Below are positions 1 to 64,000 of a stretch of DNA of 64,000 nucleotides, in pieces. Position 1 is the first letter of the stretch; each line of letters opens with the position of its first letter. Both the position numbers and the translations under genes were made by a program. The notes under the pieces were generated by a model. It was given only the letters and a program-made list of their open reading frames with translations, had not been told where the DNA came from and made no database searches. The DNA lies in the sequence record PP942979.1; one strand, given 5' to 3'.

Positions 1-8
1 ACGGTCAC

Positions 9-1817
9 ATGCAGGCTATGGTTATCGTTGACTCCTATCCTGCGATGATGCCGGATCAGGTCGATGATGACGATGGCTCAAAAGCAATGGCACTGCAAGC
101 GCGTATGTTCTCTGACGGCATCAAACGTTTCCGTGGTGGTATGCGTCGTAAGATGATGACCATCGTTGGCGTTAACCAGTTGCGTCAGAAACCTGCTGTG
201 ATGTTCGGTAGCCCTGAGTATGAGCCTGGAGGTGATGCGTTGAAGTTCTATTGCTTCGACCGTGACACTCTGATTCGTACCGACCACGGTGTGATGACTG
301 CACCTGAGATCGCGCAACTGCTGAAAGATGGCGTTAAAGTTTGCGTTGAATCGTTCGATGGTTATCAGCAAATCAATGGCGCGTGGAAAGTTGAAGACGC
401 TCCGTTCCCAATCGAACTGTCTGCTGGAGGCCATAGCTACATCGGTAGCGCAGAGCACCGTCAGTTTGTTCTGGTACCTGGCGTAACTGCTGATGGTACG
501 AATGTGTTCTATCCTGAGTGGCGTACTCTGAACGAGATGGCTACCGGTGGGCACGAAGGTGTATACGCTGGTCTGCGTGTACCGCCTGTCAAAGAACTGA
601 AACAGAACGTACCTGATGCGTTCGATGAAGCAAGCCAGCTTGTAAGCAGTCTGCTTGCTAACTGTGATCCGGTAAGCGTTCAACTGCCTCTGGCCACGCA
701 TGGTGATACTACCTATGCAGCGAACGTGCTGACCATTGACGTAGTTGGTGAGAGCACTGATTCCTCCGACTTCTCGTTCTGGGCTAAGAAGCTGCTGGAC
801 ATTGGCGTATTCGCTTACGCTGATGAACGTGGTATTCACATGCCTGGTCTGAACAAGCATGAGCTGGAAGAAGCTGTTGCGCAGGATGCTGACAGTGCGT
901 TCCGTGGTCTGTCTTATGCCGCCACCTGTCGTCAACGTCAAACGCAGATGCTGATTGCTATTGCTGATCGCTTCCCGGAACTGACTCGCTATGTTCTGGA
1001 CTATCAGTTGCAGGTAGGCGAAGCTAAAATCTATCTGGCTCCAGAGAACGACTTTGCCGAAGCGCTTGACCTGATTCTGCATCGTGAGATTGACGGGTAC
1101 GATGACCTGTACGATCTGCTGATGCAGCAACTGGCTTACGTTGAAGACTGGTACAACTTCGATAGCTCTATCTTGCCTGTGCCGTTCTCGCTGAAAGTGC
1201 TGAACAAAGAAGTTGAGTTCTGGGATGTTAACGTTGCCGAGACTTCTGTGGTTATCACCAACGGCTTCGTATCGCATAATAGTGATGTGCGCGTTCGTCT
1301 GGCTTCTCGTGCAGTACCTGATGCAGGCTGGACAAAACTCAAAGACGCACCTGGTGTTGTCGGTGAGAAGTCTGTCACTATTGAGGGCGGTACTGACCGC
1401 TATCGTTTCATTGCTGCTAAGACCATCAAGAACAAGATGGGTGGCATCCCGAACCAGCAGACTTGGTTGCGTCTGTGGGAAGCTGACGGTAATGGTGAAG
1501 CGCGCGGCTTCGACCCTGTGTTCGATACGTGGCACTATCTGAAAGTTCTCGGCCTGATCAACGGCACACGTAAGAGCTTTAAGATCAAAGCGCCTTGCCC
1601 TCTGGCTTCCGAAGTCAAGATGGACTGGGATGACTTCCGCACTCTTATCAACGGCACCAAGACACAAGTTGTCGATGTGTGTAAGAAGCTGAAAGTCAAA
1701 CCTGCCGGCCTGCGTCTGTGGTGCTTCAAGTTCGTGCAATCTGCGAAAGGCAAAGAAATGTTGAAAGCGTCTATCAGTAAGTCTGCGAAGACTTCTGGTG
1801 ATGAAGACGACGAGTAA
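9..1817 (+). CDS. recA: RecA-like recombinase, 5'-truncated by the window edge, contains an intein
   Basis: Walker B VIVDS, SKAMALQARMFS, NQLRQK, GSPEYEPGGDALKFY|SDVRVRL and KTIKNK match RecA. The frame is open to the window start, so the Walker A region lies upstream. Confidence 0.9.
   Translation: MQAMVIVDSYPAMMPDQVDDDDGSKAMALQARMFSDGIKRFRGGMRRKMMTIVGVNQLRQKPAVMFGSPEYEPGGDALKFYCFDRDTLIRTDHGVMTAPEIAQLLKDGVKVCVESFDGYQQINGAWKVEDAPFPIELSAGGHSYIGSAEHRQFVLVPGVTADGTNVFYPEWRTLNEMATGGHEGVYAGLRVPPVKELKQNVPDAFDEASQLVSSLLANCDPVSVQLPLATHGDTTYAANVLTIDVVGESTDSSDFSFWAKKLLDIGVFAYADERGIHMPGLNKHELEEAVAQDADSAFRGLSYAATCRQRQTQMLIAIADRFPELTRYVLDYQLQVGEAKIYLAPENDFAEALDLILHREIDGYDDLYDLLMQQLAYVEDWYNFDSSILPVPFSLKVLNKEVEFWDVNVAETSVVITNGFVSHNSDVRVRLASRAVPDAGWTKLKDAPGVVGEKSVTIEGGTDRYRFIAAKTIKNKMGGIPNQQTWLRLWEADGNGEARGFDPVFDTWHYLKVLGLINGTRKSFKIKAPCPLASEVKMDWDDFRTLINGTKTQVVDVCKKLKVKPAGLRLWCFKFVQSAKGKEMLKASISKSAKTSGDEDDE
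252..1280 (+). mobile_element. Intein (343 aa) in RecA with a probably degenerate LAGLIDADG endonuclease region
   Basis: Starts with Cys (CFDRDTLIRT), has block B SAEH and block F FWDVNVAETSVVITNG, and ends His-Asn followed by Ser+1. Removing it restores the RecA motif GG.ALKFYSDVR. Confidence 0.92.
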
Positions 1818-1824
1818 TAAACGC

Positions 1825-1850
1825 GGGAGGGCTTCGGCTCTCCCTTTATT
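1825..1850 (+). terminator. Intrinsic terminator
   Basis: GGGAGGGC-TTCG-GCTCTCCC hairpin followed by TTTATT. Confidence 0.8.
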
Positions 1851-1866
1851 CGTGTAAGGAGAACCA

Positions 1867-2289
1867 ATGCGTACTCAAATCTTTACCGCTGATATTGTTA
1901 ATCTGCAAACAACCGCAACTAACGAAGAAACAGGCGAAGAGATTGTCACACAAACAATCGTGCCTAACGTCGAAGGTGAACTGACAATCAGTGTTGGTGA
2001 ACTGTCTCGTCTGTCTGAAAGCCTGAGCGAGCCTACCGACTCTGACTGCCGCCTGATTGTTATCGTGTCTCCGGATGCAACGCCGGTCTTCTATGACGAA
2101 GCGCTGTCCAGTTACTTCGACCCAATCGAGCGTATTGCTGATATTCAGGCCGGCAACATCGGTACCATCAACGGTCTGCAAGTCATTCGCGGCCTGCAAG
2201 GCGATCACCCTTACGTTGCAGTTGTCGAAGTACGTGACGCTGATACCGTAGAGATCGTTCGCTACAACGCGTCTGTAGTAAAACTGTAA
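1867..2289 (+). CDS. Hypothetical protein (140 aa)
   Basis: AGGAG RBS; codon usage like neighbouring genes. Confidence 0.75.
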   Translation: MRTQIFTADIVNLQTTATNEETGEEIVTQTIVPNVEGELTISVGELSRLSESLSEPTDSDCRLIVIVSPDATPVFYDEALSSYFDPIERIADIQAGNIGTINGLQVIRGLQGDHPYVAVVEVRDADTVEIVRYNASVVKL

Positions 2290-2327
2290 ATACTAAGTGG
2301 GAGTCATACTCCCACGTTCTCTGGCTT

Positions 2328-2379
2328 GATAGGCAATGCGCCACAAGCAAAACAAACTAACTCGATAGGCAATGCGCCA
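2328..2379 (+). repeat. 16-bp direct repeat GATAGGCAATGCGCCA x2 (2328-2343, 2364-2379)
   Basis: Two exact copies with a 20-nt spacer, abutting the RBS of the next gene. Confidence 0.85.
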
Positions 2380-2389
2380 GGAGTGATTT

Positions 2390-3091
2390 ATGAAAAAGAT
2401 TCAGACTAACATTTTACCCACCGAAGCCCTGCACGGACTAATCCACGGGTACGCGCGTCACGCCAAACAGCCTGACGCTGCGAACAAGACGTTGTTCTAT
2501 GTTGACGTCACTGAACGCAGTGCTAACGATGCACTGTACTCTATTCTTCGCCGCGATATTCCTTCAAACATCATCGGTACTGCCTACGATTGTCTTGTTG
2601 GTTTCCGTGGACATACAGCTCCTGCTCAACTTCCCATCGTGCTGTCGGAGAGTTTATATCACATAGGTTTGGATAGACTCGCTAGTTCCCTGGCTGGAAT
2701 TTTTGACGCTCTCGGCCGTACCGTGCATACTAACGACACGCAGATCACTATTTACGGTGAACCTGCAATTGAGAAACTTCTGTCTATTGTTCGAGATACG
2801 CAGTTTAAGAGTTTCTTGGAAGTGTGCAACCCTGAACTTGCTTGTGGTGACTTCGACCTACAGTCCAATATCACTGTAGACAACTTTGTGTCTATGGCAA
2901 TCGACCCGGACTTTGAAAAGCGTATTCCTGATAGCCCCGGGACCACCTATACATTTGGTCGTGACTTCATGTTTATGCACTATGAAGACCTGCATAAAGT
3001 TATTCAGATGCTGCGTAAATATAAAAAGAATTGCACCCTGCATCCTGATTTGATGCGCTACTATTTCATGAACGTAATCTGTAAATACTGA
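2390..3091 (+). CDS. Hypothetical protein (233 aa)
   Basis: AGGAG RBS; long ORF. Confidence 0.75.
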   Translation: MKKIQTNILPTEALHGLIHGYARHAKQPDAANKTLFYVDVTERSANDALYSILRRDIPSNIIGTAYDCLVGFRGHTAPAQLPIVLSESLYHIGLDRLASSLAGIFDALGRTVHTNDTQITIYGEPAIEKLLSIVRDTQFKSFLEVCNPELACGDFDLQSNITVDNFVSMAIDPDFEKRIPDSPGTTYTFGRDFMFMHYEDLHKVIQMLRKYKKNCTLHPDLMRYYFMNVICKY

Positions 3092-3139
3092 TCAACAACC
3101 GAACACAATTGCTGTGTGTAGTCTCGCCCGACTTGGGCA

Positions 3140-3173
3140 GGGGAGAGCCGGATGGCCTCCCCATTTTTTTTTT
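3140..3173 (+). terminator. Intrinsic terminator-like hairpin with a long T run
   Basis: GGGGAGAGCC-GGAT-GGCCTCCCC followed by about 10 T. Confidence 0.6.
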
Positions 3174-3187
3174 GGCTGAGGGTTTTT

Positions 3188-4201
3188 ATGGCAACATTCA
3201 TCGAAGTACATGAGGCCTACTTGCAGGAGTCTGCCTCTCGCGGTGCAGCACGATCTAAAATAACCGACCAGTTTACTGCTTATCTTAAAAAGAGAAACGG
3301 TAAACTCCCGCCACTAGGAATCCCTATGGACGAGTTTGTCCGTTGGTCTAACATGATTCCGACAGAGATCAACCCTGACATATCTCGTCAGCTAATGTTT
3401 ATTTCGTCAGCGACCTACACTCATTACGTTTGGTCTTTTACGAAAGCATCCTTTGTGATTGAGAAAGAATTGTGGCCACATCTGATTGAGGGTGATGCGC
3501 CTAAAGTGCTTCCCACTTCCACACTGCGCCAGCTGCCTCACTGGTCGCAGTGGATTAATTGTGTGTTCACGCTTGATTACAAACACGCAGCGACAGGTAA
3601 CAAATATACAATTGACCTAGAAGGATTCTGGGCAACATACACCAACTATCTGGAAGCAACACATCTCAATCTATCCTGCTTGGGTGTATACAATGATGGT
3701 ACGGGAGATCAGATCATGTCTCTCTACATCATATTCGACATTACTAAAGACATGGAGTTGTCTGATGGATTCGATTGGTTCATTCATCTGGTAGGCGCTA
3801 GAGGCGCAACTGCTGTGGATATTAATTCTGATAACGGCGCTGAGGTTAATGAAGCTATCATGGCGCTCATGAAGCCTGTCGTTAACGTGCTACTATTTGT
3901 TGCATCGCAGGTAGATAACATCTATAAAGGAGGAATCAAATCACTCAAACCTAGACGTAGCGGTAACAGCTACAAAATCATTCCTGTTCGTGATGTTCGT
4001 GAGTGGAATGTTGGCACTGAGTTGCTTAATGAAATTCGTACTTACGAAAGCGAAGTGAGATCTCATGAATCAAATGGTCGTCGTGCTCACATACGTCGAG
4101 CGCACCACCATAACTATTGGTACGGCCCTCTCAAGGGCGAGCGTGAGCTAAAATCGCGCTGGGTACCGCCATGCGTTGTTCGCGGCACTGTCGTAGAATA
4201 A
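3188..4201 (+). CDS. Hypothetical protein with a C-terminal RRAHIRRAHHHNYWYGP motif
   Basis: Start reassigned to ATG 3188 after GAGG; the His/Arg/Trp motif is of a type seen in uncharacterised phage proteins. Confidence 0.75.
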   Translation: MATFIEVHEAYLQESASRGAARSKITDQFTAYLKKRNGKLPPLGIPMDEFVRWSNMIPTEINPDISRQLMFISSATYTHYVWSFTKASFVIEKELWPHLIEGDAPKVLPTSTLRQLPHWSQWINCVFTLDYKHAATGNKYTIDLEGFWATYTNYLEATHLNLSCLGVYNDGTGDQIMSLYIIFDITKDMELSDGFDWFIHLVGARGATAVDINSDNGAEVNEAIMALMKPVVNVLLFVASQVDNIYKGGIKSLKPRRSGNSYKIIPVRDVREWNVGTELLNEIRTYESEVRSHESNGRRAHIRRAHHHNYWYGPLKGERELKSRWVPPCVVRGTVVE

Positions 4202-4245
4202 CTCTCAAACAACTCCACGTATGGGCGTTATGCCCGGAGGTCAAT

Positions 4246-5004
4246 ATGTCTCGTGTACAAACTCTATGGATTCCTGATATGGAATCGTATGAATCTTACA
4301 TCCGTTCTCTGTGTCATATGGCGCGATCGCTGGAAAACAATGGACTGAACTACGGCAAGATGAAACGTGTCGTGTTCATCGGCCTGTCAAAGCGTAGTGT
4401 TGAATCCTACGTTAAACAGCTTCTCAATTCAAACACGTTGCCGAATACTCTCGTTTGCTTCGGCATCGACGAGCCACCTGTTAGTCACCGTGAGTTCTCC
4501 TTCATCGGTTCGCATGTTGTGTTGATGCACGACCTGACATATGCAGGAGACAACGCGATGGGCCGCGTGTCGCAGCGTGTTCTCGAAATCATCCTGAGCC
4601 TGAAACAAAAGCCTGAGGATCGTGAACTTAAAAATGGTGCGCTGTCTCTTGTCTACCAAAACCCGATGCTGTGGTCTTACATCAGGGACAATGGTGCGAG
4701 TATGTACATGAACGCCGTACACATTCAATACGCAGAAGGTCTTGTGTCGTCTATCGGTGTTGATCAACTCATGTCCTGCAAAGACAACGAAGACTATCAC
4801 AAACTTCATGCGCCTGTGATTACGATCGGCCTTGAGTTCTTCTACGTTAAGCCTGATGAACTGCTGTCCAAACTCTGCAACCTGATGTGGTCTCTCGGAT
4901 CAACCACCTGCGAGTTTAAGGACAACTATAAAATCGTACTGCATGACGACTTCCGCCTCGCTTTCTTCGAAGAATTCCTTCTCAGAGAGTTTAAGGGGTT
5001 TTAA
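4246..5004 (+). CDS. Hypothetical protein
   Basis: GGAGG RBS before ATG 4246. Confidence 0.75.
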   Translation: MSRVQTLWIPDMESYESYIRSLCHMARSLENNGLNYGKMKRVVFIGLSKRSVESYVKQLLNSNTLPNTLVCFGIDEPPVSHREFSFIGSHVVLMHDLTYAGDNAMGRVSQRVLEIILSLKQKPEDRELKNGALSLVYQNPMLWSYIRDNGASMYMNAVHIQYAEGLVSSIGVDQLMSCKDNEDYHKLHAPVITIGLEFFYVKPDELLSKLCNLMWSLGSTTCEFKDNYKIVLHDDFRLAFFEEFLLREFKGF

Positions 5005-5080
5005 GATTATTCTGAGTTTCGTCATTAATTTCTCCAAGTTAGCAAGAAGTGCTGACTAAATAGTTATTTGGAGAAATAAC

Positions 5081-5341
5081 ATGTGCGAACGTAGCCTCGT
5101 ACGGTTGAAGTACATCGCACGGTCATCGAACTGGTGCAATAATAAAGTAAACGCTTGTAGTGAGCGGAAGGCGACGAACGTACAATGCGAAGATTTTTTA
5201 GCAGTAACAAAAGATTGTCGCAGTGTGCAGGACTCGTCCAATGTTGTTTCCTTCTTCAAAGATCAAGAGCTGGTAGGTCAAGCTATTTGGGAAGAGAAAG
5301 AGGGAGACCACATACTTCAATTCCGACTACTACTCGCATAA
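5081..5341 (+). CDS. Hypothetical protein (86 aa)
   Basis: GGAG RBS. Confidence 0.55.
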   Translation: MCERSLVRLKYIARSSNWCNNKVNACSERKATNVQCEDFLAVTKDCRSVQDSSNVVSFFKDQELVGQAIWEEKEGDHILQFRLLLA

Positions 5342-5400
5342 CTTTCCTAATAGGGCTATCAGAGCAATCTGGTGGCCCTTCTTCATTTCTAGGAGCTGTC

Positions 5401-5667
5401 ATGCCGTACCACCTGCAACTGCAAGAGAAACACTTTAGAGCTATTCAAGATCACGCGGACCAAATCATCGGTCTGTCCGCTTTAGTATCGAAGTTAGCTG
5501 AGGACGATATTGTCGTTGTCAATGTGTCCGTGTCGCGTCCACAAGACGCGGGTGTTCCCATTACCGTTGTTCGTGACGGCTGTGAGCGATACTTGGAGGT
5601 GCAGAGAGCGCCTTGGCCCATCTCACCTGATTCACCATCTATAGAAATAGCAATCGTTCAATACTGA
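5401..5667 (+). CDS. Hypothetical protein (88 aa)
   Basis: AGGAG RBS before ATG 5401; followed by a terminator. Confidence 0.65.
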   Translation: MPYHLQLQEKHFRAIQDHADQIIGLSALVSKLAEDDIVVVNVSVSRPQDAGVPITVVRDGCERYLEVQRAPWPISPDSPSIEIAIVQY

Positions 5668-5672
5668 CGCTT

Positions 5673-5698
5673 AGGCTGCCCTCGTTGGCGGCCTTTTC
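5673..5698 (+). terminator. Intrinsic terminator
   Basis: GGCTGCC-CTCGTT-GGCGGCC followed by TTTT. Confidence 0.7.
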
Positions 5699-5747
5699 TA
5701 TTTCTATGCTAATTTCATCTTGCATTCACTCGCACTGGAGAGACACT

Positions 5748-6398
5748 ATGGAAATCTACGTTTCACTATCGAAGCAGGAAGAACCACCGATAGTAACAGA
5801 GATCGACCAAAAGGCGCCTCGCATTAACGACAACAGCAAAGTGGGCCAAGTATTCGACGTTCACGTTCTACAGCAAATGAGTTACCTCGACATGAAGAAC
5901 ATTCGTGGTGACGCAGGAGCGAAGTACGCCAAAGCTATTGCTGATTGGCTCAACAGTCAAAGGTCGATCGACAATAAGTTTCGCGTATCAAACAGAAGTA
6001 AAATCTCGATTGCTGTAAAGAACACACAACAGATGGCAGCGCGTTATCGCAACATCTACCTGTTAAGTCCTGAAAGCAATAAAGATCGCTGCTGGTTGCT
6101 GGTGGGTGAAGGCCCACATGACAACAAGCAGACTGTGGAGATTGGTCGGAGTCTTCAAATGGATGTGCTGTATGCTTCCGTTCGTACTATGCTTGCATCA
6201 CACTTACCGACCGACGAGTGGCCAGGCGATAACACATACGAACATGTTCAATTGGAGTTGGACAAACGGGGCAAACATGGTGGTCGCGTGGCTAAGCGTC
6301 ATTACACGTTTGCAAAAGAAAATGAAAATACACTGATCACGATGATGCAGGACGGGTTGTCCATTGCAGAAATCACCGATTGGGTTCTGAAACAGTAA
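5748..6398 (+). CDS. Hypothetical protein
   Basis: GGAG RBS before ATG 5748. Confidence 0.7.
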   Translation: MEIYVSLSKQEEPPIVTEIDQKAPRINDNSKVGQVFDVHVLQQMSYLDMKNIRGDAGAKYAKAIADWLNSQRSIDNKFRVSNRSKISIAVKNTQQMAARYRNIYLLSPESNKDRCWLLVGEGPHDNKQTVEIGRSLQMDVLYASVRTMLASHLPTDEWPGDNTYEHVQLELDKRGKHGGRVAKRHYTFAKENENTLITMMQDGLSIAEITDWVLKQ

Positions 6399-6407
6399 GA
6401 GGAATCT

Positions 6408-8102
6408 ATGTCCCTGATTAAACTCGAAGGCATCGCATCAACGTCTGCTCCGACCAAGGCGCAGAAAGATGCTGCCGTTTATTTGTTTGGCTCCAAAGGT
6501 CATTCAATCGTTGCCGTGCTCGACAAATTCAGTCGCGCCAAAGAACTGCGCACAGCTCACCTTGACGGTCTGCTCAAGCTGATGAAAGAAGGCGAAGATG
6601 ACGAGATCATCAAGTTCGCTGCGTCGGCCCCGGGCAAGAAAACAATCGCTAACGCCAAAGCATTTGCTGTGGCGAAGACTCTGACCGCTGCAATCAAAGC
6701 GCTGAAACTAATCCGCGTTCCTGTTAAGTGGGTTGAGGGGCATTCTGATGCGGCTGCTGCTCGTGTTCAGGAGACCAAAGAGATTCGCGCACGTAAGACT
6801 GCGGGCAACAAGCCTGAGAAGCCAATTAAGCTCGATAACCCAGGCGCGCCGGAGTCTGTGGAAGTTGAACAGACCAAACCGAACGCCAAAGTAAGCAAAA
6901 TCTGGTTGGCAAAAAACTTCTCTGCTACTAACAGCGCTACGTGGTCTGCCTTGCAGAAAGCATTCAACGACGAATGCAAAGACCTTGGTTTCTCTGCTAA
7001 GTTCATTAAGAGCGAGGGTGGTCTGCGCATTACTGTTCCGGGCGCGGGCTATCAGCAATTGCGTAACATGCACATCGGTCTGGATGACTCAGGCAAAAGA
7101 CCTGGCTGGCATTTATATGCAGTCTCACCGACAGACAAACACGGCGCAGATATTGATGGGCGCTCCATCGGTCCGCGTCTGACCGTTGCTTCCGTGATTG
7201 CTGCTATTCGTGACTTCATCGCCAATGGTGATAAGATCAAGCAGTCTCTGAATGCACGTATCGCAGGCGCTCAGGTGTTTGACAAAGATCTCACACCAAG
7301 CAGTGGTATCTTTGACGAGTATGAAGCTAACGAACGCAAAGCACGACGTGATCCAGAAGCGCCGGTGACTCTTGCGAAGCTGAATAAAAACAGCATCGGT
7401 AAGGCAACAAACGGTATGCTTGGCGGCCTCGCTACTGAGATAAACAAAGTAGTGAAAGACACACCTATCTACGCCACGAACTTTATGGGCAAAGAGGGTG
7501 CGTATGGTCTGAACGGCTATATCATTGATATGCACATCTCTAAACGAGATAAGCCAGGCAACCTCGCAGGCGTTATTTTGATCCCGCCGCAGGCCGGAAC
7601 TGCTATCAAAGGTGATACGTGGCGCGCTCGTGGTATCAAGATTGGCCGCGAAGAACTGGGTGCTGAATACAGCATCGGTGCCAAGCTGACGGCTGCCGGC
7701 GTAAACAAAGCCTACGCTAAGATCATCAAAGAACCTATGTTTGCAAAGGCTGCTGTGAAAGAAGCGTATACTCCGTCTGGTAAAACTGACGTAACGCTGG
7801 TGGACGAACTGGCAGAAGTGACTGCACGTAAGATCGCTGCGAAGCCTCTTCAAGCGCGTGAAGAATATTTCAATGCGCTGCGCAACACTCTGCACTCCAA
7901 CCTGCGTAACTCTGTGGTCAACACTACCTCTGACGGTGTGACAGTAGCTCAGGGCAACAAGCTCTATACAATCCGTCTGGCCGACAATACGTGGACCATT
8001 CAGACTGGCGCTACCGGTAAGCCGAAGAAGGTCGGCTCAACGTTCGACATTGTTGATCTGCTTGGCATGATCGACAAGAGCATTCTGCGTCCTAAAGCGT
8101 AA
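6408..8102 (+). CDS. Lys/Ala-rich 564-aa protein with about three divergent internal repeats
   Basis: GAGG RBS; strongly expressed-type codon usage; repeats end SIGPRLTVASVI / SIGAKLTAAGVN / KVGSTFDIVDLL. Confidence 0.8.
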   Translation: MSLIKLEGIASTSAPTKAQKDAAVYLFGSKGHSIVAVLDKFSRAKELRTAHLDGLLKLMKEGEDDEIIKFAASAPGKKTIANAKAFAVAKTLTAAIKALKLIRVPVKWVEGHSDAAAARVQETKEIRARKTAGNKPEKPIKLDNPGAPESVEVEQTKPNAKVSKIWLAKNFSATNSATWSALQKAFNDECKDLGFSAKFIKSEGGLRITVPGAGYQQLRNMHIGLDDSGKRPGWHLYAVSPTDKHGADIDGRSIGPRLTVASVIAAIRDFIANGDKIKQSLNARIAGAQVFDKDLTPSSGIFDEYEANERKARRDPEAPVTLAKLNKNSIGKATNGMLGGLATEINKVVKDTPIYATNFMGKEGAYGLNGYIIDMHISKRDKPGNLAGVILIPPQAGTAIKGDTWRARGIKIGREELGAEYSIGAKLTAAGVNKAYAKIIKEPMFAKAAVKEAYTPSGKTDVTLVDELAEVTARKIAAKPLQAREEYFNALRNTLHSNLRNSVVNTTSDGVTVAQGNKLYTIRLADNTWTIQTGATGKPKKVGSTFDIVDLLGMIDKSILRPKA

Positions 8103-8106
8103 TCAA

Positions 8107-8131
8107 AAGGGTGGCTTCGGCTGCCCTTTTT
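8107..8131 (+). terminator. Intrinsic terminator
   Basis: AAGGGTGGC-TTCG-GCTGCCCTT followed by TTT. Confidence 0.85.
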
Positions 8132-8341
8132 CATTTATTTCTGTGCCATTCGTAAATAACCTATCTGCTTCCCTAGCCAGTTCTCCTCGACACACAATCT
8201 CCTATCCTGTCCTGTATTTCAAAACATCTCTATCTCCACTGGTACTACTCAAAAATGCACCAGCGCCTACAGTCATCCTGTTCTCTAATTCAACCTTACA
8301 GACTCGGTCGTCTGTGTTGTATTTCTCAAGAGGAAAATGTG

Positions 8342-10186
8342 ATGATTGAAGTAAACTGCTTTGCTGATCTGCGTACAACCAAACCTGAGAAAGCTGGCGC
8401 TCTGGCTTTACTAGCTCGCTACTACGACAAAGACAGTAAGTTCCGTGGTGGTGGTTGGTTCATCGGTTACCCTCAGAAAGACGTTCCGGCAGACGATGGT
8501 GGTATCATCGCTGTAGGTAAAGACGACAAAGGCAACCCGTTTTTCTGGCAGCGCGTTGTCAATGACCCTGAAGAGATCAACATTCTTCACTTCGGTGGTA
8601 AGTGTGACGGCAAGACAGATGACAGTGATGCGTATCGCCGCAACTTCATGTGGGTGTTCAATATGAAAGACGGTAGTGACACGCTGGGTGTTAAGCTGCC
8701 GTCAGGTACAACTGTTCTCAATCCGATGGACTTCACTGACTTGGGTGAGATTCCGGTATTCGCCATGTACGGCGATACTCGCTGTCTTAAAGGCTGGCGC
8801 CCTCGTGTCAAGGTCATTAGTAATCAGGGCGACAAGCAGGTAATCAAAGTCAAGGCGCGCCGCACCGTAATTCAAGGCATCAACTGGAACGGTCAGTGCT
8901 ATCCAAAAGTTGACGGCAAGAAGGTTGACGTGGCGACCATTGCTGGTGCAGTAATGCCTGAGCAACGTAGCAACAACCAAATCTTCTTTGAGAACATCTG
9001 TGCGATGGGTCAGTACGTAGGTGTTCACTGTTTCCGCGCAGAGAACACTGGCGGCTCTGCACTCAAATTTCAGGACACTATCGACACGTCAATCACTGAG
9101 ATCTATGGCTCGAAAATCTTCGGTGCTGTGCTTGAAGCCAAGTGGTCTAACACGAAAGAAGCAGGCTGGAACCACTCTACTGCTGTACGCCTTGAGAACG
9201 GTAACTTCCAGTACGGCTACGGTCCTGCTGTACTCGATATGCCACGCATGACTCAAGCGTTCATGAAGAACATCTGGATTGAGCATACGCGCTTCCCCGG
9301 TAATCTGAATGACGGTCAGTGGGTATTCGAAGGCAACTCTATCGAAAGCTCTGACAACCCTCTGAATCTCGCCAACACTCGTTGCGTTATTAACGGCTTC
9401 TACTTCCAGGGCAAAGGCACCATGACTCTGGAACGCGCTAAGAGTCCTGATAACTGGCTGTCAGGCTACGAGCGCGGTAACATCCGAACTGAGACCTACG
9501 GCATCATCATGACCGATGCGTGTTTCCGTCCGGGTTACTACACTGGCTATAAAGTAACGAACACAACTGATCAGGACAAGTGGTTCTATATCGGTGACTT
9601 CTCGTTCCCTAAAGTCGGCCAGATTTGGCAGATCGAGTTCCTGTCTAATCACAACGCTCAGGTACCTAACGTCAAGCTGCAACAACCAGCAGACATGGAA
9701 GGTATGGGCCGTCGTGTTATTACTATGCAACGCTGCACGGTGCCTAATGCGAAGGTCTATGCCGATATGCACTGCATGGGCAAAGATGCAATTGTCGATG
9801 TTGTGTACCAGCGCCTGTGGGATACTCATGGTAAGGTGTTTATCAAAGTCGCAGCCAAAGCAGGCGATGTGATTTTCAACCTGACCACTACCGGTCCGAC
9901 TCGTTTCGAAGAAGGCATCTGTACCCTTTACTCTGATGGTCCTGTTGAGTGCGTTGGTGAGCTACTGACAGAAATGACCACCAGCGTTGAAAAGAACCTG
10001 AAAGACTATGCTCGCCCTCAATCTCGTTTCAGTCTGCATAACGGACTGGCGGGCATTGGCGCAAACGAGCAAGGCGTCATCACAATGCAGACCAAAGAAG
10101 GCTCTGCTCCTAAAGACCCTACCAAGCCTGCAGGCTATACGACAATCAACATCAACGGTGTTGATCGACTCGTTCCCTACTATTGA
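8342..10186 (+). CDS. Tailspike-like beta-helix protein / putative polysaccharide depolymerase (AmsF/WceF-like)
   Basis: N-terminal GGGWF..DDGGII..W.R and NILHFGGKCDGKTDDSDA (pectate-lyase-3-like start of a beta-helix); Asn/Gly/aromatic-rich body; C-terminal ININGVDRLVPYY. Confidence 0.6.
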   Translation: MIEVNCFADLRTTKPEKAGALALLARYYDKDSKFRGGGWFIGYPQKDVPADDGGIIAVGKDDKGNPFFWQRVVNDPEEINILHFGGKCDGKTDDSDAYRRNFMWVFNMKDGSDTLGVKLPSGTTVLNPMDFTDLGEIPVFAMYGDTRCLKGWRPRVKVISNQGDKQVIKVKARRTVIQGINWNGQCYPKVDGKKVDVATIAGAVMPEQRSNNQIFFENICAMGQYVGVHCFRAENTGGSALKFQDTIDTSITEIYGSKIFGAVLEAKWSNTKEAGWNHSTAVRLENGNFQYGYGPAVLDMPRMTQAFMKNIWIEHTRFPGNLNDGQWVFEGNSIESSDNPLNLANTRCVINGFYFQGKGTMTLERAKSPDNWLSGYERGNIRTETYGIIMTDACFRPGYYTGYKVTNTTDQDKWFYIGDFSFPKVGQIWQIEFLSNHNAQVPNVKLQQPADMEGMGRRVITMQRCTVPNAKVYADMHCMGKDAIVDVVYQRLWDTHGKVFIKVAAKAGDVIFNLTTTGPTRFEEGICTLYSDGPVECVGELLTEMTTSVEKNLKDYARPQSRFSLHNGLAGIGANEQGVITMQTKEGSAPKDPTKPAGYTTININGVDRLVPYY

Positions 10187-10192
10187 TCACAC

Positions 10193-10215
10193 GAGGGGCG
10201 CAATGCCCCTCTTTT
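10193..10215 (+). terminator. Intrinsic terminator
   Basis: GAGGGGC-GCAAT-GCCCCTC followed by TTTT. Confidence 0.8.
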
Positions 10216-10269
10216 CATTCTGTGACTTAACTCAAACGCAATGCTCCAGAGATGCAACTATGCAAATAA

Positions 10270-10314
10270 TAGGCTGAAATAGGTCTATATACGCACATGC
10301 GCCTGTGATACACT
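10270..10314 (+). promoter_or_regulatory. Conserved phage promoter P1 (variant box)
   Basis: TAGGCTGAAAT box 39 bp before TG-A-TACACT. Confidence 0.6.
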
Positions 10315-10367
10315 ATATGCAGACGCTACACGTCGTAGCGCACACAACTCATGCTAAGGGGCATACA

Positions 10368-11066
10368 ATGAAAGCAGCAAACTTTGATAAAGCATTCAAC
10401 GCGAAAGACGAAGCAACCTTAAACGCATACGCTGATCGTATTCAGCAAGCACTTAACGCTCTGGGCCGTTATGACCTGAAGATCAAAATCATCTTCGGTA
10501 CCGACCCGTTCAGCGAGTTCCCTGATTTTGTGAATGACCCGAACGGTTTTCGTGTCGTCCAGAACAACGAAGAAGTTTTCGATATATACACGCCGACCGA
10601 GAGACATATTGAAGGCGACGCGTCACAAACTTTCGTCTACGCGGCAATCGGCGGCGTAGAAGCCTCCAAGTGGGGAAAAGAAGTTTCCGATAAAGACGTT
10701 GAAGAAATCGCCGCTGACCTGAACGAAGAAATCGAACGTGCGGGCCGTATGTTTTATGAAGAAGATCGCGCAATGCTGCAAGAAATTGCAGACAAGCTCA
10801 ACTCTCAGATGCAGCGCGCCGACGCTCGCGTGATCGTTACAAACGGTGCCGAAGACAATCTCATTCTTATGGTTGTCGGTTATGCTGATGGTGAAGTCAG
10901 TGACGAGTACGGTTTCTTCTTAGACCTGCCGTACACTGATGAAGACGCCGCTGATACAAACTACGTCCTGCACTATGCAGGTTACCCAGATATGAACGAT
11001 CACACGTTCACTTCTGAATCGCTCGATGAAATCTCAAAAGAGATCGAAACACTCGACCTGCTGTAA
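10368..11066 (+). CDS. Acidic hypothetical protein
   Basis: AAGGGG RBS before ATG 10368, downstream of P1. Confidence 0.75.
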   Translation: MKAANFDKAFNAKDEATLNAYADRIQQALNALGRYDLKIKIIFGTDPFSEFPDFVNDPNGFRVVQNNEEVFDIYTPTERHIEGDASQTFVYAAIGGVEASKWGKEVSDKDVEEIAADLNEEIERAGRMFYEEDRAMLQEIADKLNSQMQRADARVIVTNGAEDNLILMVVGYADGEVSDEYGFFLDLPYTDEDAADTNYVLHYAGYPDMNDHTFTSESLDEISKEIETLDLL

Positions 11067-11127
11067 TCGCTAACACTGACTGCGGGGTTACGGCCCCGCT
11101 TACTTACTTCTATATAGAGACACGACC

Positions 11128-11748
11128 ATGACTATGCACATCACTACTTTCTTTGTTAAACGCTCTTACGCTTCTCTGGCTGCTGGTTCATTCACTATTG
11201 CTTCGAAGCAAGTGCAAGAGCTGGTGGAATCTGAGGTCTTTATCGTGTACGCAAACACGGGGTTGGGCAACGCATTCGCTGTACGCAACATCACCCTGAC
11301 GCCTGTTGATGAAGCAAACGTGCGTGTTGAGTTCGACCCGCTGACCGACGTTCACGCAATGCCGTCTAGTGTTCTGCCCAAAGAGAGTCTGACTGAAAGC
11401 ACACAGCAATATCTCATGGCGCCGGATGACGTGGCCGCTGCCCCTCGCTTCTGCGTATCTAACCACGCATCAGGCAACGAGCCTAACATGTTGTGTCTGA
11501 ACCATGATGTACGTGAGCGCCTGATTCAATATAAGGGCGGCATGATCAGTCTCACTGAGCTGGTGCTGGTGCTTCACGACCAAGATATTTCAGTGACCGA
11601 CATTCATCAACACCGTCGCAACAAAGAGAAGTACGTGGCGCAGATCACAGAGCGCACCTCACACGTTATCGAACTGTCGAAAGACAACGGCGTTAAGCAG
11701 CACGATAGCGACTTCCCATTGCTTGCTCGCCTGAACGTGTATCTCTAA
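11128..11748 (+). CDS. Hypothetical protein (206 aa)
   Basis: ORF in a co-oriented array. Confidence 0.7.
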   Translation: MTMHITTFFVKRSYASLAAGSFTIASKQVQELVESEVFIVYANTGLGNAFAVRNITLTPVDEANVRVEFDPLTDVHAMPSSVLPKESLTESTQQYLMAPDDVAAAPRFCVSNHASGNEPNMLCLNHDVRERLIQYKGGMISLTELVLVLHDQDISVTDIHQHRRNKEKYVAQITERTSHVIELSKDNGVKQHDSDFPLLARLNVYL

Positions 11749-11759
11749 TCAACATAGCT

Positions 11760-11804
11760 TTGGACAAAAGCGCCGTTGTGCTCTAACGCTCAATGGCGTA
11801 CTAT
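11760..11804 (+). promoter_or_regulatory. Conserved phage promoter P2
   Basis: TTGGACAAAA box, TTGTGC -35, 17-bp spacer, TACTAT -10. Confidence 0.65.
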
Positions 11805-11851
11805 GTAATCTCTAGCGCAATGACGCGCTCAACAATGAAAGAGGCAATATC

Positions 11852-12097
11852 ATGTCAGAGAAACAAATCACACTCGATCTTATCGCAGACGTAGCATCGC
11901 CAACTGAAATCATCTTTGAAGATGGCGAGTCTTCTAACGACTGGCTCAAGCCGTATGACCTGCGCCTGGCTGTTACGCAGACTGTCGGCCCGAACGGCTA
12001 TCCCGAAGTTGCAATCATCGGCCAAGAAGATGATCTGCGTCGCTTCTTGGCTGAGAAGCTGCCTGACACTGACGGCGAACTCGAAGACGTGCGTTAA
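11852..12097 (+). CDS. Small acidic hypothetical protein
   Basis: GAGG RBS; followed by a hairpin at 12102-12124. Confidence 0.7.
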   Translation: MSEKQITLDLIADVASPTEIIFEDGESSNDWLKPYDLRLAVTQTVGPNGYPEVAIIGQEDDLRRFLAEKLPDTDGELEDVR

Positions 12098-12146
12098 TCT
12101 TATGGGGCCTCGTGCCCCATTTCTACTTTCTGCCTGAGATACGACT

Positions 12147-12635
12147 ATGAAAAACCAATATCTGATTCTTCGCATGAGCCCTGCTGATTTATACGACAAT
12201 CAATTTCTGATGCGCGGCTTCAATCGCAAACGTATCGAAAACGTCATTGGCGTTATCGTTGTCGTGGACCACTCCGACAGCATGTATCACCTGTCGCGTG
12301 TTCAAGTTGACCTGTTGCAGTCTGACACACAGCAGAACTGGGCAAGACTGAGTTGGTCTAGCATAGATCGTGAGAGCATTGACTTAGGCATGCGCAGCCT
12401 GCCGCCTGAGCTGGCTATTGCCATTCGCGCTATGCGAAACAATCGCATGTATCATACCGTCGATACAAAAATCCCTGTGGCGTTTCGTGATCGTCACACT
12501 AACTTCGCCTACACGACGAGCGCCGTACGCAAGATTGCTAACAGAGAAACGAAGTCACTCGACGACTTCACTGTAGAAGAAATCGTAGCGCACCTGAAAC
12601 AGCGTCTTGGCGTTGAGATTGAAATCAAACTGTAA
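12147..12635 (+). CDS. Hypothetical protein (162 aa)
   Basis: ORF in array. Confidence 0.7.
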   Translation: MKNQYLILRMSPADLYDNQFLMRGFNRKRIENVIGVIVVVDHSDSMYHLSRVQVDLLQSDTQQNWARLSWSSIDRESIDLGMRSLPPELAIAIRAMRNNRMYHTVDTKIPVAFRDRHTNFAYTTSAVRKIANRETKSLDDFTVEEIVAHLKQRLGVEIEIKL

Positions 12636-12682
12636 ACACTTAAGGCTCACACTGTGTGGGCCGTTTCTATTTGGAGAATGCT

Positions 12683-12943
12683 ATGATTTATGAACGCGAA
12701 GAACTTGAGGCGATGCCTCTCGATGTGCTGTATAACCTCGCTGGCGCTAAAGGTCTGTTAGACGATCTGACAGACGATGATGACGCGCCTGATCGTGAAG
12801 CGCTGACTGAAATGATTCTCGAATCGCAGTCACTCGAACAGCAGGCAGACGAAGACGCTGCCGACAAGCAATGCGCCGAAGATGATCGCGACCCGCGCAT
12901 CAATCGTCGTGATGGCCAAGACGGCTCGGATGATTACTGCTAA
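12683..12943 (+). CDS. Small acidic protein with a Rho-N/HeH-like two-helix module
   Basis: GGAG RBS; LEAMPLDVLYNLAGAKGL...DREALTEMILE pattern. Confidence 0.6.
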   Translation: MIYEREELEAMPLDVLYNLAGAKGLLDDLTDDDDAPDREALTEMILESQSLEQQADEDAADKQCAEDDRDPRINRRDGQDGSDDYC

Positions 12944-13161
12944 TGTCACCTACTGAACTGAACGAATACCTACATCTGGTGCTGACGCCTGTTGCTATGG
13001 CGTGGCGTGAACAGTTTCCCAAAAAGAAACAAGTGATCGCTTCGGTGAAAACGCCGTACTCTTGTCGTATCAAGTTCGTCGAAGACCAAGAAGTTGAGAA
13101 GCAGTGGCAGGCATTCTGCCGCACTCACGGTCTCAAGAACGAAGAAACACTCGAAATCTAA
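12943..13161 (+). CDS. Hypothetical protein (72 aa)
   Basis: TAATG translational coupling; followed by a terminator. Confidence 0.65.
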   Translation: MSPTELNEYLHLVLTPVAMAWREQFPKKKQVIASVKTPYSCRIKFVEDQEVEKQWQAFCRTHGLKNEETLEI

Positions 13162-13164
13162 ATC

Positions 13165-13194
13165 AAAGGGCTGCCATTGCTGGTGGCCCTTTTT
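13165..13194 (+). terminator. Intrinsic terminator
   Basis: AAAGGGCTGCCA-TTGC-TGGTGGCCCTTT followed by TT. Confidence 0.8.
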
Positions 13195-13239
13195 CATTTC
13201 TGTAAATAACTCGTACAACAATCAACGCGAGTCACTACA

Positions 13240-13605
13240 ATGCGCCGCTTCATTCTCGTTCTCAATGTCACTCAGGCAGAGCTAGACGCCAGCCACTTCA
13301 TGCAAATCAAACTCAACATCATAAGCACCCTGCGCCGAGCCGCCTGTGTTCTGCTTGTTGTGCGTGAGACGAAACAGGTCATGTGTGTTTCTGAACTGAC
13401 CTTTCAAACTGCGTCAGGCAATCTCAAGCGTGTTGACTTCGACGCACCTCGCGATGTTACTGCGCACGTTATCAAATACAACGAACTGATGATGGCTATG
13501 GCAAACAACGCCAGAGACCTCAGCGTTCGTCACTTTGGCCGGCAGGTCGAGCTAGATACAGCCGACACCAAACGCCTGTTCACTCAACTGGAGATTATTG
13601 CATGA
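13240..13605 (+). CDS. Hypothetical protein (121 aa)
   Basis: ORF coupled to the next gene. Confidence 0.65.
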   Translation: MRRFILVLNVTQAELDASHFMQIKLNIISTLRRAACVLLVVRETKQVMCVSELTFQTASGNLKRVDFDAPRDVTAHVIKYNELMMAMANNARDLSVRHFGRQVELDTADTKRLFTQLEIIA

Positions 13606-13847
13606 GTCAGTCATTAGGCGCCTCGCTTGGCGCTCGCTTTGCTGTTAGCTCACAAGAGAATATCGAACGCCGTAAGAAGCGTGACCCGAAAAACAAAACG
13701 CTGACCTGCGCTGGCACAACGGCTCAATACAACGCAATCGGAGTGCTGGCTAACAAACTCGATGTAAGCCGTTCGCGTGTTATCGAAATGGCCATCGAAG
13801 AACTGCTGGCTAAACACAATATCAAAGTCGGCGGTGATAATGACTGA
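13602..13847 (+). CDS. Ribbon-helix-helix (CopG-like) DNA-binding protein
   Basis: TLTCAGTTAQYNAIGVLANKLDVSRSRVIEMAIEELL follows the RHH pattern. Confidence 0.55.
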   Translation: MSQSLGASLGARFAVSSQENIERRKKRDPKNKTLTCAGTTAQYNAIGVLANKLDVSRSRVIEMAIEELLAKHNIKVGGDND

Positions 13848-14202
13848 CACGCATATCTACTGCCGTCTGTATGGTGTGCAGCATCGTCTAAAGATTACCG
13901 CCTTCAACTTTATGAAGCAGCCAAACATGATCACTGTCGATTCGTCTGATGTTCTCAAGATGATGCCGCTGATTAATGTGGGTGCAGCCTATGATACATA
14001 TACGCCGTACAATGTACTCAAGGCAGGGCAGGCTGACTTCAAGATTCGCCTGATCGAAAGAACTGATGCGCATGTCTGGCGCTACGTGTTCGAAGACTAT
14101 CGCGGTCAGATGTTTGAAACGTTCTTGATTCGGAGACACTATGAAACGCCTAGGGATTGTAACGGTGTTGTCATTAAAGGACAAACAACCCAAATCATGT
14201 GA
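13840..14202 (+). CDS. Hypothetical protein
   Basis: Overlapping ATG 13840. Confidence 0.65.
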   Translation: MTDTHIYCRLYGVQHRLKITAFNFMKQPNMITVDSSDVLKMMPLINVGAAYDTYTPYNVLKAGQADFKIRLIERTDAHVWRYVFEDYRGQMFETFLIRRHYETPRDCNGVVIKGQTTQIM

Positions 14203-14776
14203 TCTCGATATTGTGCCTGTGTCGAAAGACGAAGAATGGGGCTCACTGAGTCCCTTTCATTTAGGGCCGTGTCGAACGCCTGACGGTACGATGTTTCTCA
14301 ACATGGAGAATCTCTGGCAGTACAGCAAAGTGTACGACGACCATGTTATCAATTCGAATGACCTGTTCCTTGGTGAGATCTCAAGTGACTGGTGGCAGTG
14401 GCATTTGAAGGGAAGTAAATCACAACAGGCGCATCGCTATCCTATGGGAAAAGGCCAGAAGGCTTTATTCTCCAAATGGGGCGACTTGCGCCTTTCGTAC
14501 ATTTCGGCACGTAAACAAATCTATGTGCCTGAGTATGCGAAGCTGGTTGTGCAGCAGCCGAAGTTCAGGCGCTTGTTGAAAGAGTATAGGAAAGGTGCGC
14601 ACATAGTTTTACGAGACTATGACACCTACGATATTCTTCGTGCCTACCCCGATGCGCGTAGCCCGTGGGTATCGGCAATCGAAAACAACAATGCAAAGTT
14701 CGGCCATGCGTTTGTTATCGCACTGTGCCTGTTATTCCACGAAAGACCACTTTGGTATAATCAATGGATAATATAA
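14141..14776 (+). CDS. Conserved hypothetical protein (DUF6939/NADAR-like motifs, uncertain)
   Basis: LSPFHLGP, MENLWQYSKVY, RYPMGKG and YISARKQIYVPEY motifs. Confidence 0.6.
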   Translation: MKRLGIVTVLSLKDKQPKSCDLDIVPVSKDEEWGSLSPFHLGPCRTPDGTMFLNMENLWQYSKVYDDHVINSNDLFLGEISSDWWQWHLKGSKSQQAHRYPMGKGQKALFSKWGDLRLSYISARKQIYVPEYAKLVVQQPKFRRLLKEYRKGAHIVLRDYDTYDILRAYPDARSPWVSAIENNNAKFGHAFVIALCLLFHERPLWYNQWII

Positions 14777-15081
14777 AATACGAAGCCTGCATCGATCTAT
14801 TCACACGCGCCGGAAACATGAACCTCCCGATTCTGCCTAAGTGTGAACTACAGGCCTCTCTATTCGATCAGTATACGAAAAAGCGAATACCAGTTCGCTT
14901 CAACGCCACAAACGTAATCAAGATCAATGGCGCTACCTGCGGTAGTCTGCAAATCTTCGACTGTGTTAATCTGATCATCTGGTCATCGTTTGATGTTAAT
15001 CGCTTTACGCTGTATGTCGAGCGAGTACACAAGGCAGACGTGTCAGAGAGCGCCCAGCAGTCTGTCGAACTCTGCAAATAA
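14764..15081 (+). CDS. Hypothetical protein (105 aa)
   Basis: Overlapping ORF in array. Confidence 0.6.
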   Translation: MDNIKYEACIDLFTRAGNMNLPILPKCELQASLFDQYTKKRIPVRFNATNVIKINGATCGSLQIFDCVNLIIWSSFDVNRFTLYVERVHKADVSESAQQSVELCK

Positions 15082-15126
15082 CTGGTCAAAATAGCCGTTC
15101 TTTTCAGTACCAGTTTATGTTATACT
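15082..15126 (+). promoter_or_regulatory. Conserved phage promoter P3
   Basis: GCAAATAA-CTGGTCAAAAT box 39 bp before TG-T-TATACT. Confidence 0.8.
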
Positions 15127-15172
15127 GAGAGCGAGCGCTATTGCTCATAAAACTCAAGCTGAGGAGCTTAAC

Positions 15173-15490
15173 ATGTCATCTTCTACTACTCTGACTTTCA
15201 TCTTCCCTGAAATGACCACTCTGGAAGTTTCTATCGGCAACGGCGTTGTGCCACAATATCTGGGTCTCGCGGAAAACCGAGACATAACATTCAGCGACAT
15301 TAAGGCGTTGCGCCTGATGCAAGACTCAAACGTTATCGGAGTAATGAGTCGCTTCGACCAGTCGATGCTGAATATGCTGATCGCTCGCCACGAAACGAAC
15401 GAGCATATCCGCTGCCGTGACGCCATTGAGAATGGCAGCGAGTATTTCCCATCTACTTGTCTCTACCTGAAAGTAGCGCATCACCGCTAA
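15173..15490 (+). CDS. Hypothetical protein (105 aa)
   Basis: GAGGAG RBS; terminator at 15499-15521. Confidence 0.75.
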   Translation: MSSSTTLTFIFPEMTTLEVSIGNGVVPQYLGLAENRDITFSDIKALRLMQDSNVIGVMSRFDQSMLNMLIARHETNEHIRCRDAIENGSEYFPSTCLYLKVAHHR

Positions 15491-15553
15491 GATTTGTGAA
15501 GGGCATTTGCGAGTGCCCTTTGAAAATCAAACCCACGTTCTGAGGAGAACAAA

Positions 15554-15910
15554 ATGACTTCTACTGAAATGCCACGCGATGCCCGTGCCTTTGACGACCT
15601 CGACAACAACGGCTTCTTGCGTATCACTAACTGCCTGTCGATCATTCTTTCTCGTGGCGACTTAGAACTCGTTACTGATATTGCAGATCGCACCGTCACA
15701 GTTAAGTATCGCACTGGCGCTGTGAACAAACTCGGACACGGACACGTTGTTCTGCGTTTCCCGTCTGAGGTCATTCAGTCTGATGTTCTTGAAGACTTCG
15801 AAGTGACCGTCGATAAAGACATTGTGATTCTTATCGAACGCCAGTACAGTTCGGCTGGAACGTTCCAGCGCATTGCAGGCGTGATTGAAGGTCTGATGTA
15901 CAAACTGTGA
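15554..15910 (+). CDS. Hypothetical protein (118 aa)
   Basis: GAGGAG RBS. Confidence 0.75.
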   Translation: MTSTEMPRDARAFDDLDNNGFLRITNCLSIILSRGDLELVTDIADRTVTVKYRTGAVNKLGHGHVVLRFPSEVIQSDVLEDFEVTVDKDIVILIERQYSSAGTFQRIAGVIEGLMYKL

Positions 15911-15974
15911 TTGTTGCTCGCAGGTTCTTACGAGAGCCTGCTGTCAACATAACCCATAAGCTGAGGAGCTTAAC

Positions 15975-16379
15975 ATGAAACAGTACCCGCAACGTGGCCG
16001 TGTGTACACACTGAAAGAAATTGAGAACGACCTTGAACTGCGTGACACTCCGTTCTTGCGCTTCGTACCGCAGAAAGTACGTTACGTTGGAATGCCTGCT
16101 GGTATTCAGGTCATTCAGCAGGCGCACATTGCTGACCTGTCTGAGCTTGAGGGTTGGGCAGACACCAAATGGTCTTACGTGCGTGAGACCGAAGAATGGA
16201 TTCCGCTGTTCCGTGCTGTAGACGATGCTACAATCGAATCGCTCTGTGTTATCGAGCCTGACGTGTCGCAGTTCCGTTCTGACAACACGTTGTTCATCTA
16301 CCCGAAAGGCACTGAGTGCAAACAGTATGATGGGTACGATGAAGCAGTTCACGGCGATCTGCTTGAACGCGACGAATAA
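15975..16379 (+). CDS. Hypothetical protein (134 aa)
   Basis: GAGGAG RBS; terminator at 16386-16416. Confidence 0.75.
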   Translation: MKQYPQRGRVYTLKEIENDLELRDTPFLRFVPQKVRYVGMPAGIQVIQQAHIADLSELEGWADTKWSYVRETEEWIPLFRAVDDATIESLCVIEPDVSQFRSDNTLFIYPKGTECKQYDGYDEAVHGDLLERDE

Positions 16380-16435
16380 CAAACAGGGATGCTCACGCTG
16401 GTGGGTGTCCCATTTTACGTTCAGGGAGGTTTCCT

Positions 16436-16888
16436 ATGGAAATGTTTGACCGCTCAAATGTGATAAGCGCAATCATGCGCAACCTGAAAGACGTGCGTAA
16501 GATAAAAGACCTGCGCACGTTCGACGACAAGGTTTACTTTCGGCTTAACGACAAAGACTACTTTGTTTCTGGCAAACACCCAGAGTTGAAAGTTGTCTGT
16601 CAAGGTCAGTACGACTACGAGATGATGGCACAACTCAACTTTGTGTATCGTCGTAAGATGAAGCCCAACACTGATACGCCGATGCGCCTTGCTCGTATCG
16701 CTATGGGTGTGACGCTTGTTCAGGTAGCCAAAGAGATCGATGTAGATGCAGGCAACCTGAGCCGTATCGAACGGGGCATTCAGATCCCGGCGATGGAGGT
16801 AGCAGAGCGCATCGCCAAGTATTTCAATAACACAATAACAGCCATTCAAATTTGTCATCCAACTTATAAGGGAAAAACTAATGCTTAG
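16436..16888 (+). CDS. XRE/Cro-CI family HTH transcriptional regulator (C-terminal HTH)
   Basis: MRLARIAMGVTLVQVAKEIDVDAGNLSRIERGIQIPAMEVAERIAKYF is a canonical HTH_XRE pattern; GGAGG RBS. Confidence 0.8.
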   Translation: MEMFDRSNVISAIMRNLKDVRKIKDLRTFDDKVYFRLNDKDYFVSGKHPELKVVCQGQYDYEMMAQLNFVYRRKMKPNTDTPMRLARIAMGVTLVQVAKEIDVDAGNLSRIERGIQIPAMEVAERIAKYFNNTITAIQICHPTYKGKTNA

Positions 16889-17420
16889 CCAAATCACTCA
16901 TATCATCCAAGTGATGATGACCAGCCTGAAAGATGTTCGTGCTGTCGAAGAAGTTCGTATCATCGGAGACAAAGCTGTACGTTTCCGTACTAACGGCAAA
17001 ACGTTTGACGTGCGTGGTCATTACCCGCTGTTCTGTGTGCATGAGATTGAAGGCTCCTGCATGTGTGGATCGAAAGATGCCTACGAGATCGAACGTCAAC
17101 TCAACGGCGGACCTATTGAAAGTCAGGACGAAGAAGCCTTCGCGCATGACTCCCACGAAGAAGCGGTTAACGATCTGCTATGCAATCACGTTGATAGCAT
17201 GGAAGAAGATCGTGTACGCGCATACAATGAAGAATGCGGCGGTCCTGACTTGGACCCAATCAACGGTCAACGCGTTTGGTTGAAAGCACACTTCATCCAT
17301 ATCAGTGCGGAAATCCCAAGCATGTTGGAGACCGTGATGTTCATGGAAGGTAAAGAGCGCTACGAGCAACTGCGTCGCGCAATCAAAGAGATTTACTCAC
17401 CTAAACCAAAAGTAGCCTAA
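16881..17420 (+). CDS. Hypothetical protein (179 aa)
   Basis: Coupled ORF. Confidence 0.7.
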   Translation: MLSQITHIIQVMMTSLKDVRAVEEVRIIGDKAVRFRTNGKTFDVRGHYPLFCVHEIEGSCMCGSKDAYEIERQLNGGPIESQDEEAFAHDSHEEAVNDLLCNHVDSMEEDRVRAYNEECGGPDLDPINGQRVWLKAHFIHISAEIPSMLETVMFMEGKERYEQLRRAIKEIYSPKPKVA

Positions 17421-17432
17421 GAGGAAGTAGCA

Positions 17433-17870
17433 ATGAGCGAAATAGATATTCTGATCCGAGAGTTTGAGCGGGCGTATCTCAAGTCACTGGAATCACCTTG
17501 GGGTAACGTTGCGTATCATGTTCACGACCTGCACCCTGAGATGAAGAACATCCAACTGTACTTGCGCTTTCGCACCCAGTTTCAATGTCTCTGGAATCGA
17601 CCTGTGCTAGTGTTGTCAACAATCAACGTGACAAATCCGGGACAAGGCGAGTTCTCGAAGTTACTCGCACGTACCAAAGAGATGTGTCGTCAGCGTGATT
17701 GGATTCTGCAAGTCGAAAACGTCCTGACGCCGAAGTTTAGAAAGTTTCTACAGCGTGGTGGATTCAAACCATTCGGCATTGATAAAGACGTGCCAATCGG
17801 TAGCCTCTATTGGTTCCACGACGAAACAATCCCGCAGCAATGTGCGATGTACAGGGAGAGAGGTGTATGA
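17433..17870 (+). CDS. Putative GNAT-fold acetyltransferase-like protein
   Basis: INVTNPGQGEFSKLL resembles the motif A Q/RxxGxG; ENVLTPKFRKFLQRGGF resembles motif B. Confidence 0.5.
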   Translation: MSEIDILIREFERAYLKSLESPWGNVAYHVHDLHPEMKNIQLYLRFRTQFQCLWNRPVLVLSTINVTNPGQGEFSKLLARTKEMCRQRDWILQVENVLTPKFRKFLQRGGFKPFGIDKDVPIGSLYWFHDETIPQQCAMYRERGV

Positions 17871-18310
17871 CAATCTGGTGGCCAACTATTCTAATCTGCT
17901 TAACGCCGCTGGCTGCCTGCTATGCCACTATCCCATGGTTCCGCGCTGCTGTTGATAGGCGCCTGCGATTTAAGTCTATGGACTATGATGCCTTGACTGA
18001 AATCTTTGATGATGGCATGCCTGAGCGTATGCGCATCGAATGTCTACAGGCAAAGTACAACGCGCACCAAGCGGACCATTCTTATGTGGATATTTATCCG
18101 CACAAAGAGGGTGTCGCAACTATTCGCTTTCATGTTGACCCTGAGTTTCCTATCGCACGTATGTTTCATGATGTGCTGGTGGGCAACTACAATGCTCTGG
18201 GAATCAAAACAAAGAAGGCGCCAGTGATAAGCATCAATCAGTCTGTGTATCGTGTGCTTGATTTTGAGTATGACGATCAGTACCTGTTGATTTACGTGAA
18301 ACACAACTAA
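17867..18310 (+). CDS. Hypothetical protein with an N-terminal hydrophobic segment
   Basis: GAGG RBS, ATG 17867. Confidence 0.65.
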   Translation: MTIWWPTILICLTPLAACYATIPWFRAAVDRRLRFKSMDYDALTEIFDDGMPERMRIECLQAKYNAHQADHSYVDIYPHKEGVATIRFHVDPEFPIARMFHDVLVGNYNALGIKTKKAPVISINQSVYRVLDFEYDDQYLLIYVKHN

Positions 18311-18319
18311 GGCATTATC

Positions 18320-18619
18320 ATGGTCACCCAACAACAACTCAAAGAGTTTTCTGCATTGCCTTCTCTTGACAGGAAAGTGTTTCTGCGTAGTAAGCAAGTA
18401 GAGATGTTGGGTGCCCTCCCTGATGTCGAAGCGATAGTTCGTGAGATGTTGTATCGCGCTATCGTGGTGGACGTAGCCCAAGCGGAGATGGCACTCCTAG
18501 CAGCACGTCAGATGTGCAAGAACAAGGATGTCAGACAAGCCATAGACGAACTACTTCAATTCGCGGCGAAGATACATGATGCCGCAACTGATACCCTTTT
18601 CCTTGGAGATATAGCATGA
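18320..18619 (+). CDS. Hypothetical protein (99 aa)
   Basis: ORF in array. Confidence 0.65.
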   Translation: MVTQQQLKEFSALPSLDRKVFLRSKQVEMLGALPDVEAIVREMLYRAIVVDVAQAEMALLAARQMCKNKDVRQAIDELLQFAAKIHDAATDTLFLGDIA

Positions 18620-19674
18620 ATACCATTTCTGGCGCAATGATTGACGAAGACGTTCTCGATTGGCTCGACAACTTCAACATGCACAAGCAGAAGAATATCT
18701 GCGAAGCAATTAACCAACTGGCGTATGCTAACCGTACCGAGCTGTCTATTCCAAACATGGACTCGGACGAAGATATTGCAGCGCTGTCTCACTCTGACCT
18801 CTTCAAAATCTTAACGCTGGCCAGCCCGAACGCGAAGTACGATCTTACTCTGTCTAACGTTCAACTGTTGGGTCTGGCAATGGGTGCAATGGGTGTCATT
18901 GAATACTCTATGCCGGAACTTAACAGCCCGGTTATGATCGCTCGCAAGTTTGCAGACATGCGCCGCAAGAACATCATCGGCTCTACTGGTGACCGCGATA
19001 AGATCATCAGGGCGCTTAATGAGTGGGTGTGTGGCCTGCGTGATATTGATTTGTCGAACGCTGGTGCAGACGAAACGCCTGAGCAAGCGGGCATGTATCT
19101 GTGCGTAGACGAACACGAACAAGTTCGTTACGGTCGCCTGTACCCGAACAGTAGTGAAGGTTTAACGTTCTGTGAATCGTATGCAGACGGTGGATCGACT
19201 ATGTGGTACAGCGGCAACACTGAGCATACCACCGAAGATGACCTGCCGATAACGTTGCTGACTCATTGGGTACTGGTATCAGAGTGGCATAGCCCGAACG
19301 TTAAAGCCGCGCAGAAAGTTATTCCTATGGAAGTGCGTGACACACATCGCATCTTTATGTTCCTGCGCGGACTCAGCCCGCATGTGAAAGCAGAGCTGGT
19401 GGCACACTTCGACGGCGTACTCGACTATAAAGACCCAACGTCCGTTGACGCTATCGGTCGCCTGACTGAACACGACTGGCAGATGGCTGCGATAAGTATT
19501 GCAGATGACAACAAACTTCCTGAAGGTGCCTCGGCGTGGAAAGAAGTGACAGCGTGGGTCTGCTTCGTAGCGTCGCTTGAATCTTTGGGTTTCAATTTTC
19601 AAACACGTCAGTTTGACCCGCAGTTCGACTATCAGGCAAACGACGATGACCTGGAGGAAGACGACGAAGAATGA
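18616..19674 (+). CDS. Hypothetical multi-domain protein with an acidic tail
   Basis: GGAG RBS; 352 aa. Confidence 0.75.
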   Translation: MNTISGAMIDEDVLDWLDNFNMHKQKNICEAINQLAYANRTELSIPNMDSDEDIAALSHSDLFKILTLASPNAKYDLTLSNVQLLGLAMGAMGVIEYSMPELNSPVMIARKFADMRRKNIIGSTGDRDKIIRALNEWVCGLRDIDLSNAGADETPEQAGMYLCVDEHEQVRYGRLYPNSSEGLTFCESYADGGSTMWYSGNTEHTTEDDLPITLLTHWVLVSEWHSPNVKAAQKVIPMEVRDTHRIFMFLRGLSPHVKAELVAHFDGVLDYKDPTSVDAIGRLTEHDWQMAAISIADDNKLPEGASAWKEVTAWVCFVASLESLGFNFQTRQFDPQFDYQANDDDLEEDDEE

Positions 19675-19877
19675 ACAGACGAATGATCGCTTTGCTTGCG
19701 CTGGTGATCTTCTGCTTGGTGGGAGCAGTTGCTTCCGCCGAAGCAGCAAACCACTACAACATTATGTTGTGTCTTGGCCTGACACTTATGTTTCTGGCAG
19801 GCTTCTTTATCTGTGTAGAATGTTTCCGTAAGACTTCGTGGGAACAACAAAACAAAAAGGACAAAAAGAATGGCTAA
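19671..19877 (+). CDS. Small membrane protein (2 TM)
   Basis: Two hydrophobic segments and a basic C-terminus. Confidence 0.65.
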   Translation: MNRRMIALLALVIFCLVGAVASAEAANHYNIMLCLGLTLMFLAGFFICVECFRKTSWEQQNKKDKKNG

Positions 19878-20403
19878 ATCACTCGGCGTTTACCTGACGT
19901 ATGTTCTGCGCCACAAGCCTCAGGATATTGGTATCGCTATGGACACGCAGGGCTGGGTGTCGGTCTCTGACCTGTTAGAGAAAGCGAAGTATGTTAAGCC
20001 AGTCACTCTCGATATGTTAGTCGCAGAAGTAGACGCAGACGAGAAGGGTCGCTTTGAGTTCAATCGTGACCAGACAAAGATTCGCTGTGTTCAGGGGCAC
20101 TCGGTCGAGCATGTTATCATCAACATGGAAGAATGGACTGAGTTGGCTCCACTGTATCACGGCACGGCAGAAAAGAACGTGTCGTCAATCATGCACGAAG
20201 GTATTCTGAAACGCAAACGCAAGCACGTCCATATCAGCAACGATATTGAAACGGCGCAGCGTGTTGGTCAACGTCACGGAGAACCTGTTGTGTTTGAGAT
20301 TGACGCTCGGGCCATGATCACTCACGGCTACAAGTTCTACCGAGCAGAAAACGGTGTTATCCTAACTGACCACGTACCGTCCCGATATATCAAGTTGGTG
20401 TAG
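19870..20403 (+). CDS. kptA: RNA 2'-phosphotransferase, Tpt1/KptA family
   Basis: LRHKP, MDTQGWV, KGRFE, IRCVQGHS, LYHGT, RKHVHIS, GQRHG and NGVILTDHVP all match Tpt1/KptA motifs. Confidence 0.93.
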   Translation: MAKSLGVYLTYVLRHKPQDIGIAMDTQGWVSVSDLLEKAKYVKPVTLDMLVAEVDADEKGRFEFNRDQTKIRCVQGHSVEHVIINMEEWTELAPLYHGTAEKNVSSIMHEGILKRKRKHVHISNDIETAQRVGQRHGEPVVFEIDARAMITHGYKFYRAENGVILTDHVPSRYIKLV

Positions 20404-20405
20404 TT

Positions 20406-20807
20406 ATGGAAAAGACGTACATGAGTCATTGGGGATCGCGCTATGTGCGGTCGTCATCGGGACGATGGTTCTCAGTTCATGGACGTGAAGGAACAATGGT
20501 GACCAATCGGTATGGAACGACGTTCTACCGTAGCGGTTCAGAAGTGTGGCGCGACATAACCAAAGGGTGGGAGATAGCTCTGGAGCGCGAACTGCATAGT
20601 CGAACTCGAAAGGACTTTGAGGCGATTAATGAGAAGTTCCTTCACTGGGGTAAGATAATCAGAACGATGATTGAGCAAGGGATCGCAGAGAACAACCAGC
20701 ATACTCAAGACTTAGCTGAGATGCTTGAGGCGCAGCGCATCAAATCTTACGGACCCAAAATCGAGCAACTACGCATAATACTGGATGAAACAGCCATTAA
20801 AAGCTGA
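20406..20807 (+). CDS. Hypothetical protein (133 aa)
   Basis: ORF in array. Confidence 0.65.
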   Translation: MEKTYMSHWGSRYVRSSSGRWFSVHGREGTMVTNRYGTTFYRSGSEVWRDITKGWEIALERELHSRTRKDFEAINEKFLHWGKIIRTMIEQGIAENNQHTQDLAEMLEAQRIKSYGPKIEQLRIILDETAIKS

Positions 20808-20825
20808 GTCTGATTGTGTTATAAT
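20781..20825 (+). promoter_or_regulatory. Conserved phage promoter P4 (overlaps the end of the upstream CDS)
   Basis: CTGGATGAAA box 39 bp before TG-T-TATAAT. Confidence 0.75.
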
Positions 20826-20874
20826 AGAGATGAACGCTAGACATTCGTTTAGCTACTTACATGAGGATATGTAT

Positions 20875-21210
20875 ATGAAAAAGTCAAAAGTTAAAGCAGA
20901 AGTTGTTGCACCTACTATTGAAGGCCGCCCATTCACTTTGTACAACGCCTCGCCTATTCCTGAGGTATCAGAAACACCATTCGCTGATCGTGATACATTT
21001 CTTCCTATGCTGCGTAAAGTTCAGGACGCTGCTCAACTGGAACGCATTCGTGGTTTATCCTGCTGTCCGTATTGCCGTGAGACAATGATGCTTGGTGAAT
21101 ACACCAAAGACAACTGGCTCTGGTCATACTGCTATCAGCACATGATTGAGCACCACAACGTAACGCCGTCCGCAGAATTTATTGCTTACGTCGAAGCTGC
21201 TTCCAAGTAA
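20875..21210 (+). CDS. Hypothetical protein with a CPYC...HMIEHH putative zinc finger
   Basis: GAGGA RBS; Cys/His ligand pattern. Confidence 0.7.
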   Translation: MKKSKVKAEVVAPTIEGRPFTLYNASPIPEVSETPFADRDTFLPMLRKVQDAAQLERIRGLSCCPYCRETMMLGEYTKDNWLWSYCYQHMIEHHNVTPSAEFIAYVEAASK

Positions 21211-21236
21211 CCTGAAATTTAGCTGAGGATATGTAC

Positions 21237-22643
21237 ATGAAAAAGATTAAACACACCTTCCGCCTGACTGACTTGGTTCGTATTGCCGATGAACTTCCTT
21301 CGACCAAGAGCGCTTTCACTTCTGGTGAAGATGCAATTGTTGTTGGTCGTGATGAAACAGAAGATAAGTATAAACTTCACATCAAGCATGAAGGCGAATG
21401 TGCTTGGTATCACGCAGAGCACCTGACGCTGATTAAACACAATCAGAGCGAATTGCTCGACAAGTGGGAAGCCGGTAAGTACGGCAAGAAGAAAAAGAAA
21501 GAGCGCAAGATTCCTGACGAACTGCGCAACTTCACCGCTATTCTGCCTGTGACCTGTAACGCTGATTGCTCTTTCTGTCCTGAGAAAGAGATGGAGAATA
21601 AAGCAGATCAGAAAGCGTGGTCAAACAATCTGATTGCTGCGATTAAGGCACATGGCCATCGCGTTGACCACGTATCAATCTCTGGCGGTGAGCCTACACT
21701 TCGCATGAAGTACCTGTTCGAAACGATCGACCGCATTCGTGCTGAAACAGGTATGCGTAAAGTGGGTCTGACTTCTAACGGTCAGTTCCTTGAGAAGCAC
21801 AATCAAACAATGACGTTCCTCGATCTTAACACGGACGAGATGCTGGAGAGCAAGCTATCGCATCTGAATATCAGTATGCACTCATTCGACCGTGAGAAAG
21901 CAAACAAGATCATGGGCGTCAAGTATACGTGGACGATTGAAGACCTGGTTCGCTTCCGCCGTCAGTTAGGGCGCAAGCTGAGTTTCCACATCAACTTCGT
22001 TATCAACAAAGAGAACATCGACAGCATCGAGTGGGAGTTTCGTCAGGCAAACGAGTTCATGAAAGCAAACCCGTGGATAGACGTTGTGTTCCGTGTTGAC
22101 TACGACAATAAGAAACTAAGCAAAGAACTGCGCAAGTATGGTCAAGCTGTACAGGCTGCGCGTGAAGAAAAGCGTCCGCGTGATAAGAGCATCAAGTATA
22201 CTCCTAAGAAAGTCAAAGAACCTGAACTGATTAAACTGTTCAACTCTATCTTTGACGGCAGCTATTACGACGAACTGACGGAAGAAACTCTGCCTGGTTT
22301 CGGTGACACGTTTACTACAGGCTGCCCGTCCTGCTTCACGCATCGTAGTACCGATCTCGGTAACAGCTTTGCGTATCTGAAAGCGTCTTCATACGAACCG
22401 AACGAAGACGAAGAAGAATATACTGAGATGGTATTCCACATGGACGGCAGCCTGTACTTCGACTGGTCGCGCAAAGAGCCTGTACCAGAAGTGAAAGCGA
22501 AGAAGGCTAAACCTCTGCCTCGTTTGAAGAAAGCTAAGAAGGCTGAACCGAAAGGTTATCCTGATAGCTGCGACTTTGGTTCTTCTCGTTGTGGATTCAC
22601 TGGCGGTAACGGGCGTTGTGGTTTCGGTAGCGGCATGTGCTAA
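21237..22643 (+). CDS. Radical SAM enzyme with N-terminal SH3-like domain and Cys/Gly-rich C-terminal tail
   Basis: CNADCSFC (CxxxCxxC), SISGGEPTL, LTSNG and HLNISMHS motifs. Confidence 0.88.
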   Translation: MKKIKHTFRLTDLVRIADELPSTKSAFTSGEDAIVVGRDETEDKYKLHIKHEGECAWYHAEHLTLIKHNQSELLDKWEAGKYGKKKKKERKIPDELRNFTAILPVTCNADCSFCPEKEMENKADQKAWSNNLIAAIKAHGHRVDHVSISGGEPTLRMKYLFETIDRIRAETGMRKVGLTSNGQFLEKHNQTMTFLDLNTDEMLESKLSHLNISMHSFDREKANKIMGVKYTWTIEDLVRFRRQLGRKLSFHINFVINKENIDSIEWEFRQANEFMKANPWIDVVFRVDYDNKKLSKELRKYGQAVQAAREEKRPRDKSIKYTPKKVKEPELIKLFNSIFDGSYYDELTEETLPGFGDTFTTGCPSCFTHRSTDLGNSFAYLKASSYEPNEDEEEYTEMVFHMDGSLYFDWSRKEPVPEVKAKKAKPLPRLKKAKKAEPKGYPDSCDFGSSRCGFTGGNGRCGFGSGMC

Positions 22644-22658
22644 TAGGAAAAACTAAAA

Positions 22659-23264
22659 ATGGCTACTCAATTAGAAGTGAACAAGTTCCTGACCGAGTTT
22701 GAAAAGAAATTCCGTCAATCTATCCCGCTGCTTGGGCAGGAAGAGTTCTTTGCTTGTGTGCTTGAGCAAACCAATCGTGAAAGCTACATCGTGTGTCTTG
22801 AGGACGAATCGCTTCTTGAGATGTTTGAGCAGGAAGAGTCTGGCCCGTTAAGTGGTTTCGAGTTCCTTGAAAACGAACTAGATCGGATAGAAGCTGAGTT
22901 GGACCAAGACCCTGGCTTCCGCGTTCTGCGTATTGCGTTTGCAAACTGGGCAGGAACAACCAAAGAGCTGGAGAACATTATGCTCTGTGTTATGGACGAG
23001 ATGGGTTTTGATCTGGATGATCATCCTGAACTTATTATTGAACCTGTGGTTGAAATCAAACTGAATGCAGACGAATTGAAAGCACTGTTCTCGGTAGTTC
23101 AGGAATATACAGGACCCGAAGTTCATCGTCTGTATGCGATGTATATCGTTCGTAAGCTGGAGCGTGTTGCTACAGGCCGTCCTCTGCTAGAGAAGTTCGC
23201 GTACCTCAATAAGTCTAGCAGTGAACAGGAACTCAAGACCGTTCTTGCTGAGATGGGAGAATAG
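22659..23264 (+). CDS. Acidic hypothetical protein
   Basis: AGGA RBS. Confidence 0.7.
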   Translation: MATQLEVNKFLTEFEKKFRQSIPLLGQEEFFACVLEQTNRESYIVCLEDESLLEMFEQEESGPLSGFEFLENELDRIEAELDQDPGFRVLRIAFANWAGTTKELENIMLCVMDEMGFDLDDHPELIIEPVVEIKLNADELKALFSVVQEYTGPEVHRLYAMYIVRKLERVATGRPLLEKFAYLNKSSSEQELKTVLAEMGE

Positions 23265-23265
23265 C

Positions 23266-23622
23266 ATGACTCGTAACTTTTACTATCACAGTCCGTTCTA
23301 CTACGGGCTTATCGTATGGCGCAGGCGCCTCGCTATTACAGGCGCTATGCTGATTGCTATTCTGATCATGCACGGCCGTTCAGCGCCTGCTGTTGAGGAC
23401 ATGTGGTTCTGGACAGGCATCATCTTCGGTCTTGTTGGCGGTGTATGCTACATTCGCATGTGGTCTTATGAGCAATACCTGCTCGCTGCAATGGGCCCGC
23501 TTGATAACAACACTATTGTGGGTTCGTTGAACTTCGATAAGATCGAACGTAAACACGCAGTCTGGTACGAGAAGAAGTTTGGCTGCAAGCCTCCTAAAAC
23601 TAACACATGGAGTATCGACTGA
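23266..23622 (+). CDS. Membrane protein (2 TM)
   Basis: GGAG RBS; two hydrophobic segments. Confidence 0.65.
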   Translation: MTRNFYYHSPFYYGLIVWRRRLAITGAMLIAILIMHGRSAPAVEDMWFWTGIIFGLVGGVCYIRMWSYEQYLLAAMGPLDNNTIVGSLNFDKIERKHAVWYEKKFGCKPPKTNTWSID

Positions 23623-24089
23623 TGCCTCGCATGTTCACTGATACACACCGTAAGAAATACTTTCGCCGTGCTGATGACCCGCAATATCATGGTCACAAGT
23701 GCGAGGGCATTTACCGTGAAGCAATGGCGACGCTACAGAATCTGCATTATTACAAGCAAGCCATTGGTGCGATGCGTATGCGCGAGCGTATGACTGTAGA
23801 TACGTCTCGAAAGTTTCAAGAGTGGGAACGTCTCGGTACGTTGATTAAAGGCAATCCGAGTTATGAGGAATTGCGTTCAGCGGTCAACATGTGTGCGTTC
23901 AGGCTCAAGCGTCTTCGCATTGAATATACCGAAGAGCATTCACGGCGACACAATCAACCACTGAGTTTTGAAGTGAGAGATGCGGACAACAATCGCGTTG
24001 ACGTGTTCGTGACTCACGAAGCAGCGAGATACTGCAAACTGCACTCTGGTCTCGGTGCAAACATCATTCGTTATGAGGAACAGAAATAA
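23622..24089 (+). CDS. Hypothetical protein
   Basis: TGATG coupling. Confidence 0.65.
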   Translation: MPRMFTDTHRKKYFRRADDPQYHGHKCEGIYREAMATLQNLHYYKQAIGAMRMRERMTVDTSRKFQEWERLGTLIKGNPSYEELRSAVNMCAFRLKRLRIEYTEEHSRRHNQPLSFEVRDADNNRVDVFVTHEAARYCKLHSGLGANIIRYEEQK

Positions 24090-24090
24090 A

Positions 24091-24354
24091 ATGGCTGTAG
24101 GCTTTGTGAAAGACGATGGCGTAAACGATACCATCGAAACAAACGTAATGAACGAGATTGACCGCGCTCGTTCTGAACTTCAAGGCGTAGGTTCTGATTA
24201 CTGCGTCAACCCTGACTGCGGTGAAAAGATTCCTGTGATGCGTAAGCTCGCTATGCCGAATGCGCGTTACTGCATTAACTGTCAGGCAAGTCACGATGGT
24301 TCTGCTCATGCTGGCTACAATCGTCGTGGCTCCAAAGACTCTCAATTGAGGTAG
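24091..24354 (+). CDS. ybiI: DksA/TraR-family C4 zinc-finger protein (YbiI-like)
   Basis: N-terminal GFVKDDGVND (TraR DxxD-like), CVNPDCGEKIP..RKLAMPNARYCINCQ, and C-terminal GYNRRGSKDSQLR as recalled for enterobacterial YbiI. Confidence 0.85.
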   Translation: MAVGFVKDDGVNDTIETNVMNEIDRARSELQGVGSDYCVNPDCGEKIPVMRKLAMPNARYCINCQASHDGSAHAGYNRRGSKDSQLR

Positions 24355-24356
24355 TC

Positions 24357-24512
24357 ATGGACATTAAAGCTAGCCCTGAAGAACGCAAAGAACCGTATTC
24401 CCGCTGCACTGACTGCCGTACTCCTCTGGCTGAGGGTGAAGTGTATGGTGAGTGGGATGACCTGTGTGAAAATTGCTCCGCTGATCGTGAAGACGAAGGC
24501 GAATCAACCTGA
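24357..24512 (+). CDS. Small CxxC-x16-CxxC zinc-ribbon protein (51 aa, absent from the ORF track)
   Basis: GAGG RBS; translated by hand as MDIKASPEERKEPYSRCTDCRTPLAEGEVYGEWDDLCENCSADREDEGEST; fills the gap between genes. Confidence 0.7.
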   Translation: MDIKASPEERKEPYSRCTDCRTPLAEGEVYGEWDDLCENCSADREDEGEST

Positions 24513-24526
24513 ATAAGGAGAACACC

Positions 24527-25165
24527 GTGGACAGTATCATTCAATTCCTCATGGACGAGGACGAAGTGCAAGACGCACTTACTGCATACCGCACTGACCC
24601 GACCGAAGCTAATAAGCGTCGTGTGGTTGAAACGATTCTTGCGGAACGCGAAACGGCAAAACGTATTGAGCCTGATTTGCCTGTAGTTAAGCCTAAGCCT
24701 ATTCATCGGTATGTGCTTATACCGAACGTCACCACTATCTATAAACAAAACGTGACGAGTACAGGGAAGGGCGGCACTACAATGTCACGCAACATAGACC
24801 CGGAACGTAAGTCGATAGCTGCTCTTGCTAGACGCGCCGCTGATCACATTCATCAGCTTGGAGGTTCTGCTGCCTACGTCCGTTTTGAATTTGACGAATG
24901 GCAGGCGCTGTTTGAGAACGAAGGCCACGTTGGCACAGTCAACATGTTCAACAACATCCAAGAGTACGACGATTTGGATAAGATAGCTGACGCGCTGAAT
25001 ACTTTTATTGCGCGACTTGGTAACGTCGATAGCCCTGAGTACGGAGCAAAACTTCTGCGTAAGATGTACGCTGTAGCACAGGGTAAGATTGATGACACTA
25101 TCGGCAAGGCGATTATTCGCATGATAGATACGTCTGGCACCAAGAACGTACCCAGCTTACTGTAA
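24527..25165 (+). CDS. Hypothetical protein (GTG start)
   Basis: AAGGAG RBS. Confidence 0.7.
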   Translation: MDSIIQFLMDEDEVQDALTAYRTDPTEANKRRVVETILAERETAKRIEPDLPVVKPKPIHRYVLIPNVTTIYKQNVTSTGKGGTTMSRNIDPERKSIAALARRAADHIHQLGGSAAYVRFEFDEWQALFENEGHVGTVNMFNNIQEYDDLDKIADALNTFIARLGNVDSPEYGAKLLRKMYAVAQGKIDDTIGKAIIRMIDTSGTKNVPSLL

Positions 25166-25197
25166 AGAACAGACAGTCGAATAACGAGGATAATAAA

Positions 25198-25557
25198 ATG
25201 ATCAGACAAGTTCCTATCAGAATCTCCAGCAAAGAGCCTAACACTTCAATCGAAGAAGTTGCTCTTGTTCGCGGCTTCAAAAACTACACCGTTGTTGTTC
25301 GCGGTCCGTGGCGTCTTATTCGTTGTACCGATACTGTTGACCTCAAAGTCGTGCTTATCGGACCTTACGACGTAACGCCAAACATTACAGGCTACGAGAT
25401 TCTGACCTCTGCTGGTTTCTCGTCAGTCGATGCTGCGTTAGCTCTTGGTGCAAAACACTATGAAGTTAAGACGTGGCAGAAGCAACAACGCGCTCGCCTG
25501 AAAGCAGCAAAAGCACAACCGCGCCTCGGCCGTACTAACGCACTCGACGATCTTTAA
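25198..25557 (+). CDS. Hypothetical protein (119 aa)
   Basis: GAGG RBS. Confidence 0.7.
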   Translation: MIRQVPIRISSKEPNTSIEEVALVRGFKNYTVVVRGPWRLIRCTDTVDLKVVLIGPYDVTPNITGYEILTSAGFSSVDAALALGAKHYEVKTWQKQQRARLKAAKAQPRLGRTNALDDL

Positions 25558-25567
25558 GGAGCAAACA

Positions 25568-26368
25568 ATGAAACAGTTATTCGTAGGTAGCTACCCGAAC
25601 ACTAAGAAGTTTTCTGACCTCGACGCGCGTGACCGTGTGTGCGAGATTCGTGTCATGATCGCCAACGCGTACACAACGTTGCGCGATGCTATTGGCGAAG
25701 AAGCCAAGAACGAAACGAATACCTTCCACGGACCGTGGTTAGTGTTTCGCAATCTCATGAACGAACACCCGGCCGCGTGTCTTGAAGAATATCGTCATGC
25801 TGCGGTCTACTTCGACACTGATACCGAAGATCAGATCAGTGAGATCTGCAAGCTGATTGAGCAACACAATGAACTGGTTCGTCAGGAGTACGAACTGAAA
25901 GGTCTGCATCAACATCAGGCTGACGCGATGGTTGGCATTCAGGCAAGCCCTGCCACCCACGAAGTAACTATGCGCGTAGGTGTAGGCAAAACACGCAGCG
26001 AAGGTGCGTTTGACTATCAGTTGTCTGGCAATAACCCGCACCTGACTATGGCCGATAGCGTTCGCAAGTATATCGAACTGGCTGCTGAGAAAGAATCCGT
26101 ATTTGCCTTCTGTGTCATGCTGACCAAGAAGTTGAAGTCAGATTGCTATGACCGTTACGAAGATATGACTCAGGAAGAAATGATTGAGTGCGTACACGGT
26201 CTTATTCTAGCTTCGTCTCAGAGCGTGAAGTGCATCCGCGAACACGTTGAGTCCGCCGCTAACGAACTCTCTATGCCGTATGCGCAGTTCATTACTGATG
26301 CTAACTCTGACTTCGATGCAGAAGATGATCAGGCGGCTGGCGATGAAAACTACGCTCTCCGTGGTTAA
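25568..26368 (+). CDS. Hypothetical protein (266 aa)
   Basis: AAGGAG RBS. Confidence 0.75.
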   Translation: MKQLFVGSYPNTKKFSDLDARDRVCEIRVMIANAYTTLRDAIGEEAKNETNTFHGPWLVFRNLMNEHPAACLEEYRHAAVYFDTDTEDQISEICKLIEQHNELVRQEYELKGLHQHQADAMVGIQASPATHEVTMRVGVGKTRSEGAFDYQLSGNNPHLTMADSVRKYIELAAEKESVFAFCVMLTKKLKSDCYDRYEDMTQEEMIECVHGLILASSQSVKCIREHVESAANELSMPYAQFITDANSDFDAEDDQAAGDENYALRG

Positions 26369-26546
26369 ACGTTACTGGCGCGAAGCTCTGATACTTGCCG
26401 TGCTGCTCGTCATTGCTATCGCGCTTCCTTATTTCGAAGTACGCAGTCCTGCATTAACAATGCTGGTGGCTATTATTGTTGCTGCGTACTTCTTTGCTAC
26501 TTGGGCATGTAAACCGCGTTATGGAGATAACAGTGAAAAAGAATGA
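26343..26546 (+). CDS. Small membrane protein (2 TM)
   Basis: MKTTLSVVKRYWREALILAVLLVIAIALP... hydrophobic pattern. Confidence 0.55.
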   Translation: MKTTLSVVKRYWREALILAVLLVIAIALPYFEVRSPALTMLVAIIVAAYFFATWACKPRYGDNSEKE

Positions 26547-27084
26547 AGTGGTACTGAGTGCAAGCGAAGTCGCTGACGGCGTGGATAAAATCAATCAGGC
26601 GCTGCTGGAAGTTGGTCTGCGTTGTAGCATCGGTGATGTTGGGTACGAGCCGACATATACTGATGACCTCGGTGAAACACAAGGCGGTTGGTACGCACAG
26701 TTTGATAAGAAGTCCCGCGACAAGCTGCGTCAATCAAAGCAGGTATCGTGGCACAACACGGGAATGATTGGCGGTGATACACTTGAGGAGATTCTCAAAG
26801 TGATCGCCTGTCTTAAATTCCGTAATCACAAGAAAGAGCCGACCTTGGTTCAAGTTGAAAAGGTAATGTACACGATGACTAAAGAAGGCGCTACAAAGAA
26901 AGCTCTTGAAGTCTACAACTCAGCCGCGCCCTTGTCTGACGAAGACCTCAAGTTGTGTATCGATCACTTCCGCACACTGGAAGAGTTAATCAAAGTTGAC
27001 CCGATGTTGAAGCTGGCGCAGCCTTATGTTGTAAACAACCTCTATCAACTCGAAAACTATCTACACGCTCGTAAGAGCAAGTAA
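26521..27084 (+). CDS. Hypothetical protein
   Basis: ORF followed by a terminator; start uncertain. Confidence 0.7.
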   Translation: MEITVKKNEVVLSASEVADGVDKINQALLEVGLRCSIGDVGYEPTYTDDLGETQGGWYAQFDKKSRDKLRQSKQVSWHNTGMIGGDTLEEILKVIACLKFRNHKKEPTLVQVEKVMYTMTKEGATKKALEVYNSAAPLSDEDLKLCIDHFRTLEELIKVDPMLKLAQPYVVNNLYQLENYLHARKSK

Positions 27085-27091
27085 TAATCAT

Positions 27092-27119
27092 GGGAGGCCC
27101 TTAGCAGGGTTTCCCTTTT
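27092..27119 (+). terminator. Intrinsic terminator
   Basis: GGGAGGCCCT-TAGC-AGGGTTTCCC followed by TTTT. Confidence 0.75.
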
Positions 27120-27141
27120 GTCATTTCTGGAGCATTTTCGC

Positions 27142-28122
27142 ATGAGATTCGGATTCGCCTGCAAGCTGATTGACGCAAACGGCAAACAGCCCTACCCAAA
27201 CAAAAGCATTAGCTACGCCCACTTCTCTAAACTTGACCTCGACGCACAACGTCAACGCCTGCGCGAGATAGTCACGGTCAACCTGACTTCACTTTACGAT
27301 ATGATCGCACACGTTGCGATGTTGCGTACTGACATGCGCATGTTTCGTATCACAAGCGAACTACTTCCGCTCTACACGCACCCGCATGTATCTCACCTGT
27401 ATGACGAGCACGAACTCGCCTCGTACATTGAACACTGGTTGTGGAAGTGCGGTAGTCTTGCACGTAGTTCTGGCGTTCGTCTTTCGTTTCACCCAGGTCA
27501 GTTCACGGTACTTGCATCTGATCGTCCTGATGTTGTTGTCAACTCGATACGCGAACTTGAGTACCACGCATACTGTGCCTACCACATGGGATACGGTCGT
27601 CGCTTTCAGGACTTCAAGATCAATATTCACCTCAGTGGTAGACTTGGTGCGAAAGGCTTCCGTGCTGCTCACTCAAAACTTTCTGACCACTGCCGTAAGA
27701 TGCTCACCGTTGAGAATGACGAGATCACTTCGAGCGTAGAAGATTGCTTGGAGCTGGCAGACCTGTGTCCGATTGTGCTCGACATTCACCACCACTGGGT
27801 AATGACAAACGAATACATTCAACCAGACGATGATCGTGTTCAACGTGTCATTGAGTCTTGGCGCGGCATTACTCCGGTTGCGCACTACTCAGTTTCAAAG
27901 CCAGAGTTCGTGCCGTCTCGTGGTCTCCCTGATCAAAACAAGCTGACTGCTAATCGTATGCAGTTACGCGCTCACGCAGATTACTATCACAACGAAGACG
28001 TGAATGACTGGGCCCTCAGTTTCTCTGAATTTGACCTGATGTGCGAGTCAAAAGCGAAGAATAGAGCGCGAATGAAATTGGCATGTTTTACGCTCAACTC
28101 AGCAAATAACTGGACAAAATAA
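27142..28122 (+). CDS. uvsE: UV damage endonuclease (UVDE/UvsE family)
   Basis: RFGFACK, MFRITSELLP, RLSFHPGQF, ELEYH, NIH, VENDE, LDIHHHW, HYS, HAD and ESKAK motifs. Confidence 0.92.
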   Translation: MRFGFACKLIDANGKQPYPNKSISYAHFSKLDLDAQRQRLREIVTVNLTSLYDMIAHVAMLRTDMRMFRITSELLPLYTHPHVSHLYDEHELASYIEHWLWKCGSLARSSGVRLSFHPGQFTVLASDRPDVVVNSIRELEYHAYCAYHMGYGRRFQDFKINIHLSGRLGAKGFRAAHSKLSDHCRKMLTVENDEITSSVEDCLELADLCPIVLDIHHHWVMTNEYIQPDDDRVQRVIESWRGITPVAHYSVSKPEFVPSRGLPDQNKLTANRMQLRAHADYYHNEDVNDWALSFSEFDLMCESKAKNRARMKLACFTLNSANNWTK

Positions 28123-28155
28123 GGCTTGTTTTCGAAGGTTGCCCTATGATACACT
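28110..28155 (+). promoter_or_regulatory. Conserved phage promoter P5
   Basis: GCAAATAA-CTGGACAAAAT, TTGTTT, then TG-A-TACACT at +40. Confidence 0.75.
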
Positions 28156-28211
28156 GTTTATGAGCGCTATCGCTCGTTTTTCTCATATAAGAAGACAGAG
28201 GAAATAAGACA

Positions 28212-28514
28212 ATGTTCAATACGACAACTATCGCAACGAAAGCAAGCATTGCACCGACCGTTAAACACTCTTTTGGCATCACGGGTCTTGCACCCACTAA
28301 TCGTATCTCCTGTGTTTGGCCTGGCGCTCTGGAAGTTCCGCTGCACATTAAACGTTGGTGCCGTGCCAACGAAATCATGAATGACCTTGACCCGTACATG
28401 CGTGTTCGCTTTAAAGGTCGTCGCGCGGATATTCTGAATTTGGTTGCTGTCCATCTGGCACCAAATAACTCTGAGCTTGCGGTTCGCATTCTCGCAACTA
28501 TTACTGAGGCCTAA
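28212..28514 (+). CDS. Hypothetical protein (100 aa)
   Basis: GAGG RBS, downstream of P5. Confidence 0.7.
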   Translation: MFNTTTIATKASIAPTVKHSFGITGLAPTNRISCVWPGALEVPLHIKRWCRANEIMNDLDPYMRVRFKGRRADILNLVAVHLAPNNSELAVRILATITEA

Positions 28515-28515
28515 A

Positions 28516-28779
28516 ATGAAAGTCCAACCACTGGAAGCTATGTACGGTGCTACGAAGACCAATACTCCGCTAATAGAAAAGCGCGGCTTCCGTCCTGTCG
28601 AATCAAAATATGTCGATGGCACGGAGGTTAGATTACAACGGCTCTCACACGATGTACATGAACGTGTGGTTGTTGGTTACGATCAATTTGGTCGTGCTGT
28701 GTATGGAACACGGACACCGCAATCAACGTTCGAAGTGCGTGACAGCAAGGAAAGCGAACCGAATAAAACGGCGCCCTAG
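28516..28779 (+). CDS. Hypothetical protein
   Basis: GAGG RBS, ATG 28516. Confidence 0.6.
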   Translation: MKVQPLEAMYGATKTNTPLIEKRGFRPVESKYVDGTEVRLQRLSHDVHERVVVGYDQFGRAVYGTRTPQSTFEVRDSKESEPNKTAP

Positions 28780-28854
28780 CAAGCTCACAACCAGAAGCCA
28801 TAGAATAACCCAAACAATAAATTCATGCGCTGACCTATCGTGGGGTGTCTTAAA

Positions 28855-29232
28855 ATGATCGTTATTTGTAATAGTTCAAAACAGTTTTGTGCGGATCGCC
28901 TAGCACACGGGGATGCTTTTGTTTTTGGGAAGACACGCATGTTACTACGCGCTGACTTCATCGTCCTGACCGACAAGAACAATAGCTTCTATGTAGTACG
29001 CAAATCTGATGTTGTTTGGTCGCCTGAGCTTACAGGTGCTACGCATGTGATTAAAATCCGGGCGTATGCCCAGATTAAGCCGTTCGAACTCAACGCAGCA
29101 TGTCCACAATTCAATAGCCGCGTATTCGGAACAATCGCGTTCCGTAATCCGCACTTTGAGCATAGACTCTCGGGTCTTAAATATGTAGAGACAAACTTCG
29201 GAGGTTTACATGGCACGGTATCATGTGTTTAG
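28855..29232 (+). CDS. Hypothetical protein
   Basis: GGGG RBS, ATG 28855. Confidence 0.55.
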   Translation: MIVICNSSKQFCADRLAHGDAFVFGKTRMLLRADFIVLTDKNNSFYVVRKSDVVWSPELTGATHVIKIRAYAQIKPFELNAACPQFNSRVFGTIAFRNPHFEHRLSGLKYVETNFGGLHGTVSCV

Positions 29233-29461
29233 TGCGACCCATAAGTATTACGGCGAAGCATACGAAGGTACGTGGCTGAAAGAGATCGCTCTCAACGGCC
29301 AGCAAGTTACCATCGCTGAGTTTCCAAACTTCAACGCTGCCAAAGAGTGCGCTGACAAGCTGCATGAGGTTTGCGATATAGGGTGGATCGTCTACAACGC
29401 TTTTTCCGAAAGAGCGATGTACGATACCCGTACAGAGCAAGGCGAGTCTGTAAATACATAG
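29210..29461 (+). CDS. Hypothetical protein (83 aa)
   Basis: GGAGG RBS. Confidence 0.7.
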   Translation: MARYHVFSATHKYYGEAYEGTWLKEIALNGQQVTIAEFPNFNAAKECADKLHEVCDIGWIVYNAFSERAMYDTRTEQGESVNT

Positions 29462-29533
29462 CAGCCTCGCCTGCACCTTTTCTTACCGTGAGGCTTACGG
29501 GCTTCACATAAATTCATATCAATGAGGTTCAAA

Positions 29534-30046
29534 ATGAAATTCACTTCAATCGCTATCGCACTGGTTCTGGCTGCTTCTTCCGCTAACGCTGCAAACTACA
29601 AAGCACCAGCTCCGGCCGCAGGTATGCAGTCGTCTGGCATGACTATTTCTGATCAGCTGGACGATAGCTGCATGAGCAAGCTCGCTGCCGCCAGTGACCT
29701 GCGCGAAGCTGTTGTTGACTTCGCTGTGTCGCGTGATGCTATCGACACTGTTGCACTTTGGCCTCTGGTCTGTTCGCCGACTGTTGAAGCCAAGTCTATC
29801 GACGTTGAGCGTATGGGCTCCGACATGACAATCACTTACGTCAACAAAGACGCGTCTGTGCCAAAACTCACTCTGGTTCTGCAACGCGTCCGCTCTGAGA
29901 ACGAAGACGATGCTCCTGCGTATCAGATCGTTCAGGTTGGTGATATGAATGCTATGGGCTACGAAGAACAGTCTGCTGTTAAAGACTGGCTGCTCGAATG
30001 CTACGCTCTCACCGTTCAAGATAGTATGGCGGTGGTGCTGAACTGA
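29534..30046 (+). CDS. Putative secreted/periplasmic protein
   Basis: MKFTSIAIALVLAASSANA is a classical Sec signal peptide with an AxA cleavage site; GAGG RBS. Confidence 0.75.
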   Translation: MKFTSIAIALVLAASSANAANYKAPAPAAGMQSSGMTISDQLDDSCMSKLAAASDLREAVVDFAVSRDAIDTVALWPLVCSPTVEAKSIDVERMGSDMTITYVNKDASVPKLTLVLQRVRSENEDDAPAYQIVQVGDMNAMGYEEQSAVKDWLLECYALTVQDSMAVVLN

Positions 30047-30351
30047 TGAAAGGAAAGAAGTTAGACATATTCCTGCAACAACGCACGGCAATAAACAAGG
30101 TTGCTTCCAGTCCACAAGACTGGGAGACCTATAAAGAAATGCTGCTGAACATACGGCTTGCCGTTGCTGTTGACCCACGCCCTGATGCTGCTGTACGCCA
30201 CTTGGCTCGTACATGGCATGCAGAAAAGAAATATGCGCTCCCTGTCTGTCAGGCTACGCTTCTGAAACTTATGACTTTGAAGAAAGCGAACCAAACGCTT
30301 GAAGAGATGATCGCGTTGTACATTGACCTTGAGGAAGGAACTCAGAAATGA
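30046..30351 (+). CDS. Hypothetical protein (101 aa)
   Basis: TGATG coupling. Confidence 0.65.
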   Translation: MKGKKLDIFLQQRTAINKVASSPQDWETYKEMLLNIRLAVAVDPRPDAAVRHLARTWHAEKKYALPVCQATLLKLMTLKKANQTLEEMIALYIDLEEGTQK

Positions 30352-31532
30352 TCGAAAAGAATGAACAACTGGCCGATGCAGTTCGTCGTATGTTTAACTC
30401 AGGCAGCGTTGAAGTGCGTGATGCGTTACGCGCAGTAGCAAACACTGTGCTGGCTAAAGATGTTGCTCTGCCTTATGAAGGTGACGAGCCGTCTGTAGAG
30501 ACAACGTATCGTCTGCTGGAAGGTATTCAGTTCTCCGGTGACGGTAAAACGCTTCTGCCGTCCGATGAAATCTATGCGCTGGATAAACTGCTGTCGAAGA
30601 AGTGGCGTAACACCTTCTTCTCCGCCGTGTCGAACATGGCTCTGACTATGCACTGCACTGACCCGCGTACCGCAGGCAAAGGCTACTGGCCACCGAATAA
30701 CAGTTCTTGCTGTGAGCTGGTTACTCGCGCATTCATCTGGTGTGTAGCGCAATACGGGCTGGACAATCTTCTCGAAAAAGACACGTCGGTTGTCAGTCAC
30801 ACGCGTCTGCCTCAGTTTATCATCGCGTTGCAGACCGAAGGCAAAGACGAAGGCTATGCGCGTCACTTTAGTCTGTATCATCCTCACAACGATACAGGCA
30901 ATATCGACACGACCAACTACTGGCCGGACGAGTACAAAGCCCAGCAGGAAGAAAAACGCATCGCAAGTCGCCCTGCTGAATACGACTCCGTCCGTCATAT
31001 GGGATTCGACGAGCTGGCCGCTCTGTGTACTCGTCTGAATCTTATTGGACCAAACTCCAAAGTTCGCTGTGATTGCGATGAAGACGAAGAGGAGATTGAT
31101 TGCGATTGCCAGCCTATGATGGTGGAAGACTTCGATCAGGACCTCGACGAACTGCAACAAGTCTTCTATGAAAAGTACGGTGACCCTGACGACGACATTG
31201 AAGAAGATGAAAGCGACTGGATTACTGGCGTGTCTGTTATGGAAGTCACTGTCGATCTTCCTGTTGTGCGCCTGCCTGAGCCTGCACAAAACAATCGCTC
31301 GTATCTGCCTCGTCGTGGTCAGAAGAAAGCAATGCCAAAGTCGGTATCACGCAAAGTCACATTGACTCACGATCAGCAAATCTGGCATGAGCTAGACAGC
31401 AAACAAGAGTTCGGTGATCGCCGCTTCGCTATCACTCTCGTATCTCGCCACACGTGCGGTGTTGATCGTGCTATCGCTACTAACCGCGAAGCGCTGGCAG
31501 TCGCGTATACTCTTATCAACATCGACAAATAA
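30348..31532 (+). CDS. Hypothetical protein with an acidic region (394 aa)
   Basis: GAGGAAGG RBS; long ORF. Confidence 0.75.
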   Translation: MIEKNEQLADAVRRMFNSGSVEVRDALRAVANTVLAKDVALPYEGDEPSVETTYRLLEGIQFSGDGKTLLPSDEIYALDKLLSKKWRNTFFSAVSNMALTMHCTDPRTAGKGYWPPNNSSCCELVTRAFIWCVAQYGLDNLLEKDTSVVSHTRLPQFIIALQTEGKDEGYARHFSLYHPHNDTGNIDTTNYWPDEYKAQQEEKRIASRPAEYDSVRHMGFDELAALCTRLNLIGPNSKVRCDCDEDEEEIDCDCQPMMVEDFDQDLDELQQVFYEKYGDPDDDIEEDESDWITGVSVMEVTVDLPVVRLPEPAQNNRSYLPRRGQKKAMPKSVSRKVTLTHDQQIWHELDSKQEFGDRRFAITLVSRHTCGVDRAIATNREALAVAYTLINIDK

Positions 31533-31577
31533 CTGGTCAAAATAGCGCTTCTTCGTGAGGCGCTTTTCTGCTATAAT
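31533..31577 (+). promoter_or_regulatory. Conserved phage promoter P6
   Basis: CAAATAA-CTGGTCAAAAT box 39 bp before TG-C-TATAAT. Confidence 0.8.
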
Positions 31578-31683
31578 AGCAGCTAGAGCAACATCGCTCT
31601 CAACGTCACTTTTAACTATACGTTTATAACGGGAATTGTCATTTATGTCACGCACTATTTCACGCAAGAAAGCAGTAAGCCTC

Positions 31684-31947
31684 ATGTCCACAACTTACAA
31701 CGCAAAACATCCTGAGTATCTTCCGCGCCTGTTGGCCGAAGATATGGACTCGACTCACCTGTTCGAGTTTCGTGAGATGGTTGTTGCTAAGATTCAGGCA
31801 GGCGAAGACCCAACTAAAGTTGTCGATGATATGATCGACACGGCGATTCGCGTTACTCAGGTTCGTCGTCGCACCAGCAACGATTACAACCCGAAGATCG
31901 CCGACGTGCTTACTGATGAACTGCGTGATATGCTCCGTAAACTCTAA
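31684..31947 (+). CDS. Hypothetical protein
   Basis: ORF downstream of P6; start uncertain. Confidence 0.65.
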   Translation: MSTTYNAKHPEYLPRLLAEDMDSTHLFEFREMVVAKIQAGEDPTKVVDDMIDTAIRVTQVRRRTSNDYNPKIADVLTDELRDMLRKL

Positions 31948-31955
31948 GGATAAAA

Positions 31956-32510
31956 ATGAAAAGCTACGGTTACTTTTATATTCTGAATCACATCGCTATG
32001 GCCGTAGATGCACCCAACAAGGAAGTTGGGTTTAAAGCTCTGGTAGAACTGGACATGTTCAATCGCGCATCTACTCTTACTCGCCCGGACGCTGACCCGC
32101 GCGCTGCAAAGATTGTGCGTGATTTGACTGAGGCGCTTTACCCATCTGCATCTGATGTTCATCCGACTATCGCGCAACGCATGATGCTGGTGCAGGCGCT
32201 GCATGACCAAGAACTCGAATCTATCGTCGGCAGTATTCGTTTCTTCGTGCCGTTCGCGTACACGAAAGAGCAACTGACTGACCAATTCGGTTTCTTTGAT
32301 AACGGTGACGGCTTGAACGTGCCGTACTTCTTGCGTCATCTGTTTATGGAAGATCAAGCAGTCTTCCTTGACGGCAAGCTGACCAGCTTCGCTAATTCGT
32401 GTATTCACGGAGAAGTGTCGCAAACTGCTCGGCAGTATGGTCTGCTCCCTGCTCAGGCTTACGGTAAGAACGATATTCCTGAGCGCTTCAAACATCTGCC
32501 TCTGTTTTAG
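31956..32510 (+). CDS. Hypothetical protein (184 aa)
   Basis: AAGGA RBS. Confidence 0.75.
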   Translation: MKSYGYFYILNHIAMAVDAPNKEVGFKALVELDMFNRASTLTRPDADPRAAKIVRDLTEALYPSASDVHPTIAQRMMLVQALHDQELESIVGSIRFFVPFAYTKEQLTDQFGFFDNGDGLNVPYFLRHLFMEDQAVFLDGKLTSFANSCIHGEVSQTARQYGLLPAQAYGKNDIPERFKHLPLF

Positions 32511-32519
32511 GAGACACTC

Positions 32520-32978
32520 ATGGGAGTTGTTAAAGGCATAACCGCCACCACGTTCCCTTCTCGGGGACGTGACGAGGGCCAGAAGATTGCTCTCAAGTGT
32601 CGTTGGGGAATCTACCCAGCAACTGTTGTCCGTCAAGACAACGATCAGCCGTATAACGAAATCTGGAAGATCGATGCAAAGAATCTTCCACATCGTTACT
32701 TCTCCACGACTGACGACCTGTTCGTGTCTCGGCACTTCATTGATAACTTCGCAAAGCATTCGCCTATCTGTCCGAAAGGTGAGTATGAAGATCAATTCGT
32801 CGATGTTGTGTTTGACCGCGACACGGAGAATAAATGCGAAGGCGTTGTTATGACGCATCGTGATTTGCTTGTAGTGATTCTGATTACTACAGGCCCTCAT
32901 GCAGGCCGCTACGTCACTGACAAAGAGTGTCAGTACGCGCCGAAGCCTCGCAAAGTAAAAGAACTAATCGACAATTAA
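32520..32978 (+). CDS. Hypothetical protein (152 aa)
   Basis: AGGAG RBS. Confidence 0.7.
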   Translation: MGVVKGITATTFPSRGRDEGQKIALKCRWGIYPATVVRQDNDQPYNEIWKIDAKNLPHRYFSTTDDLFVSRHFIDNFAKHSPICPKGEYEDQFVDVVFDRDTENKCEGVVMTHRDLLVVILITTGPHAGRYVTDKECQYAPKPRKVKELIDN

Positions 32979-32987
32979 GGATGTAGA

Positions 32988-33524
32988 ATGCAATTCAAAG
33001 TAATGCCTGACCTCAATCGTTTCCCTGAATTTAAAATGCCAGCTCGCGCCTCTGGGCAGGCTGCCGGTGTTGACCTGTTCGCTCAGGAAGACATGATCAT
33101 TACTGAACAGACAACTCTGTTTGAGCTGGGCTTCAAAGCTGCCGTGCCTGAGGGCTACGTAGGCATCATCTTCCCTCGCAGCGGTCTGGGCGCTAAATTC
33201 AACTGTGAACTGTCTAACACTCTGGGCGTCATTGATAGCGACTATCGCGGTCAGTGGATGGCTGCTCTGCATCTCGGCGGTAAAGGTACGAAAGGCAACG
33301 CACTCGAAGACGTGCGCACTATTCTGCGCGGTGTTGCGCCGGCCGTTGCTTCTCTCGTTGAAGGCCCCGATACACAACTCGGTCTGCATATCAAACGCGG
33401 TGAAGCGTATGCTCAGGTGTTGTTCTTTGAAGTGCCTCTGATGGAAATCACGCAGGTAGATTCACTGGACGACACTGAACGTGGTGAGGGTGGCTTCGGT
33501 TCAACCACACCTGCTCGTGGCTAA
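32988..33524 (+). CDS. dut: Trimeric dUTPase with an insertion between motifs III and IV
   Basis: AAGVDL, PRSGLG, GVIDSDYRG, GEAYAQ and RGEGGFGST (motifs I-V). Confidence 0.95.
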   Translation: MQFKVMPDLNRFPEFKMPARASGQAAGVDLFAQEDMIITEQTTLFELGFKAAVPEGYVGIIFPRSGLGAKFNCELSNTLGVIDSDYRGQWMAALHLGGKGTKGNALEDVRTILRGVAPAVASLVEGPDTQLGLHIKRGEAYAQVLFFEVPLMEITQVDSLDDTERGEGGFGSTTPARG

Positions 33525-33732
33525 TCTGCTGTATGTGCTAATCGCCTACTATCTGGTGGGCGTTATTCAGTTCTTTCGTGAGCTACGCTCCATCCCAAAC
33601 GACGATCCCGCAGTAACTCAGTTCAATCGCAGTATGGATAACGAATCCAACCTGCAGGTACTTTGGATAGGGATCAAACTCGCTGTTACTGTGATATTCA
33701 TTCACATTCCGTGCTGGATATTTCGTATATAG
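33517..33732 (+). CDS. Small membrane protein (GTG start)
   Basis: Two hydrophobic segments; hairpin at 33748-33770 downstream. Confidence 0.55.
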   Translation: MANLLYVLIAYYLVGVIQFFRELRSIPNDDPAVTQFNRSMDNESNLQVLWIGIKLAVTVIFIHIPCWIFRI

Positions 33733-33790
33733 TGATGCTACTCACACGAGGAGCCTTACGTGGGCTCCTCATTATCGTAATATAAACACT

Positions 33791-34105
33791 ATGGCAAAGA
33801 AAACTTATCTGCTACCTCGTGAGCGACCAAGCCCGCTGCCTAACTTACGAGCCTATCTCGCGTTCCTCGCTAGGAAGCCTAATGCTAATCGCGCAGTATT
33901 AGAATCGTATTGCAAAGCAAGTCTGGCACAAATGGCTCGCAGCCGTTTCTTTGTAGGTAAGCTCTTTGGCTACAAAGTGTATACGAAATCGAACAAGCTC
34001 GCATACACGGTTGTATGGATTGACCCATACAACTATGACTGTCTTGTTCTGAATCATCAAAGGAGAGAAGTAGAGTTCAAAAACCTTTACGGCCTGCTTT
34101 TATAG
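33791..34105 (+). CDS. Basic hypothetical protein (104 aa)
   Basis: ORF in array. Confidence 0.6.
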   Translation: MAKKTYLLPRERPSPLPNLRAYLAFLARKPNANRAVLESYCKASLAQMARSRFFVGKLFGYKVYTKSNKLAYTVVWIDPYNYDCLVLNHQRREVEFKNLYGLLL

Positions 34106-34142
34106 TTAGGTCCTAGCGCCTTCACACTAGGGGAAACTTCCG

Positions 34143-34820
34143 ATGATAGCTGTTCTTAACAATCGTACCGACGAGGTAATTAAACGCCTGAACGTAGCAG
34201 TATGGTCTTGTGTAGCCGTTATGTTTGCTGTGTATATCGCAGTAACGAGCAACGCAAACGCCAGTATGTCTACAGGCCCTGACAACGCCATTGATATATC
34301 TTCCGCCGTGTCACTTGATCCCTCCAATCGAGTGGCTACTAAATACAAGGAGATAGAAAAGGCAGTAGCAGTAAAAGACGAACGAAGGCCCAAACGTTAT
34401 GTAACGAGAGAGCGCCTCCGGCAACTCTATGCTCACTTGCCTCACCCGTCTGATTTAGGCAAGCAGATTGATTTGGCCGCAGAGAAGTACAACGTAGATG
34501 CAAAACTGCTTCTATCAATCTGCGTGTCCGAGTCGCATCTCCGTGCAAAGATCAGGAACAAATCCGGAGCTACAGGCCTGTGTCAAATCATGCCTGACAT
34601 GCACGGACGTTCTGCGCGGGAACTCATGGACTACCGAATCAATGTTGATCAGGCAGCCCAGATTGTTGCGTTACTAAACAAGCAGTGTAAAGGCAGACGC
34701 GCCTGCGTCATTCAAAGCTACAACACTGGTTGGGGAGCATATTTGAGAGGGGTACGTGCCCCACAATATTTAGCGAAAGTCCAGACTGAGTATCGCCGCA
34801 AGCATACTCCTTCTTCCTAA
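34143..34820 (+). CDS. SLT-family lytic transglycosylase with an N-terminal membrane anchor
   Basis: AAEKYNVDAKLLLSICVSES (catalytic Glu), GATGLCQIMP, SYNTG and YLAKV; hydrophobic N-terminal segment. Confidence 0.88.
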   Translation: MIAVLNNRTDEVIKRLNVAVWSCVAVMFAVYIAVTSNANASMSTGPDNAIDISSAVSLDPSNRVATKYKEIEKAVAVKDERRPKRYVTRERLRQLYAHLPHPSDLGKQIDLAAEKYNVDAKLLLSICVSESHLRAKIRNKSGATGLCQIMPDMHGRSARELMDYRINVDQAAQIVALLNKQCKGRRACVIQSYNTGWGAYLRGVRAPQYLAKVQTEYRRKHTPSS

Positions 34821-34834
34821 TAGAGGATATAATA

Positions 34835-35521
34835 ATGAACATCAATATCACCGCGCTGTACAAAATGCAATTCCAGTTGCTGAAACCTTTATCGCCTCGT
34901 CAGGAGTATGCGCTCGTTGTCCTGCTCTGCGAGAACATCAATGAAGGTGATGTGGCTGCACTGGCAGAAGTAATCGTTCGTGACTATCCGCATGTAGCGC
35001 GTCTGTATGATGCGTTTGCTGCCGCCAACCAGTACGACAATGCTGTACCGTTTATCGTTCCTGTGTTGAACTCGGAAGAAGTCACCGAAGAGATCTTCTG
35101 CATTCGTGATCACGCACTCGTCGTTGCACCAGATCTGCGTGAATCTCTGTGTCAGGCTCTGACTCGCGTTGTGCTGATGCGCGAAACGCCTGATGAATTG
35201 CTTATGCGCGAAGGCGCCGAAGTGATTCTGGTGACAGATGCTATACCGTATCTGCTTGGCCAGTTCATGGATTGTATGCTCGATGCGTACAATTGCGGTG
35301 TGCTGCCTATGGTTGTTCGTCCTACGAAAGGCCAGCAGGCCATGCGTGATGATCGTCTGTTGTCGTTTGAGATGTTGCGCGACAACAATATGTTCTCTGG
35401 AAGTCTGGACTTCACTAAAGCTCTACAGCCGAGCGAGAAAGCCAAAGCGATTGCTGCCCAGCTTATCTCTCGTCTGCGCACTGTCAAGCCTGCACGTGGC
35501 TTCGATGCGGTAACACAATAA
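34835..35521 (+). CDS. Hypothetical protein (228 aa)
   Basis: GAGG RBS. Confidence 0.75.
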   Translation: MNINITALYKMQFQLLKPLSPRQEYALVVLLCENINEGDVAALAEVIVRDYPHVARLYDAFAAANQYDNAVPFIVPVLNSEEVTEEIFCIRDHALVVAPDLRESLCQALTRVVLMRETPDELLMREGAEVILVTDAIPYLLGQFMDCMLDAYNCGVLPMVVRPTKGQQAMRDDRLLSFEMLRDNNMFSGSLDFTKALQPSEKAKAIAAQLISRLRTVKPARGFDAVTQ

Positions 35522-35525
35522 ACCC

Positions 35526-35556
35526 AACGGGAGACCTTAACTGGTTTCCCGTTTTT
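35526..35556 (+). terminator. Intrinsic terminator
   Basis: AACGGGAGACC-TTAACT-GGTTTCCCGTT followed by TTT. Confidence 0.8.
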
Positions 35557-35580
35557 CATTTCTGCGCAAATTTTGAGACT

Positions 35581-36555
35581 ATGACAATGAACGAACAATT
35601 CGAATCAATCCCTGCTGATAAAACCCTTCTGCCCTTCTATTCTTCGGTTGCAGTTAACACCTACTTCGATTACCACATTAAGCGTCTTGGTCTGACTAGC
35701 GTGTGGGAATACGTCGAACGCAACAACCGTCCTGCTTTCGGTGACGATCAGATACTGGAAGCTCTGCATTACCATTCGACGATACACATGAAGCATGTAA
35801 CTGCGCTCGCTCTTTGGCTGCTCGACTGCGAAGCCGTTCACGATTGGCAGTACCGCAACGGCGCAGTACCGTTAGCTATCGCCTGTATGTTCCACGACAT
35901 GAATCACTCACTCGGACAGAAAGATGATGCGTACAACGTTCAGCAAGCCATCGCTGCTCTGGAGAAAGCTGCGCACCACGAACTGGCCGATGCCATGCTG
36001 ATCGACAACTGCGATATTGCCTCAGACCTGATTCGTGTTACGCAATTCCCGTACTCAGATGATCGTGTGCCGAAGAATATGATTGAGCGTTGCATTCGTG
36101 ACGCGGACATTCTTTACGGCATGCAGCCTTTCGTTATCGACTACGTTATGTATGGTCTGCGTGACGAAGTGAACAGCAACCCTGAAATGCCCTACCCGTT
36201 CACTCGTCAAGACTGGGCCTCGGGTCGTGTTGACTTCTTGCATGGCGTTGAGATGTTTACGCAGACAGGTAAAGACGCGATGGATTGGTTGCTTGATGAA
36301 GAAAACGATCACAACCATCAGTCGAAGATTGAAAACTGGATGACCGACAACATTGAGTTCGTCCTCACCAGTGCGCGTCATATCAAAGCGAACGACGTTC
36401 TGTTTATCGACGTACCAGAAGACACGTTGAAAGCTCGTCGTTTGGTTGAGCGTGTGGAAGATTGTTATCCCGATATCAATCTGTATTTCATGGGTGGCAC
36501 TTCTTGCTCGCTACGCAACGGCGAGCACTGCATTCGCGTCGAAAGAAACAAATAA
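35581..36555 (+). CDS. HD-domain metal-dependent phosphohydrolase
   Basis: YHSTIH...MFHDMNH...IRDADI (H...HD...D signature). Confidence 0.8.
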   Translation: MTMNEQFESIPADKTLLPFYSSVAVNTYFDYHIKRLGLTSVWEYVERNNRPAFGDDQILEALHYHSTIHMKHVTALALWLLDCEAVHDWQYRNGAVPLAIACMFHDMNHSLGQKDDAYNVQQAIAALEKAAHHELADAMLIDNCDIASDLIRVTQFPYSDDRVPKNMIERCIRDADILYGMQPFVIDYVMYGLRDEVNSNPEMPYPFTRQDWASGRVDFLHGVEMFTQTGKDAMDWLLDEENDHNHQSKIENWMTDNIEFVLTSARHIKANDVLFIDVPEDTLKARRLVERVEDCYPDINLYFMGGTSCSLRNGEHCIRVERNK

Positions 36556-36600
36556 TCGGCTGAAATAACCATGCTGTCTAAAGTGCGTCTATGCTACAAT
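36556..36600 (+). promoter_or_regulatory. Conserved phage promoter P7 (variant box)
   Basis: CAAATAA-TCGGCTGAAAT box 39 bp before TG-C-TACAAT; -10 flanked by a 9-bp inverted repeat. Confidence 0.7.
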
Positions 36601-36632
36601 ATGCGTAGACGCACTAACAAAGAGAAAACGAT

Positions 36633-37337
36633 ATGAAGCCATTAAAACGAATCCCCCTGAGTTCCGATACAAACCTGTTTGCTATTAACGCCATAGTTCA
36701 TATGACCGCATTTCTATATCTGGACGTTACTGTGCATTCCGAACATTTCGGAGACAAAGAAATAATGCTACCAGTGAGGGTCAATCACAATGTGTCGCCC
36801 CATGAACGTCTGGCTGGTGTACAGTATGTCGCTTATATACCTGTGTTGGCGTGTCATCCGATATCCGACATCGAGTTCCATACAGAGCTTGGTTACACGG
36901 AAGTGAATGTCAAACACTTATCCATGGACTATACCAAATGCAGTCATTGGGTATACATCGGCCTTCTGCCTGACGTGGCTGAGTCTGATATGCGCGACAA
37001 GCGTTATGTCGCGCCTCTGCGTGTGTATACAGTTCCACATGAAATGGGTATGCCTGATATATACAAACGGCATATTGCTCGCGGTGCAGCGATACGTCCT
37101 GCCTATCTGCGCACTTCGGCTCTGGACAATATTGACAATGAAACCTGGGAACAACTGCGGGCTCGTCCAGATCGCGGTACCTCGTGGTCGGACTTCTTAG
37201 ACGCAATCACTAACGGACGTCTGACACCTAAAGACAATCTATCCGAATGTCTTGAAAGCATAGATCAGGAGTTCATGCCTGAGAGTGTAGTTAAACGTCT
37301 GCGTCAGGCTCAGGTTCAAAGACGCATGAGAGGTTAA
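36633..37337 (+). CDS. Hypothetical protein (234 aa)
   Basis: ORF downstream of P7. Confidence 0.7.
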   Translation: MKPLKRIPLSSDTNLFAINAIVHMTAFLYLDVTVHSEHFGDKEIMLPVRVNHNVSPHERLAGVQYVAYIPVLACHPISDIEFHTELGYTEVNVKHLSMDYTKCSHWVYIGLLPDVAESDMRDKRYVAPLRVYTVPHEMGMPDIYKRHIARGAAIRPAYLRTSALDNIDNETWEQLRARPDRGTSWSDFLDAITNGRLTPKDNLSECLESIDQEFMPESVVKRLRQAQVQRRMRG

Positions 37338-37339
37338 TC

Positions 37340-37570
37340 ATGATGCACGATATATACAAGGTGAGTGCTGTCCTGTTCTACCTGCTTGGCGCTATGGCTT
37401 TCCTTGCACATATCGTTGGCTTCGTGAAGAACTGGATGAAGATAAAAGAGATGCGGCAGAAAGCGCAGGCAAAGATTGCCAAAGTGAAAACGCCGCACGA
37501 ACTCATTAAACGCCGTCTGCGCAAAGCAGAAGAACGCGCACGGTACCGCCCACGTAAACTGAGAGACTGA
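37340..37570 (+). CDS. Small membrane-anchored basic protein
   Basis: GAGG RBS; N-terminal TM segment and basic helix. Confidence 0.65.
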   Translation: MMHDIYKVSAVLFYLLGAMAFLAHIVGFVKNWMKIKEMRQKAQAKIAKVKTPHELIKRRLRKAEERARYRPRKLRD

Positions 37571-37572
37571 CA

Positions 37573-37881
37573 ATGCCTACTATTACTCGTAACGACACAC
37601 TGGAAAAGAAAGTACAACGCGCACTGGAAATCTGCTGGAACGAAACAGTAAAGAACAATTCAGGGCCGACGACTTATGCTTTTCTCGCTTCTTCATTTGC
37701 TGCTGATGGTCGCAGCCTGTTCGAAAATGAATTGAAGATGATCGGCGTCATGCTGCGTGACGGTCTTAACATCAACCTGTATGGTCGCTATGCAGCAACT
37801 ACCTACACAAGCAACAAGGGAATCATGATCGCATTTCAGCCTGTTGCTGACCTCGAAGATATTGTGGAGATGACTCTATAA
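37573..37881 (+). CDS. Hypothetical protein (102 aa)
   Basis: ORF in array. Confidence 0.7.
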   Translation: MPTITRNDTLEKKVQRALEICWNETVKNNSGPTTYAFLASSFAADGRSLFENELKMIGVMLRDGLNINLYGRYAATTYTSNKGIMIAFQPVADLEDIVEMTL

Positions 37882-38429
37882 TGGAACAGATTGATTTGTT
37901 TGCTTGGCCTGATTGTGGGCGCACGATGTATGAGGCACACACGCTGCTGGAGCCAGCAGTTCGAACGCCTGATTTTGCAGTACGCCAGATGCGTTATACT
38001 CATGCGGCCTTCGGCAATAGCGGGGCAATTGGCGGGGCACTCTTTCCGCAGAAGCTGAACAAGAAGATTGTCAGCCTGCACGAATTTATCATCGGCCCAA
38101 GCCCTGCGTTTCAGCGTGAGATAACTGCTGGCTCTGGTGATGTAGCAAACATGATGGACCCGCAGTATCTGTACAACCTGTATCTGCATACAGAGACCGT
38201 TGCAATTCGTGTGTCTGAGTTCCATAACTTCACTGAACGGGGTCCGTTGTCTGCGCTGCACCTATTCACTGTGGCGACTATTTATGAGATGCGCCTGATC
38301 GTTTACTTTGCAGATGACGGCATCGAAACTGATCGTGACCGTGAAGATTGGTTGCAGAGCATTCGTGGTTACTTCTCGAACCGCAGCAAGTTCCGTATCA
38401 AAGCAGAAAAAACTTTATTCACTAAATAA
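37881..38429 (+). CDS. Hypothetical protein (182 aa)
   Basis: TAATG coupling. Confidence 0.7.
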   Translation: MEQIDLFAWPDCGRTMYEAHTLLEPAVRTPDFAVRQMRYTHAAFGNSGAIGGALFPQKLNKKIVSLHEFIIGPSPAFQREITAGSGDVANMMDPQYLYNLYLHTETVAIRVSEFHNFTERGPLSALHLFTVATIYEMRLIVYFADDGIETDRDREDWLQSIRGYFSNRSKFRIKAEKTLFTK

Positions 38430-38465
38430 CCGCAGCGCTTACGGGCGTCGCACAGGAGAAACATT

Positions 38466-39722
38466 ATGTCATTCGATATGCGCCAGAACGTACTCATGGT
38501 TCGCTCTTTGATTAACGGCCAACCGTTCTATTATTTCTACAACGCAGAAGGCCTGGAGTTCAGCCTGTCTGGTTACCAGCTTAAAGAGATTTATGATCGT
38601 CACTTTGATGGTCGTATGTCTGCTGTCACTACTTACTGGGGCTTCACAAACAAGCCGAACTATGAGTCTTTCGAGTTTGCGGATAACGGTGACTTGTTGT
38701 GGCATGTTTCTCTGAATGCTGTGTGTCACACGTATCTGCCTCTTGAGATGGTTATCGGTCATGAAGGCTTCAACGTGATTAACGGATTCATGATCGAAGA
38801 TCACAAACGCATGGTGATGAAGATTCATCAAAAGGCAGTGGGTCGTAGCGTTGAAAAACTTACATGGTTCCATGATATGTCCGAAGAGCGTATGCGTGAA
38901 ATGCTGAATGCTCTTGGTCACGGTCCGCTGCGTATTGAACGTGCTGATCGTGAAGAACTGATTAAGATTCATCGGGACTGGCAGCGTAAGCACGACGAAG
39001 AATTTAAATACACGCACAACGCCTGTGGTATTGATCCGGAAGACAAACTCCCTGCTGACCTGTACGACGATCACGGCAAGTGGTTGCGCCAGCGGCACAT
39101 GGCAAAAGGCAAAACGCTTGAGATGATGGCCAGCGAACTTGCGAACATCGTCCGCATCTTTGACCTGTACATCGGCGATGATGACTTTGACCACATGAAT
39201 CCGGATTGGGACGAAGGTCTGCGTCGTGTTGCTCAAGCATTCATCTACGGGCCTAACGCCAAAGAGCGTTTCGATGAAGTGAAGTATAATCCTCAATTCG
39301 TTGTCAATGGTATCTATGCGTTGGCGAAAGACTTGAACTGGATTCATGTTAACGAAGAATCTCAGGACTATAAAGAGTCGTTGATTCGTCGCCTGATGCA
39401 AGAACTGAAAAACGAAGTAGAACGGCCGGACGGGGTGTTCGTTCTTGAAGACGGTGTAGTAATGTTGAAAGCTGCCTTGGCAGTAGCGAACGCAGAAGAG
39501 GAAGAAGAAGAAGAGGACGATGATTCTTCCGCTCGCGCAGAAGTGCGTACCTACCTCGAAGGTCTCAGTGAAGAAAAGCTGCGTACAGTAGCAATTGATC
39601 ACAAGCTGGCCAAGAAAATGAAGATTGCCAAGATGGCCAAGAGCGAGCTGGTGGACTTGTGTGCTGACTATTTCGGCTCAGACTTTCCTGAGGACGAAGA
39701 AGAGGAAGAAGAACACGAATAG
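38466..39722 (+). CDS. Hypothetical protein with acidic tracts and a C-terminal shared two-helix module
   Basis: AGGAG RBS; LSEEKLRTVAIDHKLAKKMKIAKMAKSELVDLCADYF is homologous to modules in 43057 and 52837. Confidence 0.8.
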   Translation: MSFDMRQNVLMVRSLINGQPFYYFYNAEGLEFSLSGYQLKEIYDRHFDGRMSAVTTYWGFTNKPNYESFEFADNGDLLWHVSLNAVCHTYLPLEMVIGHEGFNVINGFMIEDHKRMVMKIHQKAVGRSVEKLTWFHDMSEERMREMLNALGHGPLRIERADREELIKIHRDWQRKHDEEFKYTHNACGIDPEDKLPADLYDDHGKWLRQRHMAKGKTLEMMASELANIVRIFDLYIGDDDFDHMNPDWDEGLRRVAQAFIYGPNAKERFDEVKYNPQFVVNGIYALAKDLNWIHVNEESQDYKESLIRRLMQELKNEVERPDGVFVLEDGVVMLKAALAVANAEEEEEEEDDDSSARAEVRTYLEGLSEEKLRTVAIDHKLAKKMKIAKMAKSELVDLCADYFGSDFPEDEEEEEEHE

Positions 39723-39791
39723 CCTGAAAGAACTAATTAAACACGCAACACTTTAATCTTCCAATCATACCTAACATTGTAGGGAACAAAA

Positions 39792-40214
39792 ATGAAATTC
39801 GAACAAAACATTCTGGTAGTAAATCGCATCGCTCTTATCATGAACGACGAACTGGTGCAGAAGTGGGGTGATGCAGCAAACGCTGATCGTAATGCTACAG
39901 CGTATGCAACTGCAATCATTCTCGCCAAACTTCAACAGCGCGTGTCCGTCGCTCTGCATACCGAGAATCCTGAGGCGTGTGCTCGTCCTGAATTGCTCTG
40001 GACAGACTACGGTTCTATTTCGGTAAGCGGCCTGTTTATCATCGCCTCTACTTCGGATAAAGAGGTGCTCAATCACTACGAAGACCATGACTATCTTAAT
40101 CATCTGCACACAATCAAACGTGTAGCGGAAGAGAACGGATTTAAGTTAACGGTCGTTCCTGTGAAAGCGAACTTCCCGTTCTCTAATACTGAAATCCCTG
40201 CCAGTATGAAGTGA
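39792..40214 (+). CDS. Hypothetical protein (140 aa)
   Basis: AGGGA RBS. Confidence 0.7.
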   Translation: MKFEQNILVVNRIALIMNDELVQKWGDAANADRNATAYATAIILAKLQQRVSVALHTENPEACARPELLWTDYGSISVSGLFIIASTSDKEVLNHYEDHDYLNHLHTIKRVAEENGFKLTVVPVKANFPFSNTEIPASMK

Positions 40215-40222
40215 GGTGATCT

Positions 40223-40522
40223 ATGAAGCGTGAACACATTCCGATGATCGATGCCGCTATCGTTTTAACGATGGAAGAAAGTCGTAGCTTTATGGGTCAA
40301 CGCCCTGATGGCTTTGTCTATCTGCCGAGCAAGGAAGCACTGGAGAAGTTCGAAGCGCATATTCAGAAGCACCGAAGCTATGACAGCTACAGCACTATCC
40401 TGCACCGCGAGCTTCACGCTATCAGCGCTGAGGGCGTCGATGCGCTTACTGCTGATATTGAGCGCGATTCAAGCAAGCCCTGGATGTGGTCAGACGTAGA
40501 CTACCGTATCAAGCTGTGGTAA
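40223..40522 (+). CDS. Hypothetical protein (99 aa)
   Basis: GAGGTG RBS. Confidence 0.7.
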   Translation: MKREHIPMIDAAIVLTMEESRSFMGQRPDGFVYLPSKEALEKFEAHIQKHRSYDSYSTILHRELHAISAEGVDALTADIERDSSKPWMWSDVDYRIKLW

Positions 40523-40530
40523 GCAAATAA

Positions 40531-40575
40531 CTGGTCAAAATGACGGTAGTATCTGAAACCGCATTATGATATACT
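40531..40575 (+). promoter_or_regulatory. Conserved phage promoter P8
   Basis: GCAAATAA-CTGGTCAAAAT box 39 bp before TG-A-TATACT. Confidence 0.8.
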
Positions 40576-40628
40576 AGAAGCGTAGCGACTGCTGCGCTTT
40601 TTTAACTTATGTCTGAGGAGACAACAAA

Positions 40629-41093
40629 ATGCTGCAAGAAACTCAAGCCACCCTGTCCGATATCGAACTGCAAGACCGCATGGTAGATGCTGCCGCCCAG
40701 AAACTTATCGAACTGAAACCTGAGTGGGTTGACGTTTGCGCTGCGGCACTTCGTTTATATCTGACCGTGTGCGAACAACTCGGCGGTGAAATTCCTGAAC
40801 TGCGTTTTGTTCACAACTGCCGTCCGACTCGTTTGCAGTTCCGTCTGGCGGAAAGTGTTGAGGGTGAGGAGTTCGTTGCCAACGAACTCAACAAAGAACA
40901 CCAGATGGCTATGGCCGAAGCAATTCTCGATGTTGCCGAAGCAAACGAAGATGGCCACTCGCTGATGGATTTAGCTATCTCCTCTGGTCGTCTGTTCATG
41001 ATTGGTTACGACGGGCTTGCAGGTACGCTTGATAAGATTTGCTTCCGTAGTCATAAAAAGAACTACACCATGAATCTGGTTAAAGAGGCTTAA
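40629..41093 (+). CDS. Hypothetical protein (154 aa)
   Basis: GAGGAG RBS. Confidence 0.75.
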   Translation: MLQETQATLSDIELQDRMVDAAAQKLIELKPEWVDVCAAALRLYLTVCEQLGGEIPELRFVHNCRPTRLQFRLAESVEGEEFVANELNKEHQMAMAEAILDVAEANEDGHSLMDLAISSGRLFMIGYDGLAGTLDKICFRSHKKNYTMNLVKEA

Positions 41094-41094
41094 C

Positions 41095-41751
41095 ATGAAA
41101 CAGGAATACACTCTGCTTAAACGAAGCAAAGTTGATGTTAATCGTTTTGCTTTCGTGTGTGATGGCGAGGTGGTAGCCAACTTTACTGCTGGCCAGTTGT
41201 TCGTGACAATGCAAAAACTCAAACACGCCGACGCTATTAAAAACGTCGATGTGCTCTGGCGTGACGGTACGCGCACAGTTGAAGAACTGCGTGTGGTTGA
41301 GCAACGACGATTTATTCAATTCGATATGCTCGAATATGAGCATTCGATTTGCTTGCTGATGCGAGCACAGGGGCTGCCTGTTGAGTTGTCCGTTCCTGTT
41401 GACGTGCGCAAGCTGTTTGATAAGCATGGACCGTTTATCACAGAAATTCGTGTGCCGTCAGAACTCGTTGCTGATCTGCATCCTGCTTTAGAGCGCTTCA
41501 CTCCAGACGAAGACGACGATATGGATGAAGACTTTGATGAAGACGACGAAGCGGAGGATATGGATGACACTGACTTTGGCTTCCGTCCAGAAGACATTCG
41601 CCAGCAGTTAGGTGATTTTAACTATCGCTCACCGGATTGGGTTGTTACTATGACTGATGTTCAGGTGGATGAAGTAAATCATCTTGAAGTCGGCATCGAC
41701 CCTGACATTGAACTTCCTCGTGCGGCTGACGCGAAGGACGAATTTTTCTAA
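41095..41751 (+). CDS. Hypothetical protein with an acidic tract
   Basis: GAGG RBS. Confidence 0.75.
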   Translation: MKQEYTLLKRSKVDVNRFAFVCDGEVVANFTAGQLFVTMQKLKHADAIKNVDVLWRDGTRTVEELRVVEQRRFIQFDMLEYEHSICLLMRAQGLPVELSVPVDVRKLFDKHGPFITEIRVPSELVADLHPALERFTPDEDDDMDEDFDEDDEAEDMDDTDFGFRPEDIRQQLGDFNYRSPDWVVTMTDVQVDEVNHLEVGIDPDIELPRAADAKDEFF

Positions 41752-41942
41752 TGAAAAGTACAAACGATTTGGTCAAAGAGTTACGCAGACACGGCCAGCT
41801 TACTATTGACGAGCGCGAGAAGCACTTGCTGCCAGATTTGACGTTCACGCTTGATTGCCTGTGTATCACATACAAGAAGCGGGAAGTAGAGACTACCAAG
41901 CGTGGTCGTGTCATAACAATAAAATTGACCACCGTTCATTAA
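41751..41942 (+). CDS. Hypothetical protein (63 aa)
   Basis: TAATG coupling. Confidence 0.55.
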   Translation: MKSTNDLVKELRRHGQLTIDEREKHLLPDLTFTLDCLCITYKKREVETTKRGRVITIKLTTVH

Positions 41943-42087
41943 CAATCCAGAGTTTGGCTCGCCCGTCCAGAAATGCTCAATTCCCCAAGTGAGGTGCTTC
42001 GCGCAGAAGCATGACGGTGCGGGTCCTTTTTGAAGCGTACTAATCGAGTGTGTTTCACAAAGAACCCAAAACAAACAGGAGGCTGTT

Positions 42088-42480
42088 ATGAAGTTTAACG
42101 ATGTGAGTAAAGATGCTCAGGTCATTCTTATGGGCGCTGCACTTGCTGGCGTGATCGAAACGTTCGGACGTGACGCCGAAGATGAAGGCAAGCAGTTGAT
42201 TGAAACTGCGTTGCGCCAAGTCGGTTTGACGTTCGACGAGTTCCGCGTCCTGATGACCGAAATCGCACCTGAAGTTGAAGCGGAAGTTGCGTCTGTCCAG
42301 ACAGTAGTTGCTGATCCGGACGATGACTTCGAGGACGAACAACTGGACACAATGGAAGAACGTCCAGGCAATCTGAACGATGATGGGCGCACTGATGAAA
42401 ATGGCTGGCAAGATCTTGACGAAGATACTGTGTGCCAGATGTGCGGCAAAGAACACTGCGAATGCAATCGCATAGGGTGA
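42088..42480 (+). CDS. Acidic hypothetical protein with a C-terminal CQMC..HCEC motif
   Basis: AGGAGG RBS. Confidence 0.75.
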   Translation: MKFNDVSKDAQVILMGAALAGVIETFGRDAEDEGKQLIETALRQVGLTFDEFRVLMTEIAPEVEAEVASVQTVVADPDDDFEDEQLDTMEERPGNLNDDGRTDENGWQDLDEDTVCQMCGKEHCECNRIG

Positions 42481-42484
42481 TCAA

Positions 42485-42697
42485 ATGAGCCGACGCCCAA
42501 CGCAAGATGAAGTGAACGGCCAGATAGCTGCCTCAGAAGAACAACGCTATAGCGAGCGTGAGGCTCAATATGCTGATTGGTCAGATGACGATTTACGCAA
42601 TGCGCTGTTAGAGAACGGTCTAGTCTTTGATGACGACGACTTGGACGACTACAGCCGACAAGACTGTCTCAGACTGCTTATGGGCAGTGGCTACTAA
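42485..42697 (+). CDS. Small acidic protein with a HeH-like module
   Basis: WSDDDLRNALLENGLVFDDDDLDDYSRQDCLRLLM. Confidence 0.65.
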   Translation: MSRRPTQDEVNGQIAASEEQRYSEREAQYADWSDDDLRNALLENGLVFDDDDLDDYSRQDCLRLLMGSGY

Positions 42698-42705
42698 GCA
42701 AAAAT

Positions 42706-42750
42706 CTGGACAAAATGACGGTTGTCTCAAAACAGCGTCCGTGTTAGAAT
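42706..42750 (+). promoter_or_regulatory. Conserved phage promoter P9
   Basis: CTGGACAAAAT box, TTGTCT -35, 17-bp spacer, TG-T-TAGAAT. Confidence 0.8.
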
Positions 42751-42756
42751 ATAGAT

Positions 42757-42867
42757 GTAGGGCGCATATCGTGAGGAGTGCGCTCTATATGCGAATGACG
42801 CGATTCGCAGTACGAGAGAAGTTCTTGACCGTGTGTTTTCGTTTTTCCCGGACACACGGTCCTTTTT
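42757..42867 (+). ncRNA. Candidate small RNA (about 110 nt) between P9 and an intrinsic terminator
   Basis: Hairpins TAGGGCGCA/TGCGCTCTA and GCGAAT/ATTCGC, terminator GACCGTGTGT/ACACACGGTC with a T run; no normal-sized gene in the unit. Confidence 0.5.
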
Positions 42868-42951
42868 CAAGTGCCTTCGAAGTTTGAGGGTGCTTGCGAA
42901 AGGGTAGATACTCTTTGAACACTGCCAGCTATCTGGGAAGTATGCAGAAAA

Positions 42952-42997
42952 CTGGACAAAATCGTGGTTGTTATCTGACGGCCACCTGAGCTATACT
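42952..42997 (+). promoter_or_regulatory. Conserved phage promoter P10
   Basis: CTGGACAAAAT box, TTGTTA, then TATACT at +40; followed by a GACGC/GCGTC hairpin. Confidence 0.75.
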
Positions 42998-43056
42998 ATA
43001 TGCAGACGCATTGAGCGTCGCAAACAACATATCACTTATACTGAGGAGTATTAAAC

Positions 43057-44664
<1,608 letters not shown>

Positions 44665-44752
44665 GTTCGACCTGTAATACAAAACACTGATGATAGATGC
44701 GGTTCAGACAGAGCCGCATCTCTGACAACTAAGCTGATTGAGGAATCACACT

Positions 44753-46018
44753 ATGTCAAACGCAAACAAAATCCTGTTAAACGCTCGTGTTCGTCGTCTG
44801 GACGGTACTGTAACTTTCATCAACAAAGTAAACGCGAACGGATATAGCACCGACGCGAAGGGACCTCAGATCCCGGTCAAGCGTCTCGTAGTCGCAGGCA
44901 AAACTCTGAAAGAGATTGAGTCGCCGTTCTCGAAAGAGGAGCACGTAATCGTGCAGGGCGTATCAGTCAAACTGAATAAGCGCCAGCAGCGTGAACTTGC
45001 TGATGGCTCGCTCGATGTTAAGTCTTTGAACCCTGACTTTGGTAAGCTGGTCTTCATCGACCCTGAAACAGGCAAAGCGACTGACGGGAAAGCCGTGAAG
45101 TCGAAAGCGAAAGCGAAAGATAAAGACGGTGTGAAAGCGGGTGTGAAAGCTACTCGCCAGCGCAACAAAGATACGCGCACTAAGAAAGAACGTAAGGCAG
45201 AAGTCGCTGCGTCAAATGACGAGCTGGACATGTTGCCGTCTGATAAGATTGATCGTAAAGCAGAGCTGGCCGGTATCATCGACGCGACTGTGGCTGATGC
45301 GACAACCAAAGAACGTCGCAAGCTGTTGTCCGAAGCGTTCGATATGGACTGGAAAGATGTGAAGAAGCATGGCGGTAAAGGCGTCATCAAACATCTGGGC
45401 CGCAAAGCCGCGCAGTCTGCTGTGAATAAACTGAATGCTACCGTAACGCAGGATGCTTTCATTAAGCAGATGCCTGTTGCGTTGAAGCGTCTGATTCAGG
45501 ACGGTACGTTGACGCTTAACAGAGCGCAGATTGAGCGCGTACTGAGTGCGCTTGACCTCGACGTGAAGTTCTACAACATTGCTATGCAGACACTGTTGGG
45601 CAATCTCAAGCTGTCACTCGACCAGTCTGTCGCTGAGCCGAAAGCTGGTAAGAAAGTGAAGAAGGTGAAGAAAGCAAAAGCTACTTACGCCTCAGAGAAA
45701 GAGCAAAAGCGCCGTGTTAAGAAAATGAAACACTCGCTGATTGCTCCGCCGAAGAAAATGCTGAAAGAAGCGAAGGCCCATATGAAAGCTGCCAAAGCGG
45801 CTATCGCACAAAAGCTGGGTATCTCTTCGAAAGAAGTTCAGCGGGGTCTGCTGGTGTATCGTGCGAACGGCGATGAACTGATGTTTGTTGCCTGTGATAT
45901 GACGGGCCCTGTGTTCATCGGCAACGACGGTGAAGTGGCAGTGATTGCCTACGCAAACGTAGAGACTGCCTTCGACTTCACTCTGAGCAAAACCTCTGAA
46001 CTGGACGCCACTGTATGA
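44753..46018 (+). CDS. Lys-rich multi-module protein, paralogous to 43057
   Basis: GAGG RBS; N-terminal LDGT..I....NGY...KEIE and C-terminal AIAQKLG..G...CD.TG match domains of 43057. Confidence 0.85.
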   Translation: MSNANKILLNARVRRLDGTVTFINKVNANGYSTDAKGPQIPVKRLVVAGKTLKEIESPFSKEEHVIVQGVSVKLNKRQQRELADGSLDVKSLNPDFGKLVFIDPETGKATDGKAVKSKAKAKDKDGVKAGVKATRQRNKDTRTKKERKAEVAASNDELDMLPSDKIDRKAELAGIIDATVADATTKERRKLLSEAFDMDWKDVKKHGGKGVIKHLGRKAAQSAVNKLNATVTQDAFIKQMPVALKRLIQDGTLTLNRAQIERVLSALDLDVKFYNIAMQTLLGNLKLSLDQSVAEPKAGKKVKKVKKAKATYASEKEQKRRVKKMKHSLIAPPKKMLKEAKAHMKAAKAAIAQKLGISSKEVQRGLLVYRANGDELMFVACDMTGPVFIGNDGEVAVIAYANVETAFDFTLSKTSELDATV

Positions 46019-46398
46019 CAAACAATGAAATTCTTTTGTCAGGTATGTTTGCTCAACTGTATGCGCGGCTGATGACGGCCGCTGTATTGAAAACCCACGT
46101 GTACTACTCTGACTTGGCGCCGATTGTGTTCGGCGTCCAACTGTCGGTGATTAGCAGTGCGCAGTACGATGCTCTGTGGTCGCTTGTAAAAGAAACCATG
46201 AGCGTCGATATAGCTCACGGCAGGCCACCGCTTGCTGCGTTGTATGTATCAAGGGCATCTGATAGCAAGCTGCCTGCTAAGAAGTTCTTTCGTGAGTACC
46301 ACAAGCTCACGGGCAAGAATTTGTCAGAAGCTGAATGGCAAGCACTCGTCGAAAATGTGTGGGAACACTATCAACCAAATCTTCGGGGTCTTGTATGA
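46015..46398 (+). CDS. Hypothetical protein, possible winged-helix (YYSDLA...RPPLAALYVS)
   Basis: ATGA coupling. Confidence 0.65.
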   Translation: MTNNEILLSGMFAQLYARLMTAAVLKTHVYYSDLAPIVFGVQLSVISSAQYDALWSLVKETMSVDIAHGRPPLAALYVSRASDSKLPAKKFFREYHKLTGKNLSEAEWQALVENVWEHYQPNLRGLV

Positions 46399-46856
46399 AA
46401 AAGTCAAAGGTCACAATCAGTCGGGGAGGCTACAAACCCTCCTCGCAAGAAGAGGCACAAAAGCTGGTGGCCGAGTTCATTCTTGGTACCATCGGTATCA
46501 ACCCTACTGTTATCAGTCAGCAAATGCTGTTGAACGTTGCGAACTATAACTACCTGACTTCTATCGCCGACACTGGAAAAGCTAATCAAGCGAACCAGAG
46601 CGCATTGCATAAAACTGTAAAAGAACTTAATGCGTTCTGTAGATTGCACAAGATCTCGCTGGGATTACTAATTATGCCGCATACGTCTGCCAGCGATTAT
46701 GCTGGTGACGAGGTTGTAGCGATTCCGTGGGAGCATGTGCAGAAAAACGCATTGAGCCAGTCGGCCATCACATCTCTGTTTGAAACAGTTGAAGCTGATG
46801 GTTATCCGCAGTTTGTGACTGATGCGAAAACAGTAGAGGGATACAATGTTCTATGA
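46395..46856 (+). CDS. Hypothetical protein
   Basis: ATGA coupling. Confidence 0.65.
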   Translation: MKKSKVTISRGGYKPSSQEEAQKLVAEFILGTIGINPTVISQQMLLNVANYNYLTSIADTGKANQANQSALHKTVKELNAFCRLHKISLGLLIMPHTSASDYAGDEVVAIPWEHVQKNALSQSAITSLFETVEADGYPQFVTDAKTVEGYNVL

Positions 46857-48126
46857 TCACGTATTCAACCACGACGAAAAGCAATTGCTTCTGTCGGTGG
46901 CTGAGTCTAAGTATCTGGTGCGGCTAGACTGCCCAGATTATTTGAAGAAGTCGAAACACGCAATTGAAGTTCGTCATACCGTAACCAACCGCGGCGAGCA
47001 ACGCCGTAGCGGAACAATAACAACTGCGTTTGTGCCTCGTATTCATTCAGCAACCGTACAGCGTTTGGTGCGTGAAGTGCGTGACACTCAAAGCAAAAGC
47101 GCGTCGTCCAGTCTCGCTGCACTATTCGAGCTTGGACTTGGTGTACCGAAGCAGCACGATATTGCGGTATACCTGAAAGACTACTGCCAGGAAAATGATA
47201 AGAAGGGTGTGGGTATCAAGTATATCCGCAAACTGATTAACGAGTACCATCGCAAGCACCGCCATAGTTTTGCAGGTAGTCGCTGGCTGATGCCTGCTGC
47301 GTATACAGCGAACATGCTGAACATGCAGTCCTTCATTCATCTGAAAGAAGGTGGTTACTCGAAGAAAGTGAAGGTACCTGACGGCATTCCCGTTGTGTTC
47401 ATCTATCAGAACACGAACCACGAGAAAGCAACCTTTACTTTGTGTGACGCATTCACGATAAGCCCGCTCGGCTATCCGATGCCGTTCGCGCAAATAGCTT
47501 TACGACCTGAGTTCAAAGCTGCACCGAAAGAGTTCAAGTCGAAAGCACTTCGTGGCAGAAGCATGTACGCGATGGTTATGGGCGTTGTCTACTGGGGAGA
47601 AGGTGATGCGCTTGATAACTTCCGCGAGCTACAGGAAATTGACGATGACCCGTATCTGACGTTGCTGACTAACGACAAGTACGCTGATCGCCGTAGCCCT
47701 GAGTATCAGGAGCTGCTGGACCAGCGCATTGCGTTAAACGAACAGGCGCCAAAGTGGAACGAGATTATTGCGAAGTATGGCAATACAACTCGCGTACTCA
47801 AGCCTGAGCAGGCAGAAAAGCTGGAGCAAGCAAACGAGTTCTTCCAGCAGCGTAAAGAGTTCATGGACGCTTTCGACAAGTTCGAAAAGAAAGAGAACCA
47901 TCACGCTGCGAAGCAATTTGCTGCGGCCAAAGCGCTGTTTGCTGCCGTTGATTGTGGCACTATCATGGACCGCACAACGTACATGTCAGTGTCGTCCGGT
48001 CTTGACGATGTGAACAACATTCTCACCAAGTGGGGATTCACTACAGTCAACACTGTTAATAGTAGTTTGAAGAAGTCTATCCTTACTTACGACCGTAAAG
48101 GCGCAAGTCGCGTCTGGTCCCTGTAG
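46846..48126 (+). CDS. Hypothetical protein (426 aa)
   Basis: GAGGG RBS; long ORF. Confidence 0.75.
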   Translation: MFYDHVFNHDEKQLLLSVAESKYLVRLDCPDYLKKSKHAIEVRHTVTNRGEQRRSGTITTAFVPRIHSATVQRLVREVRDTQSKSASSSLAALFELGLGVPKQHDIAVYLKDYCQENDKKGVGIKYIRKLINEYHRKHRHSFAGSRWLMPAAYTANMLNMQSFIHLKEGGYSKKVKVPDGIPVVFIYQNTNHEKATFTLCDAFTISPLGYPMPFAQIALRPEFKAAPKEFKSKALRGRSMYAMVMGVVYWGEGDALDNFRELQEIDDDPYLTLLTNDKYADRRSPEYQELLDQRIALNEQAPKWNEIIAKYGNTTRVLKPEQAEKLEQANEFFQQRKEFMDAFDKFEKKENHHAAKQFAAAKALFAAVDCGTIMDRTTYMSVSSGLDDVNNILTKWGFTTVNTVNSSLKKSILTYDRKGASRVWSL

Positions 48127-48153
48127 ACAACATATCTGAGGAGATAGTACAAC

Positions 48154-51100
48154 ATGTCTAATAATAACCTGGGCGCTGCTGCATCATTTGGTACCGAGAC
48201 GCAAAAGCAAATCGCTAACGAACAGCGCCGCGCTAATTCGTCTGAGAGCGGTCATGTGAACAAATGCACCATCGTTGTTCTGACTGCGTTGAACGCGCAT
48301 AACCGTTTCTCGTATCTGAGCGCGGACGAACAACTCTGTGAAAAGCCGATTGAAGGCAAAGTAATGGATCGTCTGCCCAACCTGATCGAACGCGCATCTG
48401 GCGCGTCGACCGACCAGAACAGCGCGTACTACATTCTGCATCCGAACAACGGCGTACCGACTCGCATCGACGAGCGTATCAAAGTGGGTGAAGGTGACGC
48501 GGTCATTATTTCGTATACTGTAAATAAAGCAGTGTCAGAGATGCACGGCAGTTTGTCTCTCGCATTGTTCAGTGCGGGCGAAAGCGACCTTGCAGACCTG
48601 GCCGCCGAGTTTGGTATTCACGCCATCTCGATTGTTGAAGAAAGCAAAGCTGGTGGTTATATTCAAGCGCTCGCCGCACAGGTAGAAGCTCTGAATATTG
48701 TAAATATCACAAGCATTGATGAAACTGACGGCGCTCTCGATAAAGCAGTAATCGACTACAGCGCGTTGCCGGCCAATCCTGTTACTGTGCTGTCCGGCGC
48801 TGTGCGTACTTTCATCATGCAAACTATTAGCAGCGAAATCGTTGCTGCAATTCCAAATAACGGAGAACTGAACGTGAAACAACCTACCAACTCAACGCCT
48901 GTCGATCTGAACGAAGACTTCGACGCAGAAGACGAAGTTGTTGATCAGCAGGACGGCGGTGAAGACGAAGCTGCGGTCGGCACGGACCTGTTTGGCTACA
49001 AGGCTGAAACGCTGAGTGTCGAGCAAATGTCCGAAGCGCTCGAAGCTATCGACTACGATCTGTCTGCTATGGATGAAGACGGCATCCGCGAATCGTTCGA
49101 AACTGAGCAGGCCATCTGGCTGGCAAAATCTGATGACGCCGCTGCCGACGACGCGGACGACGCCGAAGATGAAGAAGAGGAAGAAGAGGACGACGAAGAC
49201 GAAGAAGGCTTCGACGCTGTTCAGTTCCTCGCTTCTCTGCTGATGGCCGAAGACTTCGACCGCGATGCGCTGAAAGTTCTGGTCCGTACTCAAGACCTGA
49301 AAGTAATGAAGTCGGACACTGTTGAAACTCTGTCTGCTAAACTGCTGGAGCTGGTCGAAGGCGCAACCGAAGAAGAGATGTTTGAACTGATCAACACCTT
49401 CGTCGGCGCGCTGCAAGAGCGTGAAATCGAATGCCCGAACATGCTGGCAACTATCGCTGAGGAAGAAGACAGCGAAGAAGAAGATGCCGATGAAGAAGAC
49501 GGCGAAGACGAAGAGGAAGATTCTGAGGAGGAGGAAGATGAAGACTCCGAAGAAGAAACCGAAGAAGAAGACGGTGACGAACTGCAAGACCAGATCGAAG
49601 CTGTTACCGACCCGCTCGACTACTTCCAGTTCCCGGGCGGCGCTCTGTCTGCTGAACAACGCATGGCTGCTGTTGAAGCTATGGGCGAAAACGTTGAAGG
49701 TCTGACTATCGTGCAGGTAATGAAAGCGTTCACTCGCATTCAGGGCCAGACCAACGAAATCGCGGTAGAAGAAGACGCCGAGCTGTCTAACGTTGAACAA
49801 CTGACTGCGCTGCTGGGCCAGTACGACGAAGCGACCGTGCAGCACGTTGCTGAAAGCCTGGGCATCCTCGTTGACGAATGCGAAACCGTTGACGAAATGA
49901 TCGAAGCGATTGCAAACGGCGGTAACGAAGATGACTTCGCTGCTGTTGAAGAAATCGCAACCAACTACGGTGTTGACCTGTCCGAAGTTGCTGACGGCGA
50001 GGAGCTGGACTTTGTTGACGCTCTGCTGGCAGTGCTGCCGTCGTTCCTGAACGATGATGAAGTTGGCGAGCAGGACGAAGAAGAAGACAGCGAAGATGAA
50101 GAAGACGCTGACGACGAAGATGAAGATGAAGTCGAAGCTGCTGGTGATGCCACTGCTGAGAACGATCATCTGAAATTCGTTAAGTCCGTTGATACCTCCA
50201 ATCGCGTCGGCCCGATGCTGACTGTCGATATGGACCAAACGCTGATCATCAACTTCACTCTGACCGACGGTGATACTTACGCACCGATTGAAAGCGAACT
50301 GTCTGACATTAACGGCTTCAACTACCGCTACCCGTTCAACCTGGGCAAAGCTGGTAAAGCACCGGGCGCGATGCACCTGCCGGCGCAGTCTCTGCTGGAT
50401 ATCATTGAGCGCACCAGCACCACGCGCTTCATGGCTAACCCGGCAACGTTCGATGTTGCAGCCTGGGCGGAAAGCCTTGAAGCAACTCTGGAAGATGAAA
50501 TCGCATCCTCTCTGTATGCCGGTCGCATCGAAGAAGGTCTGGACCCTACCGAAGCCGGTCTGATTGTCGGTGACTTCATCGACGACGAAGAAATGCAGCA
50601 GGCAAGCGAACTCGGTTACATCGACGCTGACCAGTTCGACGAGCTGCAAGGTGATCATCTGCCGATTGCTGGTCTGTACAGTGCTAAGTCTCGCGTTCGT
50701 CCGGTGCAGGTTGATACTGCTCACGTCGCGCTGCACACCACTGTGATGAACGTCGCTGTTCCTGGCTTCTGGGGCGACTCTGATGTTTCTCTGCTGGTGC
50801 AGGCTGCTGTTAACCGCGTTATCGCTCTGGCCGGTACTGTTGAAAACATCCGTGTGTACGCTGGCTTCACGTTCGAATCTGCCGCACTGCTGAACAACGA
50901 CCGCCTGTTTGCTGCGCTGACCGCTCTGCGCACCATGGAAGGCGTACAGTCTTACTCTGCTGCTGACGCTGCAAACTTCGACGACGCCGAAGACGTAATC
51001 GAAGTAGCAAGTGCGCTGGACACCCGCGACCTGCCGCTGTCTATTCTGTCTGGTGGTCTGGCTGCTGCAACGTTCGATAACGGCGGTGACCTGACTGTGC

Positions 51101-51162
51101 TGGTACAGTGTTCTCCGGAAGACGAAGAGTCCGAAGAAGAAGACGAAGGCGACGACGAGTAA
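48154..51162 (+). CDS. Very large, extremely acidic protein (1002 aa)
   Basis: GAGGAG RBS; multiple D/E tracts alternating with short helical modules; folded N- and C-terminal regions. Confidence 0.85.
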   Translation: MSNNNLGAAASFGTETQKQIANEQRRANSSESGHVNKCTIVVLTALNAHNRFSYLSADEQLCEKPIEGKVMDRLPNLIERASGASTDQNSAYYILHPNNGVPTRIDERIKVGEGDAVIISYTVNKAVSEMHGSLSLALFSAGESDLADLAAEFGIHAISIVEESKAGGYIQALAAQVEALNIVNITSIDETDGALDKAVIDYSALPANPVTVLSGAVRTFIMQTISSEIVAAIPNNGELNVKQPTNSTPVDLNEDFDAEDEVVDQQDGGEDEAAVGTDLFGYKAETLSVEQMSEALEAIDYDLSAMDEDGIRESFETEQAIWLAKSDDAAADDADDAEDEEEEEEDDEDEEGFDAVQFLASLLMAEDFDRDALKVLVRTQDLKVMKSDTVETLSAKLLELVEGATEEEMFELINTFVGALQEREIECPNMLATIAEEEDSEEEDADEEDGEDEEEDSEEEEDEDSEEETEEEDGDELQDQIEAVTDPLDYFQFPGGALSAEQRMAAVEAMGENVEGLTIVQVMKAFTRIQGQTNEIAVEEDAELSNVEQLTALLGQYDEATVQHVAESLGILVDECETVDEMIEAIANGGNEDDFAAVEEIATNYGVDLSEVADGEELDFVDALLAVLPSFLNDDEVGEQDEEEDSEDEEDADDEDEDEVEAAGDATAENDHLKFVKSVDTSNRVGPMLTVDMDQTLIINFTLTDGDTYAPIESELSDINGFNYRYPFNLGKAGKAPGAMHLPAQSLLDIIERTSTTRFMANPATFDVAAWAESLEATLEDEIASSLYAGRIEEGLDPTEAGLIVGDFIDDEEMQQASELGYIDADQFDELQGDHLPIAGLYSAKSRVRPVQVDTAHVALHTTVMNVAVPGFWGDSDVSLLVQAAVNRVIALAGTVENIRVYAGFTFESAALLNNDRLFAALTALRTMEGVQSYSAADAANFDDAEDVIEVASALDTRDLPLSILSGGLAAATFDNGGDLTVLVQCSPEDEESEEEDEGDDE

Positions 51163-51174
51163 TATCGTCTGATT

Positions 51175-51203
51175 GAGTGGCTCGAAAGGGCCACTCGCTT
51201 TTC
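51175..51203 (+). terminator. Intrinsic terminator
   Basis: GAGTGGCT-CGAAAG-GGCCACTC followed by GCTTTTC. Confidence 0.7.
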
Positions 51204-51219
51204 TTGGGGATCTGTAAAC

Positions 51220-52047
51220 ATGACACAAGAAGTAGACCACGGAGCTAACATCGTCCGGATGATTGGTGAGCGTGACGAAAAAATCCATACGCTTACTAGC
51301 GAGCTTGCAGAAGCCGTAGGTGATAAGAAAGACGTGGAACACGTTTTAGAGGATGAGGTTCACAGCAACACAGTGTTGCGTGTCGCCCTTCAACGTAAGG
51401 TTCGCCAACACGCCACTGAAATCGCTCTGCGTGATGAACGCATTCGTGAAGTTACTGGATTCTGCAACGAGCAGACCGAAGAAGTTCGCGCTCTGAAAGC
51501 TGAACTCGAATCTGTAAAGAGTAAGCAAGAAGCGGCAAACCCGCTGCCTTTTGCTCTGCATATGATAATGTGTGCTGGCATCAACCACTACTACACAATC
51601 GTTATGCAACTCGCACACGGTACTGTAAATCGTGAAACGAATCGGGTAGCGCGAGACCTTGCCGAGCAGAACAAGTTGGACACGGTAGGTAAACAGCCTT
51701 CGCTGTACCGCTCTGTTGCAATGTATTGCTCTGCTGCTGGCACTGACGTACCAACGGGTGCAACGTTGCGTGAATCGCTTAAAGCTCACATCGAAGCAAA
51801 TATTGACCTGTTCTTGAAAGACCCGCAATTCGAAATCTCTCGCTCAATGTTACGCCTTGTGTGGGAAGCGAATAAGAAAGCGGCTCATATGGGTTTCGGT
51901 GCGAATAACATCTGCCGCTCATTCAACTGGATGCCTGCCGCAGAAGTTGGCAGTCTTGAAACGCTGGATGATGAAGACGACTACGAAGAATTGTTCTGCG
52001 AGTCGCTTCAAACAATTTGTTTCGATTTGATTAATCATAGCTTTTAA
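51220..52047 (+). CDS. Hypothetical protein with an N-terminal coiled coil
   Basis: Heptad-rich N-terminal half. Confidence 0.7.
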   Translation: MTQEVDHGANIVRMIGERDEKIHTLTSELAEAVGDKKDVEHVLEDEVHSNTVLRVALQRKVRQHATEIALRDERIREVTGFCNEQTEEVRALKAELESVKSKQEAANPLPFALHMIMCAGINHYYTIVMQLAHGTVNRETNRVARDLAEQNKLDTVGKQPSLYRSVAMYCSAAGTDVPTGATLRESLKAHIEANIDLFLKDPQFEISRSMLRLVWEANKKAAHMGFGANNICRSFNWMPAAEVGSLETLDDEDDYEELFCESLQTICFDLINHSF

Positions 52048-52142
52048 TAATCTGTAAAAGTTACCTGTAATCGAAACTGTAAACACTAATTGAAGTTCGA
52101 ACCGAGCGACAAGCTCACATTTATAAATACCGGAGCATTACA

Positions 52143-52688
52143 ATGGCTAAAGCATCAAAGACCACCTCACTGGCACCTACCCTGGCTTCTCGCATCGCTA
52201 AAAAATCTGGTTCTATCAGCACTTCTAAAGTTAAGCCAACTGACCTGCCGCATGACATTCTGATCGAAGCTGTTCAGGCTGTTGAGCTGATTGGCTTTAT
52301 CACCGACCGCACCGATAACAGCGTAACCATTCGTCACAAACGTGGTCACGGTTCTTCTGCTCAGATCGTTTCTACCTTCGGCCCGAACCAGTTGCTGTCT
52401 GTGCTGGGCGAAGCTGGTTCTCACGGTAGCGTAGTTGCTCAAATCAACGCGCCGGTTCGTGAGTACAAAGGCTTCAACGTTAAATATGTCGGCCCGATGA
52501 TTCACGCGACCTCTGTTGAAACAGGCGAAGTGGTTCACATCAACACCGCACTGCCGGGCTTCACCGTTCGTGCAACTGTAAACGAAAACGCGGCCGCTAA
52601 AAAGTACGGCATCGCTGCTCCGGCCAAAGCCAAGAAAGCGGACAAAGGTGACAAGTCTGCGAAAGTGGCTAAGAAAGTAAAAAAGTAA
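52143..52688 (+). CDS. Basic protein with Lys/Ala tails and a beta-rich core
   Basis: GGAG RBS; C-terminal APAKAKKADKGDKSAKVAKKVKK. Confidence 0.8.
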   Translation: MAKASKTTSLAPTLASRIAKKSGSISTSKVKPTDLPHDILIEAVQAVELIGFITDRTDNSVTIRHKRGHGSSAQIVSTFGPNQLLSVLGEAGSHGSVVAQINAPVREYKGFNVKYVGPMIHATSVETGEVVHINTALPGFTVRATVNENAAAKKYGIAAPAKAKKADKGDKSAKVAKKVKK

Positions 52689-52836
52689 TAAAGTCTGACG
52701 AAGACTTTTAACTGACTTTCTGAAATCTGTAAACATTAAGTATGCAGCGAGATAAAATGTTCTCGCTGCCTGTATCTCGAATCTGTAAATCTTAATTGAA
52801 GCAACATCGCTTCTACTCAAACAGGAAAAACAAATC

Positions 52837-53634
52837 ATGGCTAAAGCTGCTAAAGCAACCGTAAACACCGCATCTCTGGTTCTGGCTAAAATGCTGGGTG
52901 TTGTAGTGGAAAACGCGACTGATAAAGAAATCGCTGCGCTGCTCGCATCTGCCGGTCTGACCGTGTCTGGTGGCAAAGTTGTTAAAGCTGACAAGGGCGG
53001 TAAAGCTGCTAAAGGCAAAAAGGCCAAAGCACCTACCGTCGCTGAAATCGTCGCTGCTGTGAAGGACGAAGAAGAACTGGACATCTCCGGCGTCGATGAA
53101 GACACTCTGCGCGAAGCAGTTGTCAAAGCCAAGCTGTCTACCGCTAAGAAAGCTAAAGCGCTGGACGAAGACGACCTGCGCGATCTGCTGAACGAAAAGC
53201 TGGGCGGCGAGTCCGATGAGGACGAAGACGAAGAAGAAGAGGACGACGAAGACGAGGACGAAGAGTCCGACGACGAAGATGAAGACGGCGACGACGAAGA
53301 CGACGAAGACGAGGACTCTGATGATGAAGAAGAGGACGAAGACGACGAAGACGAAGACGGCGACGATGAAGACGAAGAGGACGACGAAGACGAGGAAGAT
53401 GAAGACGAAGACGAGGATGAAGACCTCGACCTCGACTCCCTCGACGAAGACGAACTCCGCGCGCTGGTAATCGAGCACAAGCTGGCGACTGCCAAGAAAG
53501 CGAAAAAGATGGACGAAGATGAACTGCGCGAACTCTGCGAAGAACACTTCGGCGGTGAAGACGACGAAGACGAAGAAGAAGACGAAGACGACGAAGACTT
53601 CGACGATGAAGACGAAGACGAAGACGACGAGTAA
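52837..53634 (+). CDS. Bipolar protein: basic N-terminus, two copies of the shared two-helix module, long D/E tracts
   Basis: AGGA RBS; modules at 53092-53202 and 53440-53550 separated by a tract of more than 70 almost pure Asp/Glu residues. Confidence 0.85.
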   Translation: MAKAAKATVNTASLVLAKMLGVVVENATDKEIAALLASAGLTVSGGKVVKADKGGKAAKGKKAKAPTVAEIVAAVKDEEELDISGVDEDTLREAVVKAKLSTAKKAKALDEDDLRDLLNEKLGGESDEDEDEEEEDDEDEDEESDDEDEDGDDEDDEDEDSDDEEEDEDDEDEDGDDEDEEDDEDEEDEDEDEDEDLDLDSLDEDELRALVIEHKLATAKKAKKMDEDELRELCEEHFGGEDDEDEEEDEDDEDFDDEDEDEDDE

Positions 53635-53684
53635 TAACTTCTGATCCGGCGCGCCCCTCTAGTTCTGCTGAATGAGCGAGGGGC

Positions 53685-53773
53685 AAATATTCGATAAAAC
53701 TTTTCGAATATTTTTGTAAAAAGTTTCAAAAATCCTTGTAGACCTATGTTGAATATAATAATGTACGTCTACA
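53685..53773 (+). promoter_or_regulatory. AT-rich promoter region with two inverted repeats upstream of the H1-like gene
   Basis: AAATATTCGA/TCGAATATTT (53685-53713) and TGTAGAC/GTCTACA (53737-53773) around TATAATAATGT. Confidence 0.5.
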
Positions 53774-53850
53774 GGGAAACAAACCTGAACAAATTTATCT
53801 TTCATCCAGCGGTGAAAAACGCCGCATCAAATATAAAGTAAGGATATCGT

Positions 53851-54399
53851 ATGTCTAAGAAAATCATCAGCGGCCTGAACAAAGAAATCAAAGCCCTGGA
53901 CAAATCTGAAAAAGCTCTGGTTAAAACTGCTGCCGGTCTGAACAAAGAAGCCGAAGCGATTGCTGCACGTCGCGAAGGCCTGGCTGCTCAGGTTGAAGCA
54001 CTGGCGAGCGGCGGTGACGCTAAGCCGGCGAAAGCTGCTAAAGCGACCAAAGCTGAAAAAGCTGCTAAGCCTGCTAAAGCAGAAAAAGCTGGTAAGAAAG
54101 CGAAAGCTGAAAAGCCAGCCAAAGCTGAAAAAGCTGGTAAGAAAGCCAAAGCAGAAAAACCTGCTAAAGCTGAGAAAGCCGCGAAAGCTGAAAAGCCTGC
54201 TAAGGCAGACAAAAAAGCTAAAGCTGAAAAGCCGGCCAAAGCCGACAAGAAAGCTAAAGCTGAAAAAGCTGCTAAGCCTGCCAAAGCTGAAAAAGCTGGC
54301 AAAAAAGTAAAAGCTGAAAAGCCGGCCAAAGCTGATAAAAAAGCTAAAGGCGCGAAAGCGAAGAAGCAGGAAGAAGACTTCGACTTCGAAATGGAATAA
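53851..54399 (+). CDS. Histone H1-like (AlgP/Hc-type) Lys/Ala/Pro repeat protein
   Basis: AAGGA RBS; N-terminal coiled coil, 8 KPAKA(E/D)K repeats and an acidic-aromatic tip EEDFDFEME. Confidence 0.8.
   Translation: MSKKIISGLNKEIKALDKSEKALVKTAAGLNKEAEAIAARREGLAAQVEALASGGDAKPAKAAKATKAEKAAKPAKAEKAGKKAKAEKPAKAEKAGKKAKAEKPAKAEKAAKAEKPAKADKKAKAEKPAKADKKAKAEKAAKPAKAEKAGKKVKAEKPAKADKKAKGAKAKKQEEDFDFEME
54022..54360 (+). repeat. Coding tandem repeats (KPAKAEKAGKKAKAE-type units)
   Basis: Eight KPAKA units with synonymous variation. Confidence 0.9.
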
Positions 54400-54432
54400 G
54401 CAAGTAATCGCGCACTAGCGGTCACTTGATTG

Positions 54433-54464
54433 AAAGGGCAGCGCTGACGAGCGTTTGCCCTTTT
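54433..54464 (+). terminator. Intrinsic terminator
   Basis: AAAGGGCA...TTGCCCTTTT. Confidence 0.75.
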
Positions 54465-54497
54465 GTTGTATCTGTATCAATTTTTGAGGTATTTGCC

Positions 54498-54992
54498 ATG
54501 TCTGCTGAACATCTGCTTAACGACGACCTACCTGACGATACTCGCCCACTGAAACCCACTCCTGATTCTGCCAAGCCTTCTTACTTTGACCTCGTGTCTC
54601 TACGCTTAGAGGCTGCTGGTCGTCTCGCACGTTCTCTCAAAACTCTCAAAGACGCTAACGTATTCGGTGATGACAATACCATCGCCAAAGATCTCATGTT
54701 GAAAAAGGCTCTGGAGATCGCAGAGAACTACTGGGCAGAGATCTGCATGGGTCTAGTCCCTGTTAAAGACTCTAGTGGAATAGAATCACTGCGCGACAAT
54801 CTGCCTGCGTGTGTCGAAGCCTTCCGCATCGTAGTCATGGAACATGCTCAACGTGAAGCATTGGAGCGTGAGTGTCGTAACAAGATTGACCACACAGGTG
54901 GCTTCAAGCTCCTCACTCAGCCTCAAGTGCTGCACCTCGAAAACAAACACGTCTGCAATGGAGATTGCGATCATGGCCCAGAAGCTGTCTGA
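54498..54992 (+). CDS. Hypothetical protein
   Basis: GAGGT RBS before ATG 54498. Confidence 0.7.
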   Translation: MSAEHLLNDDLPDDTRPLKPTPDSAKPSYFDLVSLRLEAAGRLARSLKTLKDANVFGDDNTIAKDLMLKKALEIAENYWAEICMGLVPVKDSSGIESLRDNLPACVEAFRIVVMEHAQREALERECRNKIDHTGGFKLLTQPQVLHLENKHVCNGDCDHGPEAV

Positions 54993-55317
54993 GCAAATCA
55001 ACCGCTATTTCAATCTCATGGAGAAAATCCGTGAGCAACTGTTTCGCGTTATGCCTGTATCTGACCGCTATTTGTGTATTGTCAGTTTCAGCACGAACCA
55101 TCAGGCGATGATGTGTGATCTCGTTAGCAAAGAAAGCCTCATGCCCGCAAAGCTGCTTGATGGTCTTACCGGACAAGAGCTGGTGACGTATGGCAGTATT
55201 AAGCGAGCTGTCGAAGACTGGGTAGCTGATGGTATGCAAGCTGACTTCCCTCTCAGTCAGAGCGATGACGTATACGCTGAATACAAGAGCTTAACACGCG
55301 AACCTGACATAAACTAA
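54973..55317 (+). CDS. Hypothetical protein
   Basis: GGAG RBS before ATG 54973. Confidence 0.65.
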   Translation: MAQKLSEQINRYFNLMEKIREQLFRVMPVSDRYLCIVSFSTNHQAMMCDLVSKESLMPAKLLDGLTGQELVTYGSIKRAVEDWVADGMQADFPLSQSDDVYAEYKSLTREPDIN

Positions 55318-55330
55318 ACTCTGCAAATAG

Positions 55331-55375
55331 CTGGACGAAATGCGGGTATATAAGAATAATCTTATGTGATATAAT
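55331..55375 (+). promoter_or_regulatory. Conserved phage promoter P11
   Basis: GCAAATAG-CTGGACGAAAT box 39 bp before TG-A-TATAAT; drives the topoisomerase genes. Confidence 0.8.
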
Positions 55376-55447
55376 AGCGTCAGACAAGTAGTGTCTGAAC
55401 TTGCTAATATCGAGTAGTCTACGCTACTCACTCAGGAGAATACCAAA

Positions 55448-57469
55448 ATGGCCAAAGCGCCTAAAGCTGCCAAAGTTAAAAAGCAAACGGGTGACGGTTC
55501 TCAAGAAGGCTTCGTAATTGCCGAAGGTCTTGATGGAATCCGAATGAACCCGGGAATGTACTTGGGTCAACGCGGTGCCGATATGGCTTATCGCGGAGTT
55601 AAAGAGCCTGTCGATAACGTTTATGACGAACACATCGCGGGACGTAACAAAGTTCTGGAAGTTGTGATTGACTACGACAACGACCTGAACGTAGTAGCCG
55701 ACATGGCGAAAGGTATTCCTACCGACTTCAAGAAACTGAAAGACGGTACGAAAGAAACGATCATGACCGCAGCGTTTAGCCGTGTTCACGCTGGTGGTAA
55801 GTTTAACGATCAGGCGTACAAGACTTCTGCTGGTACACACGGTGTTGGTGTTGCGGCACTGAACGCAGTGTCCAGCCAGTTACGCGTTTGGTCAATGTAC
55901 AAAGGCAGTTGCTCTTATCAGATGTGGCAGTGCGGTGTCGCCAAGTCAGGCAAAGACCCGAAGAAAGTCAAGTCTGTTGATAAAGACGTAATGAGCCTGC
56001 TGCGCGAAAAGAAAGCGAGCAAGTACGGTACGATTGTTGCGTGGACGCTCGACCAGACTGTTGTGTCTGCTGACGTTATGCGCGGGAAGAAGCTACCAAA
56101 GGGTTATCGTCACGCTGCACCAGACCCTGCTCAACTCGGTACATGGCTGCGCAATATGTCGCTGCTTAACCCAGGCTTCGAAGTACGCCTGACGCTTATC
56201 AAGAAAGGTAAGCGCAAAGAGTTCACGTTCCACAATAAGAAAGACCTAGCGCACGTTGTGAAGACGATGGTAGAAGAACGCGAGCTTGGCTCAGTCGGCA
56301 AGCCGTTTATCTTCAAGAACGACAACATCACCGCAGCGCTGACGTGGACAGATCATCCTGACACTGACAACTTCCTCAGTTTCGTTAACACCAGCCCGAC
56401 TGTTGATGGCGGCTGGCATGTAGTAGGCTTCCGTGATGCGTTGTTTGAAGCAATCAAGCCGTACATGAAAGAAACGAAAGGCAAGAAGAAGCAGAACTTC
56501 AAGCAGGAAGATTTGCTTATCGGCCTGACCGGTATGTTCGACTGGCGTATGCACGGTGCTCAGTATACCTCGCAGGTTAAAGACAAGCTGGCGAGCCGTG
56601 TCGAAAAAGAAGTATACGAGATGCTGAAAGAAGCGTTCGTGAAATACTTCAAGGACAATAAGAAAGTCGCAACGACGATCATCAAACGCGCCGAAGCGAT
56701 GAACAAGGGACGCGAAGAACTCAGTGCTGTCGTGAAGTCTATGGCGGACACGAAGAAGAAGTTGAAAGGCAACTCGCTTCCTGCTGACCTGATCTCTGCG
56801 CTCAAGTGTAAGCCACATGAGCGTGAGCTTATCGTTGTAGAAGGTGACTCTGCTGGAGGTACTGCGAAACACGCACGTAACCCTGACTATCAGGAAGTTA
56901 TGCTTGCTGGTGGTAAGCCGCTTAATGGCCTGAAAGCAAGTCTGGCTGATGTACTCAAGCACAAAGAAGTGCAGGGCATGTTAGTGTCTGTGGGCGCTGA
57001 CCTGAAATCGTTAGACCCGAAAGCAGAAGCGCCAAAGCTGAGTACAAAGAACCTGCGTATCGGCAACCTGCTGTTCTTGATGGATGCTGACCCTGACGGC
57101 TTCCACATCGCAACGTTGTTCCTAGGTGTTATCTATCGTCTGCTGCCTGACCTGATGAAAGAGGGTCGTGTGTGGATTGTCGATGCACCACTGTATAACG
57201 TGATGCACAAGGGCATTCACTATGGCGGCATGACGTTTGAAGAATGCCGAGCGAAAGCACCGTCTGCTGTAAAAGATAAAGAAATCGTTCGCGCCAAAGG
57301 ATGGGGTGAAGTAGAGCCAGAAGTTCTCGAAGCGATCTCATTCAATCCGAAGACTCGTCGCTTGATTCGCGTGAACCCGTTCACTAGCGTCGAGCAAGAG
57401 CGTTTCTTCCGCGGTGTGCTGGCAGAAGATGCAGTTCATCGCCGTCGTCTGTTGGGTCTGGAGGATTAA
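55448..57469 (+). CDS. gyrB: Type IIA DNA topoisomerase subunit B (GyrB/ParE-like)
   Basis: IRMNPGMYLG, EPVDNVYDE, DMAKGIP, HAGGKF and GTHGVGVAALNAVS (GHKL ATPase); EGDSAGG, GKPLN and DADPDG (Toprim). Confidence 0.93.
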   Translation: MAKAPKAAKVKKQTGDGSQEGFVIAEGLDGIRMNPGMYLGQRGADMAYRGVKEPVDNVYDEHIAGRNKVLEVVIDYDNDLNVVADMAKGIPTDFKKLKDGTKETIMTAAFSRVHAGGKFNDQAYKTSAGTHGVGVAALNAVSSQLRVWSMYKGSCSYQMWQCGVAKSGKDPKKVKSVDKDVMSLLREKKASKYGTIVAWTLDQTVVSADVMRGKKLPKGYRHAAPDPAQLGTWLRNMSLLNPGFEVRLTLIKKGKRKEFTFHNKKDLAHVVKTMVEERELGSVGKPFIFKNDNITAALTWTDHPDTDNFLSFVNTSPTVDGGWHVVGFRDALFEAIKPYMKETKGKKKQNFKQEDLLIGLTGMFDWRMHGAQYTSQVKDKLASRVEKEVYEMLKEAFVKYFKDNKKVATTIIKRAEAMNKGREELSAVVKSMADTKKKLKGNSLPADLISALKCKPHERELIVVEGDSAGGTAKHARNPDYQEVMLAGGKPLNGLKASLADVLKHKEVQGMLVSVGADLKSLDPKAEAPKLSTKNLRIGNLLFLMDADPDGFHIATLFLGVIYRLLPDLMKEGRVWIVDAPLYNVMHKGIHYGGMTFEECRAKAPSAVKDKEIVRAKGWGEVEPEVLEAISFNPKTRRLIRVNPFTSVEQERFFRGVLAEDAVHRRRLLGLED

Positions 57470-57470
57470 G

Positions 57471-57728
57471 ATGGACTTCAATATAGCTAATCTGTCTGAT
57501 GGTACTCAGATCCGTTTTCTGGACATGCCGTCTATTCAACATACGCCGATGACTGCCGATCAGCAGGCTGAATATGACAGACTGATTCCGAAGCTGCGTG
57601 AACTGTCAAAGGATTGTATTGTGTCTGCGCACACTGTAGTTGACGGCCAGCCGCATGAGCGTGTGCTGGTGCAGATGAGGCGAACTATTCTCGCTAAGAT
57701 TAACGCGATTGCCAAAGGGGAACAGTAA
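57471..57728 (+). CDS. Hypothetical protein (85 aa) between the topoisomerase subunit genes
   Basis: GGAGG RBS; TAATG coupling to gyrA. Confidence 0.7.
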   Translation: MDFNIANLSDGTQIRFLDMPSIQHTPMTADQQAEYDRLIPKLRELSKDCIVSAHTVVDGQPHERVLVQMRRTILAKINAIAKGEQ

Positions 57729-59383
57729 TGGCAGTTAAGCCGAAGAAAGTTAAAGTCGAAAAGAAATCGACTGCGGTAGCGAAGCCTGCAAAGGTTAAGT
57801 TGAAGTCGAAGTCGAAAGCTGTTGCTGTCGATGACCTGCCGAAAAAGAAAAAGAAGAAAGGCGAAGTAGTTGAGACGAGCACAGGTACTTCACTGTACCC
57901 GATGCTGGGTCAAGACGAGTCTCTCATTCGTGACGAGAACCTCGCCGACTACACACGACGCGCTCTCTTCCAGTACGGCTCATACGTTGTTGAAGACCGT
58001 GCTATCGCTGACTATCGTGACGGTCTCAAGCCTGTGCATCGTGCGCTACTCTGGTCGCTGTCTGACTTGGGCTTACGTCCAGGCGGTGCGTTCAAGAAAG
58101 CTGCACGTACTGTTGGTGATGCGTTAGGTAAGTATCACCCGCATGGTGACGCTGCTTGTTACGGTGCGATGGTAACGATTGCAAACACAGTGCCGCCTGC
58201 TGTAGCGGGTCAAGGTAACTGGGGTGACCCGGTAGCACCTGCCGCTGCGATGCGTTACACCGAAGCGAAAATGAGTAAGTTCGCGGGTAGCTTCTTGCTT
58301 GACCCTGACTATCTCGAAGTAACGCCGATGGTGGATAACTTCTCGAACGATATGAAGCTGCCACTGTATCTGCCTGCGCTGCTGCCGTACATGCTGTTCA
58401 ACGGTAGTGTGCCTGCGCCAGCATATGGCGTTAAGTGCGGTAACCCATCGTTCAGCTTTACGTCGGTTGCGAAAGTCGTGTGTGATATGCTTAACGGCAA
58501 AGAGTACACGGCTAAGAAGCTCGCTGAGACACTCAAAGTCAATCATGAGTATGGCTGTCTCGATGTAAGCTCCGACGAAGATTACCTCGCGCTGATGACG
58601 ACAGGCAAGGGTAAGGTCACATACGAACCGCAGATGAAGGTCGACGAGAAGACGAAGACCATCACGATTCAAACGTATGTGCCTGGCGGCATGTCGAACA
58701 ACGCAGCGATAACCAAGAAGCTGGAGAAGATTGCAGAGTGGTCTGGTGTTGTGTCTGCATCGAATGCCAGTTCGAAGAAGAACAAGGACGCAGGTCCATG
58801 GGGCGCAGCGTTTGCTATCAAGTGTCGCGGTAGCGAAGACCAGTTGTATGAGATTGCGACCAAGGTGCAGCGTGAAGTAACCTCGTCAATCAACTACGCG
58901 CTGGGTGTGACAGTTCGCCGTGCTGACGCATCGAACAAGTTTATGTACCTGTCGTATGTGAACTACTTCAAAGCGTGGGTTGCATATCGCGTCAAGCTGG
59001 AAGTGGCGATGCTCAAGAACAAGATGGCCAAAGCAGAGAAAGCCTTACATCTGCAACAGGTCTACTTGTGGGCAGTGGACAACATGGACAAGTTGCTCAA
59101 AGCGCTGCCTAAAGCGCTGGTGGCAAAAGACCCGGACGAGACGCTTGCGAAGCTGTGTAAGATTCCTCAGGAAGATGCGAAAATCATCCTCGATCGTCAG
59201 GTGCGTAAGCTGGCCAAACTGGAGCGCGCCGGGCTGGTGGCCAAGATTAAAGAAATCAAGGCCGAGATTGCCGAGTATAAAGCCGGTCTGAAAGAGCCGG
59301 GTAAATATGCAGCAAACGGTACAGCGGCTAAAGTTAAAGCGTATCTCAAGTCTCCCGACGACAAGATGCCTGTAAGTCTCTGA
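57728..59383 (+). CDS. gyrA: Type IIA DNA topoisomerase subunit A (GyrA/ParC-like), lacking the C-terminal pinwheel
   Basis: RAIADYRDGLKPVHR, KKAARTVGDALGKYHPHGD and AAAMRYTEAK (catalytic Tyr); 551 aa. Confidence 0.93.
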   Translation: MAVKPKKVKVEKKSTAVAKPAKVKLKSKSKAVAVDDLPKKKKKKGEVVETSTGTSLYPMLGQDESLIRDENLADYTRRALFQYGSYVVEDRAIADYRDGLKPVHRALLWSLSDLGLRPGGAFKKAARTVGDALGKYHPHGDAACYGAMVTIANTVPPAVAGQGNWGDPVAPAAAMRYTEAKMSKFAGSFLLDPDYLEVTPMVDNFSNDMKLPLYLPALLPYMLFNGSVPAPAYGVKCGNPSFSFTSVAKVVCDMLNGKEYTAKKLAETLKVNHEYGCLDVSSDEDYLALMTTGKGKVTYEPQMKVDEKTKTITIQTYVPGGMSNNAAITKKLEKIAEWSGVVSASNASSKKNKDAGPWGAAFAIKCRGSEDQLYEIATKVQREVTSSINYALGVTVRRADASNKFMYLSYVNYFKAWVAYRVKLEVAMLKNKMAKAEKALHLQQVYLWAVDNMDKLLKALPKALVAKDPDETLAKLCKIPQEDAKIILDRQVRKLAKLERAGLVAKIKEIKAEIAEYKAGLKEPGKYAANGTAAKVKAYLKSPDDKMPVSL

Positions 59384-59412
59384 TTAATCTGTAAATACAA
59401 CTCAGCATATTC

Positions 59413-59457
59413 TTGGATGAAACGCGGTTGTATCAGATTAATCTTATATGATATAAT
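59413..59457 (+). promoter_or_regulatory. Conserved phage promoter P12
   Basis: TTGGATGAAA box, TTGTAT -35, and TG-A-TATAAT 39 bp from the box. Confidence 0.75.
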
Positions 59458-59741
59458 GGTACTGTTGAGTAGCGCTACTTAGTGGGAAATAGGTGGTGCT
59501 ACTCGAAACAAAACAGGAGGGTAAGGTAGCGCAACACAAACCAATTCGGAAACTCAAGGGTAAAATAATCCGAGCCTAAAAGGCCAACTCTGGCGAGGTA
59601 TTCTCTGGGAGAGCCCCTCGACCTATACTATAATCGACCCATGAAAATACTAATATGCACAAGCAGCATTTGGTATTTCGAAGTGTCGCTAGGACTGGCA
59701 ACAATGGTCCTCAACTCTTAATGAAGTTTGGAAATCCATAG

Positions 59742-61016
59742 ATGAAAAATCAGGTAAGCAACCTCAAGGCTGGGTTAGAGCAAGTTAACACACTGTTGAC
59801 CACGCTCCGTTCAGGAACTAACTTGAAACGCCAGCACGTTGTTGATTCATTAGGTCAGCCTTCCTCAATTTTAGCTGATCTGACCAAGGCATTAAAGAGT
59901 AATACCTACAAATCGTACCCCGATGTACTGCAACTGCGTGACTCTGTACGCGCAACTTGCACCACCTGCCTCAGCCTGTCAGAACAAGTGGCCGCTAAAC
60001 GCATCAAGCCACGCGATCTGATGGAAAAGCTCGGTGAGATTGTGAAGTCGTTTCAAGCTGACGTGTCGTTAGCTAAGTCCTGTTTGGGTTATCTGCCGGA
60101 GTCTCGCAGAGTCGTAACGCTCGACGATGTGAAGATGAACGCGGACGGTAGCACCGATTTGGATTCATTCCAGAAAGTTGCGGAAGAGATCTACGAACAG
60201 GAGACGAACGACAAAGCTGTACGCCGTGAGCAACGCGAAGATGCTGCGACTGCTAAAACAAGTCGTGTGCTCAAGCGTCTCAAGGACACGTATGGCCACA
60301 AGGTCCCGAGAACGTTCAAACACGCTATTCAAATAGTCCAACTTCCTGTGATGGCTCGATTCGGCACACTCGCTATGAGTCCTGAATCGCTTTCTCGTAT
60401 GGGTTTCAAAATCGAAACTGCCGGTCTCCACTCAACCCCCAGCTCAGACTTAGGCATCATTTTTGAAAACCAGCTCCTGCTTTTCTTCCGCATGTCCGAC
60501 GCGAAGGGAATGGCAGAAGAAGCCGTGAAAGATCACAAGATGCTTGATGGTACTCTCGTAGAACGCAAACGCCTCCAGAAAGAACGCAACGCAGAACGCC
60601 GTGACCTCAAGAAGCTCAATCAGCTTCTGGATCAGGCAAAGTCTCTGAAAGCTCGTCGTGCGCTCCGTGAACAAATCGCGGAAGCTCAGGAAACGATTGA
60701 CGAGATCACTGCGAAGCTCGATGCGATGGACAGCAAAGTGCGTGAGAGTAATTCCAAAGAGCGCGTATACCGCCAGATGAAGACCTCTAGCGATCATGCG
60801 ATGTTAGACTATCTTAACCCCATTGTCGATATGCTCAACGAGAAGGGTAGTTCCACGCTCGGTCTGTTCACCACCATGCCGTTACGCGGTGTGATGAAGG
60901 ACAGCGATGTGCATTGTGCTTGGCTTATGGAGAAATCAGCTATCAACCTGTTGCTGCGCCACACTGGCGGTGACATGAAGTTGCAGAACTGGTTCCTGCC
61001 TTGGACTAATGGCTAA
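59742..61016 (+). CDS. Hypothetical coiled-coil protein (424 aa)
   Basis: Long ORF with helical, charged segments. Confidence 0.75.
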   Translation: MKNQVSNLKAGLEQVNTLLTTLRSGTNLKRQHVVDSLGQPSSILADLTKALKSNTYKSYPDVLQLRDSVRATCTTCLSLSEQVAAKRIKPRDLMEKLGEIVKSFQADVSLAKSCLGYLPESRRVVTLDDVKMNADGSTDLDSFQKVAEEIYEQETNDKAVRREQREDAATAKTSRVLKRLKDTYGHKVPRTFKHAIQIVQLPVMARFGTLAMSPESLSRMGFKIETAGLHSTPSSDLGIIFENQLLLFFRMSDAKGMAEEAVKDHKMLDGTLVERKRLQKERNAERRDLKKLNQLLDQAKSLKARRALREQIAEAQETIDEITAKLDAMDSKVRESNSKERVYRQMKTSSDHAMLDYLNPIVDMLNEKGSSTLGLFTTMPLRGVMKDSDVHCAWLMEKSAINLLLRHTGGDMKLQNWFLPWTNG

Positions 61017-61551
61017 CAACGATAACCGACTGCCGGCGGCAACGAAAGGTGACTTGTCCCAGTGTATCATTTGCTTGAAGTTTAGCAGATCGATTCACTA
61101 TCACCATACCGTGCCCCGCTCACTGGGAGGCGAGCTTTCGCTTCAAATCCCAATAGACGGTGACTGCCACACAACGCTTCACGCAAAAGCAGAAGCAGTG
61201 GTAGCGAAGTTAGCAGGTAACCGTAAGCAACCTATCGGTACGTTCTGGGATGACCCAGATGCGGAACGTAGGGCACAAACGTGGCTAGACATTCTGGTAG
61301 ATGCTATGATTAACCCACCGGTTCAGCCTGGACAGAAAGAAGTCCTGCTGCCGATGATTAAGGTTGACATGGAAACCAGACATGCTCTCGAACTCTTAAA
61401 GCGCGACACGCCTGGCATTACTAATATGAGCCAAGTGTTGCGTCTCTGCATTGAGACAACATTAAAATCAAAGGGGTTAAAAAATGGCGAATCAAAAAGT
61501 ACGCACTCTGGACATCAAAGCACTCGTAAAAAGCGAACTGACCTGTGGTGA
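61009..61551 (+). CDS. HNH-like nuclease domain protein with a possible C-terminal RHH
   Basis: CIIC..HYHHTVPRSLGG....IDGDCHTTLH; C-terminal IKVDMETRHALELLK...NMSQVLRLCIE. Confidence 0.6.
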   Translation: MANNDNRLPAATKGDLSQCIICLKFSRSIHYHHTVPRSLGGELSLQIPIDGDCHTTLHAKAEAVVAKLAGNRKQPIGTFWDDPDAERRAQTWLDILVDAMINPPVQPGQKEVLLPMIKVDMETRHALELLKRDTPGITNMSQVLRLCIETTLKSKGLKNGESKSTHSGHQSTRKKRTDLW

Positions 61552-62353
61552 TTGCCGTGGTCTGACGCGCGATGCTCTGTTACCGACTGCTGAAAAGCCG
61601 TGTGCTACACAAGGTCAGTTAGCTGATTCTAAGATCTGCAAACACTATCGTTCAGACAGTCAATCACTGACTGAACTGATGACCGAGCACGGCGATACGC
61701 TGGTGGCTCTTTTCAATACGTTCCGTAAATTCTCTGACAAAGACCTGCGCGTTGTTGCTGGCATGTTGCTGTCTGAGTCTAAAACACGTCGTCATGGCGT
61801 GAAGATGGGACAAGCTGTATTTGTGCGTTACCAAGGTCGTGAGACTCGCAACTACCTGAACAACTTCATGGCAGCGCGTGTGCTCGACGTAGACGACGAT
61901 TCGATTCGCCTTATTTCCGAGAAAGGTGACATTGTGTTGACGTATGCGAACAACGGCTTTAACGGTCCGTCCGTATATACGAAGAAGCAATTTGCTAAGT
62001 TGCGCACTGAGATGATCAAAGCTGGTAAGCTGATCGACCCTGAGCGCGAGATCAAAACTGCGAAGCGTAATCTTCCGCAAGAAGATAACGTTAACTTCTC
62101 TGCACCAAGTTCACTTGATGGCTTCACTGTTCCGCTGATGGAAGATGTGACTAAAGGTCGTGGTGGTAAGCGTAAGGGCCGTAAGACTCAAACGCTGGTG
62201 GACATTGTGTCTATGATTGAGAACGGTCATGACATGGGCGCAGAGCAAGACGAGTCTGGTGTAATGAGCCTCGGCGGTAACTCCTACAAGTCGAAACAGA
62301 AGAAGAAGATTCGTGTCGGTAAGAACGGCGCTATCGAACTCGGCGACCTGTAA
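61484..62353 (+). CDS. Hypothetical protein with an N-terminal CGDC...C...CKHY metal-binding motif
   Basis: AAGGGG RBS; 289 aa. Confidence 0.75.
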   Translation: MANQKVRTLDIKALVKSELTCGDCRGLTRDALLPTAEKPCATQGQLADSKICKHYRSDSQSLTELMTEHGDTLVALFNTFRKFSDKDLRVVAGMLLSESKTRRHGVKMGQAVFVRYQGRETRNYLNNFMAARVLDVDDDSIRLISEKGDIVLTYANNGFNGPSVYTKKQFAKLRTEMIKAGKLIDPEREIKTAKRNLPQEDNVNFSAPSSLDGFTVPLMEDVTKGRGGKRKGRKTQTLVDIVSMIENGHDMGAEQDESGVMSLGGNSYKSKQKKKIRVGKNGAIELGDL

Positions 62354-62409
62354 TTAAGATCTAGCACCAAGCAATAACTTCAAACTATACGAACAGGATC
62401 TCGGAAAAC

Positions 62410-63549
62410 ATGATCACAGAAGAATTAGGTCTTAATGCTTATCTGGCACAGCGTCTGGGAATTGAGGAAACCTCAGAAGCGTTCCAACGAGTATACGCTG
62501 CGACAATTCGGTATATCGGCAGCGGGTATAAATCTATTGCGGGTTATCACCGCGACTTGCAGGCAGCAATCGACTTTAAGCAGTACGAGTTTACTGCACC
62601 GGACTTGCGTATTGAGCTATCTTCTATTTGTCGTTTCACGTTGAAGATGCGTTTCTTTGTGTTGGCTGTTTGTCTGCACAAGAACCCGAAAGAAACAGTT
62701 TTGAAGTACGCTGCGTATGGACTGTCTAAGCGCGAAGCCGTGTTAGCATGGAACTTAGTGCTGAAAGACGAAACGAAGCGTACACAGATTCGTCGTTGTG
62801 CGAAAGCGCGGGCGAAGTCCAAAGGTGGTCTGGATATCACTATGGTCAGTAGCAATGAATTGCGCCTTCGTCTCGATCAGTCGGCCAGCCTGTTCGGTGA
62901 GATTCACCGCAGTGCGAAGCGTCTGGTCAGAAAGAAATTGCAGTGGGTGTCAGTTAGCCATAACATTCCTATCGCAGACCTTACTTGCGATATTATGTGC
63001 AAGGTATTACTGTCGTACTATCAGTCTCTGCCAAATCGTTTTAGCGAGGGCCACCAGCTTAACTATCTTCGTGCATCACTGACGAACCGCATTAACAACA
63101 TGAACAACTACTACGGTGCTGAGAAGCGCAAGCGTATGAAGAAAGTTGGCGAAGACAAGTATGAGATCGTAGTCATGTCTGATAATCAGATGTGGCACAA
63201 TCCAGAAGACGACTCGTCCAACTCATACGAAGATATGTTGGGTGAGGGTGCTCGCGTACACACCGAGCAGATGGAGAATACTCTGACCATCAATCGTCTG
63301 CTGGAAGATTCAGAGGGAACGAAACGCCACAAACTGTATCAGACAGTGCTTGGCCGGGATTGCGCCGAGTTCACTGACTATCTACGTGAGAACGGGATGC
63401 TCAAACAGACCATGACGTGCGCCACACAATGGCTCATGGCTAAGCCCACAAAGTTCATACGCAAGACGCTGGCCAAGTGGTTAGACGTTAGCGTTGATGC
63501 GGTGTCGGGTGGTCTGGAAACATTACGTGGTTCATTACAGGTAGCATGA
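62410..63549 (+). CDS. Putative RNA polymerase sigma-factor-like protein
   Basis: Region 2-like IADLTCDIMCKVLLSY...F...NYLRASLTNRINN..EKRKR; C-terminal region 4-like HTH KTLAKWLDVSVDAVSGGL. The ORF is secure; the function is inferred. Confidence 0.5.
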   Translation: MITEELGLNAYLAQRLGIEETSEAFQRVYAATIRYIGSGYKSIAGYHRDLQAAIDFKQYEFTAPDLRIELSSICRFTLKMRFFVLAVCLHKNPKETVLKYAAYGLSKREAVLAWNLVLKDETKRTQIRRCAKARAKSKGGLDITMVSSNELRLRLDQSASLFGEIHRSAKRLVRKKLQWVSVSHNIPIADLTCDIMCKVLLSYYQSLPNRFSEGHQLNYLRASLTNRINNMNNYYGAEKRKRMKKVGEDKYEIVVMSDNQMWHNPEDDSSNSYEDMLGEGARVHTEQMENTLTINRLLEDSEGTKRHKLYQTVLGRDCAEFTDYLRENGMLKQTMTCATQWLMAKPTKFIRKTLAKWLDVSVDAVSGGLETLRGSLQVA

Positions 63550-63938
63550 GAGGTCACCATATAGTTATGCAAGCAGCAATCATTAACACTGACGTAGAGC
63601 GTTGTGCTCTCGCCCTGTTCACTCGCCCGCAGCTGGACGAGGACTATAAGCGTACCGTGTTGTATCTCGTGTATAAGACTGTAAATCGTAATGGCATGAT
63701 GCAAGTTAATCGTCTGGTGTTCGAACTGACCCAGAAGTATGGACTGAACAAAGAGGACGTGAAGTCTGCTATCGGCGCGCTCAAAGCTCCGTCGGCATTC
63801 AACTCGCTTTCAGTGTTCGTGCCTCGTGCAGATTTGAAGGCTAACCGTGTATGTCGAGTGAACTCGAATGCAGCCATTGAAAACTGGATTGCAGAAGTAG
63901 AGACGACTCGGCCTCATATCACTCGCTTGTTGCAGTAG
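63546..63938 (+). CDS. Hypothetical protein (130 aa)
   Basis: ATGA coupling. Confidence 0.7.
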   Translation: MRGHHIVMQAAIINTDVERCALALFTRPQLDEDYKRTVLYLVYKTVNRNGMMQVNRLVFELTQKYGLNKEDVKSAIGALKAPSAFNSLSVFVPRADLKANRVCRVNSNAAIENWIAEVETTRPHITRLLQ

Positions 63939-63946
63939 GGGCGTAA

Positions 63947-64000
63947 ATGGAAATGTTTTCGCTTGGCCTGGAAGTTCGGGCCATTCGAACAGTAACGAAC
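63947..64000 (+). CDS. Partial ORF running off the window end
   Basis: AGGGG RBS, ATG 63947, open to the end. Confidence 0.45.
   Translation, partial: MEMFSLGLEVRAIRTVTN

Follow-up and report, generated by a model that had tools for sequence, protein, structure and literature searches.

The terminal 64 kb of the genome of the Erwinia jumbo phage phB78 (Alexandravirus; record PP942979.1), i.e. the whole stretch of 64,000 nucleotides analysed here and referred to as the window, encodes a genuine, conserved and previously unnamed mini-domain of about 38 residues, which is common to the three different acidic proteins gp296, gp304 and gp312. The module represents an unannotated domain family with no Pfam, NCBIfam or functional PHROG assignment, and an HMM search of the entire 262-kb genome retrieved only four copies, one each in gp296 and gp304 and two in gp312 (Table 1). 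All four peptides translate exactly as they had been quoted in a sequence-only reading of this DNA, and each of them is flanked by D/E tracts.

Table 1. Positions of the carriers, module copies and neighbouring features in the window
Feature	Position	Strand	Remarks
gp296 (SHZ78_296), carrier 1	38466..39722	+	418 aa
gp296 acidic tracts around module	39495-39524 and 39681-39719	+	
Module copy, gp296 residues 367-403	39564..39674	+	leave-one-out HMM E=4e-4
gp303, marginal variant with acidic connector	42485..42697	+	70 aa
gp304, carrier 2	43057..44664	+	535 aa; phrog_33433
gp304 poly-Glu tract between alpha/beta domains	43993-44112	+	40 aa
Module copy, gp304 extreme C-terminus	44560..44661	+	leave-one-out HMM E=1e-6
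gp312, carrier 3	52837..53634	+	265 aa; 47% D+E; phrog_30618
Module copy 1, gp312	53092..53202	+	HMM and shuffles; kept in all relatives examined
gp312 poly-D/E linker between modules 1 and 2	53209-53436	+	76 aa
Module copy 2, gp312	53440..53550	+	HMM and shuffles; nearest of the copies to the family consensus
gp312 poly-D/E tail after module 2	53557-53631	+	
gp313	53851..54402	+	182 aa; 30% K, 30% A; pI 10; directly downstream of gp312
gp315	54973..55317	+	114 aa; shortened (~255 aa in relatives)

Four copies in three acidic carriers

The likeness of the copies exceeds that of composition-matched shuffles, with pairwise Smith-Waterman z-scores of 3.2-16.3 over the six pairs (5000 shuffles). 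The scores of four of the six pairs were never equalled, those of the weakest pairs were reached in 48 and 5 of the 5000 shuffles, and the gp296 copy gave z=13.1 against the gp312 copy at 53440. HMMs were additionally trained without one of the carriers and searched against the 728 ORFs of the window, where the left-out carrier was each time the top non-training match (E=3e-15 for gp312, see Table 1 for gp304 and gp296), and copies could also be found in relatives. Independent PHROG models cross-match the module regions of the carriers, among them the gp312 model phrog_30618, which matches gp296 residues 343-417 at 1.4e-11. Outside the module, comparison of gp296, gp304 and gp312 revealed no further similarity.

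In gp296, an N-terminal domain of ~340 aa without assigned function is followed by an acidic tract, the module and an acidic tail. The Alexandra ortholog has kept the module, and those in Y3 and SNUABM7 have different C-termini that give no match to the module HMM. For gp304, AlphaFold (mean pLDDT 71, folded parts 80-92) predicts a small N-terminal beta-barrel (1-77), a Lys-rich disordered linker and two alpha/beta domains (~150-310 and 358-452), after which an acidic linker leads to the C-terminal module, which is kept in the orthologs of five divergent relatives. A Foldseek search with full-length gp304 returned no significant and no OB-type match; scattered Tudor/SH3/KOW-like matches (probability <= 0.44) probably reflect the modelled beta-barrel. 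gp312 starts with 93 conserved aa, including a Lys-rich stretch, and then continues with module 1. The carriers also hold Lys/Ala-rich tracts. Next to gp312, gp313 resembles histone H1 and AlgP in its Lys-Ala-Pro repeats and has a conserved acidic-aromatic tip at its C-terminus; the gp312-gp313 gene pair is kept in five of five relatives, and gp313 may be considered a candidate partner of the hyper-acidic gp312. phB78 gp315 is missing the C-terminal half of its ~255-aa counterpart in relatives, and it is in this half that the counterpart bears one or two divergent copies of the module (E about 1e-5 to 5e-3).

The widening of the module to acidic-loop variants and weaker copies is without statistical support. 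Neither the variant suspected in gp245 (at 12683; hhalign P=0.12) nor the weaker copies in gp309 (at 48154; hhalign P=0.15, no HMM match) could be substantiated, and of the variant in gp303 (at 42485) only a marginal match to helix 1 stood (module HMM E=0.03), with no match beyond it; profile-profile alignment gave P=0.0018 across 16 columns at a probability of 15%. Comparison with orthologs suggests that gp303 arose by deletion from a protein of 240-270 aa, which carries a similar two-helix element at its end in relatives.

Predicted fold of the module

Two independent AlphaFold models display the same helix / basic connector / helix layout (pLDDT 86-90). In the model of gp312 copy 2 (36-sequence alignment, mean pLDDT 85.9) two helices, 8-17 and 31-42, enclose a short turn at 23-28, and in gp304 the module is modelled as helix 504-513, turn 519-523 and helix 527-534 at a pLDDT of ~90; alignments were assembled from IMG/VR loci. 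The best superposition on a solved structure was obtained with the SAP domain of Hcc-1 (2do1; TM 0.68/0.60, rmsd 3.2 Å, Foldseek E=5.6), and many viral structural neighbours are annotated as Rho_N (TM 0.6-0.74), with Foldseek E-values that are not significant, given a domain so small. The fold class anticipated from the sequence is supported by the AlphaFold models and the SAP and Rho_N neighbours, and the module is predicted to be a mini-domain that folds autonomously and belongs to the helix / extended-connector / helix (HeH) class, which includes SAP, LEM and Rho_N. Two predicted helices, an extended connector, a conserved hydrophobic core and weak matches to several families of the class agree with this, each single line being sub-threshold.

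Sub-threshold Pfam matches to SAP, LEM, Ish1 and Rho_N recur across different module copies, and none of the copies tested reaches the curated threshold of any of the four. For SAP (PF02037), the best score was 20.5 bits (P0018, E=3.6e-4) against a gathering score of 23.9 bits, with further matches at E=9.5e-4 in one of 20 module copies and at 0.0051 in P0013, there over the full model positions 1-37. LEM (PF03020) matched five of 20 copies below threshold (best E=0.023), Ish1 (PF10281) scored 17.3 bits with gp303 (E=0.006) and 15.0 bits with a canonical copy (E=0.033) versus 26.6 needed, and Rho_N (PF07498) reached 14.1 bits (P0008, E=0.047) versus 24.9. Weak matches to the non-HeH families DUF6472 and EAD7 were as frequent as those to HeH families. 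A sequence-profile search of the PDB with the module retrieved no HeH protein, its Nudix matches (E >= 0.16) being discarded as chance, and hhalign of the module against residues 1-50 of E. coli Rho produced no alignment.

The majority of conserved positions in the module belong to the hydrophobic core, and the conserved polar feature among 72 distinct copies is the basic, lysine-rich connector at positions 19-24. In most copies the core has a negative net charge (median -3, range -10 to +4). Together with flanks of extremely biased composition, this concentration of conservation in the core could be taken to mean that the module has no specific function, either as a side effect of low-complexity sequence that is charged and helix-prone or as a structural spacer punctuating acidic tails. 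We consider this very unlikely, since chance is rejected by the shuffles and the leave-one-out HMMs, the module is absent from five of the seven ORFs that rank as most acidic in phB78, and modules are conserved among gp312 orthologs while the linker between them varies from 50 to 76 aa. In addition, just ~26 clusters match among 1.84 billion protein representatives, and the DNA of the copies is only 42-66% identical, so that they must be old and maintained.

Portability and a possible docking role

The module resides in the "hairy" jumbo phages of Erwinia/Dickeya/Yersinia and also in metagenomic phages, at one to five copies per protein, and orthologs of the same carrier gain or lose it. The suggestion that it is portable is therefore upheld by non-homologous carriers, by presence and absence among orthologs and by fusions to DUF669 single-stranded DNA-binding proteins (SSBs) in other phages. 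Two metagenomic proteins combine both elements, P0026 (DUF669, E=2.6e-13) and P0007 (DUF669-type, phrog_3724, 1e-16; four to five module copies), and both genes lie within a polA / PD-(D/E)XK / AAA_24 / DUF669 cassette; the gene of a further member, P0009, sits between polA and a RecA/UvsX-type gene. In the metagenomic DUF669 carriers the OB domain is N-terminal, the module is located in the acidic C-terminal tail, and recombinase genes adjoin. DUF669 proteins have been described as SSBs with flexible acidic tails (PMC4889955; PMC13687109). Four proteins from the global search were set aside as false positives (P0025 and P0030 with HTH repeats, P0010 and P0028 with unrelated repeats), and a T4 gp32-like N-terminal domain in P0005 was dropped, as PHROG, NCBIfam and PDB sequence searches lent it no support.

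In phB78 itself, the carrier genes adjoin those of topoisomerase II and DnaB. The carriers show no match to DUF669 (PF05037) and no recognisable DNA-metabolism domain in Pfam and PHROG searches and, for gp304, in Foldseek. An AAA_24 match of gp302 (E=0.0045, 17 bits versus 27 required), which would parallel the AAA_24/DUF669 cassette, was treated as spurious, because the 130-aa gp302 is helical/acidic and Cys-rich at one end. Promoter and terminator motifs between 37.5 and 56 kb showed no enrichment over shuffles (13 versus 14.3; 24 versus 20.2), and the literature consulted on phages AD1, PaBG and Y3, including phage proteomics, does not mention proteins of the gp296, gp304 or gp312 type. Large myoviruses are known to have internal and scaffold proteins that are acidic, and in phB78 poly-acidic tracts occur in the head-module proteins gp135 and gp132, which are encoded beside the major head protein and protease. 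The carriers could accordingly be packaged internal head or scaffold-type proteins, with the module as a capsid-targeting or DNA-contact element in the virion. This is highly improbable in our view, as gp135 and gp132 lack the module, the carrier genes are surrounded by DNA-metabolism genes in the opposite transcription block, ~130 kb away from the head genes, and carriers in other phages are SSBs within replication cassettes.

We tentatively favour a reading, which we rate as somewhat short of probable, in which the module is a shuffled HeH docking domain on acidic tails, tethering DNA-metabolism carriers to phage DNA or nucleoprotein. There is support for the fold and for the portability of the module, and the docking target, DNA or a protein partner, is something we only infer. 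The module would have been shuffled among otherwise unrelated, strongly acidic and largely disordered phage DNA-metabolism proteins and would be presented as docking unit on flexible acidic tails, where its basic connector could tether the carriers to phage DNA or nucleoprotein at sites of replication or recombination. The poly-D/E tracts may act as flexible spacers and may also act as competitors or chaperones of DNA-binding proteins of basic character, for instance H1-like gp313 from the adjacent gene or host nucleoid proteins. Simple DNA binding by the module is disfavoured by its net acidic core and poly-D/E flanks.

The net acidic core speaks for an alternative, a protein-protein sticker, which would bind a common protein hub or itself with no nucleic acid contact, and several modules joined by acidic disordered spacers could then build multivalent, condensate-like assemblies or recruit partners as SSB tail tips do. 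LEM domains, which belong to the same fold class, bind a protein. The presence of two to five copies per protein with variable linker length, the plausible electrostatic partner gp313 next door and the location of the module in the tails of SSBs, classical hubs of protein interaction (PMC4889955), point in the same direction. However, the phages that carry the module, jumbo myoviruses and small polA/AAA_24 phages, differ widely in their replication genes, so that DNA is a more parsimonious target than one specific protein partner common to them all. In our assessment the sticker is rather unlikely.

A further, more far-reaching reading would view the locus as a phage 'chromatin-like' charge system, in which HeH-tagged hyper-acidic gp312, gp304, gp296 and perhaps gp309, together with H1-like gp313, form a multivalent sticker-and-spacer assembly on DNA with the module as addressing sticker. 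We regard this as quite unlikely; if true, the assembly could organise a compartment for replication or recombination in this jumbo phage, which forms no phage nucleus, or alternatively could strip basic host nucleoid proteins off the DNA. The module marks a set of 'hypothetical' acidic proteins throughout a lineage of jumbo phages that infect plant pathogens, and it connects these proteins with the biology of SSB tails in unrelated phages. Should it be a docking unit, this 38-residue tag would provide a handle on the assembly site of abundant, otherwise featureless acidic proteins, while an inert module would reduce the finding to ordinary domain shuffling.

Comparison with known systems

The module resembles SAP domains (PF02037; Hcc-1/SARNP 2do1, Ku70, PIAS, DEK) in its length of about 35 residues, in the predicted order helix / extended connector / helix and in the hydrophobic register L..L....L ... 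K..L..L. Reading the consensus sequences, its connector is however ~5 residues longer, Lys-rich and predicted to contain a short helical turn, with a near-invariant Ala at the centre where SAP has Gly. The net acidic core is atypical among SAP-type DNA binders, and the phage setting differs from the eukaryotic one of SAP. In proteins of chromatin and repair, SAP domains are often paired with acidic tracts (DEK review PMC13088671). With Rho_N the module shares the predicted fold class, and phage proteins annotated as 'Rho termination factor N-terminal domain' are its recurrent structural neighbours, but its connector is ~3 residues longer, no cold-shock-like OB domain follows, and it is placed C-terminally or internally between acidic tracts. 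LEM and Ish1 differ in that they are nuclear-envelope families of eukaryotes, which bind another partner (BAF) or DNA.

On the level of architecture, the closest parallel are the acidic tails of SSBs (E. coli SSB-Ct, T7 gp2.5, the A-domain of T4 gp32, DUF669), which likewise place a flexible acidic tail as interaction platform on a DNA-metabolism protein, and the DUF669 SSBs P0026 and P0007 bear the module in exactly such a tail. The phB78 carriers depart from these systems in having no recognisable SSB domain. Furthermore, known SSB tails use a short linear tip motif, whereas one to five mini-domains with a predicted fold are found in the tail here; a docking function of the module would make it an example of SSB-type acidic tails that employ a folded mini-domain in place of a linear tip motif.

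Module copies in phB78 and their statistical support

Modelling and genome comparison together show a conserved, portable mini-domain of predicted foldability and HeH-like (helix, extended connector, helix) character, situated within acidic disordered regions of phage proteins associated with DNA metabolism. The window corresponds to positions 197825-261824, the last 64 kb of Erwinia phage phB78 (PP942979.1, identical sequence), with every gene on the + strand and the region of interest annotated almost throughout as 'hypothetical'. phB78 is an Alexandravirus of 262 kb with Erwinia amylovora as isolation host, and its lineage comprises 'hairy' jumbo myoviruses such as Y3, Yoloswag, the Dickeya AD1/JA phages, PaBG and NCTB (PMC6143709, PMC7412058). 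Its genes include those for a sigma factor, an SSB, a UvsX-like recombinase, a DnaB-like helicase and topoisomerase II. Since no multisubunit RNA polymerase is found among its annotations, phB78 is not a nucleus-forming phage.

Coordinates of the features discussed; a locus label (L) marks positions outside the window
Feature	Coordinates	Strand	Remark
gp296, module carrier	38466-39722	+	one copy
gp303	42485-42697	+	70 aa
non-coding gap after gp303	42698-43056		360 nt; two promoter-like sites inside
gp304, module carrier	43057-44664	+	one copy, the extreme C-terminus
gp304, small N-terminal beta-barrel domain	43057-43290	+	blastp; predicted strands in residues 1-77
gp305, small N-terminal beta-barrel domain	44753-44930	+	blastp
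gp309	48154-51162	+	1002 aa, phrog_36461
terminator-like hairpin	51174-51197		strong, 10-bp stem, 3' of gp309
gp312, module carrier	52837-53634	+	two copies
gp313	53851-54402	+	
gp315	54973-55317	+	114 aa
gp132, head-module protein	L005:2153-2566		
gp135, head-module protein	L005:4536-6554		annotated 'ATPase'
Alexandra gp317, gp296 ortholog	L011:824-2440		
Y3 gp308, gp296 ortholog	L009:1970-3268		
SNUABM_7 gp318, gp296 ortholog	L010:1521-2912		
P0007, global-search protein	L037:8001-9320		
P0026, global-search protein	L040:7544-8470		

The four peptides quoted in the sequence-only reading as copies of one two-helix module match gp296, gp304 and gp312 (twice) exactly, and the proposal that different proteins have it in common stands, no similarity being found among the three carriers outside the module. 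Since self-matches of a seed HMM are circular, leave-one-protein-out HMMs were used, and among 728 ORFs the held-out carrier was always the top non-training match (gp312, E=3e-15; gp304, E=1e-6; gp296, E=4e-4). The module also withstood comparison with composition-matched shuffles, by which that reading had proposed to refute it: the six pairwise local alignments reached z-scores of 3.2-16.3 against 5000 shuffles, and the score was never attained for four of the six pairs, while the weakest pairs were attained 48 and 5 times in 5000. Independent cross-matches from PHROG models are confined to the module regions, and when all 262 kb of the genome were searched in six frames (2941 ORFs), these four copies were the only ones returned. 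With 42-66% identity at the DNA level, the copies are therefore considered old. Every copy abuts D/E tracts, as had been claimed. A 20-residue window with at least 80% D/E occurs in only seven of 1533 ORFs, and since five of these seven do not have the module, it is not a by-product of acidity. The core observation is thus real and statistically sound, and reaches beyond phB78.

Conservation and distribution

Five divergent relatives were compared (Yersinia fHe-Yen9-02, Yoloswag, Y3, SNUABM_7 and Alexandra). Two copies are present in every gp312 ortholog, where the acidic linker between them spans 50-76 residues and the modules themselves are conserved, and every gp304 ortholog has the C-terminal copy. 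The gp296 family contains the module in phB78 and Alexandra and other C-termini in Y3 and SNUABM_7, which, as judged from these orthologs, shows its gain or loss within the family. The N-terminal ~340 aa are common to Alexandra gp317, Y3 gp308 and SNUABM_7 gp318, and the C-terminal extensions differ: Alexandra gp317 has ~110 aa extra beyond the module, and in Y3 gp308 its place is taken by a different helical stretch with an acidic tail. Divergent copies (E about 1e-5) also occur in the relatives in a fourth carrier family, whose ~255-270-aa proteins are encoded downstream of gp312. gp315 of phB78 is a short form: its counterparts in Y3 and SNUABM_7 have ~255 aa, and the C-terminal half that it lacks is where relatives bear the divergent copies.

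When 1.84 billion representative proteins were searched with a profile of the core (38 residues), 30 matches reached E <= 1e-3; four of them are false positives (HTH or other repeats), so that the family comprises ~26 clusters. One metagenomic gp304 homolog (P0004) contains one more, internal copy. Among cultured phages, the module is found only in the Erwinia/Dickeya/Yersinia/NCTB jumbo lineage (58 records). In 72 distinct copies, positions L7, L16, A22, M/L25, L30 and L33 are near-invariant, connector positions 19-24 are Lys-rich, and the core carries a median net charge of -3 (range -10 to +4). Unrelated carriers, gain or loss in orthologs and occurrence beyond phB78 bear out the idea of a portable element, and that it serves no specific function appears highly improbable.

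The additional copies put forward earlier are not supported. gp245 (at 12683) and gp309 gave profile-profile P=0.12 and P=0.15, respectively, with no HMM match, and are dropped. For gp303, only helix 1 was matched, at E=0.03 with the HMM and, in hhalign, at P=0.0018 and 15% probability across 16 columns; it is still a plausible, though not established, divergent relative, because relatives have a longer protein with a homologous C-terminus, and the one from Alexandra, gp324, matches the module HMM at E=0.008. These counterparts in Alexandra, SNUABM_7, Yoloswag and Yen9-02 measure 240-270 aa, and gp303 looks like a deletion derivative reduced to ~30 residues from the N-terminus and ~40 from the C-terminus. 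gp309 is conserved and contains four poly-D/E tracts (24.5% D+E); neither a module nor a known domain was found in it.

Carriers and the candidate docking role

No recognisable domains were found in gp296, gp304 and gp312, and topoisomerase II and DnaB genes adjoin these carriers. gp304 contains the small beta-barrel, two alpha/beta domains and the module; the barrel is weakly common to adjoining gp305 (E=8e-4, 29% over 52 aa), and the two proteins are probably paralogous at this end. More informative are metagenomic proteins from the global search: P0026, with DUF669 (E=2.6e-13) followed by the module, and P0007, in which a DUF669-type domain (phrog_3724, 1e-16) precedes four to five copies, both housed in a conserved polA / PD-(D/E)XK / AAA_24 / DUF669 cassette, as well as P0009, whose two copies are encoded between polA and a RecA/UvsX-type recombinase with a clamp loader nearby. 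DUF669 proteins act as SSBs in phages, and their C-terminal tails are flexible and acidic (PMC4889955); for one of them, ssDNA binding and promotion of recombination by its AAA partner have been demonstrated (PMC13687109). The SSB tails of P0007 and P0026 are unusually long, with Lys/Pro-rich blocks alternating with acidic blocks and 1-5 module copies; P0007 ends, beyond the repeats, in a small beta-rich domain.

We propose that the module would act as a docking unit displayed on flexible acidic tails. DNA or nucleoprotein is tentatively favoured as its target: the fold class points that way, the basic connector is conserved, carriers include SSBs and Lys-rich proteins, and the phages that have the module differ in their replication proteins. 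The main rival, a sticker for protein-protein contact or self-association, is favoured by the acidity of the core and by the location in SSB tails, and we consider it possible but rather unlikely; a virion-internal role of the carriers is most improbable. The module would mainly serve as a way into a group of acidic phage proteins that lack other features.

Directly after hyper-acidic gp312 (47% D/E) follows gp313, a histone-H1/AlgP-like Lys/Ala/Pro repeat protein (30% Lys, 30% Ala, pI 10) with a conserved acidic-aromatic C-terminal tip (D/E-D-F-D/E-F-D/E-M-E), and this pair is kept in 5/5 relatives examined. Its DNA contains tandem repeats of 18-90 nt, and its N-terminal segment is coiled-coil-like. 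Outside the window, gp135 and gp132 have about 100 residues of poly-D/E tracts and are placed between the major head protein and the maturation protease, a layout that looks scaffold-like; the 'ATPase' label of gp135 may be wrong.

Predicted fold and relation to HeH families

The initial guess of a helix-extended loop-helix fold resembling SAP, LEM or Rho-N is backed by two AlphaFold models, a SAP superposition and recurring sub-threshold matches. The second copy of gp312, modelled from a 36-sequence alignment (mean pLDDT 85.9), displays helices at 8-17 and 31-42, joined by a connector that makes a short turn at 23-28, and the independent full-length model of gp304 has the same layout at its C-terminus (pLDDT about 90). 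Among solved structures, the SAP domain of Hcc-1 (2do1) superimposed best, with TM 0.68/0.60, and many neighbours in a viral library, at TM 0.6-0.74, bear the annotation 'Rho termination factor N-terminal domain', Foldseek significance being unattainable at 48 residues in both cases. The Pfam gathering score was never attained: weak matches recurred in the HeH clan (SAP, LEM, Ish1 and Rho_N), with SAP at 20.5 bits at best versus a gathering score of 23.9 (E=3.6e-4), and weak non-HeH matches (DUF6472, EAD7) were about equally frequent. Nothing was found in a profile search of PDB sequences or by hhalign against residues 1-50 of E. coli Rho. We conclude that the module falls within the HeH fold class and is not a member of any named family. 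In comparison with SAP and Rho_N, its connector appears longer in our own reading of the consensus sequences.
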